The notes: generated by a model from the letters alone, not told the origin. Counted from the first letter of the stretch, positions 1 to 64,000 are shown. The stretch: DNA of 64,000 nt from an uncultured delta proteobacterium (GCA_963792965.1 CAWBYW010000004.1:96001-160000), one strand, 5' to 3'. Program-made: numbers and translations.

Positions 1-49
1 GCATCGAGCTTTCATGCCGATAGATAATTTCCGAGGGGAGGAGGGAGCT

Positions 50-832
50 ATGGACTACGACCATAAAGTCGTTCTGATAACCGGGGCGTCGTCGGGCATC
101 GGGAGGGCCGTCGCCGTGGCGCTGGGCCGTTATAACAACGATATCTTTGTCACGGCGCGGCGCAAGAAGCAGCTTGACGAGACGGCGGAGCTGGTGAAGA
201 AGAACGGCAGCCGGTGCTACCCCATCGTGGGCGACGCGCTGGACGAGGGCCACTGCGGGTCTGTCGTGGGCGAGATAGTCAAGAAGTTCAAACGCATCGA
301 CATCGCGCTCTTGAACATCGGGGAGGGGCCGCCCTCAAACACGCTGACCGCCTCCCCTTCGGTGATCAAGCGGTGCATGAGGGTCAACTACGACACGATG
401 ATAAACTTCTTCTGCCCCATCCTCGCCCAGATGAAAAAGCAGACGACAAAATCGCTCATCGCCCAGACGAACTCGCTGGCGACCTATTTCGGGATACCGA
501 TGCAGGGAGACTACACCGCCGCCAAGGCCGCCGGGAGGATCTTCCTTGATACCGCCCGGCTGGAGCTGAAGCACTTCGGCTACACGCACATCCTGATCCA
601 GACGATCCACCCTGGCTTCGTCGACACGGAGAGGAGCCGGAACGACGGAATCCCCGAGCCCAACGTCATCAGCGAGGAAGCATCGGCCGCATACATCCTG
701 AAGGGCTTCAAGAAGGAGTGCCGCGAGAACCGGTTCCCGCTCAGCATGAGCGCGGCGGTGCGGTTCGGGAGGGTCTCTCCCAATTGGCTCAGGACCAGGG
801 TGCTCTTGGGCGAGACCCCGAAACAATACTGA
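50..832 (+). CDS. Short-chain dehydrogenase/reductase (SDR)
   Basis: TGASSGIG Rossmann motif, YTAAK catalytic motif, HPGFVDT; GGAG-rich SD before ATG at 50. Confidence 0.9.
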   Translation: MDYDHKVVLITGASSGIGRAVAVALGRYNNDIFVTARRKKQLDETAELVKKNGSRCYPIVGDALDEGHCGSVVGEIVKKFKRIDIALLNIGEGPPSNTLTASPSVIKRCMRVNYDTMINFFCPILAQMKKQTTKSLIAQTNSLATYFGIPMQGDYTAAKAAGRIFLDTARLELKHFGYTHILIQTIHPGFVDTERSRNDGIPEPNVISEEASAAYILKGFKKECRENRFPLSMSAAVRFGRVSPNWLRTRVLLGETPKQY

Positions 833-956
833 CCACGGCCGGAAGAGGCGGCGCCGCGTCTCCGTCTATCTCCTTTTCGACGCGGGAAACGGAGTCCCGT
901 GCAGCAGGCGCGCGCCGGCGACCCGGCCCCCCGCGTTCTCCCCGGTCAGACCGTCG

Positions 957-1346
957 TCACTTCTTGAGGAGGTCGCGGATCTCCGTCAAGAGCTTCACCT
1001 CTTCGGGGGGCTTGGCCGGGGCCGCCTCCTTTTTCTTCTGCAGCCTGCTCATCATGCGGATTACCAGGAAGATCGTGAACGCGATGATGATGAAGTCGAT
1101 CACCGTGTTGATGAAGACGCCGTAGTTGAGCGTGACCGCGGGAACTTTGCCGGCCGCCGCCTTGAGGGTCACCGCAAGCTTTGAAAAATCGACGCCGCCC
1201 AACATCAGGCCGATCGGCGGCATGAGCACGTCGCCCACAAAGGAGCTGACGATCTTTCCGAACGCGGTTCCGATAATGATGCCGACCGCCATGTCGATCA
1301 CGTTTCCGCGCATGGCGAAATCCTTGAAATCTTTCAACATGGACAT
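957..1346 (-). CDS. mscL: Large-conductance mechanosensitive channel MscL
   Basis: [30 protein letters not shown]-terminus and [10 protein letters not shown]-terminus; GGAGG SD. Confidence 0.97.
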
Positions 1347-1520
1347 ATTAGATCTCCTCCGTTAATAGTTCGTGCCGCCCCGTACTCGTGTGCGAGACGG
1401 CCCCATAACCGTATCGCGGGCCACGGGCCGTGTCAATTGAATTGTGGGCCGGTCGCGCCCGACGGACGAGCACGCGGTCGCCGCAGCCCGTCCTTTTGGG
1501 GCGCGCCCCCTCTTTTCCGC

Positions 1521-1549
1521 TTGCCATAATCTCCCAAATCCGCTACACT
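1521..1549 (+). promoter_or_regulatory. Sigma70-type promoter for the YfcC-family carrier
   Basis: TTGCCA-N17-TACACT. Confidence 0.55.
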
Positions 1550-1695
1550 AACACCCGCATATCAAAACCCCCCGGTTGTCCTTTTGCATCGGACGACGGG
1601 GGAGGGGGCCGCCCGGCCGGTTGACTGCTCTCCTTTCCTCGATTCCCGTCGGGGCGTCCACCTGTTTCCTCTTACCCTCTCTATGGAGTATCCCT

Positions 1696-3159
1696 ATGGT
1701 AGACCTCGACGTGAAGCTTCCCGTTGGCAGGATGGTCATGGGCTACGTGATCATCATCGCCCTTCTGGTGGTCGTGGCGGTGGCGACCCATTATGTCCCG
1801 GCGGGTACGTACGACCGGGTCAACAAGGCCAACCCCGAGACCGGCTCGACCATGAGCGTGATTGTGCCCGACTCCTTCCGCTACGTTACCCCCAGCCCCC
1901 AGGGCGTCGTTGACCTGATCGTCTCGCCGGTCAAGTCCCTCTACTACAAGGGGCCCATCGCGGCGATCATCGTCATCTTCATCATCCTTATCGGCGGCTC
2001 GTTTATGGCCATGCGGCGGACCGGGGCGCTGGACGCCGGGGTCCTCAGGTTCATCAGGGCGTTCGAGGGGAAGGAGAAATATGTGATACCTGCCCTGATG
2101 ATCTTCTTTTCGCTCTTCGGGGCCCTCTTCGGGATCCTCGAGGAGCTGACGCCCTTCATCATCATCATCGTGCCGATGACCATCGCCATGGGGTATGACT
2201 CGATCGTGGGGCTCATGCTCATCTTCGGGGCGTGCGGGGTGGGCTTCACGGCGGCCATCACCAACCCCTTCACCATCGGGGTGGCCCAGCGGATTGCGGA
2301 GATCCCCCTCTTTTCCGGGGCGACCTACCGGATCTTCGTCTGGTTTGTGATGATGGCCATCGCCGTGGGCTACACGATGTGGTACGCCGCCAGGGTTAAA
2401 AAAGACCCCACAAAGAGCCTCGTGAAGGACTTTGACGCGTCGGTCCGCAAGGAGTTTGTCGAGATCGAGCGGGAGTTTTCCGACTTCACGGCGGCCCACA
2501 AGCGAGTCGTGTCGGTTATCGCGGCGCTCGTGGTGCTGCTCTTCGTCTGCCTCATCGTGGGGCAGCTGACCATCCCGAAGGTGATGGCCGACGCGAGCCT
2601 TCCGTTTGTCGTCCTCGTCTTCGTCGTCATGGGGGTCGCCGCGGGGCTCCTCGGCGGGCTGGGCGCATGGGGGACGCTGAAGGCCTTCGTGAAGGGGTTC
2701 ATCACGTTCATCCCGGCGGCCATCTTCATCATGCTTGCGCGCGCCGTCATCGTCATCGCGGACGAGGGGCAGATCATCGACACGATCCTCCATTCGCTGT
2801 CTGGCTTCATCGCTCAGTTCCACGTGATCATCGCCTCGTGGGCGATGCTGGTGGTGCAGACGATCATCAACTTCTTCCTCTCGTCGGGCTCGGCCCAGGC
2901 GATGGTGACGATTCCCGTCATGGTGCCGCTCGGGGAGCTCGTGGGCATCACGCGCCAGGTGACGGTGCTCGCCTTCCAGATGGGCGACGGATTCTCCAAC
3001 ATCTTCTGGCCGACCAACCCGCTCCTCATCGTCGCAGTGTCGCTTGCCGGGATCACTTGGACCAAGTGGGCGCGTTTCATGCTGCCGCTGCAGATCCTGC
3101 TGCTGATTGCCGGGTTTGGGGTGCTGACGATTGCGGTGGCGATCGGGTGGGGGCCGTAG
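1696..3159 (+). CDS. YfcC/C4-dicarboxylate anaerobic carrier family transporter
   Basis: About 12 hydrophobic segments; NPFTIGVAQRIAE, SSGSAQA, AFQMGDGFSN motifs; GGAG SD before ATG at 1696. Confidence 0.88.
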   Translation: MVDLDVKLPVGRMVMGYVIIIALLVVVAVATHYVPAGTYDRVNKANPETGSTMSVIVPDSFRYVTPSPQGVVDLIVSPVKSLYYKGPIAAIIVIFIILIGGSFMAMRRTGALDAGVLRFIRAFEGKEKYVIPALMIFFSLFGALFGILEELTPFIIIIVPMTIAMGYDSIVGLMLIFGACGVGFTAAITNPFTIGVAQRIAEIPLFSGATYRIFVWFVMMAIAVGYTMWYAARVKKDPTKSLVKDFDASVRKEFVEIEREFSDFTAAHKRVVSVIAALVVLLFVCLIVGQLTIPKVMADASLPFVVLVFVVMGVAAGLLGGLGAWGTLKAFVKGFITFIPAAIFIMLARAVIVIADEGQIIDTILHSLSGFIAQFHVIIASWAMLVVQTIINFFLSSGSAQAMVTIPVMVPLGELVGITRQVTVLAFQMGDGFSNIFWPTNPLLIVAVSLAGITWTKWARFMLPLQILLLIAGFGVLTIAVAIGWGP

Positions 3160-3164
3160 GAACT

Positions 3165-3198
3165 TTCGGGGAAACCTTTTATAAGAGGTTTCCCCGAA
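3165..3198. repeat. Long inverted repeat / hairpin just after the carrier stop codon
   Basis: TTCGGGGAAACCT pairs with AGGTTTCCCCGAA. Confidence 0.75.
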
Positions 3199-3281
3199 TA
3201 ACCCCGTCGAAAACATCTGATTGAAGGCGGTAGGCTATAGTTTTTGGCGGGAATGGGTATCCTGCTAATTCCTTGACGGGC

Positions 3282-3306
3282 CCCACGCGAACGAAGTTCG
3301 CGTGGG
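3282..3306. repeat. Perfect 11-bp hairpin with GAA loop
   Basis: CCCACGCGAAC-GAA-GTTCGCGTGGG. Confidence 0.75.
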
Positions 3307-3360
3307 TGGGCAGACGGCCCCGACAGGAGAGAAAAGGAAGGAAGAACGAAGTCTTGGTTT

Positions 3361-3384
3361 GTAGGGGCGGCATATATGCCGCCC
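3361..3384 (+). repeat. GTAG-family REP-like element
   Basis: GTAG followed by the perfect 20-bp palindrome GGGCGGCATATATGCCGCCC. Confidence 0.7.
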
Positions 3385-3487
3385 GAAAGCTTCCCAGAAT
3401 AATCATCGAAGGAGGTGATGGAGCCGTCATTTTACTAAAGGAATAACATCACATAACGTCGTCAGTTGACCAGGCATGGAGGTCTCT

Positions 3488-5618
3488 ATGCGAAGCGTAC
3501 AGATTCTGGGTATCGACGCGGGCGGGACGATGACCGACACGATCCTCATCGATAAGAGTGGCCAGATGGTGATCGGGAAGGCCGCGACGACGCCGCGGGA
3601 CGAGTCGGTCGGCTTCATCGCGTCGCTCAAGGACGCGCTGGGCTGGTGGGAGATGGGGTTGGGGGAGTCGGTCCGTAGTGCTTGACGCCGCCATCTACTC
3701 CGGCACCGCGATGATCAACGCGCTCCTCATGCGGCGTGGCAAGAAGGTGGGGCTTCTCATCACCAAGGGGCTGGAAGATTATCTCCTCATGGAGCGGGGG
3801 GTTCAGACGTATCTCGGCTATCATTATCCGGATCGGCTTCATACGGTAACCCATGTTCACAATCCCCCCCTGATCCCGAGGCGCTGGGTCAAAGGTGTCG
3901 GCGAGCGGGTCGACATGTTCGGCGTGGAGGTCATCCCCCTCTACGAAAACGAGGTGAGGGTGGGGGCGGCCGAGCTGATCGACGAGGGGGTGGAGGCGAT
4001 CTGTATCTCCTTCACCTTTTCCTACGTTAATCCCGCCCACGAGCGGCGGGCCGAGGAGATCGTCCGGGAGGTAATGAAAGAAAAGGGGGCCACTCTCCCG
4101 GTCTACATCGGCAGCCGCGTCCAGCCGGTAATGCGGGAGTATTCGCGGCTCAACTGCGTCGTCATCGAGGCCTACGCAGCCGACCCTTCCCGAAAACACC
4201 TCATCAAGATCGAAGACGAAATCAAAAAGCACGGTTTTGAGCGCCAGCTCCAGATCATGACGGCCCACGGCGGGATCGTCAATGTGCGGACCGCCAAGGC
4301 CTTCCAGAGCCTTATATCGGGGCCGATCGGCGGTGTCATCGGCTCCAAATACGTCGCGGACCGGCTCGGCATCAAGAACGTCATCTGCACCGACATGGGT
4401 GGGACGAGCTTTGACGTGGGCCTCATCACCGAGGGCGTCTTTTCCATAAACCCCGAGCCGGACATCGCTCGCTTCAAGTTGAACCTCCCCATGGTGGCGG
4501 TCGATTCCATCGGCGCCGGCACCGGCACCTACATCAAGGTCGACCCCGTCTCCTACCGCATAGAGCTGGGGCCGGAAAGCGCCGGCGCGGACCCCGGGCC
4601 CTGCTGCTACGGCATCCAGAAGGAAAACCCCACGATCTGCGACTGCGATGTAATCTGCGGGATCATCAACCCGGACTATTACCTCGGCGGGGCGATAAAG
4701 ATCTACCCGGAGATCGCCAAGGAGGTCTTCAAAGATAAGGTTGCCGATAAGCTGGGGCTTGACGTCTATGAGGCGGCCTCCGGTATGGTGGACCTGGTTG
4801 AGACCCAGATGCGCGACCACCTCCACGCGATGGTGCTGGGCCGGGGATTCGAGACGTTTGACTACTACCTCTCGTCCTACGGCGGCGCGGGTCCGATGCA
4901 CTGCGCGAACTACTCCGAGGGGCTTAACTTCAAGGGGATCATGATACCCTCCTGGGCGCCGGCCTTCTCTGCCTTCGGATGCACCTGCGCCGACTACCAG
5001 CACCGGGCCGATAAGTCGACCCTCGTGATGTTTCCGCCCGGGGCCGACGAGAACACCAAGGTCGCGCTTGGCGGGATGCTCAACGCCATCTGGGCCGAGC
5101 TTAAGCAGATGCTGTTAGCAGAATTTTCAGGAGAGGGCTACACGGAGGCGCAGATACGCTTTTCCCCGCTCGTCCGCATGAGCTATACGGGACAGCTGGA
5201 CGCGCTGGAGGTGAAGTGCCCGACGCTATCCATCGCGAAGGTGGCAGAGGTAGACGCTATCATCAATAACTTCGAAGCGCTCTACGAAAAGGTCTTCGCC
5301 CGGGCCGCCAAGTTCCCGGAGGCGGGGTACCTCGTGACCGAGGCGGTCCTCACCGCAACGGTCGACACGGTAAAGCCGAAGATGCCCAAATCGAAGCTCT
5401 CCGAAAAGAAGCCGGATAAGGGGGCGGTCAAGGGAAAACGGGACGTCTACTGGAAGGGGGACTGGAAGAAATTTACCCTCTACGAGATGGACCTCCTCAA
5501 GCCGGGCAACGTCGCTGGTGGGCCGTGCATTGTCGAGCACCCCGCGACGACCCTCGTGGTGCCGCCTCGGTACCGCGTCACCATGGACGAATACCGCATC
5601 TTCTGGATGGAACGTTAG
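3488..5618 (+). CDS. acxA: Acetone carboxylase beta-subunit-like protein (hydantoinase A/oxoprolinase, ATP-binding); frameshift near 3680
   Basis: GIDAGGTMTDT, YSGTAM, SGPIGGVIG, DMGGTSFD, SYGGAGPMH; ORFs 3476-3685 and 3678-5618 join into one protein; GGAGG SD. Confidence 0.88.
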
Positions 5619-5630
5619 GAGGAGACGACC

Positions 5631-7843
5631 ATGCCAAAAGCAGTCGAAAAGATAAAGAAACCCGTTGGATGGGACGGCAAGACCCTGAAGGAAATGCTGG
5701 ATACGCTCCCGCGAAGAGTTCGAGAAAACCGGGAGCTACTGGGGCGTGAAAAAGCTCACGCTCAAGGAAAAGGACCCGCTCAAATACGAGCGGCTTTATT
5801 CGCGCCTGCGCGGGATGATGGTGGCGTCCCGCGAGGCGGCCGTCAGGGTGAGCGCTTCGCCGATCGTCAAGGAGCTGGGCGAGCTCTGCTTTGCGCTCTA
5901 CACTCCGGAGGGAGACTCGGTGGTGCTTTCCACCGGGATCATCGTCCATGTGCACACCATGAGCATGGCCATCAAGTGGATGATCGACAACGACTACGAG
6001 GCGGACCCGGGGATTGACCCCGGCGACGTCTTCGGCAACAACGACCCCCTCATCGGCGACGCCCACACCGCCGACGTGCAGAGCCTCACCCCGATATTCT
6101 ACAAAGACGAGGTGATCGGCTGGGTCGGCGCGGTCACCCACGTCATGGACTGCGGCGGCGTCGATGCCGGGGGGCTGCCGATTATGACGATCAACCGTTT
6201 CGGCGACGGGCTCTACCTCTCGTGCGAAAAGGTGGGGACAAACTGGAAGCTCAGGCGAGACTACGAGATACGCTGCGACCGCAACCTCAGATATCCGCTC
6301 TTCTGGCACCTGGACGAAAAGGCGCGGCTTGCCGGCTCGCAGATCGTCCACTCAACGATCGCAGGGATCATCGACGAGTTCGGAGTAGACTACTACAAGA
6401 GATTCATGCACGAGGTGATCGAGGAAGGGCGGCAGATCTTTACGCGGAGGGCCACCGAGCGGCTCTTCCCGGGCGTCTTTCGATCGGTCTCGTTTTACGA
6501 TGTCGACCAGAAGGACGCGCCGCTGCCCCTCATCGCGGCAAAGGACATGATCATGCATGCGCCGGTCAAGGTCGAGATCAAGCCGGACGGGCAGCTGATC
6601 TTCGACATGGCGGGCACCAACCGCTGGAACTACCACCCGGCCAACTGTTCCATCTCGGCGATGCAGGGGGGCTTCTGGGTCTCCATCACCCAGATGCTTG
6701 CCTACGACGGCAAGGTCAACGACGGGGCATATCTTGCCACCGTCCAGCACTACCCGTACGGCTCATGGGCCAATCCCGATAACCCCCACGTCTCCAACTC
6801 GGCGACATGGGGGCCCCTCATGAGCACCTATAACAACCTGTACCGTTGCCTCTCGCGGAGCTTCTTCGGCAGGGGGTTTCGGGAGGAGATGCTGGCGGGC
6901 TACGGGAACAACTCGATGTGCCAGCTCGGCGGGACCGACCAATACGGGCGGCCGCTGGGGATCATCAACTTCGAGCTCTCGGCGGCCGGGTGCGGGGCGC
7001 GCTCGGTCATGGACGGCCTGGATACCGGCTACGCCGTCTGGAACACGGAGGCCGACCAGGGCAATGTGGAGATCTGGGAGTTGTTCATCCCGAAGGTTTA
7101 TCTGGGCAGAAGCCTGACGCCGGATTCGGCCGGTATGGGCAAGTACCGGGGCGGCTCGGGGTTCCATAGCGTTTACCTCTTCTGGAACTCGAACAACGTC
7201 GAGGTTGTCAGCGCGGGTCCCGGAAAGGTTTTCGATAACTGCGGCCTCTTCGGTGCCTATCCAGGCGCCCGGGTCATGCGGCATAAGGAGATGGTGCTCA
7301 ATTCCAACATCAAAGAGCTTGTCGGCAAATTCCTCCCTTATCCCACCCGGGAGGGCGACCCTAATAACCCCGACATCATGACGATGCTCGAGGGCGACAA
7401 GAAAATCCTCGACTGTTCCATGATGCACCCGATCCCGATGAAGACTGGCGATGTCTTCATCCAGCACTATCAGGGTGGGCCGGGCTACGGCGATCCCATC
7501 GAGCGCGATCCCGAGGCGGTCGTGCACGACCTTAATAACAACACGGCGCTCCCCTCAAAGGCCCGCGACGTCTACGGGGTGGCGGCCCGATACGATGAGA
7601 GGGAGAAGACGTGGAAGTGCGATCCCGAAGAGACGAAGAAGATCAGGGAGGCGATCCGAGCCGCGCGTCGGGAAAGGGGCATCCCAACGAAGGAATGGGT
7701 TGAGAAGACACGGGAAAGAGATCGCCAAAAAGGAGATCTCCGAGGTCGTGGCGATGATGTATAAGGAGAGCATGGAGCTATCGCCCGAGTTCGCCAAGGA
7801 GTTTAAAGAGTTCTGGGGACTCCCCGCAGATTTCACGTTCTAA
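5631..7843 (+). CDS. acxB: Acetone carboxylase alpha-subunit-like protein (hydantoinase B); frameshifts near 5708 and 7718
   Basis: GWDGKTLKEML start, GELCFALY, STGIIVH, HxxD (HTAD) and THVMD metal motifs, GKYRGG, GGPGYGDP, FWGLP end. Confidence 0.88.
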
Positions 7844-7860
7844 CGCGAGTACAGGAGGTC

Positions 7861-8364
7861 GTGATGCCTACCTATACCAAGGAGATAATAGCCGACCTGA
7901 TCGACGGGAGGCTTCCCTGGGCCACGCTGAAAAATATCATGAGCGGTACCAAGGACCCCGATCGGTTCGAAAAATATCTTGAGATCCTCCAGGAGCGGGT
8001 GTCCTGGAAGGAAAAAATCCTCGTCCCCGTCGCCGAGCACCTCTATGTCGTCCAGAAGGGGGATAGACGCGTCGTCAAGTGTGACTGCGGCCATGAGTTC
8101 GGCGACTATCGCGTCAACTGGAAATTGTCCGCCCTCATCCACGTCAGAGATACCGACGAAAAGATGGGCGAGATATTCGAGGGACTGCATAAGCCCGACA
8201 TACAATGGTCCGAGATCCGGGAGTATTACTGCCCGGGGTGCGCCGCCCAGCTCGAGGTGGAGGCCGTCACCCCCGGTTATCCGATCCTTTTCGACTTCCT
8301 GCCGGATATCGACGGGTTTTACGAATTGCGTCCTGACCTCAAGAAGAAGGTCATGGGAAAGTAG
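7861..8364 (+). CDS. acxC: Acetone carboxylase gamma-subunit-like protein
   Basis: KDPDRFEKY, Zn-binding KCDCGH and YCPGC, DFLPDIDGFY; AGGAGG SD. Confidence 0.9.
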   Translation: MMPTYTKEIIADLIDGRLPWATLKNIMSGTKDPDRFEKYLEILQERVSWKEKILVPVAEHLYVVQKGDRRVVKCDCGHEFGDYRVNWKLSALIHVRDTDEKMGEIFEGLHKPDIQWSEIREYYCPGCAAQLEVEAVTPGYPILFDFLPDIDGFYELRPDLKKKVMGK

Positions 8365-8512
8365 AGAGGTCGGCGTCGCCGGGATACCGGCCTGCGGGCG
8401 GTGTGGGTGCCGTCCGCCCGGCTCATTTCGCGCGATGGATAAAGGAAACGGTTGCCGTCGCCGGCCTTCCTATGGTATAGTTCACATACGGTAACGGAGA
8501 AAGGGAAGTCCC

Positions 8513-9268
8513 ATGGAAGTACGCCTCGATAACAAGATCATGCTCGTGACCGGCGCCGCCATCGGAATCGGCAGGGAGATCGCACGGGAGGCCGCCCGGG
8601 CCGGCGCGTTGGTGGCCGTCAACTACCGTACGAGCGAAAGGGAGGCCCAGACGCTTAGTGAGGAGATCGAGGGAGAGGGGGGGTGCTGCTGCCTGGTGCG
8701 GGCCGACGTCTCCGAAGAAGATCAGGTCATACGGATGTTCAGAGAGGTGACCGAGAAGCTCGGGGGGCCCCCCGAATGTCTGGTCAACAACGCCGGCTCG
8801 ATGGTCGAGCGCAAACCGATCGCGGAGATGGACGTCGCCGTCTGGGACAAGGTGACGGCGGTCAATCTACGCTCGGTCTTCCTCTGCTCCCGGGAGGCCC
8901 TCAAGTCGATGATCCCGAAGAAGAGCGGCGTCATCGTCAATATCTCGTCGATCGCCGCCTATACGGGTGGGGGACCTGGGGCCAGCGCCTATGCGTCAAC
9001 TAAGGGGGCGATAAACACTTTCACGGTAGGGCTTGCGCGCGAGGTGGCAAAACACAACATCCGGGTGGTGGCGGTGGCGCCCGGCGTCATCGACACGCCG
9101 TTTCACGATAAGTTCACCAGCCCCGAGCGGAAACGTCAGTTTGAGAAGATGATCCCGATCGGTCGGGTAGGGCACGCCTCGGATATCGCGCCTCTGGTGA
9201 TCTTTTTGGCCTCCGACCTTGCGTCATTTGCCACGGGCCACCATTTCGATATTACCGGGGGTATGTGA
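8513..9268 (+). CDS. SDR family oxidoreductase (FabG-like)
   Basis: TGAAIGIG, NNAG, YASTK, APGVIDT. Confidence 0.9.
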   Translation: MEVRLDNKIMLVTGAAIGIGREIAREAARAGALVAVNYRTSEREAQTLSEEIEGEGGCCCLVRADVSEEDQVIRMFREVTEKLGGPPECLVNNAGSMVERKPIAEMDVAVWDKVTAVNLRSVFLCSREALKSMIPKKSGVIVNISSIAAYTGGGPGASAYASTKGAINTFTVGLAREVAKHNIRVVAVAPGVIDTPFHDKFTSPERKRQFEKMIPIGRVGHASDIAPLVIFLASDLASFATGHHFDITGGM

Positions 9269-9274
9269 GAAGCC

Positions 9275-10342
9275 ATGAAAAAGGTATTCGTCGAGGAGCT
9301 GAGAGAACGGCAGGGTCAGACGGTCGATACGACGTTTCTGGTGCGGGATAAGATGCTTTCAGCCACGAAGGACGGCCGTCCCTACATCAGGCTTGCTCTC
9401 TTAGACCGTACGGGGAAGGTGGAGGCCAGGATCTGGGAGCGTACCGACCAGGAGAATCATATCGGCCGGACGTTCGAGGCCTTCAAGCGCAACGACATCG
9501 TCAGGATCAGGGGACGCGTGGAGAGCTTCAAAGACGCGCTCCAGATCAATGTCGAGAGCGTCGAGCAGGCAACCGAAAGTATCGACATCGCCGATTACCT
9601 GCTCAAGGGCACCAAGAACGTTGACGAGCTGACGAAAGACTTCACCAAGATCGTCGCCGGCATGAAAAACCCTCACCTCAAACACCTCCTGTTCGCTTTT
9701 CTGAAGGACACTGACTTCATGGCGCACTTTACCGTCGCCCCCGCCGCCAAGAAGCTCCACCAGGCCTACCTCGGCGGGCTGATCGAGCACACGCACAACC
9801 TCGTGCGGATGGCGCTGGATATCTCTAAGTACTACGGCCAGGTCAACGGCGAGCTCCTCGTCACCGGCGCGTTCCTGCACGACATCGGCAAGATCCACGA
9901 GCTCGAGTATGGGCGGGGATTTGACTACTCCGACAAGGGGCGATTCCTCGGGCACCTCTTCATCGGGGCCCGAATGGTCGACGAAAAGATCGCCGCGATC
10001 GTGGACTTCCCCGAGGCGCTCAAGAACATGGTGCTCCACCTCATCCTCTCCCACCACGGGGTCCATGAGTACGGCGCGCCGGTCCTCCCGGCGACGCTTG
10101 AGGCGATCATCCTGTTTCAGATCGACGACCTGGACGCCAAGGTATGGGGGTTCACCGCCGAACAGGCAAGATCGGAAAACATCGAGGGGAACTGGACAAG
10201 CTTCTCAAACGTCTACGGCCGCTTCATCTACAAGGGAGACACCTTCCTCGGGGTGGGCGAGGACGAGGCGGAGCGAAGGGAGAGAAAGAAGCGGGAGCTG
10301 TCGGGCAAAAAGCTGATGCTGGGCCTCTTCGACGAGGAATGA
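9275..10342 (+). CDS. yhaM: 3'-5' exoribonuclease YhaM/Cbf1 family (OB fold plus HD domain)
   Basis: N-terminal OB fold (LDRTGKVEARIW), APAAKKLHQAYLGGLIEH, LHDIGK, SHHG. Confidence 0.88.
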   Translation: MKKVFVEELRERQGQTVDTTFLVRDKMLSATKDGRPYIRLALLDRTGKVEARIWERTDQENHIGRTFEAFKRNDIVRIRGRVESFKDALQINVESVEQATESIDIADYLLKGTKNVDELTKDFTKIVAGMKNPHLKHLLFAFLKDTDFMAHFTVAPAAKKLHQAYLGGLIEHTHNLVRMALDISKYYGQVNGELLVTGAFLHDIGKIHELEYGRGFDYSDKGRFLGHLFIGARMVDEKIAAIVDFPEALKNMVLHLILSHHGVHEYGAPVLPATLEAIILFQIDDLDAKVWGFTAEQARSENIEGNWTSFSNVYGRFIYKGDTFLGVGEDEAERRERKKRELSGKKLMLGLFDEE

Positions 10343-10406
10343 GAGTGGCGGGGCCGCCCCGGCCCGCCCGGATACCGCCTTTATTCGGCACATCGCCGGA
10401 AAACCA

Positions 10407-11843
10407 CTACGATAGAAGATCGAGGGCGCGAGCTATCCGCCTTTTCACGAGATCGGGGCCGATCGTCTCGGCGATCCGGTCCAGGGCCGGTCCGTGCTCC
10501 ATTCCGGTGAGCGCTGCCCGAATCGGCATGAGGAGGTCCCTGCCGACGCGTCCGGTAAGCTCGGAGACGTCCGAGAACGCGGCACGGTAGGCCTCGGCGG
10601 AGAGTTCCTTCATCTCGCCTATTCGTTTTAGCAGAATGCTGAGGACTGTTTTGGAATCATCACCGGACAAGACGTCACGGGCCGATTCGTCTATGGGCGG
10701 AAGCTCGTCGAAGAAGACGGGCATAAGCGCGGCGGCCTCATTGAGGGTCGAGATGTTGTCCCTGATGCAATCGGCAAAGCGGACGACGGAAATGCCGCGG
10801 GGCCCGTCGGCAGTATAGCCGTGGGTGCTCACGATCGGCGCGAGGCGCGCCGCAAGGTCCTCGGGCGAGAGGCCGCGGATCGCCGCGGCGTTTATCCGCC
10901 TTATTTTATCGACGTCCACCTTCACGCCCCCCCTTCCGAGCCGCTCGATATCAAAATCACGGGCGATCGCCTCGGTGGAGAGGACCCGCTTACCGGTATG
11001 CGCCGGGTTGCCGATAGAGGCAAGGTAGTTCAATATCGCCTCGGGGATGAACCCCTCCGCGATCAGACTCTCGATGTCAAAACCACCTTCCCGTTTCTTG
11101 ATCTTCTCGCCCGATTCGCTCAAGAGGAGCGGCAGATGCGCAAACGTCGGCACGCTATGCCCGAGGGCGTGGTAGATGAGAATCTGGCGCGGCGTGTTGG
11201 GGAGATGATCCTCCCCGCGGATGACATGGCTGATTCCCATGAGGGCATCGTCCACGGCCGAGGAAAAATTGTAGACGGCCGCGCCGTCGGCCCTGACGAT
11301 GACAAAGTCGCCGAAGGCGTCGGGGGAAAAGGCAACCTGCCCGTGGACGAGGTCATCGATGCGGATCTCTCCGAAATCAGCTTTGAACCGGACGGCGAAG
11401 GGCTCGCCGGTCCGGGCGGCGATATCCGGCTCAGTAAGACGGCGGCATCGGCCGGAATAGCGCGGCGGCCGCCCTTTGGCCGCCGCCTCCCTCCGCTCCT
11501 CGGCCAGCATCTCATCGGTGCAAAAACAGCGATAGGCGCGGCCCTCACTGAGCAGACGATCGGCGATTTCGGTATATCGCGAGCGGCGCTCGCTCTGGCG
11601 GTAGGGGCCCAGCACCCCCCCGAAAGTAGGCCCTTCATCCGGCTTGATGCCGAGCCAGAGGAGCTCATCGATGATTATTTGCTCCGCCGCTGGGTCGAAT
11701 CGTTTTTCGTCGGTGTCCTCGATTCGGAGAACGAAAACGCCCCCGCTCTTCTTGGCGAAGAGCCAGTTTGTGACGGCGATGCGGGCGTTGCCGAGGTGCA
11801 GGGGGCCGGTGGGACTGGGGGCGAACCGGACTCTGACAGTCAT
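10407..11843 (-). CDS. gltX: Glutamate--tRNA ligase
   Basis: RFAPSPTG, HLGN (HIGH), LRIEDTD, YRCFC, HVIRGEDH, variant KMSKS (KIKKR); ATGA overlap with ispF. Confidence 0.93.
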   Translation of the reverse strand: MTVRVRFAPSPTGPLHLGNARIAVTNWLFAKKSGGVFVLRIEDTDEKRFDPAAEQIIIDELLWLGIKPDEGPTFGGVLGPYRQSERRSRYTEIADRLLSEGRAYRCFCTDEMLAEERREAAAKGRPPRYSGRCRRLTEPDIAARTGEPFAVRFKADFGEIRIDDLVHGQVAFSPDAFGDFVIVRADGAAVYNFSSAVDDALMGISHVIRGEDHLPNTPRQILIYHALGHSVPTFAHLPLLLSESGEKIKKREGGFDIESLIAEGFIPEAILNYLASIGNPAHTGKRVLSTEAIARDFDIERLGRGGVKVDVDKIRRINAAAIRGLSPEDLAARLAPIVSTHGYTADGPRGISVVRFADCIRDNISTLNEAAALMPVFFDELPPIDESARDVLSGDDSKTVLSILLKRIGEMKELSAEAYRAAFSDVSELTGRVGRDLLMPIRAALTGMEHGPALDRIAETIGPDLVKRRIARALDLLS

Positions 11844-12319
11844 AGCTTTTCTTCGACCAGGGTTACCGCGACCCACGCGGCGATTCCCTCGCCCTTTCCG
11901 AGGAATCCGAGTCCCTCGTTGGTCTTCGCCTTCACGCTGACGCGTACCGGGTCGGTCTTGAGCGTGCCGGCGATTTTTTCTTCGATAGGGGTGATATAGT
12001 CTTTCAGCCGGGGACGCTCGGCGATGATCACGGCATCGACGTTATGTATCGACAGTCCCTTTGCGGTAGCGTTGCCGTAGGCGGCTTTGAGGAGCTCTAT
12101 GCTGTCGGCATCTTTATAGCGCACATCTGTGTCGGGAAAGAGGCGGCCGATATCTCCCAAGTGCGCCGCGCCGAGGATCGCGTCGATCAGGGCGTGGATA
12201 AGAACGTCCGCGTCGGAGTGTCCCGACAGGCCCTTCTCGTGGGGTATCGTGACTCCTCCGATGATCAGTCTCCTGCCCGGGACGAGCCGGTGCACGTCAT
12301 AGCCGATGCCGATTCTCAT
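11840..12319 (-). CDS. ispF: 2-C-methyl-D-erythritol 2,4-cyclodiphosphate synthase
   Basis: MRIGIGYDVH, GHSDADV, GDIG, KAKTNEGLG. Confidence 0.96.
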   Translation of the reverse strand: MRIGIGYDVHRLVPGRRLIIGGVTIPHEKGLSGHSDADVLIHALIDAILGAAHLGDIGRLFPDTDVRYKDADSIELLKAAYGNATAKGLSIHNVDAVIIAERPRLKDYITPIEEKIAGTLKTDPVRVSVKAKTNEGLGFLGKGEGIAAWVAVTLVEEKL

Positions 12320-12331
12320 ATGATACCGATA

Positions 12332-12358
12332 TAAAAAGGCCCGGAAGAGCTCCGGGCC
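12332..12358 (-). terminator. Intrinsic terminator after the PIN/TRAM gene
   Basis: Minus strand GGCCCGGA-loop-TCCGGGCC followed by TTTTT. Confidence 0.7.
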
Positions 12359-12376
12359 GCGTGAGTCCGCGCGCGA

Positions 12377-13402
12377 TTAGCCGTTTTCCACAAATCTATC
12401 CCCGCCCTCTCCCTTGAGAACCGTGAATATCATCCTACCCGCTGTGGTCTGGAGGACCGATGTCACCGCGACGTCTATGTTTCTGCCGAGATACTGTTTC
12501 GCGTTATCCACCACGACCATCGTCCCGTCGTCGAGGTAGGCGACACCCTGGCCTTCTTCCTTACCCTCTTTGAGGATACGCACGTTCATCACTTCGCCGG
12601 GCAACACCACGGGCTTCAGCGCATTTGCCAGCTGGTTGATGTTGAGGACCTCTATCCCCTGGAGCTCGGCCACCTTATTCAGATTGAAATCGTTGGTGAT
12701 GATCTTTCCCTTGTTCTTCTGGGCAAGCGCGATGAGCTTGTCGTCCACTTCCCTGATCTTGGGGAAATCGACATCGATGATCTTGACTTCCAGCCCGATC
12801 TGCTTCTGGAGTTTATTGAGGATATCCAGCCCGCGTCTGCCTCTCGTCCTCTTGATGGGGTCGGAGGAATCTGCGATGTGCTGGAGTTCCCGCAGCACGA
12901 ACTGAGGAATGACGATCGTGCCTTCGACAAATCCCGTCTCGCAAAGGTCCGATATTCGCCCGTCGATGATAACCGACGTATCGAGTATCTTATAGCTCTC
13001 TTCCTTCTCCTTTTCGGCCGGCGCTCTCTTAAAGAGGGTGAAGGTGATGTCTTCGCCCTTCTTGATTCCGATACCCGCGCCCAGATACCCAAACAGGATA
13101 TTGGTCAGGATGTAAAAGGCGATTGTGCTCGGATCGGGTTTAAGCAGCTGGAAGACAAGGGTGTACGAAACGATATTGGCGGCGATGATACCGACGACCA
13201 TACCAACAACGCCCGAGACAATCACCTTCAATTCGGTCTTTTTCGCCCAGGTTATCGCGATGATGACCAGGATCGCCAACAGAGCTCCGAAGAGGGCGCC
13301 CATTATCGAGGGATAGGGGAAAAACGGAAATATCGGACCCGCGAGGTACCCGAAAAGCGCGCTAAAAATGATCAGAAGCCCACGCAAAATGTAGGTATAC
13401 AA
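12377..13402 (-). CDS. Membrane-anchored PIN/TRAM domain protein (YacL family)
   Basis: N-terminal TM helices, [38 protein letters not shown]; TTG start after GGAGGTGA. Confidence 0.93.
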
Positions 13403-13589
13403 AATATACTCACCTCCCATAAGTACTCTGGTAATATACCATCTCACCTGCACAGTGCAATCATCGCAGATGTCATATCACCATCTGATACAATTATACT
13501 ATAAATTGGGTAATAAGTGAACACGTTTCAAAAAAAAGATTTCTTTGTGGAAGGTGGCAGGAACGGCGATGAGGGAAGGTTTCTCGGAT

Positions 13590-14090
13590 TCAGATTGTCT
13601 CTTTATCCTTTACGAAGATATTTACCAAATCAGACCGTATCTTAGTTTCATCAGTCCCTTGGGCGATGGCAAGTTCCTTCACGAGAAGGGTCGTCGCCAT
13701 ATCCAACAGCTTGCGCTCTCCGAAGGAGAGCTCTTTTTCCTGCTTTAATATATATAAGTCCCGCAAGACGGCGGCGATCTCAAAAACAGAACCGGTCTTT
13801 ATCTTTTCCATGTATTCGCGATATCTTCTGTTCCATGTTTGATTATCGATCTCAATCCCTTTTTCGCACAGTATGTCGTAGACCTCCTTAACCCTTTTTC
13901 TTGATATGATCTGCCTCAACCCAACGTTCTTGATGTTACACGACGGGATCATGATGGTCATTCCATTATCCATGATACGCATGGTATAAAAGAGCTGACA
14001 CGTCCCCGAAATTATTTTTTCTTCGATGGATTCAATGACTCCAACACCGTGTGCCGGATATACTGCAAGATCCCCGACTTTAAACATCAT
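13590..14090 (-). CDS. carD: CarD/CdnL family RNA-polymerase-binding regulator
   Basis: FKVGDLAVYPAHGVG, WNRRYR, LSFGERK. Confidence 0.93.
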   Translation of the reverse strand: MMFKVGDLAVYPAHGVGVIESIEEKIISGTCQLFYTMRIMDNGMTIMIPSCNIKNVGLRQIISRKRVKEVYDILCEKGIEIDNQTWNRRYREYMEKIKTGSVFEIAAVLRDLYILKQEKELSFGERKLLDMATTLLVKELAIAQGTDETKIRSDLVNIFVKDKETI

Positions 14091-14172
14091 GGCTCACCCT
14101 CCTCGGGCGAATGGTTGTCCCTCCTCTCAGCATGGGAAACTGAACATGAGCACATAGCGATTTCGTTCTTTA

Positions 14173-14901
14173 TCATTGTTCCTTGGATCGATACAACGGC
14201 TTCAATATGATTTCGATTCGTCGGTTGCGGGCCTTGCCCTCTTCGTTTCCGTTATCGGCAACCGGATGGTACTCGGAATAACCCGATGCGGCGATGACGG
14301 TGGGGTCGATCCCCACGGTTTCCTGAAGGTATCTCACAACCACGACTGCCCGCGCGGTGGAGAGCTCCCAGTTGGTGGGAAACCTTCCTTTGAGGGCCGG
14401 GCTGATGGGGACGTTATCGGTGTGCCCCTCCACCACGATCATCTTATCCTTAACGTCTTTGAGGATGTCTCCGACCCTCTTAAGGACCTGGAGGCCTTCC
14501 GGCTTGATCACGGTTTTGCCTGAATCGAACAGGATCTTATCCAGAACGTTGACCGAAAGCTCGCCCCTCAGGTTGGTAATCTCGATATTACCGTCGTCAA
14601 TCTCCTTCTTCAGCTCGTCTATCAGGTCATTGTAAGTCTCGTCCGATTTTTCGATCTCATCTCTTTTTTGCTTGTCCGTTCTGGATAGTTCTTCGACTTT
14701 CGCCTGAGCCTGGTCGAGCTCGGCGTCCTTCACCTCGAGATCTGCCTGTGATTTATCGAGGAGGTTTTTTAGCTTAAAGGTTTCGTCGTCCTTCGCCTGT
14801 AACTCGACAGCGGCGGGCCGGTATTTGTATACGTAAAACCAGCCGGATAGGGCGGTTACTGCTATCAGAAGGGCGATGAGTGAGCCGGTAACATACTTCA
14901 T
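14173..14901 (-). CDS. OmpA/MotB-family peptidoglycan-binding membrane protein
   Basis: N-terminal TM, coiled coil, ILFDSG, VEGHTDN, NWELSTARA, RNRRIEI. Confidence 0.88.
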   Translation of the reverse strand: MKYVTGSLIALLIAVTALSGWFYVYKYRPAAVELQAKDDETFKLKNLLDKSQADLEVKDAELDQAQAKVEELSRTDKQKRDEIEKSDETYNDLIDELKKEIDDGNIEITNLRGELSVNVLDKILFDSGKTVIKPEGLQVLKRVGDILKDVKDKMIVVEGHTDNVPISPALKGRFPTNWELSTARAVVVVRYLQETVGIDPTVIAASGYSEYHPVADNGNEEGKARNRRIEIILKPLYRSKEQ

Positions 14902-14923
14902 AATACAAAATACCAATGAGGCT

Positions 14924-14952
14924 ATTTTATCATTAGAAACGCGCTGTGTCAA
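14924..14952 (-). promoter_or_regulatory. Sigma70-type promoter
   Basis: TTGACA-N17-TAAAAT with extended TG. Confidence 0.65.
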
Positions 14953-15066
14953 ACATATTTGTCCCACTTTTTTCGCGGACGTTTTGAGCAGCGTGGGACG
15001 TCCCCCCCTCTCTCCTTGCCGGTCATGCCTGCGGCCGCAGGTACGGTTCTTTCTTTTTCCTATGCC

Positions 15067-16365
15067 TTAAGGCCCGCGGCGCCTCGAATTTCCCGGTCCA
15101 CGCGATTCCGCCATCCGTATGCCGCGCTTTTGTCTTACCTGCGTCAGGATAATTCCCCCCGCGATAAAGAAGAAGACAATGGAGACGATGGAAATCCTGC
15201 TGGATCCAGTGAGCTGAGCCACCAGGCCGAAGATAAAGGGTCCGAGGATTCCCGACACCTTTGAACTGACGTCATAGAAGCCGTAAAACTCAGCGGTCTT
15301 GCTCTTGGGGATCATGGATCCGTAAAGGGAGCGGGAAAGGGCCTGGGACCCTCCCTGGACCATGGCGACAAAGACGGCGAGGATCCAGAAATGGAGGGCA
15401 TTCTGAATGAAATATCCGCCGACGGCGATCCCGGTATATATTACCAGCGATACGAGAATCGCGCTCTTGGCCGAGAAGCGCCGGGCGATTCGGCCGAAGA
15501 GGAGGGTAAACGGGATTCCCAGAAACTGTACCATGAGGATTGCCCCGATAAGGTCGGTCTGGGCAATACCGATCTCCGACCCGAAGATAGTCGCCATGAC
15601 GATTATCGTGCCGATGCCATCGTTGTAGAGCCAATAGGCGATCAACATTTTGAACGTTTCCTCGAATTTCCTGATCTCCGAAAAGGTTTTGGCCAGCCGC
15701 TGAAAACCGGCGGCAACGGGGTTTCTGAATTCACCTTTCATGACGGTGGCGGGCGGCTCCGGGACGTTGAGCATGACCGGTATCGTGAAGAGGGCCCACC
15801 ATATCCCCACCGTCAGGAAAGAAATACGGGACCCCCATTCCGCGTTTGGTATGCCGAATAACTCCGGCTTCATGATCATGGCAAGATTGACGGCAAGCAG
15901 GATGCCTCCTCCGAGATACCCGAGTGCGTATCCCTGGCTGGACACCGTATCGATCCGATCGCCGGCGATATGCGGCAACAGCGAGTCGTTGAAGATGATA
16001 GAGCTGGTAAAGGAGATGTTGCCGAGGATGTAGAAGAGCGAGGCCAGCAGCCAGTCGCCGGTGGATACCATGATCAGCAAAGCCGAAGCGATGGAGCCGG
16101 TCAGAGCGAAAAATCCCATGAATTTTTTTCGGGCGCCGCTGTGATCCGCGATCGCGCCAAGGATGGGTGACAGAAACGCGCCGACGATCATCGCGGCGGT
16201 GACGGTGTATCCCCAGTAGGCGGAGGCGATGTTCGGCTTCAAGCTCGCCCCGGCGACCTTCGAAAAAAAGGTCGGCAGAACCGCCGCCATAATCGTTGTG
16301 GCGAAGGCGGAGTTGGCCCAATCGTACATACACCAACTGAAGATGACCTTTCGATTCGATGTCAT
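15067..16365 (-). CDS. MFS transporter, UMF1/Atg22-like family
   Basis: SWCMYDWANSAF, LGAIAD, GYALGYLGG, GGSQALSRS; GGAGG SD. Confidence 0.9.
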   Translation of the reverse strand: MTSNRKVIFSWCMYDWANSAFATTIMAAVLPTFFSKVAGASLKPNIASAYWGYTVTAAMIVGAFLSPILGAIADHSGARKKFMGFFALTGSIASALLIMVSTGDWLLASLFYILGNISFTSSIIFNDSLLPHIAGDRIDTVSSQGYALGYLGGGILLAVNLAMIMKPELFGIPNAEWGSRISFLTVGIWWALFTIPVMLNVPEPPATVMKGEFRNPVAAGFQRLAKTFSEIRKFEETFKMLIAYWLYNDGIGTIIVMATIFGSEIGIAQTDLIGAILMVQFLGIPFTLLFGRIARRFSAKSAILVSLVIYTGIAVGGYFIQNALHFWILAVFVAMVQGGSQALSRSLYGSMIPKSKTAEFYGFYDVSSKVSGILGPFIFGLVAQLTGSSRISIVSIVFFFIAGGIILTQVRQKRGIRMAESRGPGNSRRRGP

Positions 16366-16451
16366 AAAGGCTCCTCCACAAGAAATATCTCTTATTATAA
16401 TAGAGAATTGCCGCACGCTCAAATCAAAAAAGGCGCTCGGATACTCGTCCC

Positions 16452-16480
16452 TTGACAGAAGCGACGATGCGGAATAAGAT
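16452..16480 (+). promoter_or_regulatory. Sigma70-type promoter
   Basis: TTGACA-N17-TAAGAT. Confidence 0.55.
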
Positions 16481-16489
16481 ATGAACACC

Positions 16490-17336
16490 ATGGAGACGGT
16501 TTGGAAATTCACCTTTCGACCCAGGGGGTACGTCGACCTTGCCCCGCTGGCAGCCGGTGAGAAGCTTTATCTCCTATCCAACTATTCCCTCTGGTGCCAC
16601 GACCTCCGCTGGGGGTACTATTACTTCAGGGAGCCGATACTCGGAGACCTAAAGAAGCTCCTCTTCCCCGAACGTGGATGGGTCAAGAGATTCGTCTGGT
16701 CCCGGGGGCTCCTTTTCCTGATGCTCGTCGACCGTTTCGACTCAACCTCAGAGATCGTCTTTGACCCCGTGAAACAAAAGATCGTCAAGGTTGATACCGC
16801 CCCCCTCTACGGCGCGGTAAAATATATCTTTAAGTCAGGCGTCAAGGTCGAGCGCTGCTTTGTGGATGGAAAGTATCCGGGAAGGAGTGACCGCGCACCT
16901 CCATCACGAAAAGACCCTCCTCTGGACGAGCGCAGACAAGCTGCGCCCCGCCATCAAATACACCGAGGTGGTGGGAGATATCCTGTTGGTGGGCGACACA
17001 ATCGTCGTCTGCCAGAACTACTTCGCGCGGAAACGCCATATGCCGGCCGGATTTTCGATCACCGCGTTCAACTACCGTACCGGGGAGGTCTGCTGGAACA
17101 TAGAATCGTATACCTATTCCCACCGATTGTTTCCCTCGGTCGTCGTAGACGATAACCTCTACATAACCGGGGGAGGGCACAACGACGGCTTCTTCAGGAA
17201 GATCGACCTCGTCTCGGGCAAGATTTTGACCCACGAGATGCTTCCCGCGGTCGATTCAGGGCTTGCCTATCATAAGGGTGTCTTTTTCTTCGGGGCGGGC
17301 GGAGAGGTTGTCGCCATGAGGGAAGATCACAGATGA
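16490..17336 (+). CDS. Hypothetical protein, possible PQQ-like beta-propeller; frameshift near 16860
   Basis: Two overlapping ORFs join; AFNYRTGEVCW and IDLVSGKIL blade-like motifs. Confidence 0.5.
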
Positions 17337-17392
17337 GGAAGGCGGGCGCGATGGGATGAGACACATCATCAAGGCATCTAAACGGAAAAGCG

Positions 17393-17429
17393 ACCGGACA
17401 CGGGGAAAAGCCCGTGTCCGGTTTCCTTT
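17393..17429. terminator. Hairpin between convergent genes
   Basis: ACCGGACACGGG-loop-CCCGTGTCCGGT followed by a T-rich tail. Confidence 0.65.
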
Positions 17430-17448
17430 GTCCGTCACGCGCCTTCGG

Positions 17449-18165
17449 TTATATCCACTTGAGGATACCCATGAAGAGGATGAGACAGACGATATCGACG
17501 GCGTACATCGACGATACGACCGTGATCTTCTTCTTCATGGACGGCATGTCGTAGACCCAGAAGGAGAAGAACATGTAGAGGGAATAGCCGATGATGATGA
17601 TCAGAATCGGGTTATACCAGTTCCACCACCAGTATTGCCAGATCAAGGCGTTCCAGCGGTTAAGGATGATCTCGACGATGACACAGAGGATCGCGTTTGA
17701 GAAGGCGAAAAAGACGCGGTTGGGGATGCCCATGATCTTCATCTTCTTGTCTTTTGGGAGCACCTTGGCAAAGACGATCCCCATGAAGGCAAACATCAGA
17801 CAGATCTCGATGTTGAGGCCGACCGTGATGACGAAGGCGCTATTGCGTCGCACCCGTAGCAGCATTTACGCCGGTGACCGTCCAAACAGCCGATGTCCCG
17901 TGGACATAGAGGAAGATCGCGTTGAGGATTTCGAGGAACCACTCAAGACCCCAGAAGGCGAGCCCGCCATGATAACGTTCCAGTTCTTCCTCTCGACCTC
18001 GTTGAAGTAGACGTAGAAGACGAGGACGAAAATGGGGACGAGGTACCACTGGAAAAAGTCGGGGCTCCTCAGGTTCAGGATCGCCTGGTTGGTCGCCTCG
18101 GTGTAGCCCGGGTCCGGCATAAGGCCGATGGCCCGGTTTGACAGCTCAAGAAAGATCGCGTTCAT
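17449..18165 (-). CDS. Uncharacterised multi-pass membrane protein; frame breaks near 17960 and 17860
   Basis: Three consecutive hydrophobic ORF segments with coding-like codon use; GGAGG SD. Confidence 0.7.
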
Positions 18166-18438
18166 GCCATACCTCCCTATAGTTTACACAACTTTTCAAT
18201 CAGTGACGACGGCGCGCGGCCTCGTGCACGGTACGGTTTGGCTCACGTTGCCCCGGTCTTTCTCGACCGGGACGGCTGGGGCGGGTCCCTGGGGCCGGCC
18301 TGTTACCTCTCCTGCGACGGGAGTCTGCTTTTAACGTGAAGAGATTGTAACAGATGTGATAGGATGAGGACAAGATAAAAAGCAATGACGGTCCGGTATC
18401 GGCAGGTGTCTGAGGTATCATTTCGGATAGGATGTGCG

Positions 18439-18870
18439 ATGGACGGAAACTCAATTCTCATCGGGGTAGGTGCGCTGGTGGAGGACCAGGAGGAAAGAAT
18501 CCTCCTGGTCAGGCACAAGAAGGAGAGGGGCGGGTACTGGCAGGGGAAGTGGATCCTTCCGGGGGGAATGCTCGAGGTCGGGGAGACGATCGACGAGGGA
18601 ATCGTGCGGGAGGTGAGGGAGGAGACGGGCCTTGCCGTCGAGATCGTCCCAACGGACGTGGAGCCGATGGAAAGGATCGTGCGGGACAACGGGAGAGTCG
18701 TCCTCCATGTCGTCTATATCGTCAAGCGCGCGCGGGTTGCCGGGGGTGTGCTTTCCCCGGCAAGTGACGTGGGCGAGGCGATGTGGGTGAAACGGGAGGA
18801 GCTTGCCGCTCTGAGAGATGAGCTCCATCCGGACACGACCAGGATATTGGAGCAGTTCGGGATCACGTAG
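18439..18870 (+). CDS. NUDIX hydrolase
   Basis: Intact Nudix box GGMLEVGETIDEGIVREVREETG. Confidence 0.92.
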   Translation: MDGNSILIGVGALVEDQEERILLVRHKKERGGYWQGKWILPGGMLEVGETIDEGIVREVREETGLAVEIVPTDVEPMERIVRDNGRVVLHVVYIVKRARVAGGVLSPASDVGEAMWVKREELAALRDELHPDTTRILEQFGIT

Positions 18871-18993
18871 GTAGCGACCGGCCGAAAATTACGGGCGCGG
18901 CTCAAGACATCAAGCCACTTGTCTCATATTTTCACTAGTTCTTCATCTGTACTACGATATCGTACATCTCTTCCAGAGAATCTAAGAAAACGC

Positions 18994-19021
18994 TTGACAT
19001 ATCAGTACAATTAACTAAAAT
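18994..19021 (+). promoter_or_regulatory. Sigma70-type promoter in AT-rich intergenic DNA
   Basis: TTGACA-N16-TAAAAT; perfect palindrome TACGATATCGTA at 18953-18964 upstream. Confidence 0.55.
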
Positions 19022-19056
19022 TACTCCATTAGAAAAATCTAATGGAGGTAATCTCT

Positions 19057-20839
19057 ATGATAAGAAAGACGCTCTTAGTATCCGTATTTTCGGTGCTCCT
19101 GATTGCCGCGTTTGCGGCCGTGGCGGGGGCACAGGACTCGATCTACATCTCGGAGCCGACCGTGGTGGATATGCCCAAGATCCTCCCGCGGTATGATGCC
19201 TCGCTCTGGAACATGGATTTCAGGGACAACCCGGCGCTGCTTTAAGCTTGACTGCCCGTACGAGCTCATCTCCGATTTCTATTATCTCGGCGGCTACCGG
19301 CACATCTCGACGGACGCACTGGGCCAGATTCGCTCCATTTCGTCTCCCAGCCGGCCTTCAGCTCTACGGGCCACCGAGATGACCTACTACGCCCACGGGC
19401 TGGGGGCCGACGTCGGGTTCGCGCTCAAGCTCAATGACCGGGCGAACGTCGCCGCCGTATTCGGCTACCGGTGGAACCACGTGAGCGGCGACGGAGACGT
19501 CTCCGACGTCTGGCGGCGGTTTGCGCCGTTTACCGCGTGGCGGGGATTTTAACGGATCGGTCGACGAGAATTTCAACGGCCATACCTTCGGCGCGTCGCT
19601 GCTCTTTTCCAGCGTCCTTACCGATAAGGTCACCTTCGGCGCCGGGTTCAAGCTTGCATACATACAAGATAAGTACGACAGCGACATGACCGGGTTCGGC
19701 GCGAGCAACGGGATCCTCTCCACCGGAACGGAGAGCGCAGTCACCGATCGCGACCTGACTCTGAACTACCGGCGGTTCGGCCCCGTCCTCGGGATTTCCG
19801 TGAAGCCGTCGTCGATGCTGACGATAGACGCCTCGCTTGAAGCCGGGTTCTACGTCGGCGACGTCGAGAAGGAATCGACGCTTGCGCAGGACTTCACTAT
19901 GATAATCAGGCCGGCTTCAGACCTTTACACCGAGGACCTCGGCTCGAGCGACCTCAACGGGTGGGACCTGGCGGCGAAGGTGAAGCCGGAGATCATTCTT
20001 TCCGACGCGATTTCGGTGCCCCTCATCGTCGCGTTCAACTACCGGGACTTCCGCTGGAACGTCGACGGGACCTCTATCGGCTTCATTCGAGCCCTTCAAT
20101 CTGCTGGACGTGGCGCTTGGGGAGGGAACCGTCGCCTATGACAGACAGACGACCACGCTGGGACATCTCAGGCGGGGCCGGGCTGAAATACCGCGCGGGG
20201 TGGGGCACGCTGACGGGGCTCCTCGCCTATACGCACCGGGACTACCGGGACAGCTACGGCATCGACGATCAATAAGGACGTCACCCCTTCCACTTGGTGG
20301 CCTTTACGCAGCGGGATAAGGAGACCAAGGACATCCTCTCCCTCGGCGTGGTCTTCGAGAAGGAATTTTCCTCCACGCTTTCGGCTGACCTCGGGATGTG
20401 CTACGACATCGGCTGGGGTACCCGGAATATCTACACGACCCTCGCGTCGGTCTTCGAAACATTTCCGATCCCGTCGCCGCAGCTCCTCATCAAGAACGAC
20501 GGGAGCGGCAAATTCCAGGACCTGACCCTCACTACCCACCTCACGGTCAAGCCGACAGATCGGCTCTCGCTTGCTTTCGGCGGCATGGTGAAGATTCCGC
20601 TGGAAACCCTCGACTACGATACGAACGGAAACGCGGCCGGTCTGGAAGCCTTTCCGCTTGCAGATCGGCCCGGGTACTTCTTCGGCGGCCCGTTCTTCAT
20701 GGGATACGAGTCCAGGGGCTGGGACTGGGGCGGCCTCTTTTCGGTCACCTACGAGTTCGGTTGCCCGAAACCGGTGCCCCCGGTCGTTCCTGCCCCGCCC
20801 GCTCCTGCTCCTCAGCTGACGCCAATGAGCCAGCGGTAA
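19057..20839 (+). CDS. Secreted, probable outer-membrane beta-barrel protein (about 590 aa); about four frameshifts
   Basis: Sec signal peptide (MIRK...AGA-QD), amphipathic Gly/aromatic beta-strands, SVTYEF then a Pro-rich tail; ORF pieces tile continuously. Confidence 0.65.
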
Positions 20840-20874
20840 CCGTCAGCGGAATGAACGCATAAGCCACTAACATC

Positions 20875-20908
20875 AAGGGGTGATCCGTTGGATCACCCCT
20901 TCTCTTTT
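20875..20908 (+). terminator. Intrinsic terminator
   Basis: AAGGGGTGATCC-GTT-GGATCACCCCTT then CTCTTTT. Confidence 0.75.
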
Positions 20909-21225
20909 ACATGATATGGGGATATGTTCAACAAACGCGGTATTACGCCGGAGGCCGCAGTGAGTCGGATATGCCGGTCAGGAATCAGCTTGCCGTCGCC
21001 TTCGAGGAGAATGAAGCACTTAAAGAGGTGGCCAAAGAGCTCTCAAAAGAGCAATGGAAGCAGTTTCTCCGGGGTGTGGGGGGTTAGTGCGGGAGTCCTG
21101 ACGATCCCTATTCTGAGCCTTCTTCTGTCCGGACGGAACGATACAATCACGGCGGGTTAGTTATCGTTTCGGTTATCACGCAGTGGATAGCGTTTCCCTC
21201 AAGCGATCCAACCCATTGATATTAT

Positions 21226-21299
21226 TGGCTGGGGGACGAGGATTCGAACCTCGGTTCATGGATCCAGAGTCCACTGTCCTGCCGCTAGACGATCCCCCA
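21226..21299 (-). tRNA. tRNA-Gln (anticodon CTG), CCA encoded
   Basis: Acceptor TGGGGGA/TCCCCCA, anticodon arm GTGGA-CTCTGGA-TCCAT, GGTTCGAATCC T-loop, 3' GCCA. Confidence 0.97.
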
Positions 21300-21358
21300 G
21301 TAGTACTCGATCGTGACCAATCTTTTATAGATAAGCTAAAAGCCGTGCGATGTCAATA

Positions 21359-22381
21359 CTATTTCAGATATTTTTTCAGATCGGAAGCGATTTTTTCGGG
21401 AAACTCGTCGGTGGCCGCCTCGCCTAAAATTACCTCGAAATAGGACTGGTCGTTCCGGGCAAAGGGGGCGAACTTTGTGCGCACCATCATCCTCATGAGC
21501 AGCCGATAGCTCGATTCGGCCCCGGCGACCGAATAGATCCCAAGGTTGAAAGCGTTATTGCCGGTGTGTCGGTAGTAGGCCTGCACCGCAACGATCCCTT
21601 CCGAGAGGTCGGCAAGCTCCCAGTCCGATACATCCCTGAAGTCCGACCGGTTCTCAAAAATCGCCCAGACCTCTTTCTGTCCGCGCGGGGCAAACGGGGT
21701 GAGCCACGCGACGTCGCCGTGCCGGGAGATGATGCGCTCTTTTGTATGCTCTTCCCTCTCGATGAGGTGCTCCCAGAAACAGCGCCCCCTGTCTATGAGA
21801 TAGTCCCTGGAGCCGACCGAGAGCGCCCGAAGAAAATTGGTCGGGATCGCGACGATGTTGATCTGAAAATGGGGATGAATGAGGGTGCCGCCGGAAGAGG
21901 GGAGGTAGTTCTGTGTGACGGCGGCGTAGCGTACCCCGGGGTCGGCCTCAAATACGCGGCTGATATACGCACGCGCGTTGATGAGGTTATCCGTATACTC
22001 CGCGGGAGTAAAGTCACCGATCTCTATGAAGTGCTCCGGAGAAAAAGTCGAAACCGCGCTGTGGCGTCCGTAGGGAAAGAGGTTGGGGAAGAGGATCGAC
22101 TTGTTGCGGATAAACATACCCTCCGCGACGAGGTCCGGGGGGAAGCTCGGCGTCGCTTTTTCGATTCGCCCGGGGCAGAAAGGGCACCCCTTTTTGCTCT
22201 CGCGGACCCTCTCGCGGTAGGGAGGATTATCAAAATCGACGGGCGGATCATCAACGCGGTGAAGCGTTATGCGGGCGGTGTCGCCGGTGAGAGGATCCAC
22301 GCGGATCTCCGTCTTGATTCCGACGGGCGCCTTCTCGCCCGGCCTGATGATGAATGCCTCTTCCTCGAATTTCTTGAACAC
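21359..22381 (-). CDS. Galactose-1-phosphate uridylyltransferase-like protein (HIT/GalT family)
   Basis: RVDPLTG, CPFCPG, FPNLFPY, GGTLIHPHFQ (HxHxQ). Confidence 0.85.
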   Translation of the reverse strand: MFKKFEEEAFIIRPGEKAPVGIKTEIRVDPLTGDTARITLHRVDDPPVDFDNPPYRERVRESKKGCPFCPGRIEKATPSFPPDLVAEGMFIRNKSILFPNLFPYGRHSAVSTFSPEHFIEIGDFTPAEYTDNLINARAYISRVFEADPGVRYAAVTQNYLPSSGGTLIHPHFQINIVAIPTNFLRALSVGSRDYLIDRGRCFWEHLIEREEHTKERIISRHGDVAWLTPFAPRGQKEVWAIFENRSDFRDVSDWELADLSEGIVAVQAYYRHTGNNAFNLGIYSVAGAESSYRLLMRMMVRTKFAPFARNDQSYFEVILGEAATDEFPEKIASDLKKYLK

Positions 22382-22447
22382 GTTACGCTCGCCTCTTTCA
22401 AGCCGGCAGCCGGCGCCGCTCCTTAAAGAGAGCGGGCGCGAGACCGT

Positions 22448-22621
22448 TCAGATGTCCCATCTCCTGAAGACAAGATAGATGATCAAAAGGGTGATGATCG
22501 GGAGGTTTGCGGAAAGAAGGTCGAGCCGGTTTCTCCCGATCTCGACGTAGAGGTTCATCCCGATGAAGACGAGCATCACGAAAAACGGTGTCTCCGCGAT
22601 AATCCACTTGGCGATGTTCAC
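22448..22621 (-). CDS. Small two-TM hypothetical protein
   Basis: GTG start, two hydrophobic segments, co-oriented in the carB operon. Confidence 0.5.
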   Translation of the reverse strand: MNIAKWIIAETPFFVMLVFIGMNLYVEIGRNRLDLLSANLPIITLLIIYLVFRRWDI

Positions 22622-22658
22622 GGCGTCTTGCTCCCGTACCTGATTTAGGGTTGACGAC

Positions 22659-22945
22659 CTATACGGCCTTTCGGGTATTTTCCTCGATGGCAATAACGAG
22701 CAGGATGATTTCTGCGCCCGCATAGAATAAGAGGAAGTGCAACAGGCCCAACAGCACCACAAAAAGCCCCATCACGGCTCCCCCCATCACGCCGAGGAAC
22801 GGCCCGTAGGGTCCCAACTGGAGAGGGGTCATTGTGCCGGCGACGGTGACGATGAGGGCGCCGACGACGGCGCCGATGAGGACGATCCAGGCGATCACTT
22901 TCAGCTCACGGAAAAAAATCTTAAGAACCGGAATCTCTTTTCCAT
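22659..22945 (-). CDS. Small membrane protein; frameshift near 22905
   Basis: AGGAG SD, MEKRFRFLR start, two TM segments, AIEENTR end. Confidence 0.65.
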
Positions 22946-22995
22946 GCGCCTTCCTCCTTTTGCCGGGGTTCACCTGAAAGGCGACCCCATCCCGT

Positions 22996-25900
22996 TTATG
23001 GGCGGACCCTCGGGATTTTATGGAACTCCTGGAGCGCTCTGACCTCGAGCTTGCCCGTGTGGACGGCCTCAAGCCCTTCGACGGCGGCCCGTGCCCCGGA
23101 GATAGTGGTAAAGGTCGGGATATTATGGAGGAGCGTATTCTTGCGTATGTAGTAGGAGTCCCTGATGGATTGCTTTCCGATGGCGGTGTTGATGACTATC
23201 TGGACCCCTCCGCTCTTGATCTTGTCCACGACGTTCGGGCGCTGCTTTTCCTTGAGCTTGAAGACGAACTGGGCGGGCACGCCGTTTTCGGTGAGAAACC
23301 GATGGGTCCCCGTGGTGGCGAGGATAAGAAAGCCCATTTCGGACGAGCTTCCGTGCCACGGGCAGGAGCGGCTCCTTGTCGCTGTCTCTGACGCTGACGA
23401 ATACCGTCCCGTTGTGCGGGAGGTGCAGCCCGGAGGCTACCTGCGCCTTATAGAAGGCGCGCCCGAAGTTGTTGTCGATCCCCATGACCTCACCGGTTGA
23501 GCGCATCTCCGGGCCGAGCAGGATATCGGTGCCCGGGAACTTGGCAAAGGGGAAGACCGACTCCTTTACGGAGATATGCTTGGGGATGATCTCTTTGGGG
23601 AGGCCCATGTCTTTCAGCTTTTCGCCGGTCATGACCCGGGCCGCAATCTTGGCCAGCGGCACGCCGATGGCCTTGCTCACGAAGGGTACGGTACGGCTGG
23701 CGCGGGGGTTGACCTCGAGGATGTAAACCTCGCCGTTTTTCAGGGCGAACTGGACGTTCATGAGCCCCACCACGCCCAGCTCGAGGGCAAGCTGCCGAGA
23801 CTGTTCCTTGATCTTTTTGACGATCTTGTCGGCGATCGAGAAGGTCGGCAGGCTCATGGCGCTGTCGCCGGAGTGGATGCCGGCCTCTTCGATATGCTCC
23901 ATTACACCGCCGATGAAGACGTCCGTGCCGTCGGCAACGACGTCCACGTCGATCTCGATGGCGTCCGACAGGAACTTATCGATAAGCACCGGGTGCTCGG
24001 GACTGGCAAGCACCGCCAGCCTCATATAGTTTCTCAGGTCTTCCTCGTCGTAGACGATCTCCATCGCCCTCCCTCCCAGCACATAGGAGGGCCGTACCAG
24101 CACCGGGTAGCCGATGTCGCGGGCAATCGTTACCGCCTCGTCGGCGGAGCGGGCAATCCCGTTTTCGGGCTGTTTGAGGCCGAGTTTGTTGAGGAGCTCC
24201 AGGAAACGCTCGCGGTCCTCGGCCCGGTCGATGGAGTCGGGGCTGGTCCCGATGATCGGGACCCCGCGCGCTCAAGCGCAACCGAAAGGCGCAGCGGGGT
24301 CTGGCCGCCGAACTGGACGATGACTCCGTGGGGCCTCTCTTTTTTCACGATGTTGAGGACGTCCTCGAAGGTGAGGGGCTCAAAGTAGAGGCGGTCGGAG
24401 GTATCATAGTCGGTGCTGACCGTCTCGGGGTTGCAGTTGACCATGATCGTCTCGTAGCCCGCCTCGGACAGGGCGAAGGCGCCATGGACGCAGCAGTAGT
24501 CGAACTCGATCCCCTGTCCGATTCGGTTGGGCCCGCCGCCGAGGATCATGATCTTCTTCTGATCGGTGGGGGCCGCCTCGCACTCGGTCTCGTAGGTGGA
24601 GTAGAGATACGGGGTGTGCGCCTCGAATTCCGCGGCGCAGGTATCCACGCGCTTGAAGACCGGCTCGACGCCGTGGTCTTCCCGCAGTTTTCTGAACTCG
24701 ATCTCGGCGAATCCCCATCAATTCGGCCATGCGGGAATCTGAAAAGCCGTACTCCTTGGCCTCACGGAAGTAGTACTTGAACTGCTCGTTTCCGAGCTCG
24801 CCTTTATGGTCGGCAGAGGATCTTGATTTCCTGTTCCATCTCCACGATCTGGGAAATATTGGCGAGGAACCAGCGGTCGATCTTCGTGATCTCGTGGACC
24901 TTCTCCACGGAGACGCCGTTACGGAACGCCTCGGCTACCAGGAGGATCCGCTCCGGGATCGGCGTACCGAGCCTTCCGACGATCAGCTCCTGGCGCTTCT
25001 TCGCAGGCAGCGCGCGCTCATCGTCCGAAAGCGGGTCCGAGAAACCGTTGTAACCGTATTCGAGGGAAACGCAGGGCTTTCTGGATCGACTCCTTGAAGG
25101 TCCTCCCGATGGCCATGGCCTCGCCCACCGACTTCATCTGGGTGGTAAGCGACGGATCGGTCTGGGGGAACTTCTCGAAGGTAAATCGCGGGATCTTGGT
25201 GACGACGTAGTCGATCGTCGGCTCAAAGGACGCCGGCGTCTCGCGGGTGATGTCGTTGGTGATCTCATCGAGCCGGTACCCGACGGCGAGCTTGGCCGCG
25301 ATCTTGGCGATGGGGAAACCCGTCGCTTTGCTGGCAAGGGCGGAGCTGCGCGACACGCGGGGATTCATCTCGATGACCACGATCTTTCCGTCCTCGGGAT
25401 TTACGGCAAACTGGATATTGCTCCCGCCGGTATCAACGCCGATCTCCCGAATGATGGCGATCGAGGCGTCCCGCATGATCTGGTATTCCTTGTCCGAGAG
25501 GGTCTGGGCGGGCGCGACGGTGATGGAATCTCCGGTATGAATCCCCATCGGGTCGAGGTTCTCGATCGAACAGATGATGACGACGTTGTCGGCGCCATCT
25601 CGCATCACCTCGAGCTCGAACTCCTTCCAGCCGAGCACGGACTGCTCGATGAGCACCCTACCCACCGGGCTCTGGGCGATCCCCCACCGGACATACTCGA
25701 CGAACTCCTCGCGGTTAAACGCGATGTTGCCGCCGGTTCCCCCGAGGGTGAATGAGGGCCGAATGATCGCGGGAAAGCCGACCATGGAGAGAACCTCGTC
25801 GGCTTCCTGAAACGACGAGGCATAGCCGCTGTCGGGCAGCTTGAGGCCGATCTTCGTTATCGCCGCCTTGAAGAGGTTTCTATCCTCGGCCTTTTCTATG

Positions 25901-26265
25901 GCCTCGTAGCGGGCCCCGATCAGCTCTACGTGGTATTTATCAAGGACGCCGTTCCTGACGAGCTCGACCGCGATGTTGAGGCCGGTCTGGCCCCCGAGGG
26001 TGGGGAGCAGACAGTCGGGCCGCTCTTTTTTGATGATCTTTTCCACGACCTCGGGGATGATCGGCTCGACGTAGGTGGCGTGGGCGAATTCGGGGTCGGT
26101 CATGATGGTGGCGGGATTGGAGTTGATGAGGACGACCTCGTACCCCTCCTCTTTGAGGGCCTTGACGGCCTGAGTGCCGGAGTAGTCGAATTCGCAGGCC
26201 TGCCCGATGATGATCGGGCCCGAGCCGATAATGAGGATCTTCTTGATATCGGTCCGCTTCGGCAT
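22996..26265 (-). CDS. carB: Carbamoyl-phosphate synthase large subunit; about six frameshifts
   Basis: [62 protein letters not shown]-terminal MGS domain. Confidence 0.96.
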
Positions 26266-26267
26266 CG

Positions 26268-27398
26268 CTATTTGCAGTCCTTCATGAGCTTTGCGAAATC
26301 TTCGAAGAGATACCCGGCGTCGTGGGGGCCGGGAGATGCCTCCGGGTGGTACTGGACGCAGAAGAGCGGCAGTCCCGTGTGCCTCAGGCCCTCGACGGTG
26401 TTGTCATTGAGGTTGACGTGAGTGACCTCGACATCAGCCGGCAGCGAGTCGGTATCAACGGCGAAGCCGTGGTTCTGGGCGGTGATCTCGACCTTCCCCG
26501 TCGCCAGGTTCTTGACGGGCTGATTTGCTCCCCGGTGACCGAACTTCAATTTATAGGTCTTGCCGCCGATTGCCAGCGCGACCAGCTGGTGGCCGAGGCA
26601 AATGCCGAAGATCGGCTTCTTGCCGAGAAGCTTCTTGATCTCGTTGATCGCGTAGGGCACCCCTTCGGGGTCCCCGGGGCCGTTGGAGAGAACGATGCCG
26701 TCGGGTTTCAGGGACAGCACGACGTCGGCCGGGGTTGAGGCCGGAACGACCTTTACCCTGATCCCGAGGGCGACCAGCGAGATGAGGATATTTTCTTTGA
26801 TCCCGTAGTCGTACGCGACGACCATAAGCCCCGTATCCCTATGGCGTCGATGCGGGTTGCCGGTGATAGAGGAGAGATCGGCGGGCTCCTTCTTGAACTC
26901 GTAGATGGTGTCCGTCGTGACCTCCTTGACGAGGTCGCGGCCGACCAATCCCGGCGAGCCCTTTGCCTTTCGGACGAGGATATCGGGTGTCATGTCTACG
27001 GTGGAGATGACGGCCTTCATGGCGCCCGCCGTTCTGATATGGCGGGTGAGCGAGCGGGTATCGACTCCCTGGATGCCGATGATATTGTGGCGCTTGAGAA
27101 AGGCGCCGAGCTCCTCGTGAGACCGGAAGTTGCTCGCGATGGGGGAGACCTCCTTGACGACGAAGCCCTCCACCTGCGGCATCCACGATTCCTGGTCCAC
27201 GGGATTGATGCCGTAGTTTCCTATCTGGGGGTAGGTCATCGTGACGATCTGACCCTTGTAGGAGGGGTCGCTGAGGACTTCCTGGTAGCCGGTCATGGCG
27301 GTATTGAAGACGACCTCGCCGTCCCGGATCCCGTCGGCGCCGAACGCGCGTCCGTAGTAGATCGTTCCGTCTTCCAGCGCGATGGCGGCGTTTTTCAT
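26268..27398 (-). CDS. carA: Carbamoyl-phosphate synthase small subunit
   Basis: [38 protein letters not shown]. Confidence 0.97.
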
Positions 27399-27521
27399 AG
27401 GGGCATGACCTCCAGACTTCAATAAAAAACTATATCGAAATTGTGCCGGAATTTCAAGACAATTGTGGACTCGCGCCGATTTATGGGGTATACTTAAGCG
27501 CTTTTATGCAAAGGATTCCGC

Positions 27522-28088
27522 GTGATCCCGACAAGAGACCGATGTCTCATCATCCTCAAAGAATATAACGTTCCGGAAAACATCGTCGGACACAGCATCG
27601 TTGTCGAGCGGGTGGCTCTTTTTTTGGCGGCGCGGCTTATTGATGCCGGAAACGAGATGGACGTGGGGCTCCTCTCGGCGGGGGCGCTGTTGCACGACAT
27701 CGCGAAGATGCAGGGGATCAGGGAGGGCCGTCCCCACGGTGACCTCGGGGCCGCCGTATCCGACGATCTCGGCTTTCATGAGGTCTCGCCGATCATTCGC
27801 CAGCACGTCAGGCTTGACGACTGGACCGACAACGGCCGCATCGATGAGGCAAAGCTCGTCAACTACGCCGATAAACGGGTGAACCACGAACAGATCGTGA
27901 GCCTTGACGAGAGATTCGAATACCTGTTTGAGCGATACGGCGCGGTTTCAGATGCGGCGATGGAGCGAATGAAGGAGATGAAACGGCACATGGAGACGAT
28001 CGAGACGCAGATTTTCAGAAGGCTTTCCATTAAGCCCGGTGACATCGAGCGGCTGATAGAGGAGGAAGGGCGTGGATTTCATTCTTGA
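27522..28088 (+). CDS. HD-domain (HDIG-like) phosphohydrolase
   Basis: HS..LLHDIAK..HG..HV..YADKR motif set. Confidence 0.87.
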   Translation: MIPTRDRCLIILKEYNVPENIVGHSIVVERVALFLAARLIDAGNEMDVGLLSAGALLHDIAKMQGIREGRPHGDLGAAVSDDLGFHEVSPIIRQHVRLDDWTDNGRIDEAKLVNYADKRVNHEQIVSLDERFEYLFERYGAVSDAAMERMKEMKRHMETIETQIFRRLSIKPGDIERLIEEEGRGFHS

Positions 28089-28530
28089 TAGGCTTGCCAT
28101 CGGAGACCTCTCCGACGCGAAGAACACCACCATGCTGCGTGAGTGCGGCATCACGGCGATCATCAATGTCGCCAAGGAAGCCCAGTATGAGCCGGAGATG
28201 AAGTTCTTCGATTACTACAAGGTGAGCATCGACGACGGCCAGGCGATGGATTTCTCTCATCTCTCGGAGGCGGTCGAATTTATCCACAGCAGGATCCGTC
28301 ACGGGAGGGTGCTCGTGCACTGTCTGATGGGCGTGAGCAGATCGTCGACGATCGTGCTGTGCTATCTCCATGAATGCGGCTTTTCGCTGAGGGAGGCGAT
28401 GAACCTCATCAAGAAGAAGCGGCCCGAGGCCCAGCCGCATATCGCCCTCTATAATTCGGTCAGGGAATATTATCAGGAGAAAGAGGGGGAGCACAGGAGA
28501 AGGCTCCTCAGCCAAAAGGAGGAAGCCTGA
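28072..28530 (+). CDS. Dual-specificity (Cys-based) protein phosphatase
   Basis: VHCLMGVSRS P-loop (HCxxGxxR) and upstream Asp in IDDG. Confidence 0.92.
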   Translation: MDFILDRLAIGDLSDAKNTTMLRECGITAIINVAKEAQYEPEMKFFDYYKVSIDDGQAMDFSHLSEAVEFIHSRIRHGRVLVHCLMGVSRSSTIVLCYLHECGFSLREAMNLIKKKRPEAQPHIALYNSVREYYQEKEGEHRRRLLSQKEEA

Positions 28531-28601
28531 TGGTCGACGGCGCCGGACGAGCCGGCGCGCAATCATACGTGCGGAAACATACAATGAGCATGAGGTGCGG
28601 C

Positions 28602-29530
28602 ATGAAAAAAATCCTCAAGGTATCCCTTATCGTCGTCGGATGTCTGATCGTGGTCGGCCTGGTGGCGGGCTATCTGCTCCTTTACCATGCCCCGATCCCG
28701 AAAACCGCGACCTTTACCTCGATTTGGCGCAAGTACGGAACCTTGCCAAGTCGGGCGGTGGCGACCTCCCTGTTGAGGTCAGGTCACTCGTCGTGGCCGA
28801 GGGGGCATTCCCCCGGTGGATGGTCGTCGCCGGTGGGGGGAGCGGAGAGATCCCGATAGCCTTCGTTGCCTATCAGATCGTCTATCCCGACAGGACCGTC
28901 GTCATCGACGCCGCGGCAGATTCGAAGGGTTTCGAGCAGCAGATGCCGTCTCCGCTGAGATCGTTCGATGAAAAGAATTATACTATCCTCCAGGACGCCC
29001 TCACGAGCGCATCACTGGTCATGATCACCCATGAGCATTTCGATCACGTCGGCGGCATTGCCACCTCGCCTTCTCTTAACGCGATCCTGCCGCACCTGCT
29101 CCTCACAAAAGAACAGGTCGAAAGCCCGGTAATGAAAGACGTGGGATTTCCCGCGGGCGCGCTTAACGGCTTTAAGGCGCTCACCTATGACCGGTACTAT
29201 CGGGCCGCCCCGGGTATCGTCCTCATCAAGGCCCCGGGACATACGCCGGGCCAGCAGATGATCTTTGTAGCGACCAAGGGCGGGACGGAGTATCTGTTTG
29301 TCAGCGATATCGTCTGGAATCGCGAAAACCTGAAGCGGCAACTCGACCGGCCGCTCTTGGTGAACCTCGTGTTGCACGAGAACCTGAAGCCGGCCCGGGG
29401 CGAGATCCGATGGATCATCGACAACCTCTACAACAACCCGAATAACAAGATCGTCTACGTCGTTTCTCATGACGGAGGCCAGCTTCGGGAATACGTCAAG
29501 GCGGGCGTGATCAAGGACGGGTTCAAATAA
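28602..29530 (+). CDS. Metallo-beta-lactamase-fold hydrolase with N-terminal membrane anchor; frameshift near 28715
   Basis: THEHFDH, PGHTPG, VSD, SHD. Confidence 0.85.
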
Positions 29531-29690
29531 GGTCAGAAAATTACAGGACACGGGCCGGAAGAACTCGGATGGCCGCATTGGCTGAGGTGAGAAGTCGCTT
29601 CGTGTCGCGCTCCGGAGATCTCTGATTTGCGGATAGGAAAGACGTCGGAGGCTTCTGGAAACTTGATCTGGGCGCCGTAACTATCGACGT

Positions 29691-30710
29691 CTATGCTTTT
29701 CCCCGTCTCTCATAAAGGCTTTTCTGGTGAGCCGCCCACTCCTCGAAGTTCGCCTTGATGGCGTTGAACTCCTGGTTGCTGTCGATGTCGAGCGCCGCCC
29801 CGCCGTACGTTGTCTCCACCGTCCTGAGGCGCGTGCCGAGGACCGCCCCTACGGCCGGCTCCACCTGGTCGTGGAGGCTGATGATCATGCGCAGCCGCTC
29901 TGAAACGGACGTGAGCCCCATCGAGGTGAGCATCAGGGCGGCCTGGAGAATCGCGAAGTAGAAGAGGGATTTCAGGCTCTTCTTCTCCGTCCATACGAGC
30001 TCCCAGGCCAGCTTCGCGATATCCCGCCACTCCCGCTGGTGGCGGTACTCGTACATCTTCTCGATGTATATCTTATTCGCGATGGCAAACGGGCGGCCGA
30101 TGTGCAGGTTGTTCTGACGAAAGAGCCCTTCCCTGAAGTGAAAGTAGGCGTGCTTGATTCCCTTTTTCTTCTTCCTCTTCCCCTTTCGACGCTGGGGATA
30201 GTAGTCGGCAAGATTCGTGTTCCTCGAGACTCCGGGCTGGTAATCGTAGTTCGCGAGATCGGCGTTAGCCAACAGCTCGTCTACTTCATAGGGAGTGAGC
30301 AACGGGATGTCGCCGGGCAGGAACATGATAACCTTGTTCCAATAACGGGTGCCCCGGTATGACTCGGGGTCGACTGATGCGGTATGCCCGGGTATGGTAA
30401 AGAGGAAGCCGTTCCAGGCGTTGGCATAGAGGCTGTCCCACTGATTGAGGACCGTGACCTTCTTTCCGTGCGCGTCGGTCCGCCCCGCGGCCAGCGCGTC
30501 CTCAATTCTTTTTTTCGGACCAACGATGTATATATCGTTGACGTACCGCGCTGCGGACAGAGCCTCCACGATATAGCAGATGACCGCCCTATCGTTGATG
30601 ACGAGCAGCGACTTGTTCTTCCCTTTGACCTTTCGGCTGGCCTTACGGTCCCCCGCCACGATAACGGCGTCGTAGCGCTCGGTTGTGCCTTCCGTTTTTC
30701 CTGTTTTCAT
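29691..30710 (-). CDS. MobA-like NTP transferase domain protein
   Basis: AVIVAGD..KNKSLL N-terminus, GDIPLL, LDIDS. Confidence 0.75.
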   Translation of the reverse strand: MKTGKTEGTTERYDAVIVAGDRKASRKVKGKNKSLLVINDRAVICYIVEALSAARYVNDIYIVGPKKRIEDALAAGRTDAHGKKVTVLNQWDSLYANAWNGFLFTIPGHTASVDPESYRGTRYWNKVIMFLPGDIPLLTPYEVDELLANADLANYDYQPGVSRNTNLADYYPQRRKGKRKKKKGIKHAYFHFREGLFRQNNLHIGRPFAIANKIYIEKMYEYRHQREWRDIAKLAWELVWTEKKSLKSLFYFAILQAALMLTSMGLTSVSERLRMIISLHDQVEPAVGAVLGTRLRTVETTYGGAALDIDSNQEFNAIKANFEEWAAHQKSLYERRGKA

Positions 30711-30870
30711 AGGCCACAAAAATATAGCAATCACGCCCTGTTAAGTCAAGCAGTATATGACCTTTTTGTTGACATGCGGGCGTTTTATGATACGGTATGG
30801 AGAAGGCCGCGTTTCGGAGACGGGGCGGCCGGGTTTTCCCTTCATCGGCGAGTATCGACAGGTGTCATGG

Positions 30871-31927
30871 ATGGCGACCATTCGCGTCGGATTGATCGGG
30901 GCGGGCCTCTTGGGCCTGACCCATTCGGTGTCGTTACTGCTATTGAAAAACGCCGGCCTCTTTGACCTCGAGCTCGTCTCGGTCTACGATCCCGAGAGGG
31001 CGGCCGCCGAGTCACTGGCCAAAAACATCGGCTTTGGGCACGTCGCTCAGTCGGCCCGCGAGATCGTTGGGGACGATACCGTCGATACCGTCTACATCGC
31101 CACCCCGACCCTTTTTCACCACGACTATGTGATCGATGCCGCCCGCGCCGGCAAGAACATCTTTTGCGAAAAGCCCCTCTTTATCGACCTTCCCGGCGCG
31201 GGAAATGGGTAACGCCGTGGCCGAGGCCGGGGTTGTGGGAGGGGTGGGGTTGGTGCTGCGGTTCTCGCCGACCTATCGTTTCATCCGTGACGAGATCGGC
31301 CGGGCCGACTGGGGCACGCCGATCATCGTCACCCTTCGCAACGACCAGTGTCTCCCGATCCGCGGACTCCACCACACCGCCTGGCGCGCCGACCGGTCGA
31401 TCTCGGGCGGCGGGGCGTTGATCGAGCACAGCATCCACGATATCGATCTCTTTTCGTGGTTCTTCGGCAGACCTAAGATCACGGACGTCTCGATCAGGTA
31501 TCTGACGGGACGCCAAGGAATCGAGGACTACGCCCGCGTCACGATGGTGTTTGAAAGCGGCATGGAGGGTGTCCTTTCCTCCATCTGGCACGACATGGTC
31601 ACCAGGGTCAGCAACCGGCGGCTGGAGATTATCTTTGATCGGCTCTATATCGCCACCGATCACGACGTTATCGGCCCCGTCGAGTATACCGAGGGAGACG
31701 GGGAGCTTGTCATCGTCGAAAAGGAGCGCGTCCTCTCGCATTTTCTTGACGTGATGGGACTTTCAGATCCGTTTTTTTCCACGCTTGACTATACGACCTT
31801 CGGGTCGTATACCGTTGAGGACTACTTTTTCATCAAGGCGGTCGTCGAGAGAAAGGCCTTCTCGCCGGGATTTTCGGAGGCCGTGGCGGCCCACGAGATC
31901 GTCGACGAGATATACCGGAGTGCCTGA
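30871..31927 (+). CDS. Gfo/Idh/MocA family oxidoreductase; frameshift near 31200
   Basis: VGLIGAG, IATPTLFH, CEKP, GGGALIEHSIHDID. Confidence 0.88.
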
Positions 31928-31983
31928 CGGCATCCGAGGCCACGTGGCAATCACACGATGGGCCGCAACGAGAGCAGGAGTTC

Positions 31984-32883
31984 ATGAGCGGCAACACGTT
32001 AAAGCCTCCCGAGGTGCTCCGCGATAAGGACGGGTTCATCGCCCTGATCGCGGAGCGGCTGGCCGGCCACCCCCACAACTTCGCCTCCCGACGGCGTGAG
32101 ATAGAAGAGCAGGAGCGGCAGGGGGGACGCATCGCCACGTCGGGTGTAATCCTCCTGGTCCGTTACTCGGAAAAGTCGAAGGGGTACGAGCTGATTCTCA
32201 CGAAGCGATCGGCCCACGTTACCCAGCCGGGCGACCTGAGCTTTCCGGGGGGCCATGTCCACAAAATGGACAAGTACCACGGCCTTCTGATTTCAGGAGG
32301 GGTCTCTCCCTGTGCGCGGGGAGAGGGGATCGGCGCGGGAAGGAGCTCCGGCGACCGGGCCGGTTTTCGGATCGCCGCCGACTACCTTGCCACGGCGCTG
32401 CGCGAGACGCGGGAGGAAACGGGGATACCGTGCCGGGCGATCCGCTATCTCGGGTCACTGCCGTCCTACGGGATGGTCTCGTTTCGGAGGGTTATTTACC
32501 CGGCGGTTGGGGTCGTCGTGGGTGATTTTGTTGAGTGTCTCAGCTGGGAGGTGGAGAGGCTGGTCCGCATCGATCTCTCGGATCTCTATGAGGCCGAACG
32601 CTTCCATTGGATTCGATTCGAGGTGCCGGACGACATCCGGGAGGCATCCGGGAGATCGGACTGGAACTTCCCGTGCTTCGTGACCGGAGACGGCGACACG
32701 CGGGAGATCCTCTGGGGGGCGACCTTCAACATCATCCTCTCCTTCTTGTGGATCGTGCTAAGCTTCCCGCTCCCCGATATCCCGAGGGACCGGTTCGTGA
32801 CGAAGGAAATCCCCGTGAACTACTTTACGGGGACTTTTCGGCGCGACCTGAAGGAGGGATTGATACGGGAAAAGAAGAAGTAA
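31984..32883 (+). CDS. CoA pyrophosphatase-like NUDIX hydrolase (NudL type)
   Basis: LTKRS..QPGDLSFPGG, ALRETREETG, LWGAT. Confidence 0.82.
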   Translation: MSGNTLKPPEVLRDKDGFIALIAERLAGHPHNFASRRREIEEQERQGGRIATSGVILLVRYSEKSKGYELILTKRSAHVTQPGDLSFPGGHVHKMDKYHGLLISGGVSPCARGEGIGAGRSSGDRAGFRIAADYLATALRETREETGIPCRAIRYLGSLPSYGMVSFRRVIYPAVGVVVGDFVECLSWEVERLVRIDLSDLYEAERFHWIRFEVPDDIREASGRSDWNFPCFVTGDGDTREILWGATFNIILSFLWIVLSFPLPDIPRDRFVTKEIPVNYFTGTFRRDLKEGLIREKKK

Positions 32884-33034
32884 AAGATATCCCCCGTGGG
32901 TCACGGGGGTGCACCGAGTAGCGTCTTGGAGCATCCCACGGTCGCGGACAGGCGGCGGACGTCCGGAGACCACTCCCCCAACGCGTGTGTTCGCCAATTC
33001 CTCGAAGGTTTCGGAGTCCGGCCGATATCTCCTC

Positions 33035-33064
33035 TTGACTATCACAAAATGATGATAATATAAT
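33035..33064 (+). promoter_or_regulatory. Sigma70-type promoter
   Basis: TTGACT-N18-TATAAT. Confidence 0.5.
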
Positions 33065-33188
33065 ACACATGAAAAGGTGCCTGACGGCAGGCCCGCTCGT
33101 GCGGCAAAGGTCATCGGGAAAGGGCCGAATGCGTACGTTTCATCATATTTAACTTTTATCATCGAATTATTCAGGAGAGAGGCAGGCG

Positions 33189-33662
33189 ATGAAAATGCTC
33201 CACCTTTTCCTCTTATGTGCGACCATCCTGATCTCGGCGGCCGCCTGTACGGGGAAGTCTCAGGACACGGGCGAGTATCTGGAATTCAACAGCGGGGGCG
33301 CTTTTCATCCTTCCGGGCACGGCCAATGGACGGCGAGGCTCTGCAGGGACGGGACCCTCTCCGTCCGACATACCGTGAGGGATAACGTCGTATCGGACAG
33401 CGTCTTCACCCTCACGGGTGATGAGGTGAATCGGCTCTTCGGCCTCTTCTGTTCGGTCAACGTCAAGGGATTGGGATCGTCGACACGCCCGGGCCTGCCC
33501 GACGAGGCGGAGTATATCTTTGTCCTGAAGGACGGTTCGGGCATCTTCAAGAAATCGGTCTGGATCGGCGATGCGCAGGACAACGCAGCGATTATGGAGC
33601 TGGTGGGTTATACCGAGACGCTTATCCAGAAATATACCGGTGAGAAGCCCGTGCTGCGCTGA
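33189..33662 (+). CDS. Hypothetical lipoprotein
   Basis: Signal peptide ending AAA-C; GAGG SD. Confidence 0.7.
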   Translation: MKMLHLFLLCATILISAAACTGKSQDTGEYLEFNSGGAFHPSGHGQWTARLCRDGTLSVRHTVRDNVVSDSVFTLTGDEVNRLFGLFCSVNVKGLGSSTRPGLPDEAEYIFVLKDGSGIFKKSVWIGDAQDNAAIMELVGYTETLIQKYTGEKPVLR

Positions 33663-33667
33663 GTCTC

Positions 33668-34261
33668 TTACCTTCCTCCGACAATGACCGTCGAATCTTC
33701 CCATCCGTAAGCGATATCGCTGAGACGTTTCCCGCCGAGCGTCACCTCCCGCCGCCCGACGATCTTCCCCCCGAGGCGCTCATAGAGGGAGGCCGCCCTG
33801 TACCCGTCGAAGACCCAGACCATCATCGACGCCATGCCCCGGGTGAGCAGACCCCGCGCAACCGCCTTGACGAGATCCGTCCCCAGTCCCCCGTGTCGTT
33901 GTCTCTTATCTACGTAGACATAGTAGAGCTCCCCGGCAAAGCTTCCTAAAAGGGAGTACCCGCGGTCCCGAAACGGCCCGCCGACGGAAAAGGCGACGAC
34001 GCCGACGTTCGGGTCCTCGGCGACGAAGACGTCGATTGCCGCGTCTTCGATCATCGCCCGGTAGTCCCGTCCCTCCTCGTCGTTTATGAGGCCGCCGCCA
34101 TCGTCAAAGGACAGCGCCGCGAGGTAGTCGCCCGGGACGATGCCCCGGTAGTCGCTTTTCCAGGTATCGACGTGTATCCGTGCGAGGGCCTCGGCGTCCG
34201 TACGGACAGCCGGCCTGATTGGGGAATAGGGAAGTCCTGAGGGTTGCGGGGTTTCAGACAT
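33668..34261 (-). CDS. GNAT family N-acetyltransferase
   Basis: IRPA, HVDTW, YVD..QRHGGLG acetyl-CoA motif, LYERLG. Confidence 0.85.
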   Translation of the reverse strand: MSETPQPSGLPYSPIRPAVRTDAEALARIHVDTWKSDYRGIVPGDYLAALSFDDGGGLINDEEGRDYRAMIEDAAIDVFVAEDPNVGVVAFSVGGPFRDRGYSLLGSFAGELYYVYVDKRQRHGGLGTDLVKAVARGLLTRGMASMMVWVFDGYRAASLYERLGGKIVGRREVTLGGKRLSDIAYGWEDSTVIVGGR

Positions 34262-34296
34262 ACAATGGCCCGGCGTGGATGACCGACGAAAAAAGA

Positions 34297-35094
34297 CTAT
34301 TTATCCATGATCTCGGAAATACGGGAGATCGAGGCGGCCCAGCCCGTCTCTTCATCGATCTCGCACAGGATAGCGTCTGCCCGGGCGCGCCCCTGGGCCG
34401 GCTTCGGGAAACTCTTGATCGAGGTGGTGAAGCGCCTGATTTCCCCCTCTTTCTCAAATCCCACCACGGAATCGTAGGCGCCGATCATCCCGACATCCGT
34501 GATGGAGGCGGTTCCGGTCTTGCTGACCGACTCGTCGGACGTCTGGACGAGTGTCCCCGTCCCCGCAATCAGGGACAGCATCCCGTCCAGGTGGTGCTTC
34601 ATTGCCGCTTTTTCCGCGGAGGGGACGGCGTAAAAATCCATAACGATTACCTGCACGCTTTCCCGCATCCCCTTGAGTATCCCCTGGACGATGGGAAAGG
34701 GGTTTTCGGGTAGGAGCTTTTTGATGAAGGTATATCCGGAGAGGTTAATGATTCCGACGCGGGGCGATCCTTTCGCCGCCTCGGTAATGAGTATCCCCTT
34801 GCCCGGGCTTGTTGGGGGGAGGTTGTGGGGGCGAAGCACCCGGTCGGTCTTGGCGATGAAGTCTTCGATGTCGCTCTGGGACCAGATGTCCTGTCCCATC
34901 GTGATGACGTCGACCCCCGCGTCCAAGAGCTCGGTGGCGGTGTCTTTCGTGAGGCCGGCGCCTTCGGCCGCGTGGTTTGCGTTGGCGATCACGAGATCGG
35001 GCCTGCCGTCTCGTTTGACAATATCGGCCAGAAACCGGGTGGCCGCGTGCCTCCCCGTCTTCCCCACGATCACGCCGAGAAAGAGTATCTTCAT
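34297..35094 (-). CDS. YmdB-family protein lacking all metal ligands (probable pseudoenzyme)
   Basis: YmdB scaffold kept end to end (MKILF.G..VG..GR, LRP.N.P...PGKG, INL.G.TF, EK, VQT.DE, ITDVGM.G) but D/E/N/H ligands substituted. Confidence 0.85.
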   Translation of the reverse strand: MKILFLGVIVGKTGRHAATRFLADIVKRDGRPDLVIANANHAAEGAGLTKDTATELLDAGVDVITMGQDIWSQSDIEDFIAKTDRVLRPHNLPPTSPGKGILITEAAKGSPRVGIINLSGYTFIKKLLPENPFPIVQGILKGMRESVQVIVMDFYAVPSAEKAAMKHHLDGMLSLIAGTGTLVQTSDESVSKTGTASITDVGMIGAYDSVVGFEKEGEIRRFTTSIKSFPKPAQGRARADAILCEIDEETGWAASISRISEIMDK

Positions 35095-35900
35095 AGATGT
35101 GCTTCCCGAATTTTCATCGTGTCGGCGTTCATCCTCAGGACGGTACGTGTCTTCCTGAAGAAACCGAGATTCATCGCCGTCGTGCGTCCGATCTTGATAT
35201 CCCTCAGCCGTGGGTTGTGGACGTGCCCGAAAAAAGAATAGGTCGGCTCGTGCCGATAAATATAGTCCAGGAGATCCGCGCTTGCGCGCTCATCCCTCCG
35301 GGCAATGGTATCGTAGATGATGTCCGGGACCTCCGGCGGGACATGGGTGACGACTATGTCCACAGTCCCAAGTGAAAATATCCGCCGGTGGAAGTCGGCG
35401 CGGGGGACTTCACCGGAAAGCCCCATGGTGCCCTTTCCCTCGGGCATCCCCGAGACGAGGCCGATTTTAATATCTCGGACGTCGATAACACTCGACTCAA
35501 CGAGGCGGGCCCTTCCATCGAGCCTCGCCTTGAGGATATCGGGATAGTCGTCGTTACCGTAGATAATATAGGCGGGGCAGGGGAGCGATTCTTTCAGCCG
35601 GTCATAAGTTTCTTCGATGAGGGGGCGCACCCTCTCGTAGCGCGGCTCGCCCGGCGTCGAGACCTCTCGGATCCCCTGGCGCACGCGGGCAAAGTTCCCC
35701 TTCGCATACTCCGCCAGCCCTTCCGCGAGCTCTTCGGGGGTGAAGGCGTGCCAGAGGATCCCCTTCGTGATATCGGCAAAATCCATGAAGTTGAGGAGAT
35801 CCCCCGCGATAAAGAGGGTGTCCTCGGCCGCGCAGAGACGCGAGAGGGCGTCGAATTCCCCGTGGATATCGCCGACGAAAACCAGCTCTCCGTTGCCCAT
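35091..35900 (-). CDS. Calcineurin-like metallophosphoesterase (Icc-related)
   Basis: GDIHG, GDLLN, GNDD, THVPP, FGHVH; ATGA overlap with the YmdB-like gene. Confidence 0.85.
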   Translation of the reverse strand: MGNGELVFVGDIHGEFDALSRLCAAEDTLFIAGDLLNFMDFADITKGILWHAFTPEELAEGLAEYAKGNFARVRQGIREVSTPGEPRYERVRPLIEETYDRLKESLPCPAYIIYGNDDYPDILKARLDGRARLVESSVIDVRDIKIGLVSGMPEGKGTMGLSGEVPRADFHRRIFSLGTVDIVVTHVPPEVPDIIYDTIARRDERASADLLDYIYRHEPTYSFFGHVHNPRLRDIKIGRTTAMNLGFFRKTRTVLRMNADTMKIREAHL

Positions 35901-35981
35901 AGAGTGTTGTCCGTTAGGAAAAAATAATTGTAACCGATTTCTCCGGCCGGGTATACGAAAAAGTGACGCGTGCGGATCGTT

Positions 35982-38126
35982 TTATCCGAGGCCGAGCACG
36001 AGCCCGATCCGGTAGGCCGCAAACGCCACGATCCATGCAAGCACAAGGGAGTAGCCCACGGAGAAGGCGGCAAAGGTCGGGGAGGCCTCCCGGCTGATGG
36101 CGCCCACCGCCGCCAGGCACGGCGTGTAAAGGAGGACGAAGATCATGAAGGCATAGGCGGCGGCGCTCGTCCATCCGGCCCCCTTCATCGCATCACCGAT
36201 GGACCGCTTGCCCCCCGCTCCGTACAGGACACCGAAGGTGGAGACGACGATCTCCTTTGCGACGAAGCCGCTCAAAAGCGCGACGGACGCCTCCCAGGGA
36301 AAGCCGATGGGGGCAAAGACCGGGGAGACCGCAAGCCCGATCCGCTCGAGATAGCTTGCGCGGGAGAGGTCAAGAGGACTTTTCGTTTCCGCGCCGCCCC
36401 GGGCGGGCAGCGTGGCTGATACCGTGTCGCCGCCGGCGACGGTGTAGGTCGTCTCGGCCGGACGGGGCGCGGCGCCGCCGGTCGTGCCGATCGTGGCGGG
36501 GTAATGGGAGAGGAGAAAGACCACGATCGCGCCCAACAGGATAACCGTTGACATCTTCCTTAAGAAGAGCGAGCCCTGCTCCCACATATGCAAGAGTGTG
36601 CCGCGGAGCGTGGGAAGGCGGTAGGGCGGCAGCTCCATGACGAAGGGGGCGCTCTTCTTCGGGAAGAGGGCCTTCCTGAAGAACCTGCCGAGGATAAAGG
36701 CCAACACGATCCCCAACAGATAGACAGAAAAGATTACGTTACCTGCGTGGCTCGGGAAAAAGGTCCCGGCCAGAAGAATATAAACGGGAAGACGGGCGCT
36801 GCAGCTCACCAGCGGGTTGATCAGGATGGTGATGATACGGTCGTCCCTCGAGTCGAGCGTGCGCGTTGCCATGATGGCCGGGACGTTGCACCCAAACCCC
36901 ATGATCATCGGGATGAACGATTTACCGTGGAGGCCGAGAGAATGCATGACCTTGTCCATGATGAAGGCGGCCCGTGCCATGTACCCCGTGTCCTCGAAGA
37001 TCGAGATGATGAGGTAGAGAATAAATATGTTGGGAACGAAGACGGCCACCCCGCCGACGCCGGGGATAATCCCCTCGGCCAGGAGCGCGCTGAAGAAGCC
37101 GCCGGGCAAAACCGTCAGGACGAATCGGGAAAGCCACTCCACCCCATCCTTGATCCAGTGGGCCGGGTATCCGCCGAGCGTGAAGGTGAGCTGGAACATC
37201 GCCCAGATGAAGAAGAAAAGGATCGGAAAGCCGAGGATGCGGTTGATGAGGACGGCGTCGATTCTGTTGCTGACGTCGATCCGGTCTCTCTTCTCGCGTC
37301 GGACCGCTTCCCTGACGGCGCCGCCGATGAATCCATACCGACGGTCCACTATGATCGTGGCCGGATCGTCGCCGAAAAGCGACGTGACGCGTGATCCGGC
37401 GATCCTTACGGATTTCAGGGCGTCGGCGGCAGACGTGGACTTCTCGGTGACAAGGCGTGTTACGTCGGGGTCGTCTTCGAGGAGCTTGACGGCGATCCAG
37501 CGCGTGGGGTAGGCGGACGCGAAGGCGCGATCGCGGGCCAGGATCGTCCGAATCGCCTGGATCTCTTCTTCGATCTCCTTCGGATATCGGATCTCAACGT
37601 CCCGCGTTGGCTCTTCGGCGGCCGGCCCCTCCTCGTAGGCGGAGACGATCGCGCCAAGCAACTCGGTAAAGCCCTCGCCCTTCGTGCCGACGACCGAGAC
37701 AATCGGTGTCCCGAAGAGATGTGAGAGGCCCTCGGTGTCGATAGCGAGCCCGTTTTCTCGGGCAAGGTCCGTCATCGTGAATGCAAGAACCAGCTTTACT
37801 TTGAGCTCGATCAATTGGGCGGTGAGATAGAGGTTGCGATCGAGGTTGGATGCATCGACGACGTTGAGCACGACGTCTGGCTTTTCGGTCAGGATAAAAT
37901 TCCTGGCGATGATTTCTTCGATCGAGTAGGCGGTCAGGCTGTAGATGCCCGGAAGGTCGACGAAATGAATGGTATAGTCGCCGGACCGGGCCGTCCCTTC
38001 CTTCTTCTCGACCGTTACCCCGCTCCAGTTCCCGACCTTCTGCCGGGATCCGGTGAGCCGGTTGAAGATCGTGGTTTTGCCTGCGTTGGGATTTCCCGCC
38101 AGCGCTACGGTGATTTTTTTCGCCAA
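35982..38126 (-). CDS. feoB: Ferrous iron transporter FeoB
   Basis: GNPNAGKT, GNWSGVTVE, DLPGIYSL, EDTGYMARAA, GFGCNVPA, FVMELPPY. Confidence 0.97.
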   Translation of the reverse strand: MAKKITVALAGNPNAGKTTIFNRLTGSRQKVGNWSGVTVEKKEGTARSGDYTIHFVDLPGIYSLTAYSIEEIIARNFILTEKPDVVLNVVDASNLDRNLYLTAQLIELKVKLVLAFTMTDLARENGLAIDTEGLSHLFGTPIVSVVGTKGEGFTELLGAIVSAYEEGPAAEEPTRDVEIRYPKEIEEEIQAIRTILARDRAFASAYPTRWIAVKLLEDDPDVTRLVTEKSTSAADALKSVRIAGSRVTSLFGDDPATIIVDRRYGFIGGAVREAVRREKRDRIDVSNRIDAVLINRILGFPILFFFIWAMFQLTFTLGGYPAHWIKDGVEWLSRFVLTVLPGGFFSALLAEGIIPGVGGVAVFVPNIFILYLIISIFEDTGYMARAAFIMDKVMHSLGLHGKSFIPMIMGFGCNVPAIMATRTLDSRDDRIITILINPLVSCSARLPVYILLAGTFFPSHAGNVIFSVYLLGIVLAFILGRFFRKALFPKKSAPFVMELPPYRLPTLRGTLLHMWEQGSLFLRKMSTVILLGAIVVFLLSHYPATIGTTGGAAPRPAETTYTVAGGDTVSATLPARGGAETKSPLDLSRASYLERIGLAVSPVFAPIGFPWEASVALLSGFVAKEIVVSTFGVLYGAGGKRSIGDAMKGAGWTSAAAYAFMIFVLLYTPCLAAVGAISREASPTFAAFSVGYSLVLAWIVAFAAYRIGLVLGLG

Positions 38127-38413
38127 CGGTGACGTCCCCCGTGGGAACCACCTTCAGATGCGGGTTCCGATTTCAGGGATAATCGGCGGGGGGGCAGGGT
38201 AACCTCAACGAAAGAAGAATCCTCCCTCCGGAGGCTTACGTGATAGTGCTTAATAACGAATTCAATAGGGTCCTTCAGGGGGGCATAGCGCTGGACGAAG
38301 ACAGTCTCGCCGGGAATGAATCCCATCTCCATCAGCCTTTTCCTGAAAGGTCCGCTGCCGCGGACATGCGAGATGGTCGCGCAATTACCTTGTTTGAGAT
38401 CCGCCAACGTCAT
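38105..38413 (-). CDS. feoA: Ferrous iron transport protein FeoA
   Basis: RLMEMGFIPG, APLKDP, SLRR; directly upstream of feoB. Confidence 0.93.
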   Translation of the reverse strand: MTLADLKQGNCATISHVRGSGPFRKRLMEMGFIPGETVFVQRYAPLKDPIEFVIKHYHVSLRREDSSFVEVTLPPRRLSLKSEPASEGGSHGGRHRWRKKSP

Positions 38414-38606
38414 AATCGGTCACCTTTCATGTGGCATCAGAAAGAAAGCGTGTATATAAAAAAATCCTCGTACCGCAGATCGGTACCCATTATCGTCCTA
38501 TCGGTTATTTCATAGATCGGGGACGTGAGGTCCCACCGTTTACTGAGGATGTTCATAGCACGTGATCGAATATTCACGTCCCGTCCCATATATAGCCGGC
38601 TGCAAT

Positions 38607-38621
38607 GGAGACTCATTCTCA
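38607..38621. promoter_or_regulatory. Fur box upstream of feoA
   Basis: GGAGACTCATTCTCA, a 7-1-7 imperfect palindrome resembling the site at 39075. Confidence 0.6.
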
Positions 38622-38638
38622 TAATAAGGACAAAAAAA

Positions 38639-39064
38639 TTATCGACATTTACCGCAAAATCCCCTGATCCTCAATTCATGATCGATGGAAGTAAAGTCGT
38701 TCTTCTCGCAAATAAGATCCTGGTACCGTTCTATCGAGTCATCTCTGAATTCTATAATCCTGCCGCACGCGATACAGATCAGATGATCGTGATGATCATG
38801 TCCAAACATATATTCATAGCCCACCGTGCTTTGACGACTGAGGCTCTCCTTCACGAGGCCGCTCTCGATAAGGAGTGGGAGGGTCCTGTAGACGGAGGCA
38901 CGGGAGATGAGCTTGCCCTGTCCGCGGAGATGCTCGTAGAGCTCGTCGGCGCTGAAATGACGTCCTATAGCTGCTGCGCCCTCTAAAACAGCATGCCGCT
39001 CGGCCGTAGATTTTAGGCCCTTTATCTTGAGGAAATCGGTGAAAATTTTCTTTGGTACTCTCAT
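38639..39064 (-). CDS. fur: Fur family transcriptional repressor
   Basis: HFSADEL, SRASVYRTL, HHDHLICIACG, CGKC; adjacent to feoAB. Confidence 0.92.
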   Translation of the reverse strand: MRVPKKIFTDFLKIKGLKSTAERHAVLEGAAAIGRHFSADELYEHLRGQGKLISRASVYRTLPLLIESGLVKESLSRQSTVGYEYMFGHDHHDHLICIACGRIIEFRDDSIERYQDLICEKNDFTSIDHELRIRGFCGKCR

Positions 39065-39074
39065 CGTTTTATAC

Positions 39075-39089
39075 TGATATTGAGTCTCA
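39075..39089. promoter_or_regulatory. Fur box upstream of fur (autoregulation)
   Basis: TGATATTGAGTCTCA 7-1-7 palindrome between the -10 and the start codon; a further half-site TGAGAAT at 39110. Confidence 0.65.
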
Positions 39090-39095
39090 ATTACA

Positions 39096-39124
39096 CTTAT
39101 ATCAGACAATGAGAATCATGTCAA
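39096..39124 (-). promoter_or_regulatory. Sigma70 promoter of fur
   Basis: TTGACA-N17-TATAAG with extended TG. Confidence 0.65.
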
Positions 39125-39349
39125 GTCTTTTTCTGCATCGGTCGGCGTCGTTAGCCGCGCGGCTGTTTCGCTTGGAGATGATCCGAGATATCCCTCGATA
39201 CGCCGCTGTGGATGACCGTAATGTTCGGCGACATGTCAGAGAAAATGACACGTACGTCACGAACGGGGAGTGCCTTCTGTCTTTAATGCTACTACGGGGT
39301 GGTTGTCGTCAATATCCTCGTCGGACGTGCCGCCGCTTCGCTGTCTTCC

Positions 39350-39378
39350 TTGACATACCGTGGCCGCTTTATTACAAT
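39350..39378 (+). promoter_or_regulatory. Sigma70 promoter, probably giving a leaderless mRNA
   Basis: TTGACA-N17-TACAAT; GTG start at 39385. Confidence 0.7.
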
Positions 39379-39384
39379 GGATTG

Positions 39385-40101
39385 GTGAAACACTTCATAT
39401 TCGTCGCCGACGATTTCGGCCTGTCCAAAGAAATCAACGAGGGCATCCGCTATACCCATCGGGCGGGCGCGGTCGCGCTTGCGTCGCTCATGGTGAGGGA
39501 GGACGCATCCTCACAGGCGGTAAAGATTGCGCGGGAGTGTCCGGGTCTGGTGGTCGGCCTCCACCTCCGCGTTGACCAGCTGCTCGACGTCGATCCCGGA
39601 TTCTGGGCCGGGGAGCGGCACGAGGGGTTTTGTGAAAAGATCGATGATGCTCGCCTCAGGGACGCGATCAGGGCCGAGTGTGAAGCGCAGGTCCGGGAGT
39701 TTTTATCGCTCGGTTTTGCGCCGACCTTTTTGAATAGCCATTACCACGTCCACACGGTACCGTCGCTCTTTCCAATCTTTGTGGACGTTGCGCGGGCGCA
39801 CGGATTTCGCTTCATGCGGCTCTCTGTCCACACGCCGCTCTTATTGCACCCGGATATTCCGATCACGCAACACGTGCTCTCCGGTATGTCGCTCACGCTC
39901 ACGGGAGCGGGGATCGCCCACACCGACTGGTTTGAGCCGACGTTCTTTTACCTTCTTCCCCCCAAGCTGTCCGACGGGGTGACCGAGCTCATGTTCCATC
40001 CCGCCGTCGGAGATTCCGAGGCCGGGTATCTGGACCTGGCCCGGCTCCTTGTGTGGGGAGATATGCTGAGGGCGGACGGATGCAGCGAGGTGTTCCCGTA
40101 A
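39385..40101 (+). CDS. ChbG/YdjC family deacetylase
   Basis: ADDFG, VGLHL, SHYHVH, ELMFHP. Confidence 0.85.
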   Translation: MKHFIFVADDFGLSKEINEGIRYTHRAGAVALASLMVREDASSQAVKIARECPGLVVGLHLRVDQLLDVDPGFWAGERHEGFCEKIDDARLRDAIRAECEAQVREFLSLGFAPTFLNSHYHVHTVPSLFPIFVDVARAHGFRFMRLSVHTPLLLHPDIPITQHVLSGMSLTLTGAGIAHTDWFEPTFFYLLPPKLSDGVTELMFHPAVGDSEAGYLDLARLLVWGDMLRADGCSEVFP

Positions 40102-40102
40102 A

Positions 40103-40480
40103 ATGGGCGCGGGATTTTCTGAAGAGAGATTTGAACACTACGTCAAGGTAGCGCTCGCTGAGCTCCCGGAGGAGTTCCGACGGCGTATGAAGAATATCGC
40201 CGTCTCCGTTGAGCCCTATCCCACGCGGGGAGACCTGAGGTCCGTGGGGCTTACGGACAAGAGGCGGCTGCTTGGTATCTATCGGGGCATTCCCTTCAAC
40301 GCGGTCAGTTCCTTCTATTCGGGACCCGTGATGCCGTCGGAGATCGTGCTTTTCCAGAAGAATCTTGAGGCGCAGGCGGACAGCGAGGAAGAGCTGGTAG
40401 AGGAGATCCGCATCACCCTCCTGCACGAGATCGGGCATTATTTCGGCATGAGCGAGGATGACCTCGCTCAGTATATGTAG
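40103..40480 (+). CDS. Zincin-like minimal metallopeptidase
   Basis: LLGIYRG, HEIGHYFG (HExxH). Confidence 0.88.
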   Translation: MGAGFSEERFEHYVKVALAELPEEFRRRMKNIAVSVEPYPTRGDLRSVGLTDKRRLLGIYRGIPFNAVSSFYSGPVMPSEIVLFQKNLEAQADSEEELVEEIRITLLHEIGHYFGMSEDDLAQYM

Positions 40481-40679
40481 CAAACGAGGGAAGGGCGGTG
40501 AGCGACGGGTGCGGACGGTGCTCGCCGTTTGCCCGGACGATAAAACCCTCGATTACCCTTCCCACGTCTTGACAAGACTATGACAATATAATAGAGTATC
40601 AGAGATTCTTACCGTGTATATTGTATCCTTGATCCTCAACCTCAACGGTCCCGACCACCGTTTCTAAAGGAGACATACG

Positions 40680-41567
40680 GTGAACACCACGCTGCTGTCC
40701 GACGACAAGGTCATCATAACGGCCGCAATAACGGGGGGTATACACGGGAAGTGGGCTAACCCCGCCATCCCCGTCACGCCCGAAGAGCAGGCGCAGGACG
40801 CCCTGGACTGTTTTAATGCCGGGGCCGCCGTCCTCCACCTCCACGTCCGCGGGGCGGACGGGCAGAACACTCCCGACCTCGGTGTCTACAACAGGGCCGT
40901 GGGGCTCATCGGGGAGAAATGCCCCATCATCCGCCAGATCGGAAACGGGATCGGCGCGTGGCTCGAGGAAAAGGGTCTGATCGTCAACGCGACGCTCGAG
41001 CAACGGCTCAACCTCCTCAACATAGACCCGAAGCCCGAGATGCATACGATAAACGCGGGGACCTTCGAATTCAGGACCAAGTACGGCGGCGCGGTCTTCA
41101 ATAATCCCCTCGCGTTCAACGAGGAATATGTCAAGAAATGCAACGATAAGGGGTTCGGTATCGAGATCGAGGTGTACGATCCGAGCCATATCGCGAACAT
41201 GGCCGAGCTCGCGGGAATGGGGGTGCTCCATGGGCCGCTTCATTTCAGCATCGTGCTGGGCATCATGGGCGGGTCCCCGGCGACACCGGCAAATCTCTTC
41301 CACATGGTCGGACAGCTGCCGGAAGGGTCCACCTGGCAGGTGGTGACCATCGGGAAATACCATCTGAGGAGCACCATCGTCGCCATGTCGATGGGCGGCA
41401 ATATCCGCACGGGCCTGGAAGACACGCTCCACTTCGCGAAGGGGGAGCCCGTCAAGAGCAACGCCCAACTCGTTGAGCGGATGGTTCGGATCGCCCGGGA
41501 GATTGGCAGGGAGCCGGCAACGGTGGATGAGGCCAGGAAAAAATTGGGACTCCCGGCCGTTCGCTAA
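40680..41567 (+). CDS. Beta-keto acid cleavage enzyme (BKACE/Kce, DUF849)
   Basis: IITAAITG, PVTPEEQ, HLHVR, EIEVYD, RTGLED, SNAQLV. Confidence 0.92.
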   Translation: MNTTLLSDDKVIITAAITGGIHGKWANPAIPVTPEEQAQDALDCFNAGAAVLHLHVRGADGQNTPDLGVYNRAVGLIGEKCPIIRQIGNGIGAWLEEKGLIVNATLEQRLNLLNIDPKPEMHTINAGTFEFRTKYGGAVFNNPLAFNEEYVKKCNDKGFGIEIEVYDPSHIANMAELAGMGVLHGPLHFSIVLGIMGGSPATPANLFHMVGQLPEGSTWQVVTIGKYHLRSTIVAMSMGGNIRTGLEDTLHFAKGEPVKSNAQLVERMVRIAREIGREPATVDEARKKLGLPAVR

Positions 41568-41592
41568 TCACGATAGAAGACCGTGAGTTACG

Positions 41593-42402
41593 ATGAAAAA
41601 GGAAACGAGATTCAAGGATAAGGTCGTCTGGATCACCGGGGCGTCGTCCGGGATAGGCGAGGCGCTCGCCTATCGCTTCAACGCGGAGGGAGCGCGCTTG
41701 ATCCTCTCGTCGAACGAGCCGGCGGAGCTCAAGAGGGTGAAGTCACGCCTTCCGAATAAGGGCACGGAAACGATGCTGTTACCGCTTGATCTCAACAAGA
41801 TATCGAGCCTTGCGCTCAGGTCGAAAAAGGCGCTGGAGCGCTTCGGGCACGTCGACGTACTCATCAATAACGGGGGGATCAGCCAGCGCGCCCTGGCAAA
41901 AGACACCTGTATCCCCGTCGACGTGAAGATCATCAATACCGATTTCCTCGGACACGTTGCCGTTACCAAGGCCGTTCTGCCGTCGATGCTGTCGCGGCAA
42001 TCCGGGCACATCGTGGTGACCAGCAGCATCATGGGCAAGATCTATACCCCGCTCAGGTCGACCTATTCGGCGGCAAAACATGCGCTGCACGGGTTCTTCG
42101 ATTCGCTCAGGGCGGAGGTCTGTGCGGACAATATCCACGTGACCATCGTCTGCCCAACGGGAGTACAGACCGGTATATCCCTCAACGCTGTCACCGGCAC
42201 GGGCCAGAAGTACGGAAAGATGGACGAAGTGATGTCCAAGGGACTTACCGCCGATGAGTGCGCCGACCGCATCATAAAGGCCATCGTCGCCAAGAAAGAA
42301 GAGGTAATAATCGGCAAGGGCCTTATCAAATACTCCGCGTATGTCCGTCGCTTTTTCCCGCGCATCTACTCGCGCCTTATCAGAAGGGTGAAGGTAACTT
42401 GA
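41593..42402 (+). CDS. SDR oxidoreductase (DHRS7-like)
   Basis: WITGASSGIG, NNGGISQR, YSAAK, DSLRAE. Confidence 0.9.
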   Translation: MKKETRFKDKVVWITGASSGIGEALAYRFNAEGARLILSSNEPAELKRVKSRLPNKGTETMLLPLDLNKISSLALRSKKALERFGHVDVLINNGGISQRALAKDTCIPVDVKIINTDFLGHVAVTKAVLPSMLSRQSGHIVVTSSIMGKIYTPLRSTYSAAKHALHGFFDSLRAEVCADNIHVTIVCPTGVQTGISLNAVTGTGQKYGKMDEVMSKGLTADECADRIIKAIVAKKEEVIIGKGLIKYSAYVRRFFPRIYSRLIRRVKVT

Positions 42403-42498
42403 GGAGGTCCGAAAGCCGGAAGCATGGGGCCTCCCGCACTTCGGAAGCCCCGGTATGGGACGGTCTGGGCCGCCGAGGGAGGACGTTGAGAGCACGGC

Positions 42499-43245
42499 AT
42501 GGATGAGAAAATATTCATTTTGATGGGCATCGTGTTGATCTCCTTCACCTCCCATACGCTCTCGGGTTTCGGCAGCATCATCATCGCCGTGACGCTCGGG
42601 TCCAATTTTTACCCCATCAAGACTCTCCTGCCCATACTGGTCCCACTCGACGTGGCGGTCAACAGCTACATCGTGACGCGGTACCACGCGACCGTTGACC
42701 GTCCCTTTCTCCTTAAGAATATTCTTCCGTACATGGCCGTGGGTTTCGTCGCGGGCGTCGCGCTGTTCAGCTTTCTCAACAGCACCGTCCTGAAGCTCAT
42801 GTTCGGCCTTTTTGTGGTTATCATATCGGCGCGTGAACTTTTCCTGGCCATGCGGCGGTCCGAGACAGGGCCGCTCTCGTCGCGGGTCCGGGCCGGATAC
42901 CTGATGCTCGGGGGGTTCATCCAGGGCATCTTCGCCTCGGGAGGGCCGCCGGTTGTCTACGCGGTGAGCCGCTCGATACGAGACAAGGCGGTCTTCCGAA
43001 GCACACTGTCGGCGCTCTGGCTGACGATCAACACTATTCTTATTATCACCTATGTGATAGCTCATCGGCTGACGAAGGAAACGATCACCTATTCCGGTTT
43101 GCTGTTGCCCGCAGTCCTGTTGGGGATTTTGATGGGTGAGCTTCTTCACCGTTACATAAACGAAGAGCATTTCAGGATCGTTATATTCTGCATCCTGATC
43201 GTCGCCGGATTTTCAATTCTGATTCCGTTTCTTTATACGTCGTGA
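42499..43245 (+). CDS. Sulfite exporter TauE/SafE family membrane protein
   Basis: SGFG, GGPP, FRSTL; about 8 TM. Confidence 0.85.
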   Translation: MDEKIFILMGIVLISFTSHTLSGFGSIIIAVTLGSNFYPIKTLLPILVPLDVAVNSYIVTRYHATVDRPFLLKNILPYMAVGFVAGVALFSFLNSTVLKLMFGLFVVIISARELFLAMRRSETGPLSSRVRAGYLMLGGFIQGIFASGGPPVVYAVSRSIRDKAVFRSTLSALWLTINTILIITYVIAHRLTKETITYSGLLLPAVLLGILMGELLHRYINEEHFRIVIFCILIVAGFSILIPFLYTS

Positions 43246-43365
43246 GCCGGGGTCGACACTCCCTCTCTCCTCCCCGATATATCGCGCCTGACCCGGCCCT
43301 TCTTCTCCCATGACGGCGGTGTGAGCGCCGGCCCGGTTGTATCGAGCTTATACAAGGAGGTGTGC

Positions 43366-44662
43366 ATGGAAAATCCCCCCGATTCGAGACAATTCACGGT
43401 GACGCGCCGCTATTCCTATTTCGTATTTACCGTCTTATTCCTCTTATTCGTCTTTGATTACGTCGACCGTCTCGTCGTCTCCTCGCTGTTTCCTTTCCTG
43501 AAGCGCGACTGGGGAGTATCGGATACGCAGTGCGGGCTCCTTGTGTCGGTCGTCTACTGGTCCGTCGTGGCTTTCGTCTTTCCCGCTTCGATACTCATCG
43601 ATCGGTGGAGCAGGAAGAAGAGCATCGGGGTCATGGCGGTGACCTGGAGCCTGGCGACCGCCGGATGCGCCTTTGCCCCCAACTTCGGCCGGCTCGTCTC
43701 TATGCGGACCGTCATCGGCATCGGCGAGGCGGGTTACGTCCCGGGGGGGTTGGCGATGATCTCCGCCTATTTCCCGGAGGGCAGGCGCTCCATTATGAAC
43801 GGCATCTTCAACGCGGCCATTCCGCTCGGGTCCGCCCTCGGAATCGCGCTGGGCGGCATCATCGCGGTCCACTTCGGCTGGCGCCACGCCTTCGGCCTCG
43901 TGGCGCTGCCCGGCCTGATCGTCGCGATCCTCGTGTTTTTCGTAAAGGACTATCGGACCGTTGACCTTGTGAGCGCACCCGCGCAATCGCGTGGCGACGC
44001 GCCCAAAGATAAGATGCATGTCCTGAAAATCGTGAAAGGATTCCTCCGCACGCCTTCGCTTGTCTGCACCTATCTCGGCTATACGGGCAACGTCTTCATC
44101 ACGACGGCGCTCCTCTCCTGGCTTCCTACCTATTACATCCGAACGGAGGGCATGGCGGTGGACAAGGCCAGCATGAAGGCGTCGGTCGATCATGCTCATG
44201 GCCGTCATCGGAGCGCCGCTGGGCGGCGTCATAACGGACCAGCTGAGAAAGCGGAGGCTCAATGCGCGGATGCTCTTTCCTTCCGTCACGTCGTTCACCG
44301 CAGCGTTCCTTTTCTTTGTCGCCTTCATGTTCTTTTCGGGCATCGCCCAGTACGCGATCCTGCTTTGTGCGGGGCTGATCGTGATCATGTTTGTCGCCGG
44401 GGCATCGGCCGTAACGCAGGACGTGGCACACCCGGGCCTGAGGGCGATGGCCTACAGCCTGGCCGTTTTAGTACAGAACCTGCTGGGGGCCTCTCTCGGG
44501 CCGCTGTTCGTGGGCGTGATCTCGGACCACTACGGCCTGCAAACGGGCATCCGACTCTTGCCGCTGGCCCCGCTCTTCTCGGGGATCGCCTTTCTGATCG
44601 GGTCGTTCTACTACGAGAGGGACCTGGCCAGGACGGAGCGGGTCGCGCTCGTCCACGAATAG
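43366..44662 (+). CDS. MFS transporter (spinster-like); frameshift near 44190
   Basis: DYVDR, IDRWSRK, GIGEAG, GWRHAF; AAGGAGG SD. Confidence 0.88.
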
Positions 44663-45477
44663 TCGATGATGGGTTCGGTTGTCCGGGGTGGGCGAGAAAA
44701 GATCGCGGCGGCGTGAAAGGGGAAGAGAATGATATAGAAGAGAAGGGAGTATTGGCTCTCCCTCTCTTCGATGGACGGCATTTCCTCGTAGATCCTCCCG
44801 TCGAGGATTCTCCCGGTCTTCTTCCGGTTTGTCCCTCCCCACTGTTTGAAGAAGAAGGCGACGCCCGCCTTTTTGCACTGATCCCGTATGTCGATGACCC
44901 ACTCCCTTTTCATGGGCCGGGCCTTCGGTCCCGACTCGCCGCCGAGCACGACCCAGTCTATGCCTGAAAGGGGCAGGGCGGGTATGGGGCCCAGAAGCGG
45001 CTCGACCGAGAGGAATTTGACGCGGGCCGGGGTCTTTATCAGGTTGGCGATGCGCCAGGTGTAGTCGGCGTTTTCAACCGTGACGCCCATCCAGACGTTT
45101 CTCGGCCAGGGGAGGAGCTCCGCAAGGTCACGCAGGCGCTCCGAGCGCTTCGTGAGAACCTGGAAGATGTGGTGATCGGCACGTTCCATGACCGAGAAGA
45201 CCTGCTGGATGAATTCCAGGGAAAATGCATCATGAAAGAGGTCACTCATCGAATTGACGAAGATCACGCGGGGCAGTTTCCATTTCAGGGGCATGGTCAG
45301 GAGGTCAGGGTGGGGCGTGGGAAGAAATCCGTTCACATATTTCGGCTGGCCCATCTCTTTAAGGCGTAGCGCCATCCGCTCGGCGTAGCAGTGGGCGCAG
45401 CCGGGGCTTGCCTTCGTGCACCCGGTGACCGGATTCCAGCTTACCCACGTCAGCCCGACCCTGGAGCCGCCCGCCAC
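44611..45477 (-). CDS. DUF5131 (phage Gp37/Gp68 family) three-Cys protein
   Basis: WNPVTGC..SPGCAHCYA, FVNSMSDLFH, LTKR, EPLLG, GGESG, FFFKQWGG; true C-terminus uncertain. Confidence 0.9.
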   Translation of the reverse strand: MAGGSRVGLTWVSWNPVTGCTKASPGCAHCYAERMALRLKEMGQPKYVNGFLPTPHPDLLTMPLKWKLPRVIFVNSMSDLFHDAFSLEFIQQVFSVMERADHHIFQVLTKRSERLRDLAELLPWPRNVWMGVTVENADYTWRIANLIKTPARVKFLSVEPLLGPIPALPLSGIDWVVLGGESGPKARPMKREWVIDIRDQCKKAGVAFFFKQWGGTNRKKTGRILDGRIYEEMPSIEERESQYSLLFYIILFPFHAAAIFSRPPRTTEPIIDYSWTSATRSVLARSLS

Positions 45478-45479
45478 GT

Positions 45480-46044
45480 CTATTTCCTCTCCTCAATCTT
45501 TGCCCCCGGCGGGGCGAAGCGCCGGATGGCCTCGATAGACTTCTTGATCGACGTCCCCATGTAGCGGCGGTCAAGCCACAGCGCATAGTTCGCGTAGTAT
45601 ATCCCCGCCGAGGTCGCCAGGCCCGCCGGTATCTCGGGCGACTCTTTGAATTTCACCTCAAGCCCCACCGCCGCGTCGGGGCTCGCCGAGAGCATCCGGT
45701 ACCCGAGCCCGTACGTCGCCTTCTCGAAATGCTTCCACTCAAAAAGTCGCTGCTCGTAACTCATCCCCGTCCCGAACGAAATCCCCTCGGCCGAGACGCG
45801 CATCATCACGGGGGGCCTCGCAGAGATAGGTCCCTTCTTTCCAGACGATCAGGCCGCCGACAACGACGAAGAAGAGCTTGAAGAAGAAGTAGAGGACCTC
45901 CTTGCCGGGGGGCGTGGTGTAGGTAAAGAGCCGCTTGAAGACGATGGCGTCAAGCCCCACGATAAGAAACGCGAGTCCGACGATAAAGAAGACGAACAGG
46001 CTCACGCGAAAGACTTTGACCTCGAAAACATCCTGATTTGCCAC
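45480..46044 (-). CDS. Hypothetical membrane protein (two TM plus soluble domain); frameshift near 45812
   Basis: GAGG SD and GTG start; two ORFs join. Confidence 0.6.
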
Positions 46045-46266
46045 GGCGTACCTCTCCCTTTTATGTAACGCGGACACTATACCACAAAGTTGTCGAGCGC
46101 TCAAGAAATCGCATCAGGCGACGGCCGCAGGGCGTCGGCCGTATGGTTAGTGGTTGAAAAAGAAGCCGTTATCTGATACAGTGTAACAACCACCGATCGG
46201 GGTAATGGTCCGTGAGAAAACGGATAGCGCATACGAACTCGTATCAAGAATAGGGAGGTTTATTAC

Positions 46267-46479
46267 ATGACTGAAGAGAGAGTGGCGAGGGTTACCGAGG
46301 TCATCTGCGGTTCGACCATCGGCTTCGACGACGCGATCAAGAAAGGGATCAAGCGGGCCAGCAAGACCCTCAGGAACATCGTCGGGGTAAAGGTCAAGGA
46401 GTTTCGGATTCACGTCGAGGCCAACGAGATCGAGGAATACCGGGTCAACATGGACATCATCTTCCTGCTGGAAGAGTAG
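46267..46479 (+). CDS. Dodecin family protein
   Basis: FDDAI..GI.RASKTLRN, YRVN...F; GGAGG SD. Confidence 0.88.
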   Translation: MTEERVARVTEVICGSTIGFDDAIKKGIKRASKTLRNIVGVKVKEFRIHVEANEIEEYRVNMDIIFLLEE

Positions 46480-46494
46480 GAGACGGCGAACGCG

Positions 46495-46526
46495 AAAGCC
46501 GCCCGGCACGGGCGGCTTTGTCTTTT
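46495..46526. terminator. Intrinsic terminator between convergent genes
   Basis: AAAGCCGCCCG-GCA-CGGGCGGCTTT then GTCTTTT. Confidence 0.75.
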
Positions 46527-46527
46527 C

Positions 46528-47313
46528 TTACGCGCGGGAGGGCGTCGCTTTCACTTCATTTTTGCCTTTCCCCTTGATGACCCCGACGAGCCGCTCCGGG
46601 TAGTTGGAGATGATCCCCGTGACCCCGATGGCGGCCATCCTGGCCATCTGGTCCTCACTATCCACCGTCCAGACGTTGACGAAGAGGCCGGCGCGCGTTG
46701 CGGCCGCCACGAGGTCTTCCGTGACGAGGCTGTACTCCGGATGCAGGCCGTCGGCCATCGCAAGCCGTGCGGGACCGATTTGGTCGATGAGGCCGCCGCT
46801 GTAGAGGATCGCCGCGACGATGTCGGGCGCGATCTCCTTGACGCGCCGTATCGCGGCGTGGTCAAAGGAGGAGATGAGGACCCGGTCGGCCGTCTTTGTG
46901 TCCCTGAGCACGGAGATGAGCTTCTTCTCGATGCCGTCGTACCTTCGGGGACCGTTCTTGATCTCGATGTTGAGGCCGATTCCCTTATCTCTCGTCAATT
47001 CGATGAACTCCTCAAGGGTGAGGATCACCTCATCGGCAAACCCCGTCCCCATCCATGAGCCGAAGTCAAGCTTCCTGAGCTGGGCGAGCGTATAGCTGTA
47101 GACCTCACCCTTCCCGTTGCTCGTGTTGTCGATGACCTGATCGTGGATGATCACGAGATGGCCGTCCCGGGTCATGTTGACGTCGGTCTCGATCATATCG
47201 ATGTCGTAGGTCAGCGCCGACAGGAAGGCTGACCTCGTGTTCTGGGGCCGCTTCATCGGATCGCCCCGGTGGGCGATGGCAAGGGGCCCTCTTTTCAGAA
47301 GTTCTCGTATCAT
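46528..47313 (-). CDS. Glycerophosphodiester phosphodiesterase
   Basis: IAHRG, ETDV..TRDG..IHD, NIEIK, SSFD, WTVD. Confidence 0.92.
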   Translation of the reverse strand: MIRELLKRGPLAIAHRGDPMKRPQNTRSAFLSALTYDIDMIETDVNMTRDGHLVIIHDQVIDNTSNGKGEVYSYTLAQLRKLDFGSWMGTGFADEVILTLEEFIELTRDKGIGLNIEIKNGPRRYDGIEKKLISVLRDTKTADRVLISSFDHAAIRRVKEIAPDIVAAILYSGGLIDQIGPARLAMADGLHPEYSLVTEDLVAAATRAGLFVNVWTVDSEDQMARMAAIGVTGIISNYPERLVGVIKGKGKNEVKATPSRA

Positions 47314-47325
47314 CTCATTGTCTCT

Positions 47326-48145
47326 CTACATATATGAATGGAGTCCGGAAAGGATGAAATTTACCCCCAGGAAGGTGAAGATGACGGCTAAAAAACCGAC
47401 GATAGACAAGACGGCGCTCTTCTTCCCCTTCCAGCCCCGGATGAGGCGGGCGTGGAGGAAGAGCGCGTAGATAATCCAGGTGATGAGCGACCAGGTCTCC
47501 TTGGGGTCCCACGACCAGTACGATCCCCAGGCGAAATGGGCCCAGAAGGCGCCCGTGATGATCCCGATGGTGAGGAGCGGCATTCCGGCCAGGACTCCCC
47601 GGTAGATCATCTCGTCAAGCGTCGCTTTTGGGGGCAGGACGCTCTTTCTTGCGTCGCTTCTGGTAAGAAACAAGATGGCCGAGACAAACGAAAAGGCAAA
47701 GGCGGCGTAGGACAGAAAGCAGGTCATCACGTGGACGACAAGCCAGTTGCTCTTGAGGGCCGGTATCAAGGGCCTGATGGATCGGTCTACCTCCGGCGAG
47801 AGTGAGGCGTAGGCGAGCGCCAGCAGCGCAAGGGGCGTCATGAAGACGCCTAAGAACGTATAGCCCGAAGACGAACCTGAGGATGAGATAGACCAGCACA
47901 AGGACCAGTGAAAAGAATATGAGGGACTCGTAGAAGTTGGTCAGCGGCATATGGCCGAAACCGAGCCGGTAACTCTCGATAGTGCGCAGGATCAACGCCA
48001 CCAGGTGAATGATAAAGGCGGCGATCACGACGGTGTCGCCGAGCCTGCTCAGATATTCTTTTTTGAGCATCCAGTGGAGGATGAACAAGATGAAGGCGGC
48101 GCCGTAGGCGAAGGTGACGAAGCTTAGGATGACGGAACTCAGCAT
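47326..48145 (-). CDS. ccsA: System II cytochrome c synthase, WWD subunit (CcsA/ResC); frameshift near 47870
   Basis: [42 protein letters not shown]. Confidence 0.93.
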
Positions 48146-49458
48146 AGTTTTTCCCTTATGTCCTGGACTCTCTTTTCGAATTTTTCCTCAAATCCTCCGG
48201 CAAACCTTCCCGGCAGGGCGGATACTTTCACCTCGATTCTATCCTCTCGGCCCGTGACGTCTATCCTGAGGCTTCCCATCGACCTGGCGACGGGAAACAG
48301 GAACCCAACGCACATGATGATAAAGCCGACGAAGACCAGCGGCACTCCCGGCTCCCTGACCACCGTGATGCCGGAGTAGGGGACCTCATGGTAGTCTTTC
48401 AGCGCGAAGACATAGTCGCCGCCCCTTCTCTTGTCAAAATCCGGGTAGTTGACGAAGGTCCACAGGTCGTATTTTTCTTTTCCATCCCCTACCGCCAGAT
48501 GCACCGCGGGGCCCAGGTCCATGAAATCGAGGGAAGATTCTACGATGGTAAACGATAGGCCGCGGCCGGGGACGGAGACCTTTTCCGACCAGCGGGCGTC
48601 TCCGACAAAGATCGATTTTCCGCTCTTGTCGAGGATCTCGATGGTGGCGTAGTCCATCTCCATACCGAAGCTCGTCTGGTAGAATCGGATCCCGCGGTGT
48701 TCGGCAGGGTGGTTCACCAGGAGCGTTGCCGGGGCCTCGATGTTCCCGTCGATAAAGGTGACGTCGCTCCGGTATTCCTTGGGGGTGCCGTCCGGGTAGC
48801 GCTCAAACGTAAATTTATCGAGCCTGACGGAGAAGTCGAGAGTTCTCATGAGAACCTGTTTGATGATCACCTGCCGTGATTGGTCCCCCTGGATGATAAA
48901 CATATCGCCCGAAAACCCAAAGAGAAACGAGATGAGCCCGCCGACGAGAATCATGAGGATGCTGATATGTACGATGATGGGCCCGAGCCCGAGGATCGGA
49001 TGAGGGATGGAGGTGATGGTCGTCGTTTCTCCCGCTTTGCCGATAACCGTCCGGCACAGCGGCCGCCTGAGGGCGGCGTGCGCGATCTTCGTTGTCTCGT
49101 CCTTCCCGTGCCTTGATGTGAGGGTCTCACAGAAGGGGTAGCGAGACGTTCCTCCCGTCCCCCGAGAAGAGAGCGCCCGTATTCTTTTCGGGAGGAGATC
49201 GAGGGTGCAGAGGGTGATGTTGGCCACGAGCAGCATCAACAACGCGTTGAAGTAGGTGCTGTGATAGATATCGGTGACCGCCAACAGCTTGAGGACCCGG
49301 TAGGCGGTGTGGCCGAAGCGGAGGACATATTCCTCGGGAGGGCTGTTCTGGCCGACGAACGTCCCGATCGCCGCGACGACGATGGTCGCGATCAGGATCA
49401 CGAAAGTAAACCGGACCGATGAGAGGTAGTCGACGATGTCCTGGAGGAGTTTTTTCAT
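48139..49458 (-). CDS. resB: Cytochrome c biogenesis protein ResB/CcsB
   Basis: SSVR..GT..Q, DIYHS, IVHIS, VNHP, FYQTSF, EPG. Confidence 0.9.
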   Translation of the reverse strand: MKKLLQDIVDYLSSVRFTFVILIATIVVAAIGTFVGQNSPPEEYVLRFGHTAYRVLKLLAVTDIYHSTYFNALLMLLVANITLCTLDLLPKRIRALSSRGTGGTSRYPFCETLTSRHGKDETTKIAHAALRRPLCRTVIGKAGETTTITSIPHPILGLGPIIVHISILMILVGGLISFLFGFSGDMFIIQGDQSRQVIIKQVLMRTLDFSVRLDKFTFERYPDGTPKEYRSDVTFIDGNIEAPATLLVNHPAEHRGIRFYQTSFGMEMDYATIEILDKSGKSIFVGDARWSEKVSVPGRGLSFTIVESSLDFMDLGPAVHLAVGDGKEKYDLWTFVNYPDFDKRRGGDYVFALKDYHEVPYSGITVVREPGVPLVFVGFIIMCVGFLFPVARSMGSLRIDVTGREDRIEVKVSALPGRFAGGFEEKFEKRVQDIREKLC

Positions 49459-49463
49459 GGCTC

Positions 49464-49904
49464 TTACTTTTCGGGTGTGTGGCACGAGTCGCAGGAAAGG
49501 GAAACGCGGTTGTCTCCCTTCTCGATCTCGTCCTTATGGCAGGCGATGCAGAGTTTATGAAATGCCACGATATCGGCGGGAACGCCCGATTCTTCCGCAG
49601 CCTTGTGACAGACGGAGCATTTTCCCGGCGTTTGATCCCACGCGGTGGTATGGTGGCAGAAGGCGCACGAGGGTTTTTGAGAGCCGGTGGCGCCGTGGTC
49701 CTTGTGGGTAAAGGTGACCGTGCCGGCGGTGCGGTTGTATTCGGTGAGCGTGATCGTATCCGGCTGGGCGATCTTCTCGGCCGCCGTTGATGCAGCGATC
49801 CCCGCGATGAAGAGCGTGATCACAAAGGCCGTATATCGCACAGCAGCCCGCTTTCGATTTTTCGGATCGGCCCAATTTTGTCGGCCGTTGTCGCGATCCG
49901 TCAC
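49464..49904 (-). CDS. Tetraheme class III cytochrome c (c3 family)
   Basis: Signal segment, VTFTHKDH, and four CxxCH motifs (CAFCH, CSVCH, CIACH, CDSCH). Confidence 0.9.
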   Translation of the reverse strand: MTDRDNGRQNWADPKNRKRAAVRYTAFVITLFIAGIAASTAAEKIAQPDTITLTEYNRTAGTVTFTHKDHGATGSQKPSCAFCHHTTAWDQTPGKCSVCHKAAEESGVPADIVAFHKLCIACHKDEIEKGDNRVSLSCDSCHTPEK

Positions 49905-50395
49905 TTTCCGAATTCCCTGTCGGCCTTCTTGACCTCTTCGACCATCAGAAGCCGTGATTCCTTCAGGCGACCGTAAAGCTGATCGTCTCCGGCCGCGAGG
50001 ATCTCGACGGCTAGAATCGCCGCGTTCCGTGCGCCGGCAGTGCCGATCCCGACCGTCGCCACCGGGACGCCGGGGGGCATCTGGACCGTGGAGAGGAGGG
50101 AGTCGATGCCCGACAGGGAAGACGAGGCGATGGGAACGCCGATGACCGGCACGAGCGTCTGTGAGGCGATGACGCCTGCCAGGTGCGCCGCATAGCCCGC
50201 CCCGGCGATGATGACGCCGATCCCCTTATCCCTGGCCGTTTTTGCGATCTCCGTCACCACGTCGGGGGTCCGGTGGGCGGACGCCACGCGCAGCCGGACC
50301 TCGATACCGAACGATTCGAGGGTCTCCTGTGCCGGTTTCATCACCTCGATGTCCGATTTGCTCCCCACGACGACAAGGACCTTATGTGGTGCCAT
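49901..50395 (-). CDS. purE: N5-CAIR mutase PurE
   Basis: GSKSD, SAHRTP, AGYAAHLAG, QMPPGVPVATV. Confidence 0.96.
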   Translation of the reverse strand: MAPHKVLVVVGSKSDIEVMKPAQETLESFGIEVRLRVASAHRTPDVVTEIAKTARDKGIGVIIAGAGYAAHLAGVIASQTLVPVIGVPIASSSLSGIDSLLSTVQMPPGVPVATVGIGTAGARNAAILAVEILAAGDDQLYGRLKESRLLMVEEVKKADREFGK

Positions 50396-51660
50396 ATCTC
50401 AGCCCCTTTGCGCCGATATCCCTGCGATAGTACGCGCCGTCCCACGTGATCTTTTCCACTGCCCGATAAGCCTGCCGGATGGCGGCGCCGAGATCGTCTC
50501 CGAGGGCGGTGACGCCGAGGACCCGCCCGCCGGCGGTGAGGAGCCTGTCGCCGTCGCGCTTCGTCCCCGCATGGAAGACCACCACGTCGCTCAGCCTCTC
50601 GGCCTGGCCGATCCCCGTGATCGGCTTCCCCTTTTCATAACTGCCGGGGTAGCCCCCGGACGCCATGACGACGCAGACGGCCGGTCGCTCGTCCCACGCG
50701 AGCGTCGCCTCCGAAAGCTTACCTTCTACCGCCTTGATCAGGACCTCCGATAGGTTTCCCTTCATCCGCATGACGAGCGGCTGGGCCTCGGGGTCCCCGA
50801 AGCGCGCGTTGAATTCGAGCACCTTGGGGACACCGTCCTTGATCATGAGGCCGGCATAGAGGATGCCGACGTACGGGTGTCCCTCTTTTCCATGGCGCGG
50901 ACCGTCGGGATCATGATCCGGTCCATGACGCGGGAGAAGAGGGCATCGGTGACCACCGGGGCGGGCGAGTAGGCGCCCATCCCTCCGGTGTTGGGTCCCC
51001 TGTCGCCGTCAAGAATCGCCTTGTGGTCCTGGGAGGTGGCCAGCGGCACGACGGTCTTTCCGTCGGAAAAGGCGAGGAAGGACGCCTCCTCGCCGGTCAG
51101 AGAACTCCTCGACGACAACCCTGTTCCCGGCGTCTGCCGAATTCCTGCTTCACCATGATCAGATCGACGGCCGAGGTCGCCTCGGCGACGGTGCTGCAGA
51201 GGATGACCCCCTTTCCCGCCGCCAGTCCGTCGGCCTTGACGACGATCGGGGCGCCGCTGTGCTCGATATACTTGCGCGCGGCTTCCGGATCAGTGAACTC
51301 GGCGAATTCCCCGGTGGGGATATCGTACTTTTTCATGAGGTTTTTCGAGAACGATTTCGACCCCTCTATCCGGGCGGCGGCCTTCGACGGCCCGAAAACG
51401 GTAAGGCCCTCTTTCTTGAAGAGGTCCGTGATGCCGGAGACAAGGGCCGCCTCGGGCCCGACCACCGTCAGGTCGATCTTTTCCTTCACGGCCAAATCGC
51501 GCAGGGCGCCTATGTCCTCGGCGGATATCGGGACGTTTGTGGCTACGTCCGCCGTGCCGCCGTTGCCGGGGGCGCAGTAGACCGTAACCCCTTTTTCCCG
51601 GGCCAGCTTCCATGTCAGGGCGTGTTCGCGGCCTCCGCCGCCGACGATGAGTATTTTCAT
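50382..51660 (-). CDS. purD: Phosphoribosylamine--glycine ligase; two frameshifts (near 51120 and 50885)
   Basis: [40 protein letters not shown]. Confidence 0.96.
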
Positions 51661-51745
51661 CCGAGCCTCACGATACGACGTTCAGTGAAGGAAAAGAGCG
51701 CGCCTGACGAGGGGAGGACTATCTTCACGGTCGGCCTCAATGAGC

Positions 51746-53309
51746 TCAGTGTCTGAAATGGCGTCTTCCCGGTAAAGACCATGGCGATATCGTGAAGATC
51801 CGCCGTTTTGATCGCGTCTTCGTCCTTGATGCTCCCCCCGGGCTGGGCGATGGCGGTGACGCCGGCGGCCGCGGCCGCCTCGATGCCGTCGGGTTGGGGG
51901 AAGAAGGCATCCGAGGCCAGGACGCACCCCTCGGTCGGAAATTGCGCCTTCATCTTTGCGATGTTCACCGAGTCGACCCGGCTCATCTGGCCCGCGCCGA
52001 CGCCGACGAGCATATTTTCCGTCGCAAACACGATGGCGTTTGATTTGATATGCTTGACGACCTTCCATGCAAAGGTGAGGGCATCCATCTCCTTCTTGGT
52101 GGGTGGGCGCTTCGTCACTACCTTTGCTTCTCCAAGCGACATATCGACGGCGTCCCAGTCCTGCACGAGAAGCCCGCCGTGTACGCGCCGGAGATTATAT
52201 GACGCCCCGTCGCCGGGGCTCCCCATAGGGACGATGATGAGCCTGAGGTTCTTCTTCGCCGCCAGGATATCCAGCGCCCCCGGCGTAAAGCCGGGCGCGA
52301 CGATCACCTCCAGGAAGGTTTCGGCAAGGCTGTCGGCCGTGTCCTGATCGATCTCGCGGTTTAACGCGACGATGCCGCCGAAGGCCGAGATCGGATCGGT
52401 CCGGCGCGCCATCTTGTAGGTCTCGGCCAGCGTTTTACCGCCGACGGCCACCCCGCAGGGATTGGCGTGCTTGATGATCGCCGCCGCCGGCTCACTGAAT
52501 TCCCGCACCACGTCGATGGCGGCGTCCGTGTCCATGATGTTGTTGTATGAGAGCTCCTTTCCCTGGAGAACCCGGGCATGGGGAAGCGTGTTCGGATACT
52601 CGGCGGAGTCCCGATAGAAGGCGGCTCGCTGATGGGGGTTTTCGCCGTACCTGAGACCGTACAGCTTTCTGAACTGAAGGGTCAGGCTCTCGGGGAAACG
52701 CGCGCGCTCATCGTTCTCGTCCAGCGACGTCAGATAGTTCGAAATGGCCGCGTCGTAGGCCGCCGTCCGCACGAAGACCTTCTTGGCGAGGGAAAAGTTC
52801 GTTTCCTCGCTCACCTCTCCCTTGCTTTTTTCCATCTCCCTGATGATGACGCGATAATCGGAGGGGTCGACGATCACCGTCACGTATTTGTAGTTCTTCG
52901 CGGCGGCACGGATCATCGTCGGGCCGCCGATGTCGATATTTTCTATCGCCTGGGCCAATGTCACATCCGGCCTCGCTATCGTCTCTTCAAAGGGGTAGAG
53001 ATTTACCACCACCAGATCTATGGGCGTGATACCGTACTCGGCCATCTTCTTGACGTGCTCGGGGTTATCCCGAACCGCCAGCAGGCCGCCGTGCACCTTG
53101 GGGTGAAGGGTTTTCAGCCTTCCGTCCATCATCTCCGGGAAACCGGTATATTCGGATATATCGGTAACGGCGAGGCCCCCCTCGGCCAGGAGCTTTTTTG
53201 TTCCTCCGGTGGAGATAAACGAAACGCCCATCGATGCCAGCTTCTTGGAAAATTCGAGAACTCCGGCTTTATCCGATACGCTGATAAGAGCCGTCTTGAT
53301 CTTCCCCAT
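51746..53309 (-). CDS. purH: Bifunctional AICAR transformylase/IMP cyclohydrolase; frameshift in the last codons
   Basis: ALISVSDK, GRLKTLHP, IDIGGP, RYGENPHQ, GAGQMSRVDS; RHFRH-stop recovered in the shifted frame. Confidence 0.96.
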
Positions 53310-53405
53310 AGAGAAACCTCCGTATCCGTCTCAGCTAAGTGTAGTCATGTCCAATAATGGGAAAGCAGCGTGAAACTCCACTACAGGACGAAATCGATTA
53401 TTGGC

Positions 53406-53434
53406 TTTATAACAATTCCTCCCGATAAAATCAA
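53406..53434 (-). promoter_or_regulatory. Sigma70 promoter of purH
   Basis: TTGATT-N17-TATAAA with extended TG. Confidence 0.55.
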
Positions 53435-53440
53435 CTCTTT

Positions 53441-54700
53441 TCATGTCTTTGATTCTCTCGTGATCTTTACCATCATGCGCACGGTGATTCCCCCGAGGAC
53501 CGCGATCATCAAGACGATCGCCCCCCAGAGGATCCAGGGGTACCGCTCGGTGAAAGGGAGCTCGGCCCCGGGGATATATCCGGGGTTGCGAACGATCGCC
53601 CCGAGCGTTACCGGAATTATCGAATTCCTGTCGATATAGGAAAAGAGCTCTTCGATATCATATGACGGGGCCTTGGCCCTCGGGTTGCCGAAGTAGAGGA
53701 TATAGTCCTGGCCGGGTTGGGAAGAAAAGGTGATCTTTCGAGGCACGCCGCCGACGGAGACGTCGGTGATTGCAAGGGGCGGGTCATTCTCGTTTTGGAT
53801 GATGAGCTTGAGGTAGCGGGCCTGAAGCTCGGGGTACTCGACGACGGTGCTGACGCGCCCGAAGCGGGGCGTGGTGATGTCATAGATGGTGGATACATAG
53901 TCCCCGGTGTATTTTGTGGGATCGTCCACGTTTGATGAGAGTACCCTTACCTCCCGCTTGAAGTTTTTGTCCGGTATGGAAAAAGCGACTGAAGATGAGG
54001 GAAGGTTCTTGAAGGAGAGGTCAATGGTGATCTCGGTGGTATTTGACGATTTTTTCTCCTCCTTCCTCATGAAGCTCGGCAGCACCACCGATTCCCCCTT
54101 GTTATCACTGGCAAGGTAGATATCGCCCCCCGGATCGAGGAGTGGCTGCCCTCCGTCGTCCCATATGGTGACCTTCAGGTAGCGGTAATCCGTCGTCGGG
54201 TAGGAGACGGTGAGGTTCTTAATCTTGTGCTCGCCGGTGAGGTCGAATATATAGTCGTCCTTCTTGAGGACAAAAAATGTCTTGTTGTCGGGTGATCCCT
54301 CGATCGTGACGCGACGCACGAAATCGGTGCTCTTGGTGGTGATGACGATGCTGTTTGTCCTGATGCCGCTGTCTCCGATATCGAGCGTGAAGGTCGTATA
54401 GCTCTGGGGGATATATGAGGTATTGAGCGTCTGGGTCTCAATCTTCTTCCTTTCGCTCGTCTTGGTGTTGCTCCAGATTACGTAGGGGACCTCTTTATTG
54501 TCCTTCGTAACGATCCTGAGGTCGGAGAGCGAAGGGTTGGCCTTATCGTAGACTTGCGGGGGAATATTGAAAAAGACGTAGCCGGGCGATGTGCCCTGTA
54601 CGGGCGCGGTAAAGCGGTAGGGTGCGGTATCGAGGGCGGACACAATGCCGGGGAACATCAACGCCGCGGCGGCGATAACCACTATACTATTTCTTTTCAT
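53441..54700 (-). CDS. DUF3999-like exported protein with C-terminal membrane anchor
   Basis: Signal peptide, LSDLRI..EVPY, NENDPPL, LYFGNP..APSYD, C-terminal TM. Confidence 0.7.
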   Translation of the reverse strand: MKRNSIVVIAAAALMFPGIVSALDTAPYRFTAPVQGTSPGYVFFNIPPQVYDKANPSLSDLRIVTKDNKEVPYVIWSNTKTSERKKIETQTLNTSYIPQSYTTFTLDIGDSGIRTNSIVITTKSTDFVRRVTIEGSPDNKTFFVLKKDDYIFDLTGEHKIKNLTVSYPTTDYRYLKVTIWDDGGQPLLDPGGDIYLASDNKGESVVLPSFMRKEEKKSSNTTEITIDLSFKNLPSSSVAFSIPDKNFKREVRVLSSNVDDPTKYTGDYVSTIYDITTPRFGRVSTVVEYPELQARYLKLIIQNENDPPLAITDVSVGGVPRKITFSSQPGQDYILYFGNPRAKAPSYDIEELFSYIDRNSIIPVTLGAIVRNPGYIPGAELPFTERYPWILWGAIVLMIAVLGGITVRMMVKITRESKT

Positions 54701-56531
54701 CTCTTTGCTCCTGCTTTTCTCCGATCACGGCGCCGATGATCTGCTGTCTGAAGCGGGTATAGAGGAACGATACCGCAAGCAGGATGATCCCCAACCCGAT
54801 AAACGAGATTATCCGATAGATGTTCTCAAGCTGCGACAGGTCAAAGATGAAGACCTTGAATATCGTGATGAAGAAGAGGGCGATGGCAAACAGACGCGAC
54901 GGCGCATGTTTCTTGATGAATCCGATGACGGTCAATGCCACCGAATAGGTCGCCCAGATGCCGGACAGCGAGAGCTTCTGGGCGTAAAGGTATTTATTGT
55001 AGAGGCCCATATACGCCTCGTAGGTGGGGAAGGCGGCCGTCTGCGTCTGGAGCCTGGCCAGCGGAACGGCGAAGTAATCGAATGCCTCGATGGACAGGGC
55101 GATCAGCAGGATAACATGGGCGGCCACAAAAAAGGTAATCGATCCCGCCTGCGCATACGAGGCCTCCCTTCTCTTATGGATGAAGTATGCCGAAAGGAAG
55201 GTCGATGCCGCGACCACGAGGGCCGTGAGAAAGCGCTCGTTGAAAAACGAGCGAAAACCGGGCTGAAAGATATCGATGGAAAGGTCCGAAAAGAGGAGCT
55301 TTCCGATGGCGACAACGAGAAGCCCTGCCCCCGCAAGGAGTATACCGCCGCTGTCTGTCTTCGTGCCGATCCAGATCAGTGCGGCGGCGAGCACCGCCCA
55401 GCCCACCGTGATCCAGTTCTTTTCAAGCTGAATAGGGACCATGATGACCAGAAACGCCAGCGCCACGGCCATGAAGGTGAGCGTAAGCCGGGTTTCGGCC
55501 TTGAGCCTTTTATAGGCGATCAGGGAAAGGCCGAGGTAGAAGAAGGCCATGACGCCGGAAAAGAGCCCCATCCAGTCGGGGAATTGATCCCGGAGGTTGT
55601 AGTAGCTGGCCGTGAAGAAACTCGAAGCGACCAGTCCCACGAAGATGAGGTCAAAGACACCCGTTACTTCCTTATGGATGACATTATAGAAGATCGAAAC
55701 GGAGACGAAGATGAGAAAGAAGATTACCAGGAAGAGCTGGGTGGTCGCGTACGGTATCGGCTCTATCGAGTAGAACTTCCCGGCCCACGCGGCAAAGATG
55801 GCGAAGGTGGCGATGAAGGCCACGACATTGAGCCACTTCCAGTTTTTGAAATAGGCGACGGCAAGCACGCCGAGGTCCAGTATGGTGACGTAGGTAAGGA
55901 GCGCCGCCTGCTTGTTCTCTCCCGTCGAGAGGAGGATCGGGTTGAGGTAGCCCCCCAAAAACCCGATGAAAGCGATGGACGACGCATTATGCCTGACCGA
56001 GAGGATGACGGCAAAGAGGGTCACCACGATAAAGAGTATCCTCCCTGCATCCATAGGGATGATCTCGTAAAAGCTTGTGCCGGCAAAGAGGGCAAGGAAG
56101 AGGATGGCGATCCCGCCGCCCGCCAAGCCTTGTGAATAGTATTTATACTTATTCTTCCAGAACTCTCCCCAGCCGATGAAGACGAGACCCACCAGCATTC
56201 CAAGGACGACTCGTCCCGTCGGGCCGATCCAGTTGTTCTCGAAGGCATACTTGATGAAAAATCCCATCCCGATGACGACGGCCACTATTCCGATATAGTT
56301 GAGCCATTTCCCGCCGATTTTGGCCTCGAGCTCCTTCCTGTCCGTGGGCGGCTTCTTAGCCACGGCTTCTCTCGGTGGTGGGGGGGGCGGGGCGGTCTCT
56401 GTGGGGGCGGCGGGCTCGTTGCCCTGTTCGAGGACCTGAAGACGGACTCTCAGATTCGATACGTCCTTCTTGATGGCCTCCAGCTCCGTAAGAACCCGAT
56501 CAATTTTCTTGTCGGGATCATCACCTCTCAT
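54687..56531 (-). CDS. DUF2339-like polytopic membrane protein
   Basis: Coiled-coil and Pro-rich start, LEAKIGGKWL, FFIKYAFEN, KVFIFDLS..RIISFIGLG. Confidence 0.85.
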   Translation of the reverse strand: MRGDDPDKKIDRVLTELEAIKKDVSNLRVRLQVLEQGNEPAAPTETAPPPPPPREAVAKKPPTDRKELEAKIGGKWLNYIGIVAVVIGMGFFIKYAFENNWIGPTGRVVLGMLVGLVFIGWGEFWKNKYKYYSQGLAGGGIAILFLALFAGTSFYEIIPMDAGRILFIVVTLFAVILSVRHNASSIAFIGFLGGYLNPILLSTGENKQAALLTYVTILDLGVLAVAYFKNWKWLNVVAFIATFAIFAAWAGKFYSIEPIPYATTQLFLVIFFLIFVSVSIFYNVIHKEVTGVFDLIFVGLVASSFFTASYYNLRDQFPDWMGLFSGVMAFFYLGLSLIAYKRLKAETRLTLTFMAVALAFLVIMVPIQLEKNWITVGWAVLAAALIWIGTKTDSGGILLAGAGLLVVAIGKLLFSDLSIDIFQPGFRSFFNERFLTALVVAASTFLSAYFIHKRREASYAQAGSITFFVAAHVILLIALSIEAFDYFAVPLARLQTQTAAFPTYEAYMGLYNKYLYAQKLSLSGIWATYSVALTVIGFIKKHAPSRLFAIALFFITIFKVFIFDLSQLENIYRIISFIGLGIILLAVSFLYTRFRQQIIGAVIGEKQEQRDEKK

Positions 56532-58135
56532 GGCTTGGACTCCTCAAACGAAAGACTATTGATAAAAAGGTCGGCAAATCGTTTGTCGGACGAGAGCTCG
56601 ATATAATGAACCCGGTCGGCGAGCCCTTCAATCTGGGTACGCGCCCGATCGGAGAGGGCCGCATCGGTCGCCCCCGTGAGGGCCGCGTCGCCCACGAAGG
56701 CGATCTTATCCAGCAAGGACTCCGGCAGGAGCCCGACGCCGACGATGCTCGTTCTTTTGAGGTAGTTTCCGAAGGCGCCGGCGATCAGCACCCGATCGAT
56801 ATCCCCCCAGCCGATCCCCATCTCGTCAAGGAGAATCCTGACGCCCGAGTGGATCGCCCCCTTGGCAAGCTGGATCTCGCGGATGTCCTTCTGGGTGATC
56901 CCGACCGTGGTCTTCTTGTCGGCGAAGAGGGCAAATTCGGTGACCCCGTCACTCTTCCTGACCCGATCGCGGAGGTGCGGGGACGTGCTATTGTCCACGA
57001 TCCTCCCCTTGGGGTCGATCAGATGGGATTTTTTCATCTGTGCCACGGCGTCGATCAGACCTGAGCCGCAAATGCCGCGGGGTCTTCCGTTTCCCTTCAC
57101 GGAAATCTTCACCGTATCATTGTCGATCACGACCCCCTCTATGGCCCCGACGTCGGCCCTCATCCCGTCCCTGATGTGGGCCCCCTCGAATGCGGGGCCG
57201 GCTGCGGTCGAACACGAGAGGAGCCGCCGGCGGTTTCCCAGGACGATTTCACCGTTTGTCCCGATATCTATCCCGAGGATCGCTTCGTCGGATTCGTGTA
57301 TCTTCGCAGACCAGATGAAGGCGAGTGTGTCTCCGCCCACGTATCCCGAGAGGACCGGGAATACCCATGCGCGAGCCCTCGGTGCAAGCGAAATACCGAG
57401 GTCTTCGGCGGCCGCTTCCTGGGCGCCTCGAAAGGAAGGCGTGAAGGGAGCAAAGGCGATCGGCGAGGGGTCTATCCCGAGAAAAAGGTGCTCCATCGTC
57501 GGGTTTCCCGCAAGGGTCATGCCCTCGATCGCCGCCGTCGTCGTGCCGATCCGGGCCGTGAGCTTGACGGCCAGGTCGTATATCGCACCGGCCGCGAGGG
57601 CCTGCTGGCGGGCGAGCGCCTTGTTGTCTGCGATGACGGCGTTGATACGGGAGATTACGTCGGCGCCGAAGGAGGCCTGGGGGTTGAGAACGGACCCAAG
57701 GGCAAGGACTTCCTGCGTCGTGCGGTCGGTCAGGGCGGCCGCGATACTCGTTGTGCCGAGGTCGACCGCCAAAAAGAGGGGCCCGAAGGGTCCGGAAGAC
57801 TTGGAGAGAACCCTGACCTCCTCCCACCCCTTTCCCGTACCGGCCACGCGGGAACCGGGAGGAATCTCAATGGTCATGTCACCGGCAACTATGAGCCGGC
57901 AGGCAAGCCTCATCCCCTCGGCGAGGGCCGCCTGGGACAGGAATTTTCTCTCTTCGGGCGTTGGGTCGGCGGCCCCTTTGGTCACCCTCACGACGCATTT
58001 GCCGCAGCGTCCCTGGCCGCCGCAAGGGAAATTGACGAGAATGCCGCTCTCTCCCATGACCGCGGCCAACGACTCCCCCGCTTCTCCGGTGAAATGTAAT
58101 CGCTCGGGGAGAATCGTGACCCTATGTCGTGCCAT
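56528..58135 (-). CDS. RACo/DUF4445-type ASKHA ATPase with N-terminal 2Fe-2S ferredoxin (corrinoid reductive activator family)
   Basis: CGGQGRCGKC..RLAC, DLGTTS, GADVISRI, DIGTNGE, AAGPAFEG, GICGSG, AGAFG. Confidence 0.92.
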   Translation of the reverse strand: MARHRVTILPERLHFTGEAGESLAAVMGESGILVNFPCGGQGRCGKCVVRVTKGAADPTPEERKFLSQAALAEGMRLACRLIVAGDMTIEIPPGSRVAGTGKGWEEVRVLSKSSGPFGPLFLAVDLGTTSIAAALTDRTTQEVLALGSVLNPQASFGADVISRINAVIADNKALARQQALAAGAIYDLAVKLTARIGTTTAAIEGMTLAGNPTMEHLFLGIDPSPIAFAPFTPSFRGAQEAAAEDLGISLAPRARAWVFPVLSGYVGGDTLAFIWSAKIHESDEAILGIDIGTNGEIVLGNRRRLLSCSTAAGPAFEGAHIRDGMRADVGAIEGVVIDNDTVKISVKGNGRPRGICGSGLIDAVAQMKKSHLIDPKGRIVDNSTSPHLRDRVRKSDGVTEFALFADKKTTVGITQKDIREIQLAKGAIHSGVRILLDEMGIGWGDIDRVLIAGAFGNYLKRTSIVGVGLLPESLLDKIAFVGDAALTGATDAALSDRARTQIEGLADRVHYIELSSDKRFADLFINSLSFEESKP

Positions 58136-59457
58136 TAACGCTTACGTTCCTTAAAGTAGAAGGGGGCCTCGATCGTCTCAATCCCGTCCTTAATCTTCTT
58201 GATGTACAGATGGTGGAGGATCTTCGTGACCGTATCCCCCTCGGCGGTGGTATCCTTACGGTACACCTCGAACAGTGGGAGCCAGTTGCGCTTGAACCCG
58301 TCGTCATAAAGGGGCAGGGGATAGAGAAGGGCGGTCGATTCCTCGCCGGATTTTAGCATTCTCCGGTCGTAGGCGGGGAAAAGGTATATCCAGAGTTCTT
58401 GGCTGCCGTCCGCGTATTTCGTTTCTATGTATTTGTCAATAAGCATGAAGCGGTGGCTATCTTCATTCATTTTGGGAGAGGTAAAATGTCCCTCGGTATA
58501 GATCGGATAGAAGAAATACCGACTCTCGTCGACACTATCGTTTTGGGTGGTCACCCGCTTTCGGTAAAAAGGTGCGAATTGCGTGAGGGAAAGAGTATCC
58601 GATCGGGCGATGGCCACAAAGGGCCACGGCATGTCGATCCGTCGGTAGTTGGTGTCCTTATCGTAAGAGACGGAGAAGAGAGGCCAGAGGTACGATGTCG
58701 ACCAGGAGTGGGGAGTCTGGCGGTGCGCGTAAAAGGGGATGAAAAGGGTGTCGGTCATCGGGGAGTCGGTATTAAGATATCTTCCCCGGAACGTGACCAG
58801 GGGGAAGAGATAGAACGTCTTGTAGTTTACCCCGGTCTCCTCCTCGTGTCCCCACAGGGGGAAGACCCTCATCCCCCAGCCGTTTGCCCCCGTGGTCTTC
58901 TTGAAGACGGGCCAGAGGACGCTGTGGGAGACAAACCCGTCTTCCTTCGTCCGGGAGTAGACCGGCCACAACAGGAACATGATTTCATCCTTGCCGAAAC
59001 GGTGCTTTACCGTGCCGTATAAGGGGAAGAGGCCGCCGTAAGACTCTCCTTCCTCCGAAGTCCCCCAATAGAGGGGGAAATAGTCGCTGGAGGTCCGGGT
59101 CTTATTCGGGTAGATGTCGTCGGTTTGTTCCTTGATGAGGGGCACAAGCATGAATTTCTTATCTTGCCCATTTTTCTTGAACTTCATGAGGGGGTAGAGG
59201 ATATCGATAACCGTGGAATCGGCCGAGGTGTCCTTTACGATCGAGAAGAGGGGTCGAATAGAGAACTCACTCTTTCCCTCCTTAGACCGGTGATAGTAGG
59301 CCAAGGGGGTAAGAATAGAGACTGTTTTCGTGCCTTCCTTTTCATCCTCGTTATAGTAGACAAAAGGCCAGACGTTGAGGTGTTTCCCTCCGGGATAGGC
59401 GCACGTCGAGGTGAACAACAAAATGACGCCGAGACAGAGAATTGCCGCTCGCTTCAT
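58135..59457 (-). CDS. Uncharacterised repeat-containing putative lipoprotein
   Basis: Signal peptide with Cys; about 20 repeats of hydrophobic-(W/F/Y)-P-(L/F/V)-(Y/F). Confidence 0.75.
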   Translation of the reverse strand: MKRAAILCLGVILLFTSTCAYPGGKHLNVWPFVYYNEDEKEGTKTVSILTPLAYYHRSKEGKSEFSIRPLFSIVKDTSADSTVIDILYPLMKFKKNGQDKKFMLVPLIKEQTDDIYPNKTRTSSDYFPLYWGTSEEGESYGGLFPLYGTVKHRFGKDEIMFLLWPVYSRTKEDGFVSHSVLWPVFKKTTGANGWGMRVFPLWGHEEETGVNYKTFYLFPLVTFRGRYLNTDSPMTDTLFIPFYAHRQTPHSWSTSYLWPLFSVSYDKDTNYRRIDMPWPFVAIARSDTLSLTQFAPFYRKRVTTQNDSVDESRYFFYPIYTEGHFTSPKMNEDSHRFMLIDKYIETKYADGSQELWIYLFPAYDRRMLKSGEESTALLYPLPLYDDGFKRNWLPLFEVYRKDTTAEGDTVTKILHHLYIKKIKDGIETIEAPFYFKERKR

Positions 59458-59638
59458 GCTAAACCCTTATACCCCCGCCGGGGAAGATGAATATCGGACG
59501 ATCCACTCAAACCTTCATACCGCCGGCAGCCTCCCCGAAGACCGGTGATTTCATGAACGGTGACCGGCGGCTCGCACCTACATTTTTTGGCCGGGTCACG
59601 GGGGGAAGTCAGGGGTTTTCCCGTGCCCGGCCTTTAGC

Positions 59639-60424
59639 CTAAAAAACCAGGCTGAAGATGGTGGACAGAACGGTGATGGGAGTCATTTCCTCGATTCCCT
59701 CCGCAGCCTTCTTGGCCTCCCGCATGGTGTTGGTCGACTCGTTATAGAGACTGTCATCCTTGACGAGTTTCCCGAGGGTCCCCTCGCCCTTGTTGACCTT
59801 GTTTGCCATATTCTTCACGTCAGTATAGAGCGTATCGTCGTTCATCAGTTTACCGAGCGTGCCTTCTCCGCGGTTGAGCTTGGCCGTGATGTTCGACAGG
59901 TTGCCCGTGGTATCCTTCATGTTGGCCACGATCGCCTTAAGGTCTTTCTTGCCTTCCTCGCTGCCGAGGACATCCTCGAGGCTCGAGGTTATCTTCTGAA
60001 CGCTCATCAGCACATCGCCCAGATCGGCCTCCGCGATCGAATTGGTGATGGTGTCTCCGTTGGCCAGTGTACCGCTGGCGGGTGTCCCGGGAAGAATCAT
60101 GACGTACTTATCTCCGAGAGCACCGAAGGTCTTGAGCTCGATGCTGGCGTCCCTATAGATGACGGTATTGGGGTAGATGGTCATGGAGATCTTCGCCTTC
60201 TCGCCTGCCAGCGTAATCTGGTCCACTTCCCCGACCTCGACGCCGGCGATGCGCACGGAACCCCCCGGGTTGAGGCCGGCGACATCGGAGAATTCCGCGT
60301 AGAGGGTATAGCCGTGCCCTTTCGTCAGGCGGTATTGGCCGATAAAGAGGGTAATGAGACCGATAATGGCAATGGCCGTAAGAACAAACAGCCCAACCTT
60401 CAATTCTAATGATCGATCGCTCAT
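59639..60424 (-). CDS. mlaD: MCE/MlaD family protein
   Basis: KVGLFV TM, F.DVAGL..G.SVRIAGVEVGEV, LGDKY, repeated GEGTLGKL. Confidence 0.92.
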   Translation of the reverse strand: MSDRSLELKVGLFVLTAIAIIGLITLFIGQYRLTKGHGYTLYAEFSDVAGLNPGGSVRIAGVEVGEVDQITLAGEKAKISMTIYPNTVIYRDASIELKTFGALGDKYVMILPGTPASGTLANGDTITNSIAEADLGDVLMSVQKITSSLEDVLGSEEGKKDLKAIVANMKDTTGNLSNITAKLNRGEGTLGKLMNDDTLYTDVKNMANKVNKGEGTLGKLVKDDSLYNESTNTMREAKKAAEGIEEMTPITVLSTIFSLVF

Positions 60425-60443
60425 AGTTTACCTCCCCTTTTTA

Positions 60444-61187
60444 TTACCCATGTGTCGCCTCGTTGAGATCGCCTGCAATGTACCCCGCGATGAGAGGATC
60501 CTTCGACGCCTTGAACTGAGCGGGCGTTCCCTCCGCATAGATCTTCCCTTTGTAGAGCATAGCGATCTTGTCGGCCACGGCAAGGGTGAACTTTATATTA
60601 TGACTGATGATGACGTAGGTTATCCTCTTGGTTTTGTGCGTGTCGCGTATCAGATCCGTGATGGAGTTCTCCGTGATCGGGTCAAGCCCCGACGTCGGCT
60701 CGTCGAAGAGGACGACCTTCGGATCGGTTACGAGCGCCCGGGCAAGCGCCGCCCGTTTTTTCATTCCGCCCGATAGCTCCGAGGGCATCTTTTCTTCCAT
60801 CCCCGTCAACCCGACCTCCTTTATCAGGAGGTCTACCCGCGGCTTGATCTGTTTCATGGGAAGCCGCTCTCGCTCGGTCAGGGGAAAGGCGATGTTATCC
60901 CAGACGTCGAGCGAGTCAAAGAGCGCTCCTTCCTGGAACAGCATGCCGAAGTGAACCCTGATCTTATTGAGGTCCTTTTCCTGCATGGCGCTGATCTCGT
61001 CGCCGTCGACGAAGATCTTGCCGCTGTCGGGTTTCATGAGCCCGATGAGGTGTTTTAGGAGGACCGATTTGCCGGCGCCGCTCCTGCCGAGTATTACGGT
61101 GATCTCGCCGTCGCGTATCGTGAGGTTTATTCCGCCCAGCGCCTCCTCGGCGCCAAAGGATTTGTGAAGGTCAACAATCTTGATCAT
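60444..61187 (-). CDS. mlaF: MlaF-type ABC ATPase
   Basis: GRSGAGKS, FQEGALFDS, LSGGMKKR, DEPTSGLDP. Confidence 0.92.
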   Translation of the reverse strand: MIKIVDLHKSFGAEEALGGINLTIRDGEITVILGRSGAGKSVLLKHLIGLMKPDSGKIFVDGDEISAMQEKDLNKIRVHFGMLFQEGALFDSLDVWDNIAFPLTERERLPMKQIKPRVDLLIKEVGLTGMEEKMPSELSGGMKKRAALARALVTDPKVVLFDEPTSGLDPITENSITDLIRDTHKTKRITYVIISHNIKFTLAVADKIAMLYKGKIYAEGTPAQFKASKDPLIAGYIAGDLNEATHG

Positions 61188-61204
61188 GGATACGACTGCC
61201 CTCC

Positions 61205-61978
61205 CTATTTGAACATGATTGCGGTCAGGATGTAATCGGCGACGACGATCGTGACGCTGGACGCGACCACTGCACGGGTGGTGGCCCTGCCCACGCCCTC
61301 CGCGCCGCCCTCCGCGTACAGGCCGTAGTAGCATCCGATGAGGGTCAAAAAAAGCCCGAAGAAGAGCGACTTGATCATCCCGTTGGTGTAATCGCTCATC
61401 AGCAATAGATCGTGTACGTGCGCCAAGAAATCGCCGCCGTTAATGTGGAGGATAACCACGCCCACAAAATAGGAAGCGATAAACCCCGTGAACGAGAAGA
61501 CCGATGCCAGGACGGGCATCATCGTAATGCCGGCGATGATCCGCGGGACGACGAGATATTGGACCGGGCTGATGGACATCGAGGTCAGCGCGTCGATCTG
61601 CTCGGTGACGCGCATGGTGCCGATCTCGGCCGCCATGGCGGAGCCCGCGCGTGCGATGATCATGATGGCCGCGATCACCGGCCCCATCTCGCGGGCCATG
61701 CTCACGGCGACGGTCGCCCCCACAAGGCTCTGCATATTGATGTGGCGAAAGGTCAGATACCCCTGCAGCGCCAGCACCATCCCGGTGAATGCGCCGGTGA
61801 GGACGATGACGGGCATCGACTTGAAACCGACGAAATCAATCTGGCGCAGGAGGTTCCTCACCCGGTAGGGAGGGACGAACGTCCAGCGGACAGTATCGAC
61901 AAACAGAAGGGCCAGCCTGCCGAAGTGCTGAACTTTCTCGGAAATCCATTCGAGAACAATCGTCGGAGCACTGATCAT
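61205..61978 (-). CDS. mlaE: MlaE-type ABC permease
   Basis: REMGP, RAGSAMAAEIGTMRVTEQIDAL, GAEGVGRAT. Confidence 0.94.
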   Translation of the reverse strand: MISAPTIVLEWISEKVQHFGRLALLFVDTVRWTFVPPYRVRNLLRQIDFVGFKSMPVIVLTGAFTGMVLALQGYLTFRHINMQSLVGATVAVSMAREMGPVIAAIMIIARAGSAMAAEIGTMRVTEQIDALTSMSISPVQYLVVPRIIAGITMMPVLASVFSFTGFIASYFVGVVILHINGGDFLAHVHDLLLMSDYTNGMIKSLFFGLFLTLIGCYYGLYAEGGAEGVGRATTRAVVASSVTIVVADYILTAIMFK

Positions 61979-62044
61979 GGAGGTCTCTCCTGTATGTAAG
62001 AAATGATTACATGCTATACACTATATAATGGTATTTTTGATATT

Positions 62045-64000
62045 TCAACTTAAAAAGACGCCATCCCATTCGGTGGAGGGCGGAGAGCTGACAGCTTTTT
62101 CAATGCGCGAGATGTAAATCTCGGTCGCGATATCGCCGGGAGTCGCGTCTTGTATCGCCTTGAAGACGGCAAGGGCCTCTTCCCACCGCCGGGCGCGTAT
62201 CAGGGAAAGCCCCCGCTCGAACTCCCGCGCCGCCTGTTCTCGCTCGGGGAACTGGCCTTTCCTGCCGATCATCTCGTAGATCTTCACAGGGATGTGCCGT
62301 CCACGAATTCGAACGAGGTCCAGCTCCCGAAAGGCTACGTCGTCCTTTGCACGTTCGAAGGTGTATTCGGTAACGAGGCAGGTCGTGTCGTACTCCTTGT
62401 TAAGGTTTTCCAGACGCGAGGCGAGGTTTACGGCGTCGCCCATGACGGTGTAGTCAAACCGCTTCCTGGATCCCATATTTCCCACGGCCGCATACCCGGT
62501 ATTGATTCCGATCCTGATGGAGAGCCGGGGTCTGCCCGCCGTTTCCCAGCGCGTCATGAGGCGATCGAGCTCGGCCATCATATCAAGTGCCGTCAGGCAT
62601 GCACGCCTTGCGTGATCGGGCTGGGGAAGCGGGGCGCCGTATACCGCCATGATGCCGTCGCCGATATACTTGTCCAGCAGGCCCCGGTGTGAGAAGACCA
62701 CGTCGGTCATCGTGCTCAGGTACTCGTTTAAGATATTGACCAATTCCTCCGGCGAGAGCTCCTCCGACAGCGACGTGAATCCTTTAATATCGGAAAAAAG
62801 TATAGAGACATCTTTTCTCTCTCCGCCGAGGGTGAGCATCGACGGGTTCTTGAGGATCTCACTCACCACAGCCTCAGGCACATAGAACTGGAAGGCCTCC
62901 TTGATCCGTTTCCCCGCCCGCTCGACCGTTATATAGCGCATGAGGGTCAGTATGGTATAGCCGATGGCGACGGTCAACAGCGGCGGGACGAGGCCGATCC
63001 AGACGTTCTTTTGGGCAAACATATACTGTGTGAATCCGATCCATCCCCCCGCCACGACGATCCCGAAGAGTGCCCCGATCCGATGCCGGCACGCGGGGGA
63101 TAACGAGTCCCATGCACAGGCCGATCAAGAGGATCATGAAGAAACTAAGGTACTTCACCCACGAAGGCATGGAGAGAAACTGCTTGTGGAGTATATTGTC
63201 GATGATCGTTGCGTTGACTTCCGTACCCGGAAAATCGCTTCCCATCGGCGTTACCCTCAGGTCGTAGGTGCCGACGGCGGTAGTCCCGATGACGGCGATC
63301 TTGTCCTTGATCTTATCCTTTGCGACCCGCCCGTGGACTATGTCGGTAAAGGAAAGGTAGGGGAAGGTCTTGACCGGTCCCCGGTAGTTCACGAGGAGTT
63401 CCCCCCGTGCATTGGTGGGGATCTCCGTGTCGCCCAGGACTATTTTGTAGGCACCTTCCTCGGATATGTAGATGTCCGGCGCCGGGGCGCCAAGGTAGGC
63501 TCGGGCCATCTCGAGGGCGAACGAAGGGTAGAGCTTCTTCCGACATGACACCGCCAAAGGTGACCACCGAATAGCGCCGTCGCTATCGGGAAAGACATTG
63601 AAATAGCCGAAGCCGCCGGCCGACCGGGAGATGATCGGGATGTTGGTCTCCGGCGCGATTACCGTGAAAAACGCGGCCTTCTTGGCTTCCTCAGAGTCGT
63701 AGGAGACGAGCCTAAAGGTCGATTTTTCGATGCCCTTGATGTTGTTCTCAATGTCGGCCTCGGTCATGTCCCCGATCTCTCTCTCCTTTACGTGGAAGAA
63801 GTAGCCGAGTACCACGGCGGGGCTGCGGGAGAGCGCAAGCGACAGGTGCTGGTCGTTATCGAGCAGTTGTCTGGTCTCATCAAAGAGCTCGGAGAGCCTC
63901 GGCTGATCAAGGCCCCTCTCTTGGCTCTGACGCTTGATGTAGTCGACGGTGCTGATGCCCGAATAGATATCGGGCTCGGAGAAGACCATATCAAAACCGA
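62045..64000 (-). CDS. CHASE2-domain class III adenylate cyclase (5' end outside window; frameshift near 63075)
   Basis: DSDGAIR, DLRVTP..PG CHASE2 motifs; FSDIKGFT, DKYIGD, GDAVNLASRLE; EWDG end. Confidence 0.92.

What the first reader, a model, noticed from the sequence alone, without database searches (positions are those of the whole stretch)
34297..35094. Full-length YmdB homologue with every metal and catalytic ligand replaced: candidate pseudo-phosphodiesterase
Known: Bacillus YmdB, a di-metal 2',3'-cyclic nucleotide phosphodiesterase, uses the motifs GD, GEN, GNH, DFHAE and GTHTH. Seen here at the same positions: GV, ANH, GQD, DFYAV and GTGTL, so Asp8, Glu39, Asn40, Asn67, His68, His150, His175 and His177 equivalents are all changed. 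The flanking scaffold and the length (265 aa) are preserved with no frameshift. Random decay or read error would not hit only the ligands. Inference: a selected, metal-free protein acting as a nucleotide or RNA sensor, a scaffold, or a hetero-oligomeric regulator of a true YmdB or of its coupled neighbour.
Basis: partly seen in the sequence, partly recalled or inferred. Interest (0 to 1): 0.75.

Follow-up and report, generated by a model that had tools for sequence, protein, structure and literature searches.

The report
Dead YmdB paralogue paired with phosphoesterase
This gene encodes a full-length, well-conserved copy of the YmdB phosphodiesterase that has lost its metal-binding active site and always sits directly behind an intact phosphoesterase gene, so it probably acts as a non-catalytic helper.

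Summary
Window 34297-35094, on the minus strand, encodes a 265-aa YmdB-family protein. Pfam PF13277 scores 252 bits and the model fits B. subtilis YmdB at TM 0.92. All seven di-metal ligands and the catalytic His68 are replaced.

It is neither an error nor decay.
- 28 related proteins (50-76% identical) carry the same losses.
- 44 of 61 family-conserved columns are kept.
- dN/dS is about 0.1-0.2.
- All 10 sampled genomes of one family have it. That family includes records titled Candidatus Zymogenaceae. No other sampled genome of the phylum has it.
- Each of those 10 genomes also keeps a canonical YmdB. The window's own copy has intact motifs and lies beside rny.

New here: in 10 of 10 genomes the paralogue lies directly downstream of a 269-aa metallophosphoesterase with intact motifs (window 35091-35900). 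In 6 of 8 junctions read, the two genes overlap by 4 nt (ATGA). This partner has the same narrow distribution.

Best reading (inferred, about 0.45): a pseudo-phosphodiesterase serving as the non-catalytic subunit or adaptor of that enzyme. Rivals are a stand-alone binder, a partner of canonical YmdB, or a re-tooled enzyme. A co-fold job gave no verdict. This is a new variant of a known kind, inactive metallophosphoesterase-fold proteins.

The parts
34297..35094 (-). 265-aa YmdB paralogue with the di-metal site lost (candidate pseudo-phosphodiesterase). Former ligand codons: V8 35071-35073, N40/H41 34972-34977, Q68/D69 34888-34893, Y155 34630-34632, G180 34555-34557, L182 34549-34551.
   Evidence: ORF. 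PF13277 252 bits. TIGR00282 203.9 bits, below its 254.15 cut-off. Alignment to 4b2o_A. Clade alignment. AF2 pLDDT 91.4 and TM 0.92 to 4b2o_A.
35091..35900 (-). 269-aa metallophosphoesterase ('MPE269') with intact motifs: D11xH13, G33D34, G115N116-D-D118, H186, G225H226xH228. It is the conserved upstream partner gene.
   Evidence: PF00149 36.8 bits. The motifs are invariant in 36 of 36 homologues. AF2 pLDDT 92.1, with best PDB match 2yvt at TM 0.67-0.70. Adjacent to the paralogue in 10 of 10 family genomes.
35091..35094 (-). 4-nt ATGA overlap of the MPE269 stop codon with the paralogue's start codon, the usual signature of translational coupling.
   Evidence: Read from the sequence. The same overlap is in 6 of the 8 junctions examined (own, L004, L005, L008, L009, L010). 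L007 has a 75-nt gap and L006 is a frameshifted assembly.

Best explanation
The gene encodes a pseudo-phosphodiesterase. It is a paralogue of YmdB, restricted to one bacterial family, that keeps the YmdB fold and most scaffold residues. All seven di-metal ligands and the catalytic histidine have been replaced, so it cannot carry out canonical two-metal phosphodiester hydrolysis. It is kept by purifying selection alongside an intact rny-linked YmdB. It is made from the same transcript as an intact, equally lineage-restricted metallophosphoesterase (MPE269), probably by coupled translation. The most likely role is as the non-catalytic subunit of a two-protein phosphoesterase: MPE269 supplies catalysis, and the dead YmdB supplies substrate or partner recognition, or regulation, through what remains of the YmdB substrate groove. 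Shown here: ligand loss, fold retention, selection, the canonical copy, gene pairing and co-distribution. Inferred: lack of activity, lack of metal, physical association, and the division of labour.
For: Ligand loss: for this protein. Across 28 clade proteins: V8 in 27 of 28, N/D40, H/F/Y/N41, Q/E68, N/D/H69, F/Y/C155, G180 in 28 of 28, L182 in 22 of 28. Fold: AF2 pLDDT 91.4, and Foldseek 4b2o_A TM 0.92, rmsd 1.7 A. Selection: 44 of 61 canonical-conserved columns are kept. NG86 dN/dS is 0.09-0.23 over the 18 of 21 pairs that could be computed. The least saturated pairs give 0.14 and 0.18, against 0.094 and 0.103 for canonical YmdB in the same genomes. Monophyly: SH-aLRT 100 on a 0.87 stem. Canonical copy: present in 8 of 8 genomes checked with PF13277; the window's own copy has intact motifs and lies between rny and tyrS. 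Pairing: MPE269 is directly upstream on the same strand in 7 of 7 fetched loci and in 10 of 10 family genomes by coordinates. ATGA overlap in 6 of 8 junctions. Flanking genes differ in the distal loci (PEMT-like instead of GNAT, no FeoAB), so only the pair is conserved. Co-distribution, paralogue: 10 of 10 family genomes at 400-484 bits, and nothing above 270.5 bits in the other 391 phylum genomes sampled. Co-distribution, MPE269: 10 of 10 family genomes, and 1 weak 40-bit match in the other 391. MPE269 has only 38 relatives in 5.8 billion proteins, all >=45% identical. MPE269 catalytic motifs are invariant in 36 of 36.
Against: No result here shows that the two proteins touch. No fused MPE269-paralogue protein was found among longer proteins (weak evidence by the tool's own note). 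The dN distances of the paralogue track MPE269 no better than they track canonical YmdB (partial r 0.38 against 0.56; 7 genomes, non-independent pairs). Polar residues persist at three former ligand positions (N/D40, Q/E68, N/D69). The clade also has 14 invariant or near-invariant residues of its own, including Y121, N131, E218 and K227. Both facts would also fit a re-tooled binding or catalytic pocket that needs no partner. Neighbouring, even overlapping, genes need not encode a complex. Loss of activity and of metal is inferred from sequence only.
Confidence: 0.45

Rival explanations
1. A stand-alone binder or sensor. The metal-free YmdB pocket binds a nucleotide (such as a 2',3'-cyclic NMP) or an RNA end without cleaving it, and signals or sequesters on its own. 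The link to MPE269 is only co-regulation.
For: 44 of 61 canonical-conserved columns are retained, including several motifs shared with active YmdBs (RPxN, SEK-like AEK, QTAD, TDxGxxG). Polar N/D40, Q/E68 and N/D69 are kept at old ligand sites. In the Sphaerochaetaceae locus examined (L032), a second, partly degenerate YmdB paralogue has no adjacent MPE among its 8 neighbouring ORFs, so degenerate YmdBs can exist unpaired.
Against: It does not explain why the gene pair has an identical phyletic range, is adjacent in 10 of 10 genomes, and overlaps by 4 nt in 6 of 8 junctions while all other neighbours vary.
Confidence: 0.2
2. A re-tooled enzyme. The fold has gained a different chemistry, mononuclear-metal or metal-independent, as the YmdB-like lasso-peptide epimerase MslH did. 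On this reading it is not a pseudoenzyme at all.
For: MslH shows that a YmdB-like site can be rebuilt into a one-Ca(II) acid/base catalyst (PMC10406935, passages read). The clade has its own invariant polar residues (Y121, N131, E218, K227) and a clade-specific two-residue insertion, LP(D/E)NPFP, in a loop just after a core strand. G180 is fixed in 28 of 28 and V8 in 27 of 28, which suggests a specific new pocket shape and not mere relaxation.
Against: Several former ligand positions vary freely within the clade (H/F/Y/N41, F/Y/C155, L/H/S/Y/M182), as expected for relaxed and not re-purposed sites. MslH keeps most of the corresponding ligands, whereas here four of seven have become non-coordinating residues. 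No candidate substrate is suggested by conserved neighbours.
Confidence: 0.12
3. A regulatory hetero-oligomer with the canonical YmdB. The dead paralogue mixes into YmdB oligomers and tunes or poisons their activity.
For: Both proteins are present in 8 of 8 genomes checked with PF13277, and by coordinates in 10 of 10 family genomes. The fold is retained at TM 0.92. Solved YmdB-family entries hold 4 to 8 chains per entry, which is consistent with oligomers.
Against: The two genes are unlinked (contigs C4 and C10). They are only 37% identical and separated by a long stem of 0.87 changes per site. The conserved coupling is to MPE269, not to ymdB. Interface conservation could not be examined.
Confidence: 0.1
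4. An artefact or a decaying pseudogene. The substitutions come from sequencing error or from recent neutral decay.
For: The window's assembly does carry at least one apparent frameshift elsewhere: the Gfo/Idh/MocA gene is split near 31190-31212.
Against: The frame is open and full length. The same substitutions are in 28 proteins from many contigs and in 10 of 10 family genomes. dN/dS is 0.09-0.23. Short-read contigs covering the V8, N40/H41 and Q68/D69 codons show no difference there, though those runs may include the source sample.
Confidence: 0.01

Closest known systems
Bacillus subtilis YmdB (PDB 4b2o), the di-iron 2',3'-cyclic-nucleotide / bis-pNPP phosphodiesterase of family PF13277 / TIGR00282
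   Same: Same fold and length: TM 0.92, rmsd 1.7 A, 35% identity. Full-length PF13277 match. 44 of 61 family-conserved columns are kept.
   Different: 0 of 7 metal ligands and no catalytic His68. Scores below the TIGR00282 equivalog cut-off, 203.9 against 254.15. Not beside rny; the genome's canonical copy holds that place. Has a clade-specific two-residue loop insertion and 14 clade-specific conserved residues. For B. subtilis YmdB the enzymatic activity is required for function and the physiological substrate is unknown (PMC6123443, passages read).
Inactive metallophosphoesterase-fold scaffolds: Vps29 of retromer and the B subunits of eukaryotic replicative DNA polymerases (recalled from general knowledge, not tested here; a human DNA polymerase delta regulatory-subunit entry, 3e0j, appeared among distant fold matches of MPE269)
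   Same: A calcineurin-like fold kept under selection after loss of the metal ligands, and used as a non-catalytic subunit of a complex.
   Different: Those are eukaryotic, belong to other branches of the superfamily, and their partners are not phosphoesterases. Here the dead copy is bacterial, from the YmdB branch, and is coupled to a live enzyme of the same superfamily. Complex formation is not shown here.
MslH, the lasso-peptide epimerase with a YmdB-like core (PDB 8gq9; PMC10406935)
   Same: It shows that the YmdB active-site architecture can be rebuilt for a non-phosphodiesterase role. It appears among the fold matches of the paralogue model (rank 24, TM 0.61).
   Different: MslH keeps most corresponding ligands and binds one Ca(II). 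It is 437 aa with extra domains, and the paper puts its identity to YmdB at 16%. The paralogue has no extra domain and has lost the ligands.
Aquifex aq_1956 (2yvt) and Thermus TT1561 (1uf3), uncharacterised metallophosphoesterases, as nearest solved relatives of the partner MPE269
   Same: Best fold matches of the MPE269 model (TM 0.67-0.70 and 0.53-0.65). Classical MPE motifs.
   Different: Only 11-16% identity. A profile of MPE269 finds no PDB chain below E 0.38. Neither has a known substrate, so they give no function.

Membership tests
YmdB family (Pfam PF13277) | Full-length match above the Pfam gathering score | tested here: met
   252.3 bits against a cut-off of 27; residues 4-259 on profile positions 1-253.
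YmdB family (Pfam PF13277) | YmdB three-dimensional fold | tested here: met
   AF2 model pLDDT 91.4. Foldseek 4b2o_A TM 0.92/0.93, rmsd 1.7 A. The next three matches are the other solved YmdB-family entries.
TIGR00282 metallophosphoesterase (NCBIfam hypothetical equivalog, i.e. functional YmdB orthologue) | Score above the curated equivalog cut-off | tested here: not met
   203.9 bits against a cut-off of 254.15. With PF13277, the genome's other copy scores 353 bits against 252 for this one.
TIGR00282 / active YmdB phosphodiesterase | Di-metal ligands D8, E39, N40, N67, H150, H175, H177 (list from PMC10406935) | tested here: not met
   0 of 7 are retained: V, N, H, Q, Y, G, L. Among 148 non-clade representatives, 140 keep all seven ligands and H68, allowing E/D at 39 and N/D at 67.
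TIGR00282 / active YmdB phosphodiesterase | Catalytic His68 of the GNH motif | tested here: not met
   D69 in this protein. Across the clade it is N in 22, D in 5 and H in 1 of 28.
TIGR00282 / active YmdB phosphodiesterase | Position next to rny (RNase Y), typical of ymdB | tested here: not met
   The canonical copy on contig C10 lies between rny and tyrS. This copy lies between MPE269 and a GNAT gene.
TIGR00282 / active YmdB phosphodiesterase | Metal content and phosphodiesterase activity | not testable with these tools
   Needs purified protein.
Pseudoenzyme (inactive homologue kept by selection) | Catalytic residues lost throughout an orthologous group, not just in one sequence | tested here: met
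   All 28 clade proteins, plus one 163-aa fragment covering the C-terminal part, lack the ligands. The only canonical residues left at ligand positions are H177 in 3 of 28 and H68 in 1 of 28.
Pseudoenzyme (inactive homologue kept by selection) | Purifying selection on the inactive copy | tested here: met
   dN/dS 0.09-0.23 (NG86), computable for 18 of 21 pairs. Synonymous sites are near saturation for most pairs; the two least saturated give 0.14 and 0.18.
Pseudoenzyme (inactive homologue kept by selection) | An active paralogue present in the same genome | tested here: met
   8 of 8 genomes by PF13277. 10 of 10 family genomes have two matches with the clade profile.
Enzyme-pseudoenzyme complex with MPE269 | Physical association of the two gene products | tested here: inconclusive
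   Only genomic linkage is shown. The one co-fold job returned no verdict.
Calcineurin-like metallophosphoesterase superfamily (the partner MPE269) | Motifs DxH, GD, GNH(D/E)-type, H, GHxH | tested here: met
   D11xH13, G33D34, G115N116, D118, H186 and G225H226xH228 are invariant in 36 of 36. The third motif reads GNDD (GNVD in 2), i.e. without the His. PF00149 36.8 bits against a cut-off of 21.5.

The most novel reading that the evidence does not exclude
The pair is a previously unrecognised bacterial two-subunit phosphoesterase. A dead YmdB has been recruited as the specificity or regulatory subunit of an unrelated live metallophosphoesterase, giving that enzyme access to the still unknown YmdB substrate, perhaps RNA or nucleotide 2',3'-cyclic phosphate ends. 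The pair lies in a run of same-strand genes behind fur-feoA-feoB in 5 of 8 loci. It could therefore be an iron-limitation back-up for the iron-dependent canonical YmdB. No Fur-box-like site supports this.
Probability: 0.15. Interest if true: 0.75.

Novelty: new variant of a known kind. Interest (0 to 1): 0.55.

Why it matters
YmdB is widespread: 6264 representatives at 50% identity matched the profile. It matters for biofilm and motility decisions in Bacillus, yet its physiological substrate is still unknown (PMC6123443). A naturally dead, selected paralogue separates whatever YmdB does by binding from what it does by catalysis. That makes it a ready-made probe for the family's ligand or partner.

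It would also be a clean bacterial example of an enzyme-pseudoenzyme pair within the metallophosphoesterase superfamily, where known inactive members (as I recall them) are eukaryotic scaffolds. My literature searches found no description of an inactive YmdB.

The limits are real. It is confined to one uncultured family, and the function is inferred.

Tried and rejected
- **Co-fold.** MPE269 with the paralogue (complex prediction): score 0.00, tool verdict 'no answer'. This is neither for nor against binding.
- **Fused form.** The search among 465-2000-aa proteins found only an unrelated HAD-YmdB fusion at 33% identity. Other long YmdB representatives carry FolD domains or no extra domain with a Pfam match. 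There is no Rosetta-stone support.
- **Co-evolution.** The mirror-tree check on dN gave r(P,M) 0.965, r(P,C) 0.972 and partial r 0.38. It is uninformative with 7 related genomes.
- **Origin of the paralogue.** The quick tree leaves the backbone unresolved, and the careful search did not finish. In-lineage duplication against transfer stays open.
- **Expression.** No RNA holder was listed. The DNA contigs laid cover only parts of the stretch.
- **Iron regulation.** A scan for a Fur-box consensus (recalled from memory) upstream of feoA and MPE269 in 12 regions gave nothing better than shuffles in most. The best had 6 mismatches of 19.
- **Promoter and terminator scan.** Only weak matches. One weak terminator-like hairpin lies between feoB and MPE269.
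- **Defence-system libraries.** The paralogue has no hit. MPE269 has only a 39.5-bit partial match to PDC-S10, which I read as generic superfamily similarity.
- **Function of MPE269.** The PDB profile search, fold search and Atlas look-alikes return only uncharacterised or generic phosphoesterases.
- **Earlier scan notes.** None for this place.
- **Papers.** Diethmaier 2014 (PMC3911264) is not held. The YmdB ligand list is therefore taken from PMC10406935.
- **L006.** It was left out of the dN/dS counts because FeoB, MPE269 and the paralogue's 5' end are frameshifted there.
- **Model coordinates.** They are not available to scripts, so pocket and interface geometry could not be examined.

Full report
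**Observation.** The window holds an open 265-codon frame at 34297-35094 on the minus strand. It matches Pfam PF13277 (YmdB) over its whole length at 252.3 bits. It falls short of the NCBIfam TIGR00282 equivalog cut-off, 203.9 against 254.15 bits. The ligand list (D8, E39, N40, N67, H150, H175, H177; catalytic H68/D71) is taken from passages of PMC10406935. The original YmdB structure paper is not held. An AlphaFold2 model built on a 38-row alignment is confident (pLDDT 91.4, pTM 0.91). It superposes on 4b2o_A at TM 0.92 and rmsd 1.7 A. The scaffold is a YmdB scaffold and the active site is gone.

**Not an error, not decay.** A search of 5.8 billion proteins returned 28 full-length relatives at 50-76% identity plus one fragment. 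All carry PF13277 only. Every listed hit from 46% identity downward also carries PF00149.

- In the alignment the 28 share the losses: V8 in 27 (G in 1), N/D40, H/F/Y/N41, Q/E68, N/D/H69, F/Y/C155, G180 in 28, L182 in 22.
- Against 112 canonical YmdBs, 61 columns are >=90% conserved. The clade keeps 44, loses 11 and is mixed at 6. The losses include D8, E39, N40, H68, H150 and H175, and H177 is mixed.
- Pairwise NG86 dN/dS among seven genomes is 0.09-0.23 for the 18 of 21 pairs that could be computed. Synonymous sites are close to saturation.
- The two least saturated pairs give 0.14 and 0.18. In the same genomes canonical YmdB gives 0.094 and 0.103, and the neighbour gene 0.14.
- One locus (L006) was left out because its assembly is frameshifted in several genes.
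- Short-read contigs that cover the V8, N40/H41 and Q68/D69 codons show no difference there, though they may come from the source sample.

**Distribution and the canonical copy.**
- The window's genome has a second PF13277 match of 353 bits on another contig. It is a 273-aa protein with GD, GEN, GNH, DFHGE and GTHTH intact, lying between rny (RNase Y) and tyrS.
- Seven related genomes found through the clade profile also have both copies, 7 of 7. Their records are titled Candidatus Zymogenaceae, Candidatus Zymogenus, or uncultured delta proteobacterium / Thermodesulfobacteriota.
- In a sample of 401 genomes of the phylum, 10 of 10 genomes of the window's family have two matches to the clade profile: paralogue 400-484 bits, canonical 238-261 bits. 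No genome outside the family has a match above 270.5 bits.
- In a library of 1.84 billion representatives at 50% identity, 6264 proteins match the profile. The clade collapses to one representative at 462.8 bits plus one fragment, and the next hit scores 251.9 bits. No intermediate lineage is seen.
- A quick maximum-likelihood tree of 80 proteins puts the clade on one branch (SH-aLRT 100, stem 0.87). The family's canonical YmdBs sit on another (100). The backbone is unresolved, so the origin of the paralogue is open.

**The conserved partner.** Directly upstream on the same strand (35091-35900) lies a 269-aa metallophosphoesterase, called MPE269 here (PF00149 36.8 bits). Its stop codon overlaps the paralogue's start codon in ATGA.

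- tblastn finds it immediately upstream of the paralogue in 7 of 7 fetched loci.
- By coordinates the two are adjacent in 10 of 10 family genomes.
- The ATGA overlap is present in 6 of 8 junctions. One has a 75-nt gap and one is unreadable.
- The other neighbours are not conserved. GNAT lies downstream in 4 of 7 loci, and FeoAB upstream in 4 of 7. In the three most distant loci the downstream gene is a PEMT/ICMT-like methyltransferase.
- MPE269 has only 38 relatives in the 5.8-billion-protein collection, all >=45% identical.
- With its profile, 10 of 10 family genomes match at 325-484 bits (the lowest is the frameshifted assembly). Of the other 391 genomes, 1 matches, at 40 bits.
- Unlike the paralogue, MPE269 keeps the catalytic motifs in 36 of 36 sequences: DxH, GD, GN-D, H, GHxH.
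- Its model (pLDDT 92.1) is nearest to two uncharacterised phosphoesterases, aq_1956 and TT1561. A profile search of PDB sequences finds nothing below E 0.38.

**What it most likely does.** The data show a selected, catalytically disabled YmdB kept beside a working YmdB. It is inherited as a unit with a working phosphoesterase of another branch of the superfamily, and probably translated as a unit with it. The simplest reading is a two-protein enzyme: MPE269 is the catalyst, and the dead YmdB contributes recognition or regulation through what remains of the YmdB groove. I put this at about 0.45, because no test here shows contact.

- The single co-fold job gave no verdict.
- No fused form was found.
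- A distance-correlation check was uninformative.

The rivals are as follows.
- **A stand-alone binder (0.2).** This fits the retained groove motifs and the polar N/D40, Q/E68 and N/D69.
- **A re-tooled enzyme (0.12).** This is suggested by the fixed V8 and G180, by 14 clade-specific conserved residues, and by the precedent of MslH.
- **A hetero-oligomer with canonical YmdB (0.1).**
- **An artefact (about 0.01).**

**Comparison with what is known.** The protein is a member of the Pfam YmdB family by sequence and fold. It fails the tests for a functional YmdB orthologue: the equivalog score, 0 of 7 ligands, the catalytic His, and the rny context. It works like the inactive metallophosphoesterase-fold scaffolds known from eukaryotes (Vps29, polymerase B subunits; recalled, not tested). 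It differs in being bacterial, of the YmdB branch, and coupled to a live enzyme of the same superfamily. Full-text searches found no paper on an inactive YmdB. The searches were YmdB+pseudoenzyme; YmdB, metallophosphoesterase and paralog (any two of the three terms); metallophosphoesterase, Vps29, inactive and metal-binding residues (any three of the four terms); Zymogenaceae; and YmdB+RNase Y+phosphodiesterase. I rate it a new variant of a known kind, with interest 0.55. It is a clean, well-supported pseudoenzyme with an unexpected live partner. It is confined to one uncultured family and has no demonstrated function.

**Seen on the way.**
- Among the 148 non-clade representatives, 140 keep all ligands. 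Three (P0259, P0271, P0285) have four or five ligand changes but keep H150 and H175.
- P0285 belongs to Sphaerochaetaceae MAGs, which hold two or three YmdB-family matches per genome, one with a clearly higher PF13277 score. In the locus examined, the degenerate copy has no phosphoesterase neighbour.
- Ligand erosion in this family may therefore be recurrent. The complete loss and the pairing are specific to the clade studied here.

Noticed in passing
P0259, P0271, P0285 (representatives); L031-L034 (Sphaerochaetaceae MAGs), e.g. L032:4001-4828: Other YmdB-family lineages have partial ligand loss: 4-5 of 8 positions changed, with H150 and H175 kept. The Sphaerochaetaceae genomes checked hold 2-3 YmdB-family matches each: one scoring 293-296 bits in two genomes (in the third it is split in two pieces) and further copies at 242-265 bits. 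The degenerate copy in L032 has no metallophosphoesterase neighbour; its neighbours include LptC/LptA-like, aldo-keto reductase and flavodoxin-like genes.
   Followed up: partly
window 30757-31927 (+): A Gfo/Idh/MocA oxidoreductase is split over two reading frames near 31190-31212. The N-terminal Rossmann part is 30757-31212 and the C-terminal part is 31136-31927. This is either a real frameshift or an assembly indel. Relatives have it in the same neighbourhood.
   Followed up: partly
window 35982-39109 (-): fur (38639-39109), feoA (38105-38413) and feoB (35982-38126) lie on the same strand directly upstream of the MPE269-paralogue pair, with 81 nt between feoB and MPE269. FeoAB is upstream of the pair in 4 of 7 related loci. 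No convincing Fur-box-like site was found.
   Followed up: partly
L006 (whole locus): This related MAG locus has FeoB in four pieces, MPE269 with stops, and the paralogue's 5' end out of frame. It looks like indel errors of the assembly and not gene decay, and it was excluded from the dN/dS counts.
   Followed up: partly
window 33189-33662 (+): A 157-aa protein with a lipoprotein-like N-terminus and no Pfam match is conserved at 51-58% identity in four related loci, at the same position between the NUDIX and GNAT genes.
   Followed up: no
window 31984-32883 (+) and 29691-30734 (-): A 299-aa NUDIX-domain protein (72% identical in relatives) and a 347-aa MobA-like NTP-transferase-domain protein are syntenic across the family near the pair. 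Any functional link to the pair is unknown.
   Followed up: no
P0166 (565 aa): A canonical YmdB domain is fused to a FolD (methylene-tetrahydrofolate dehydrogenase/cyclohydrolase) module in one representative.
   Followed up: no
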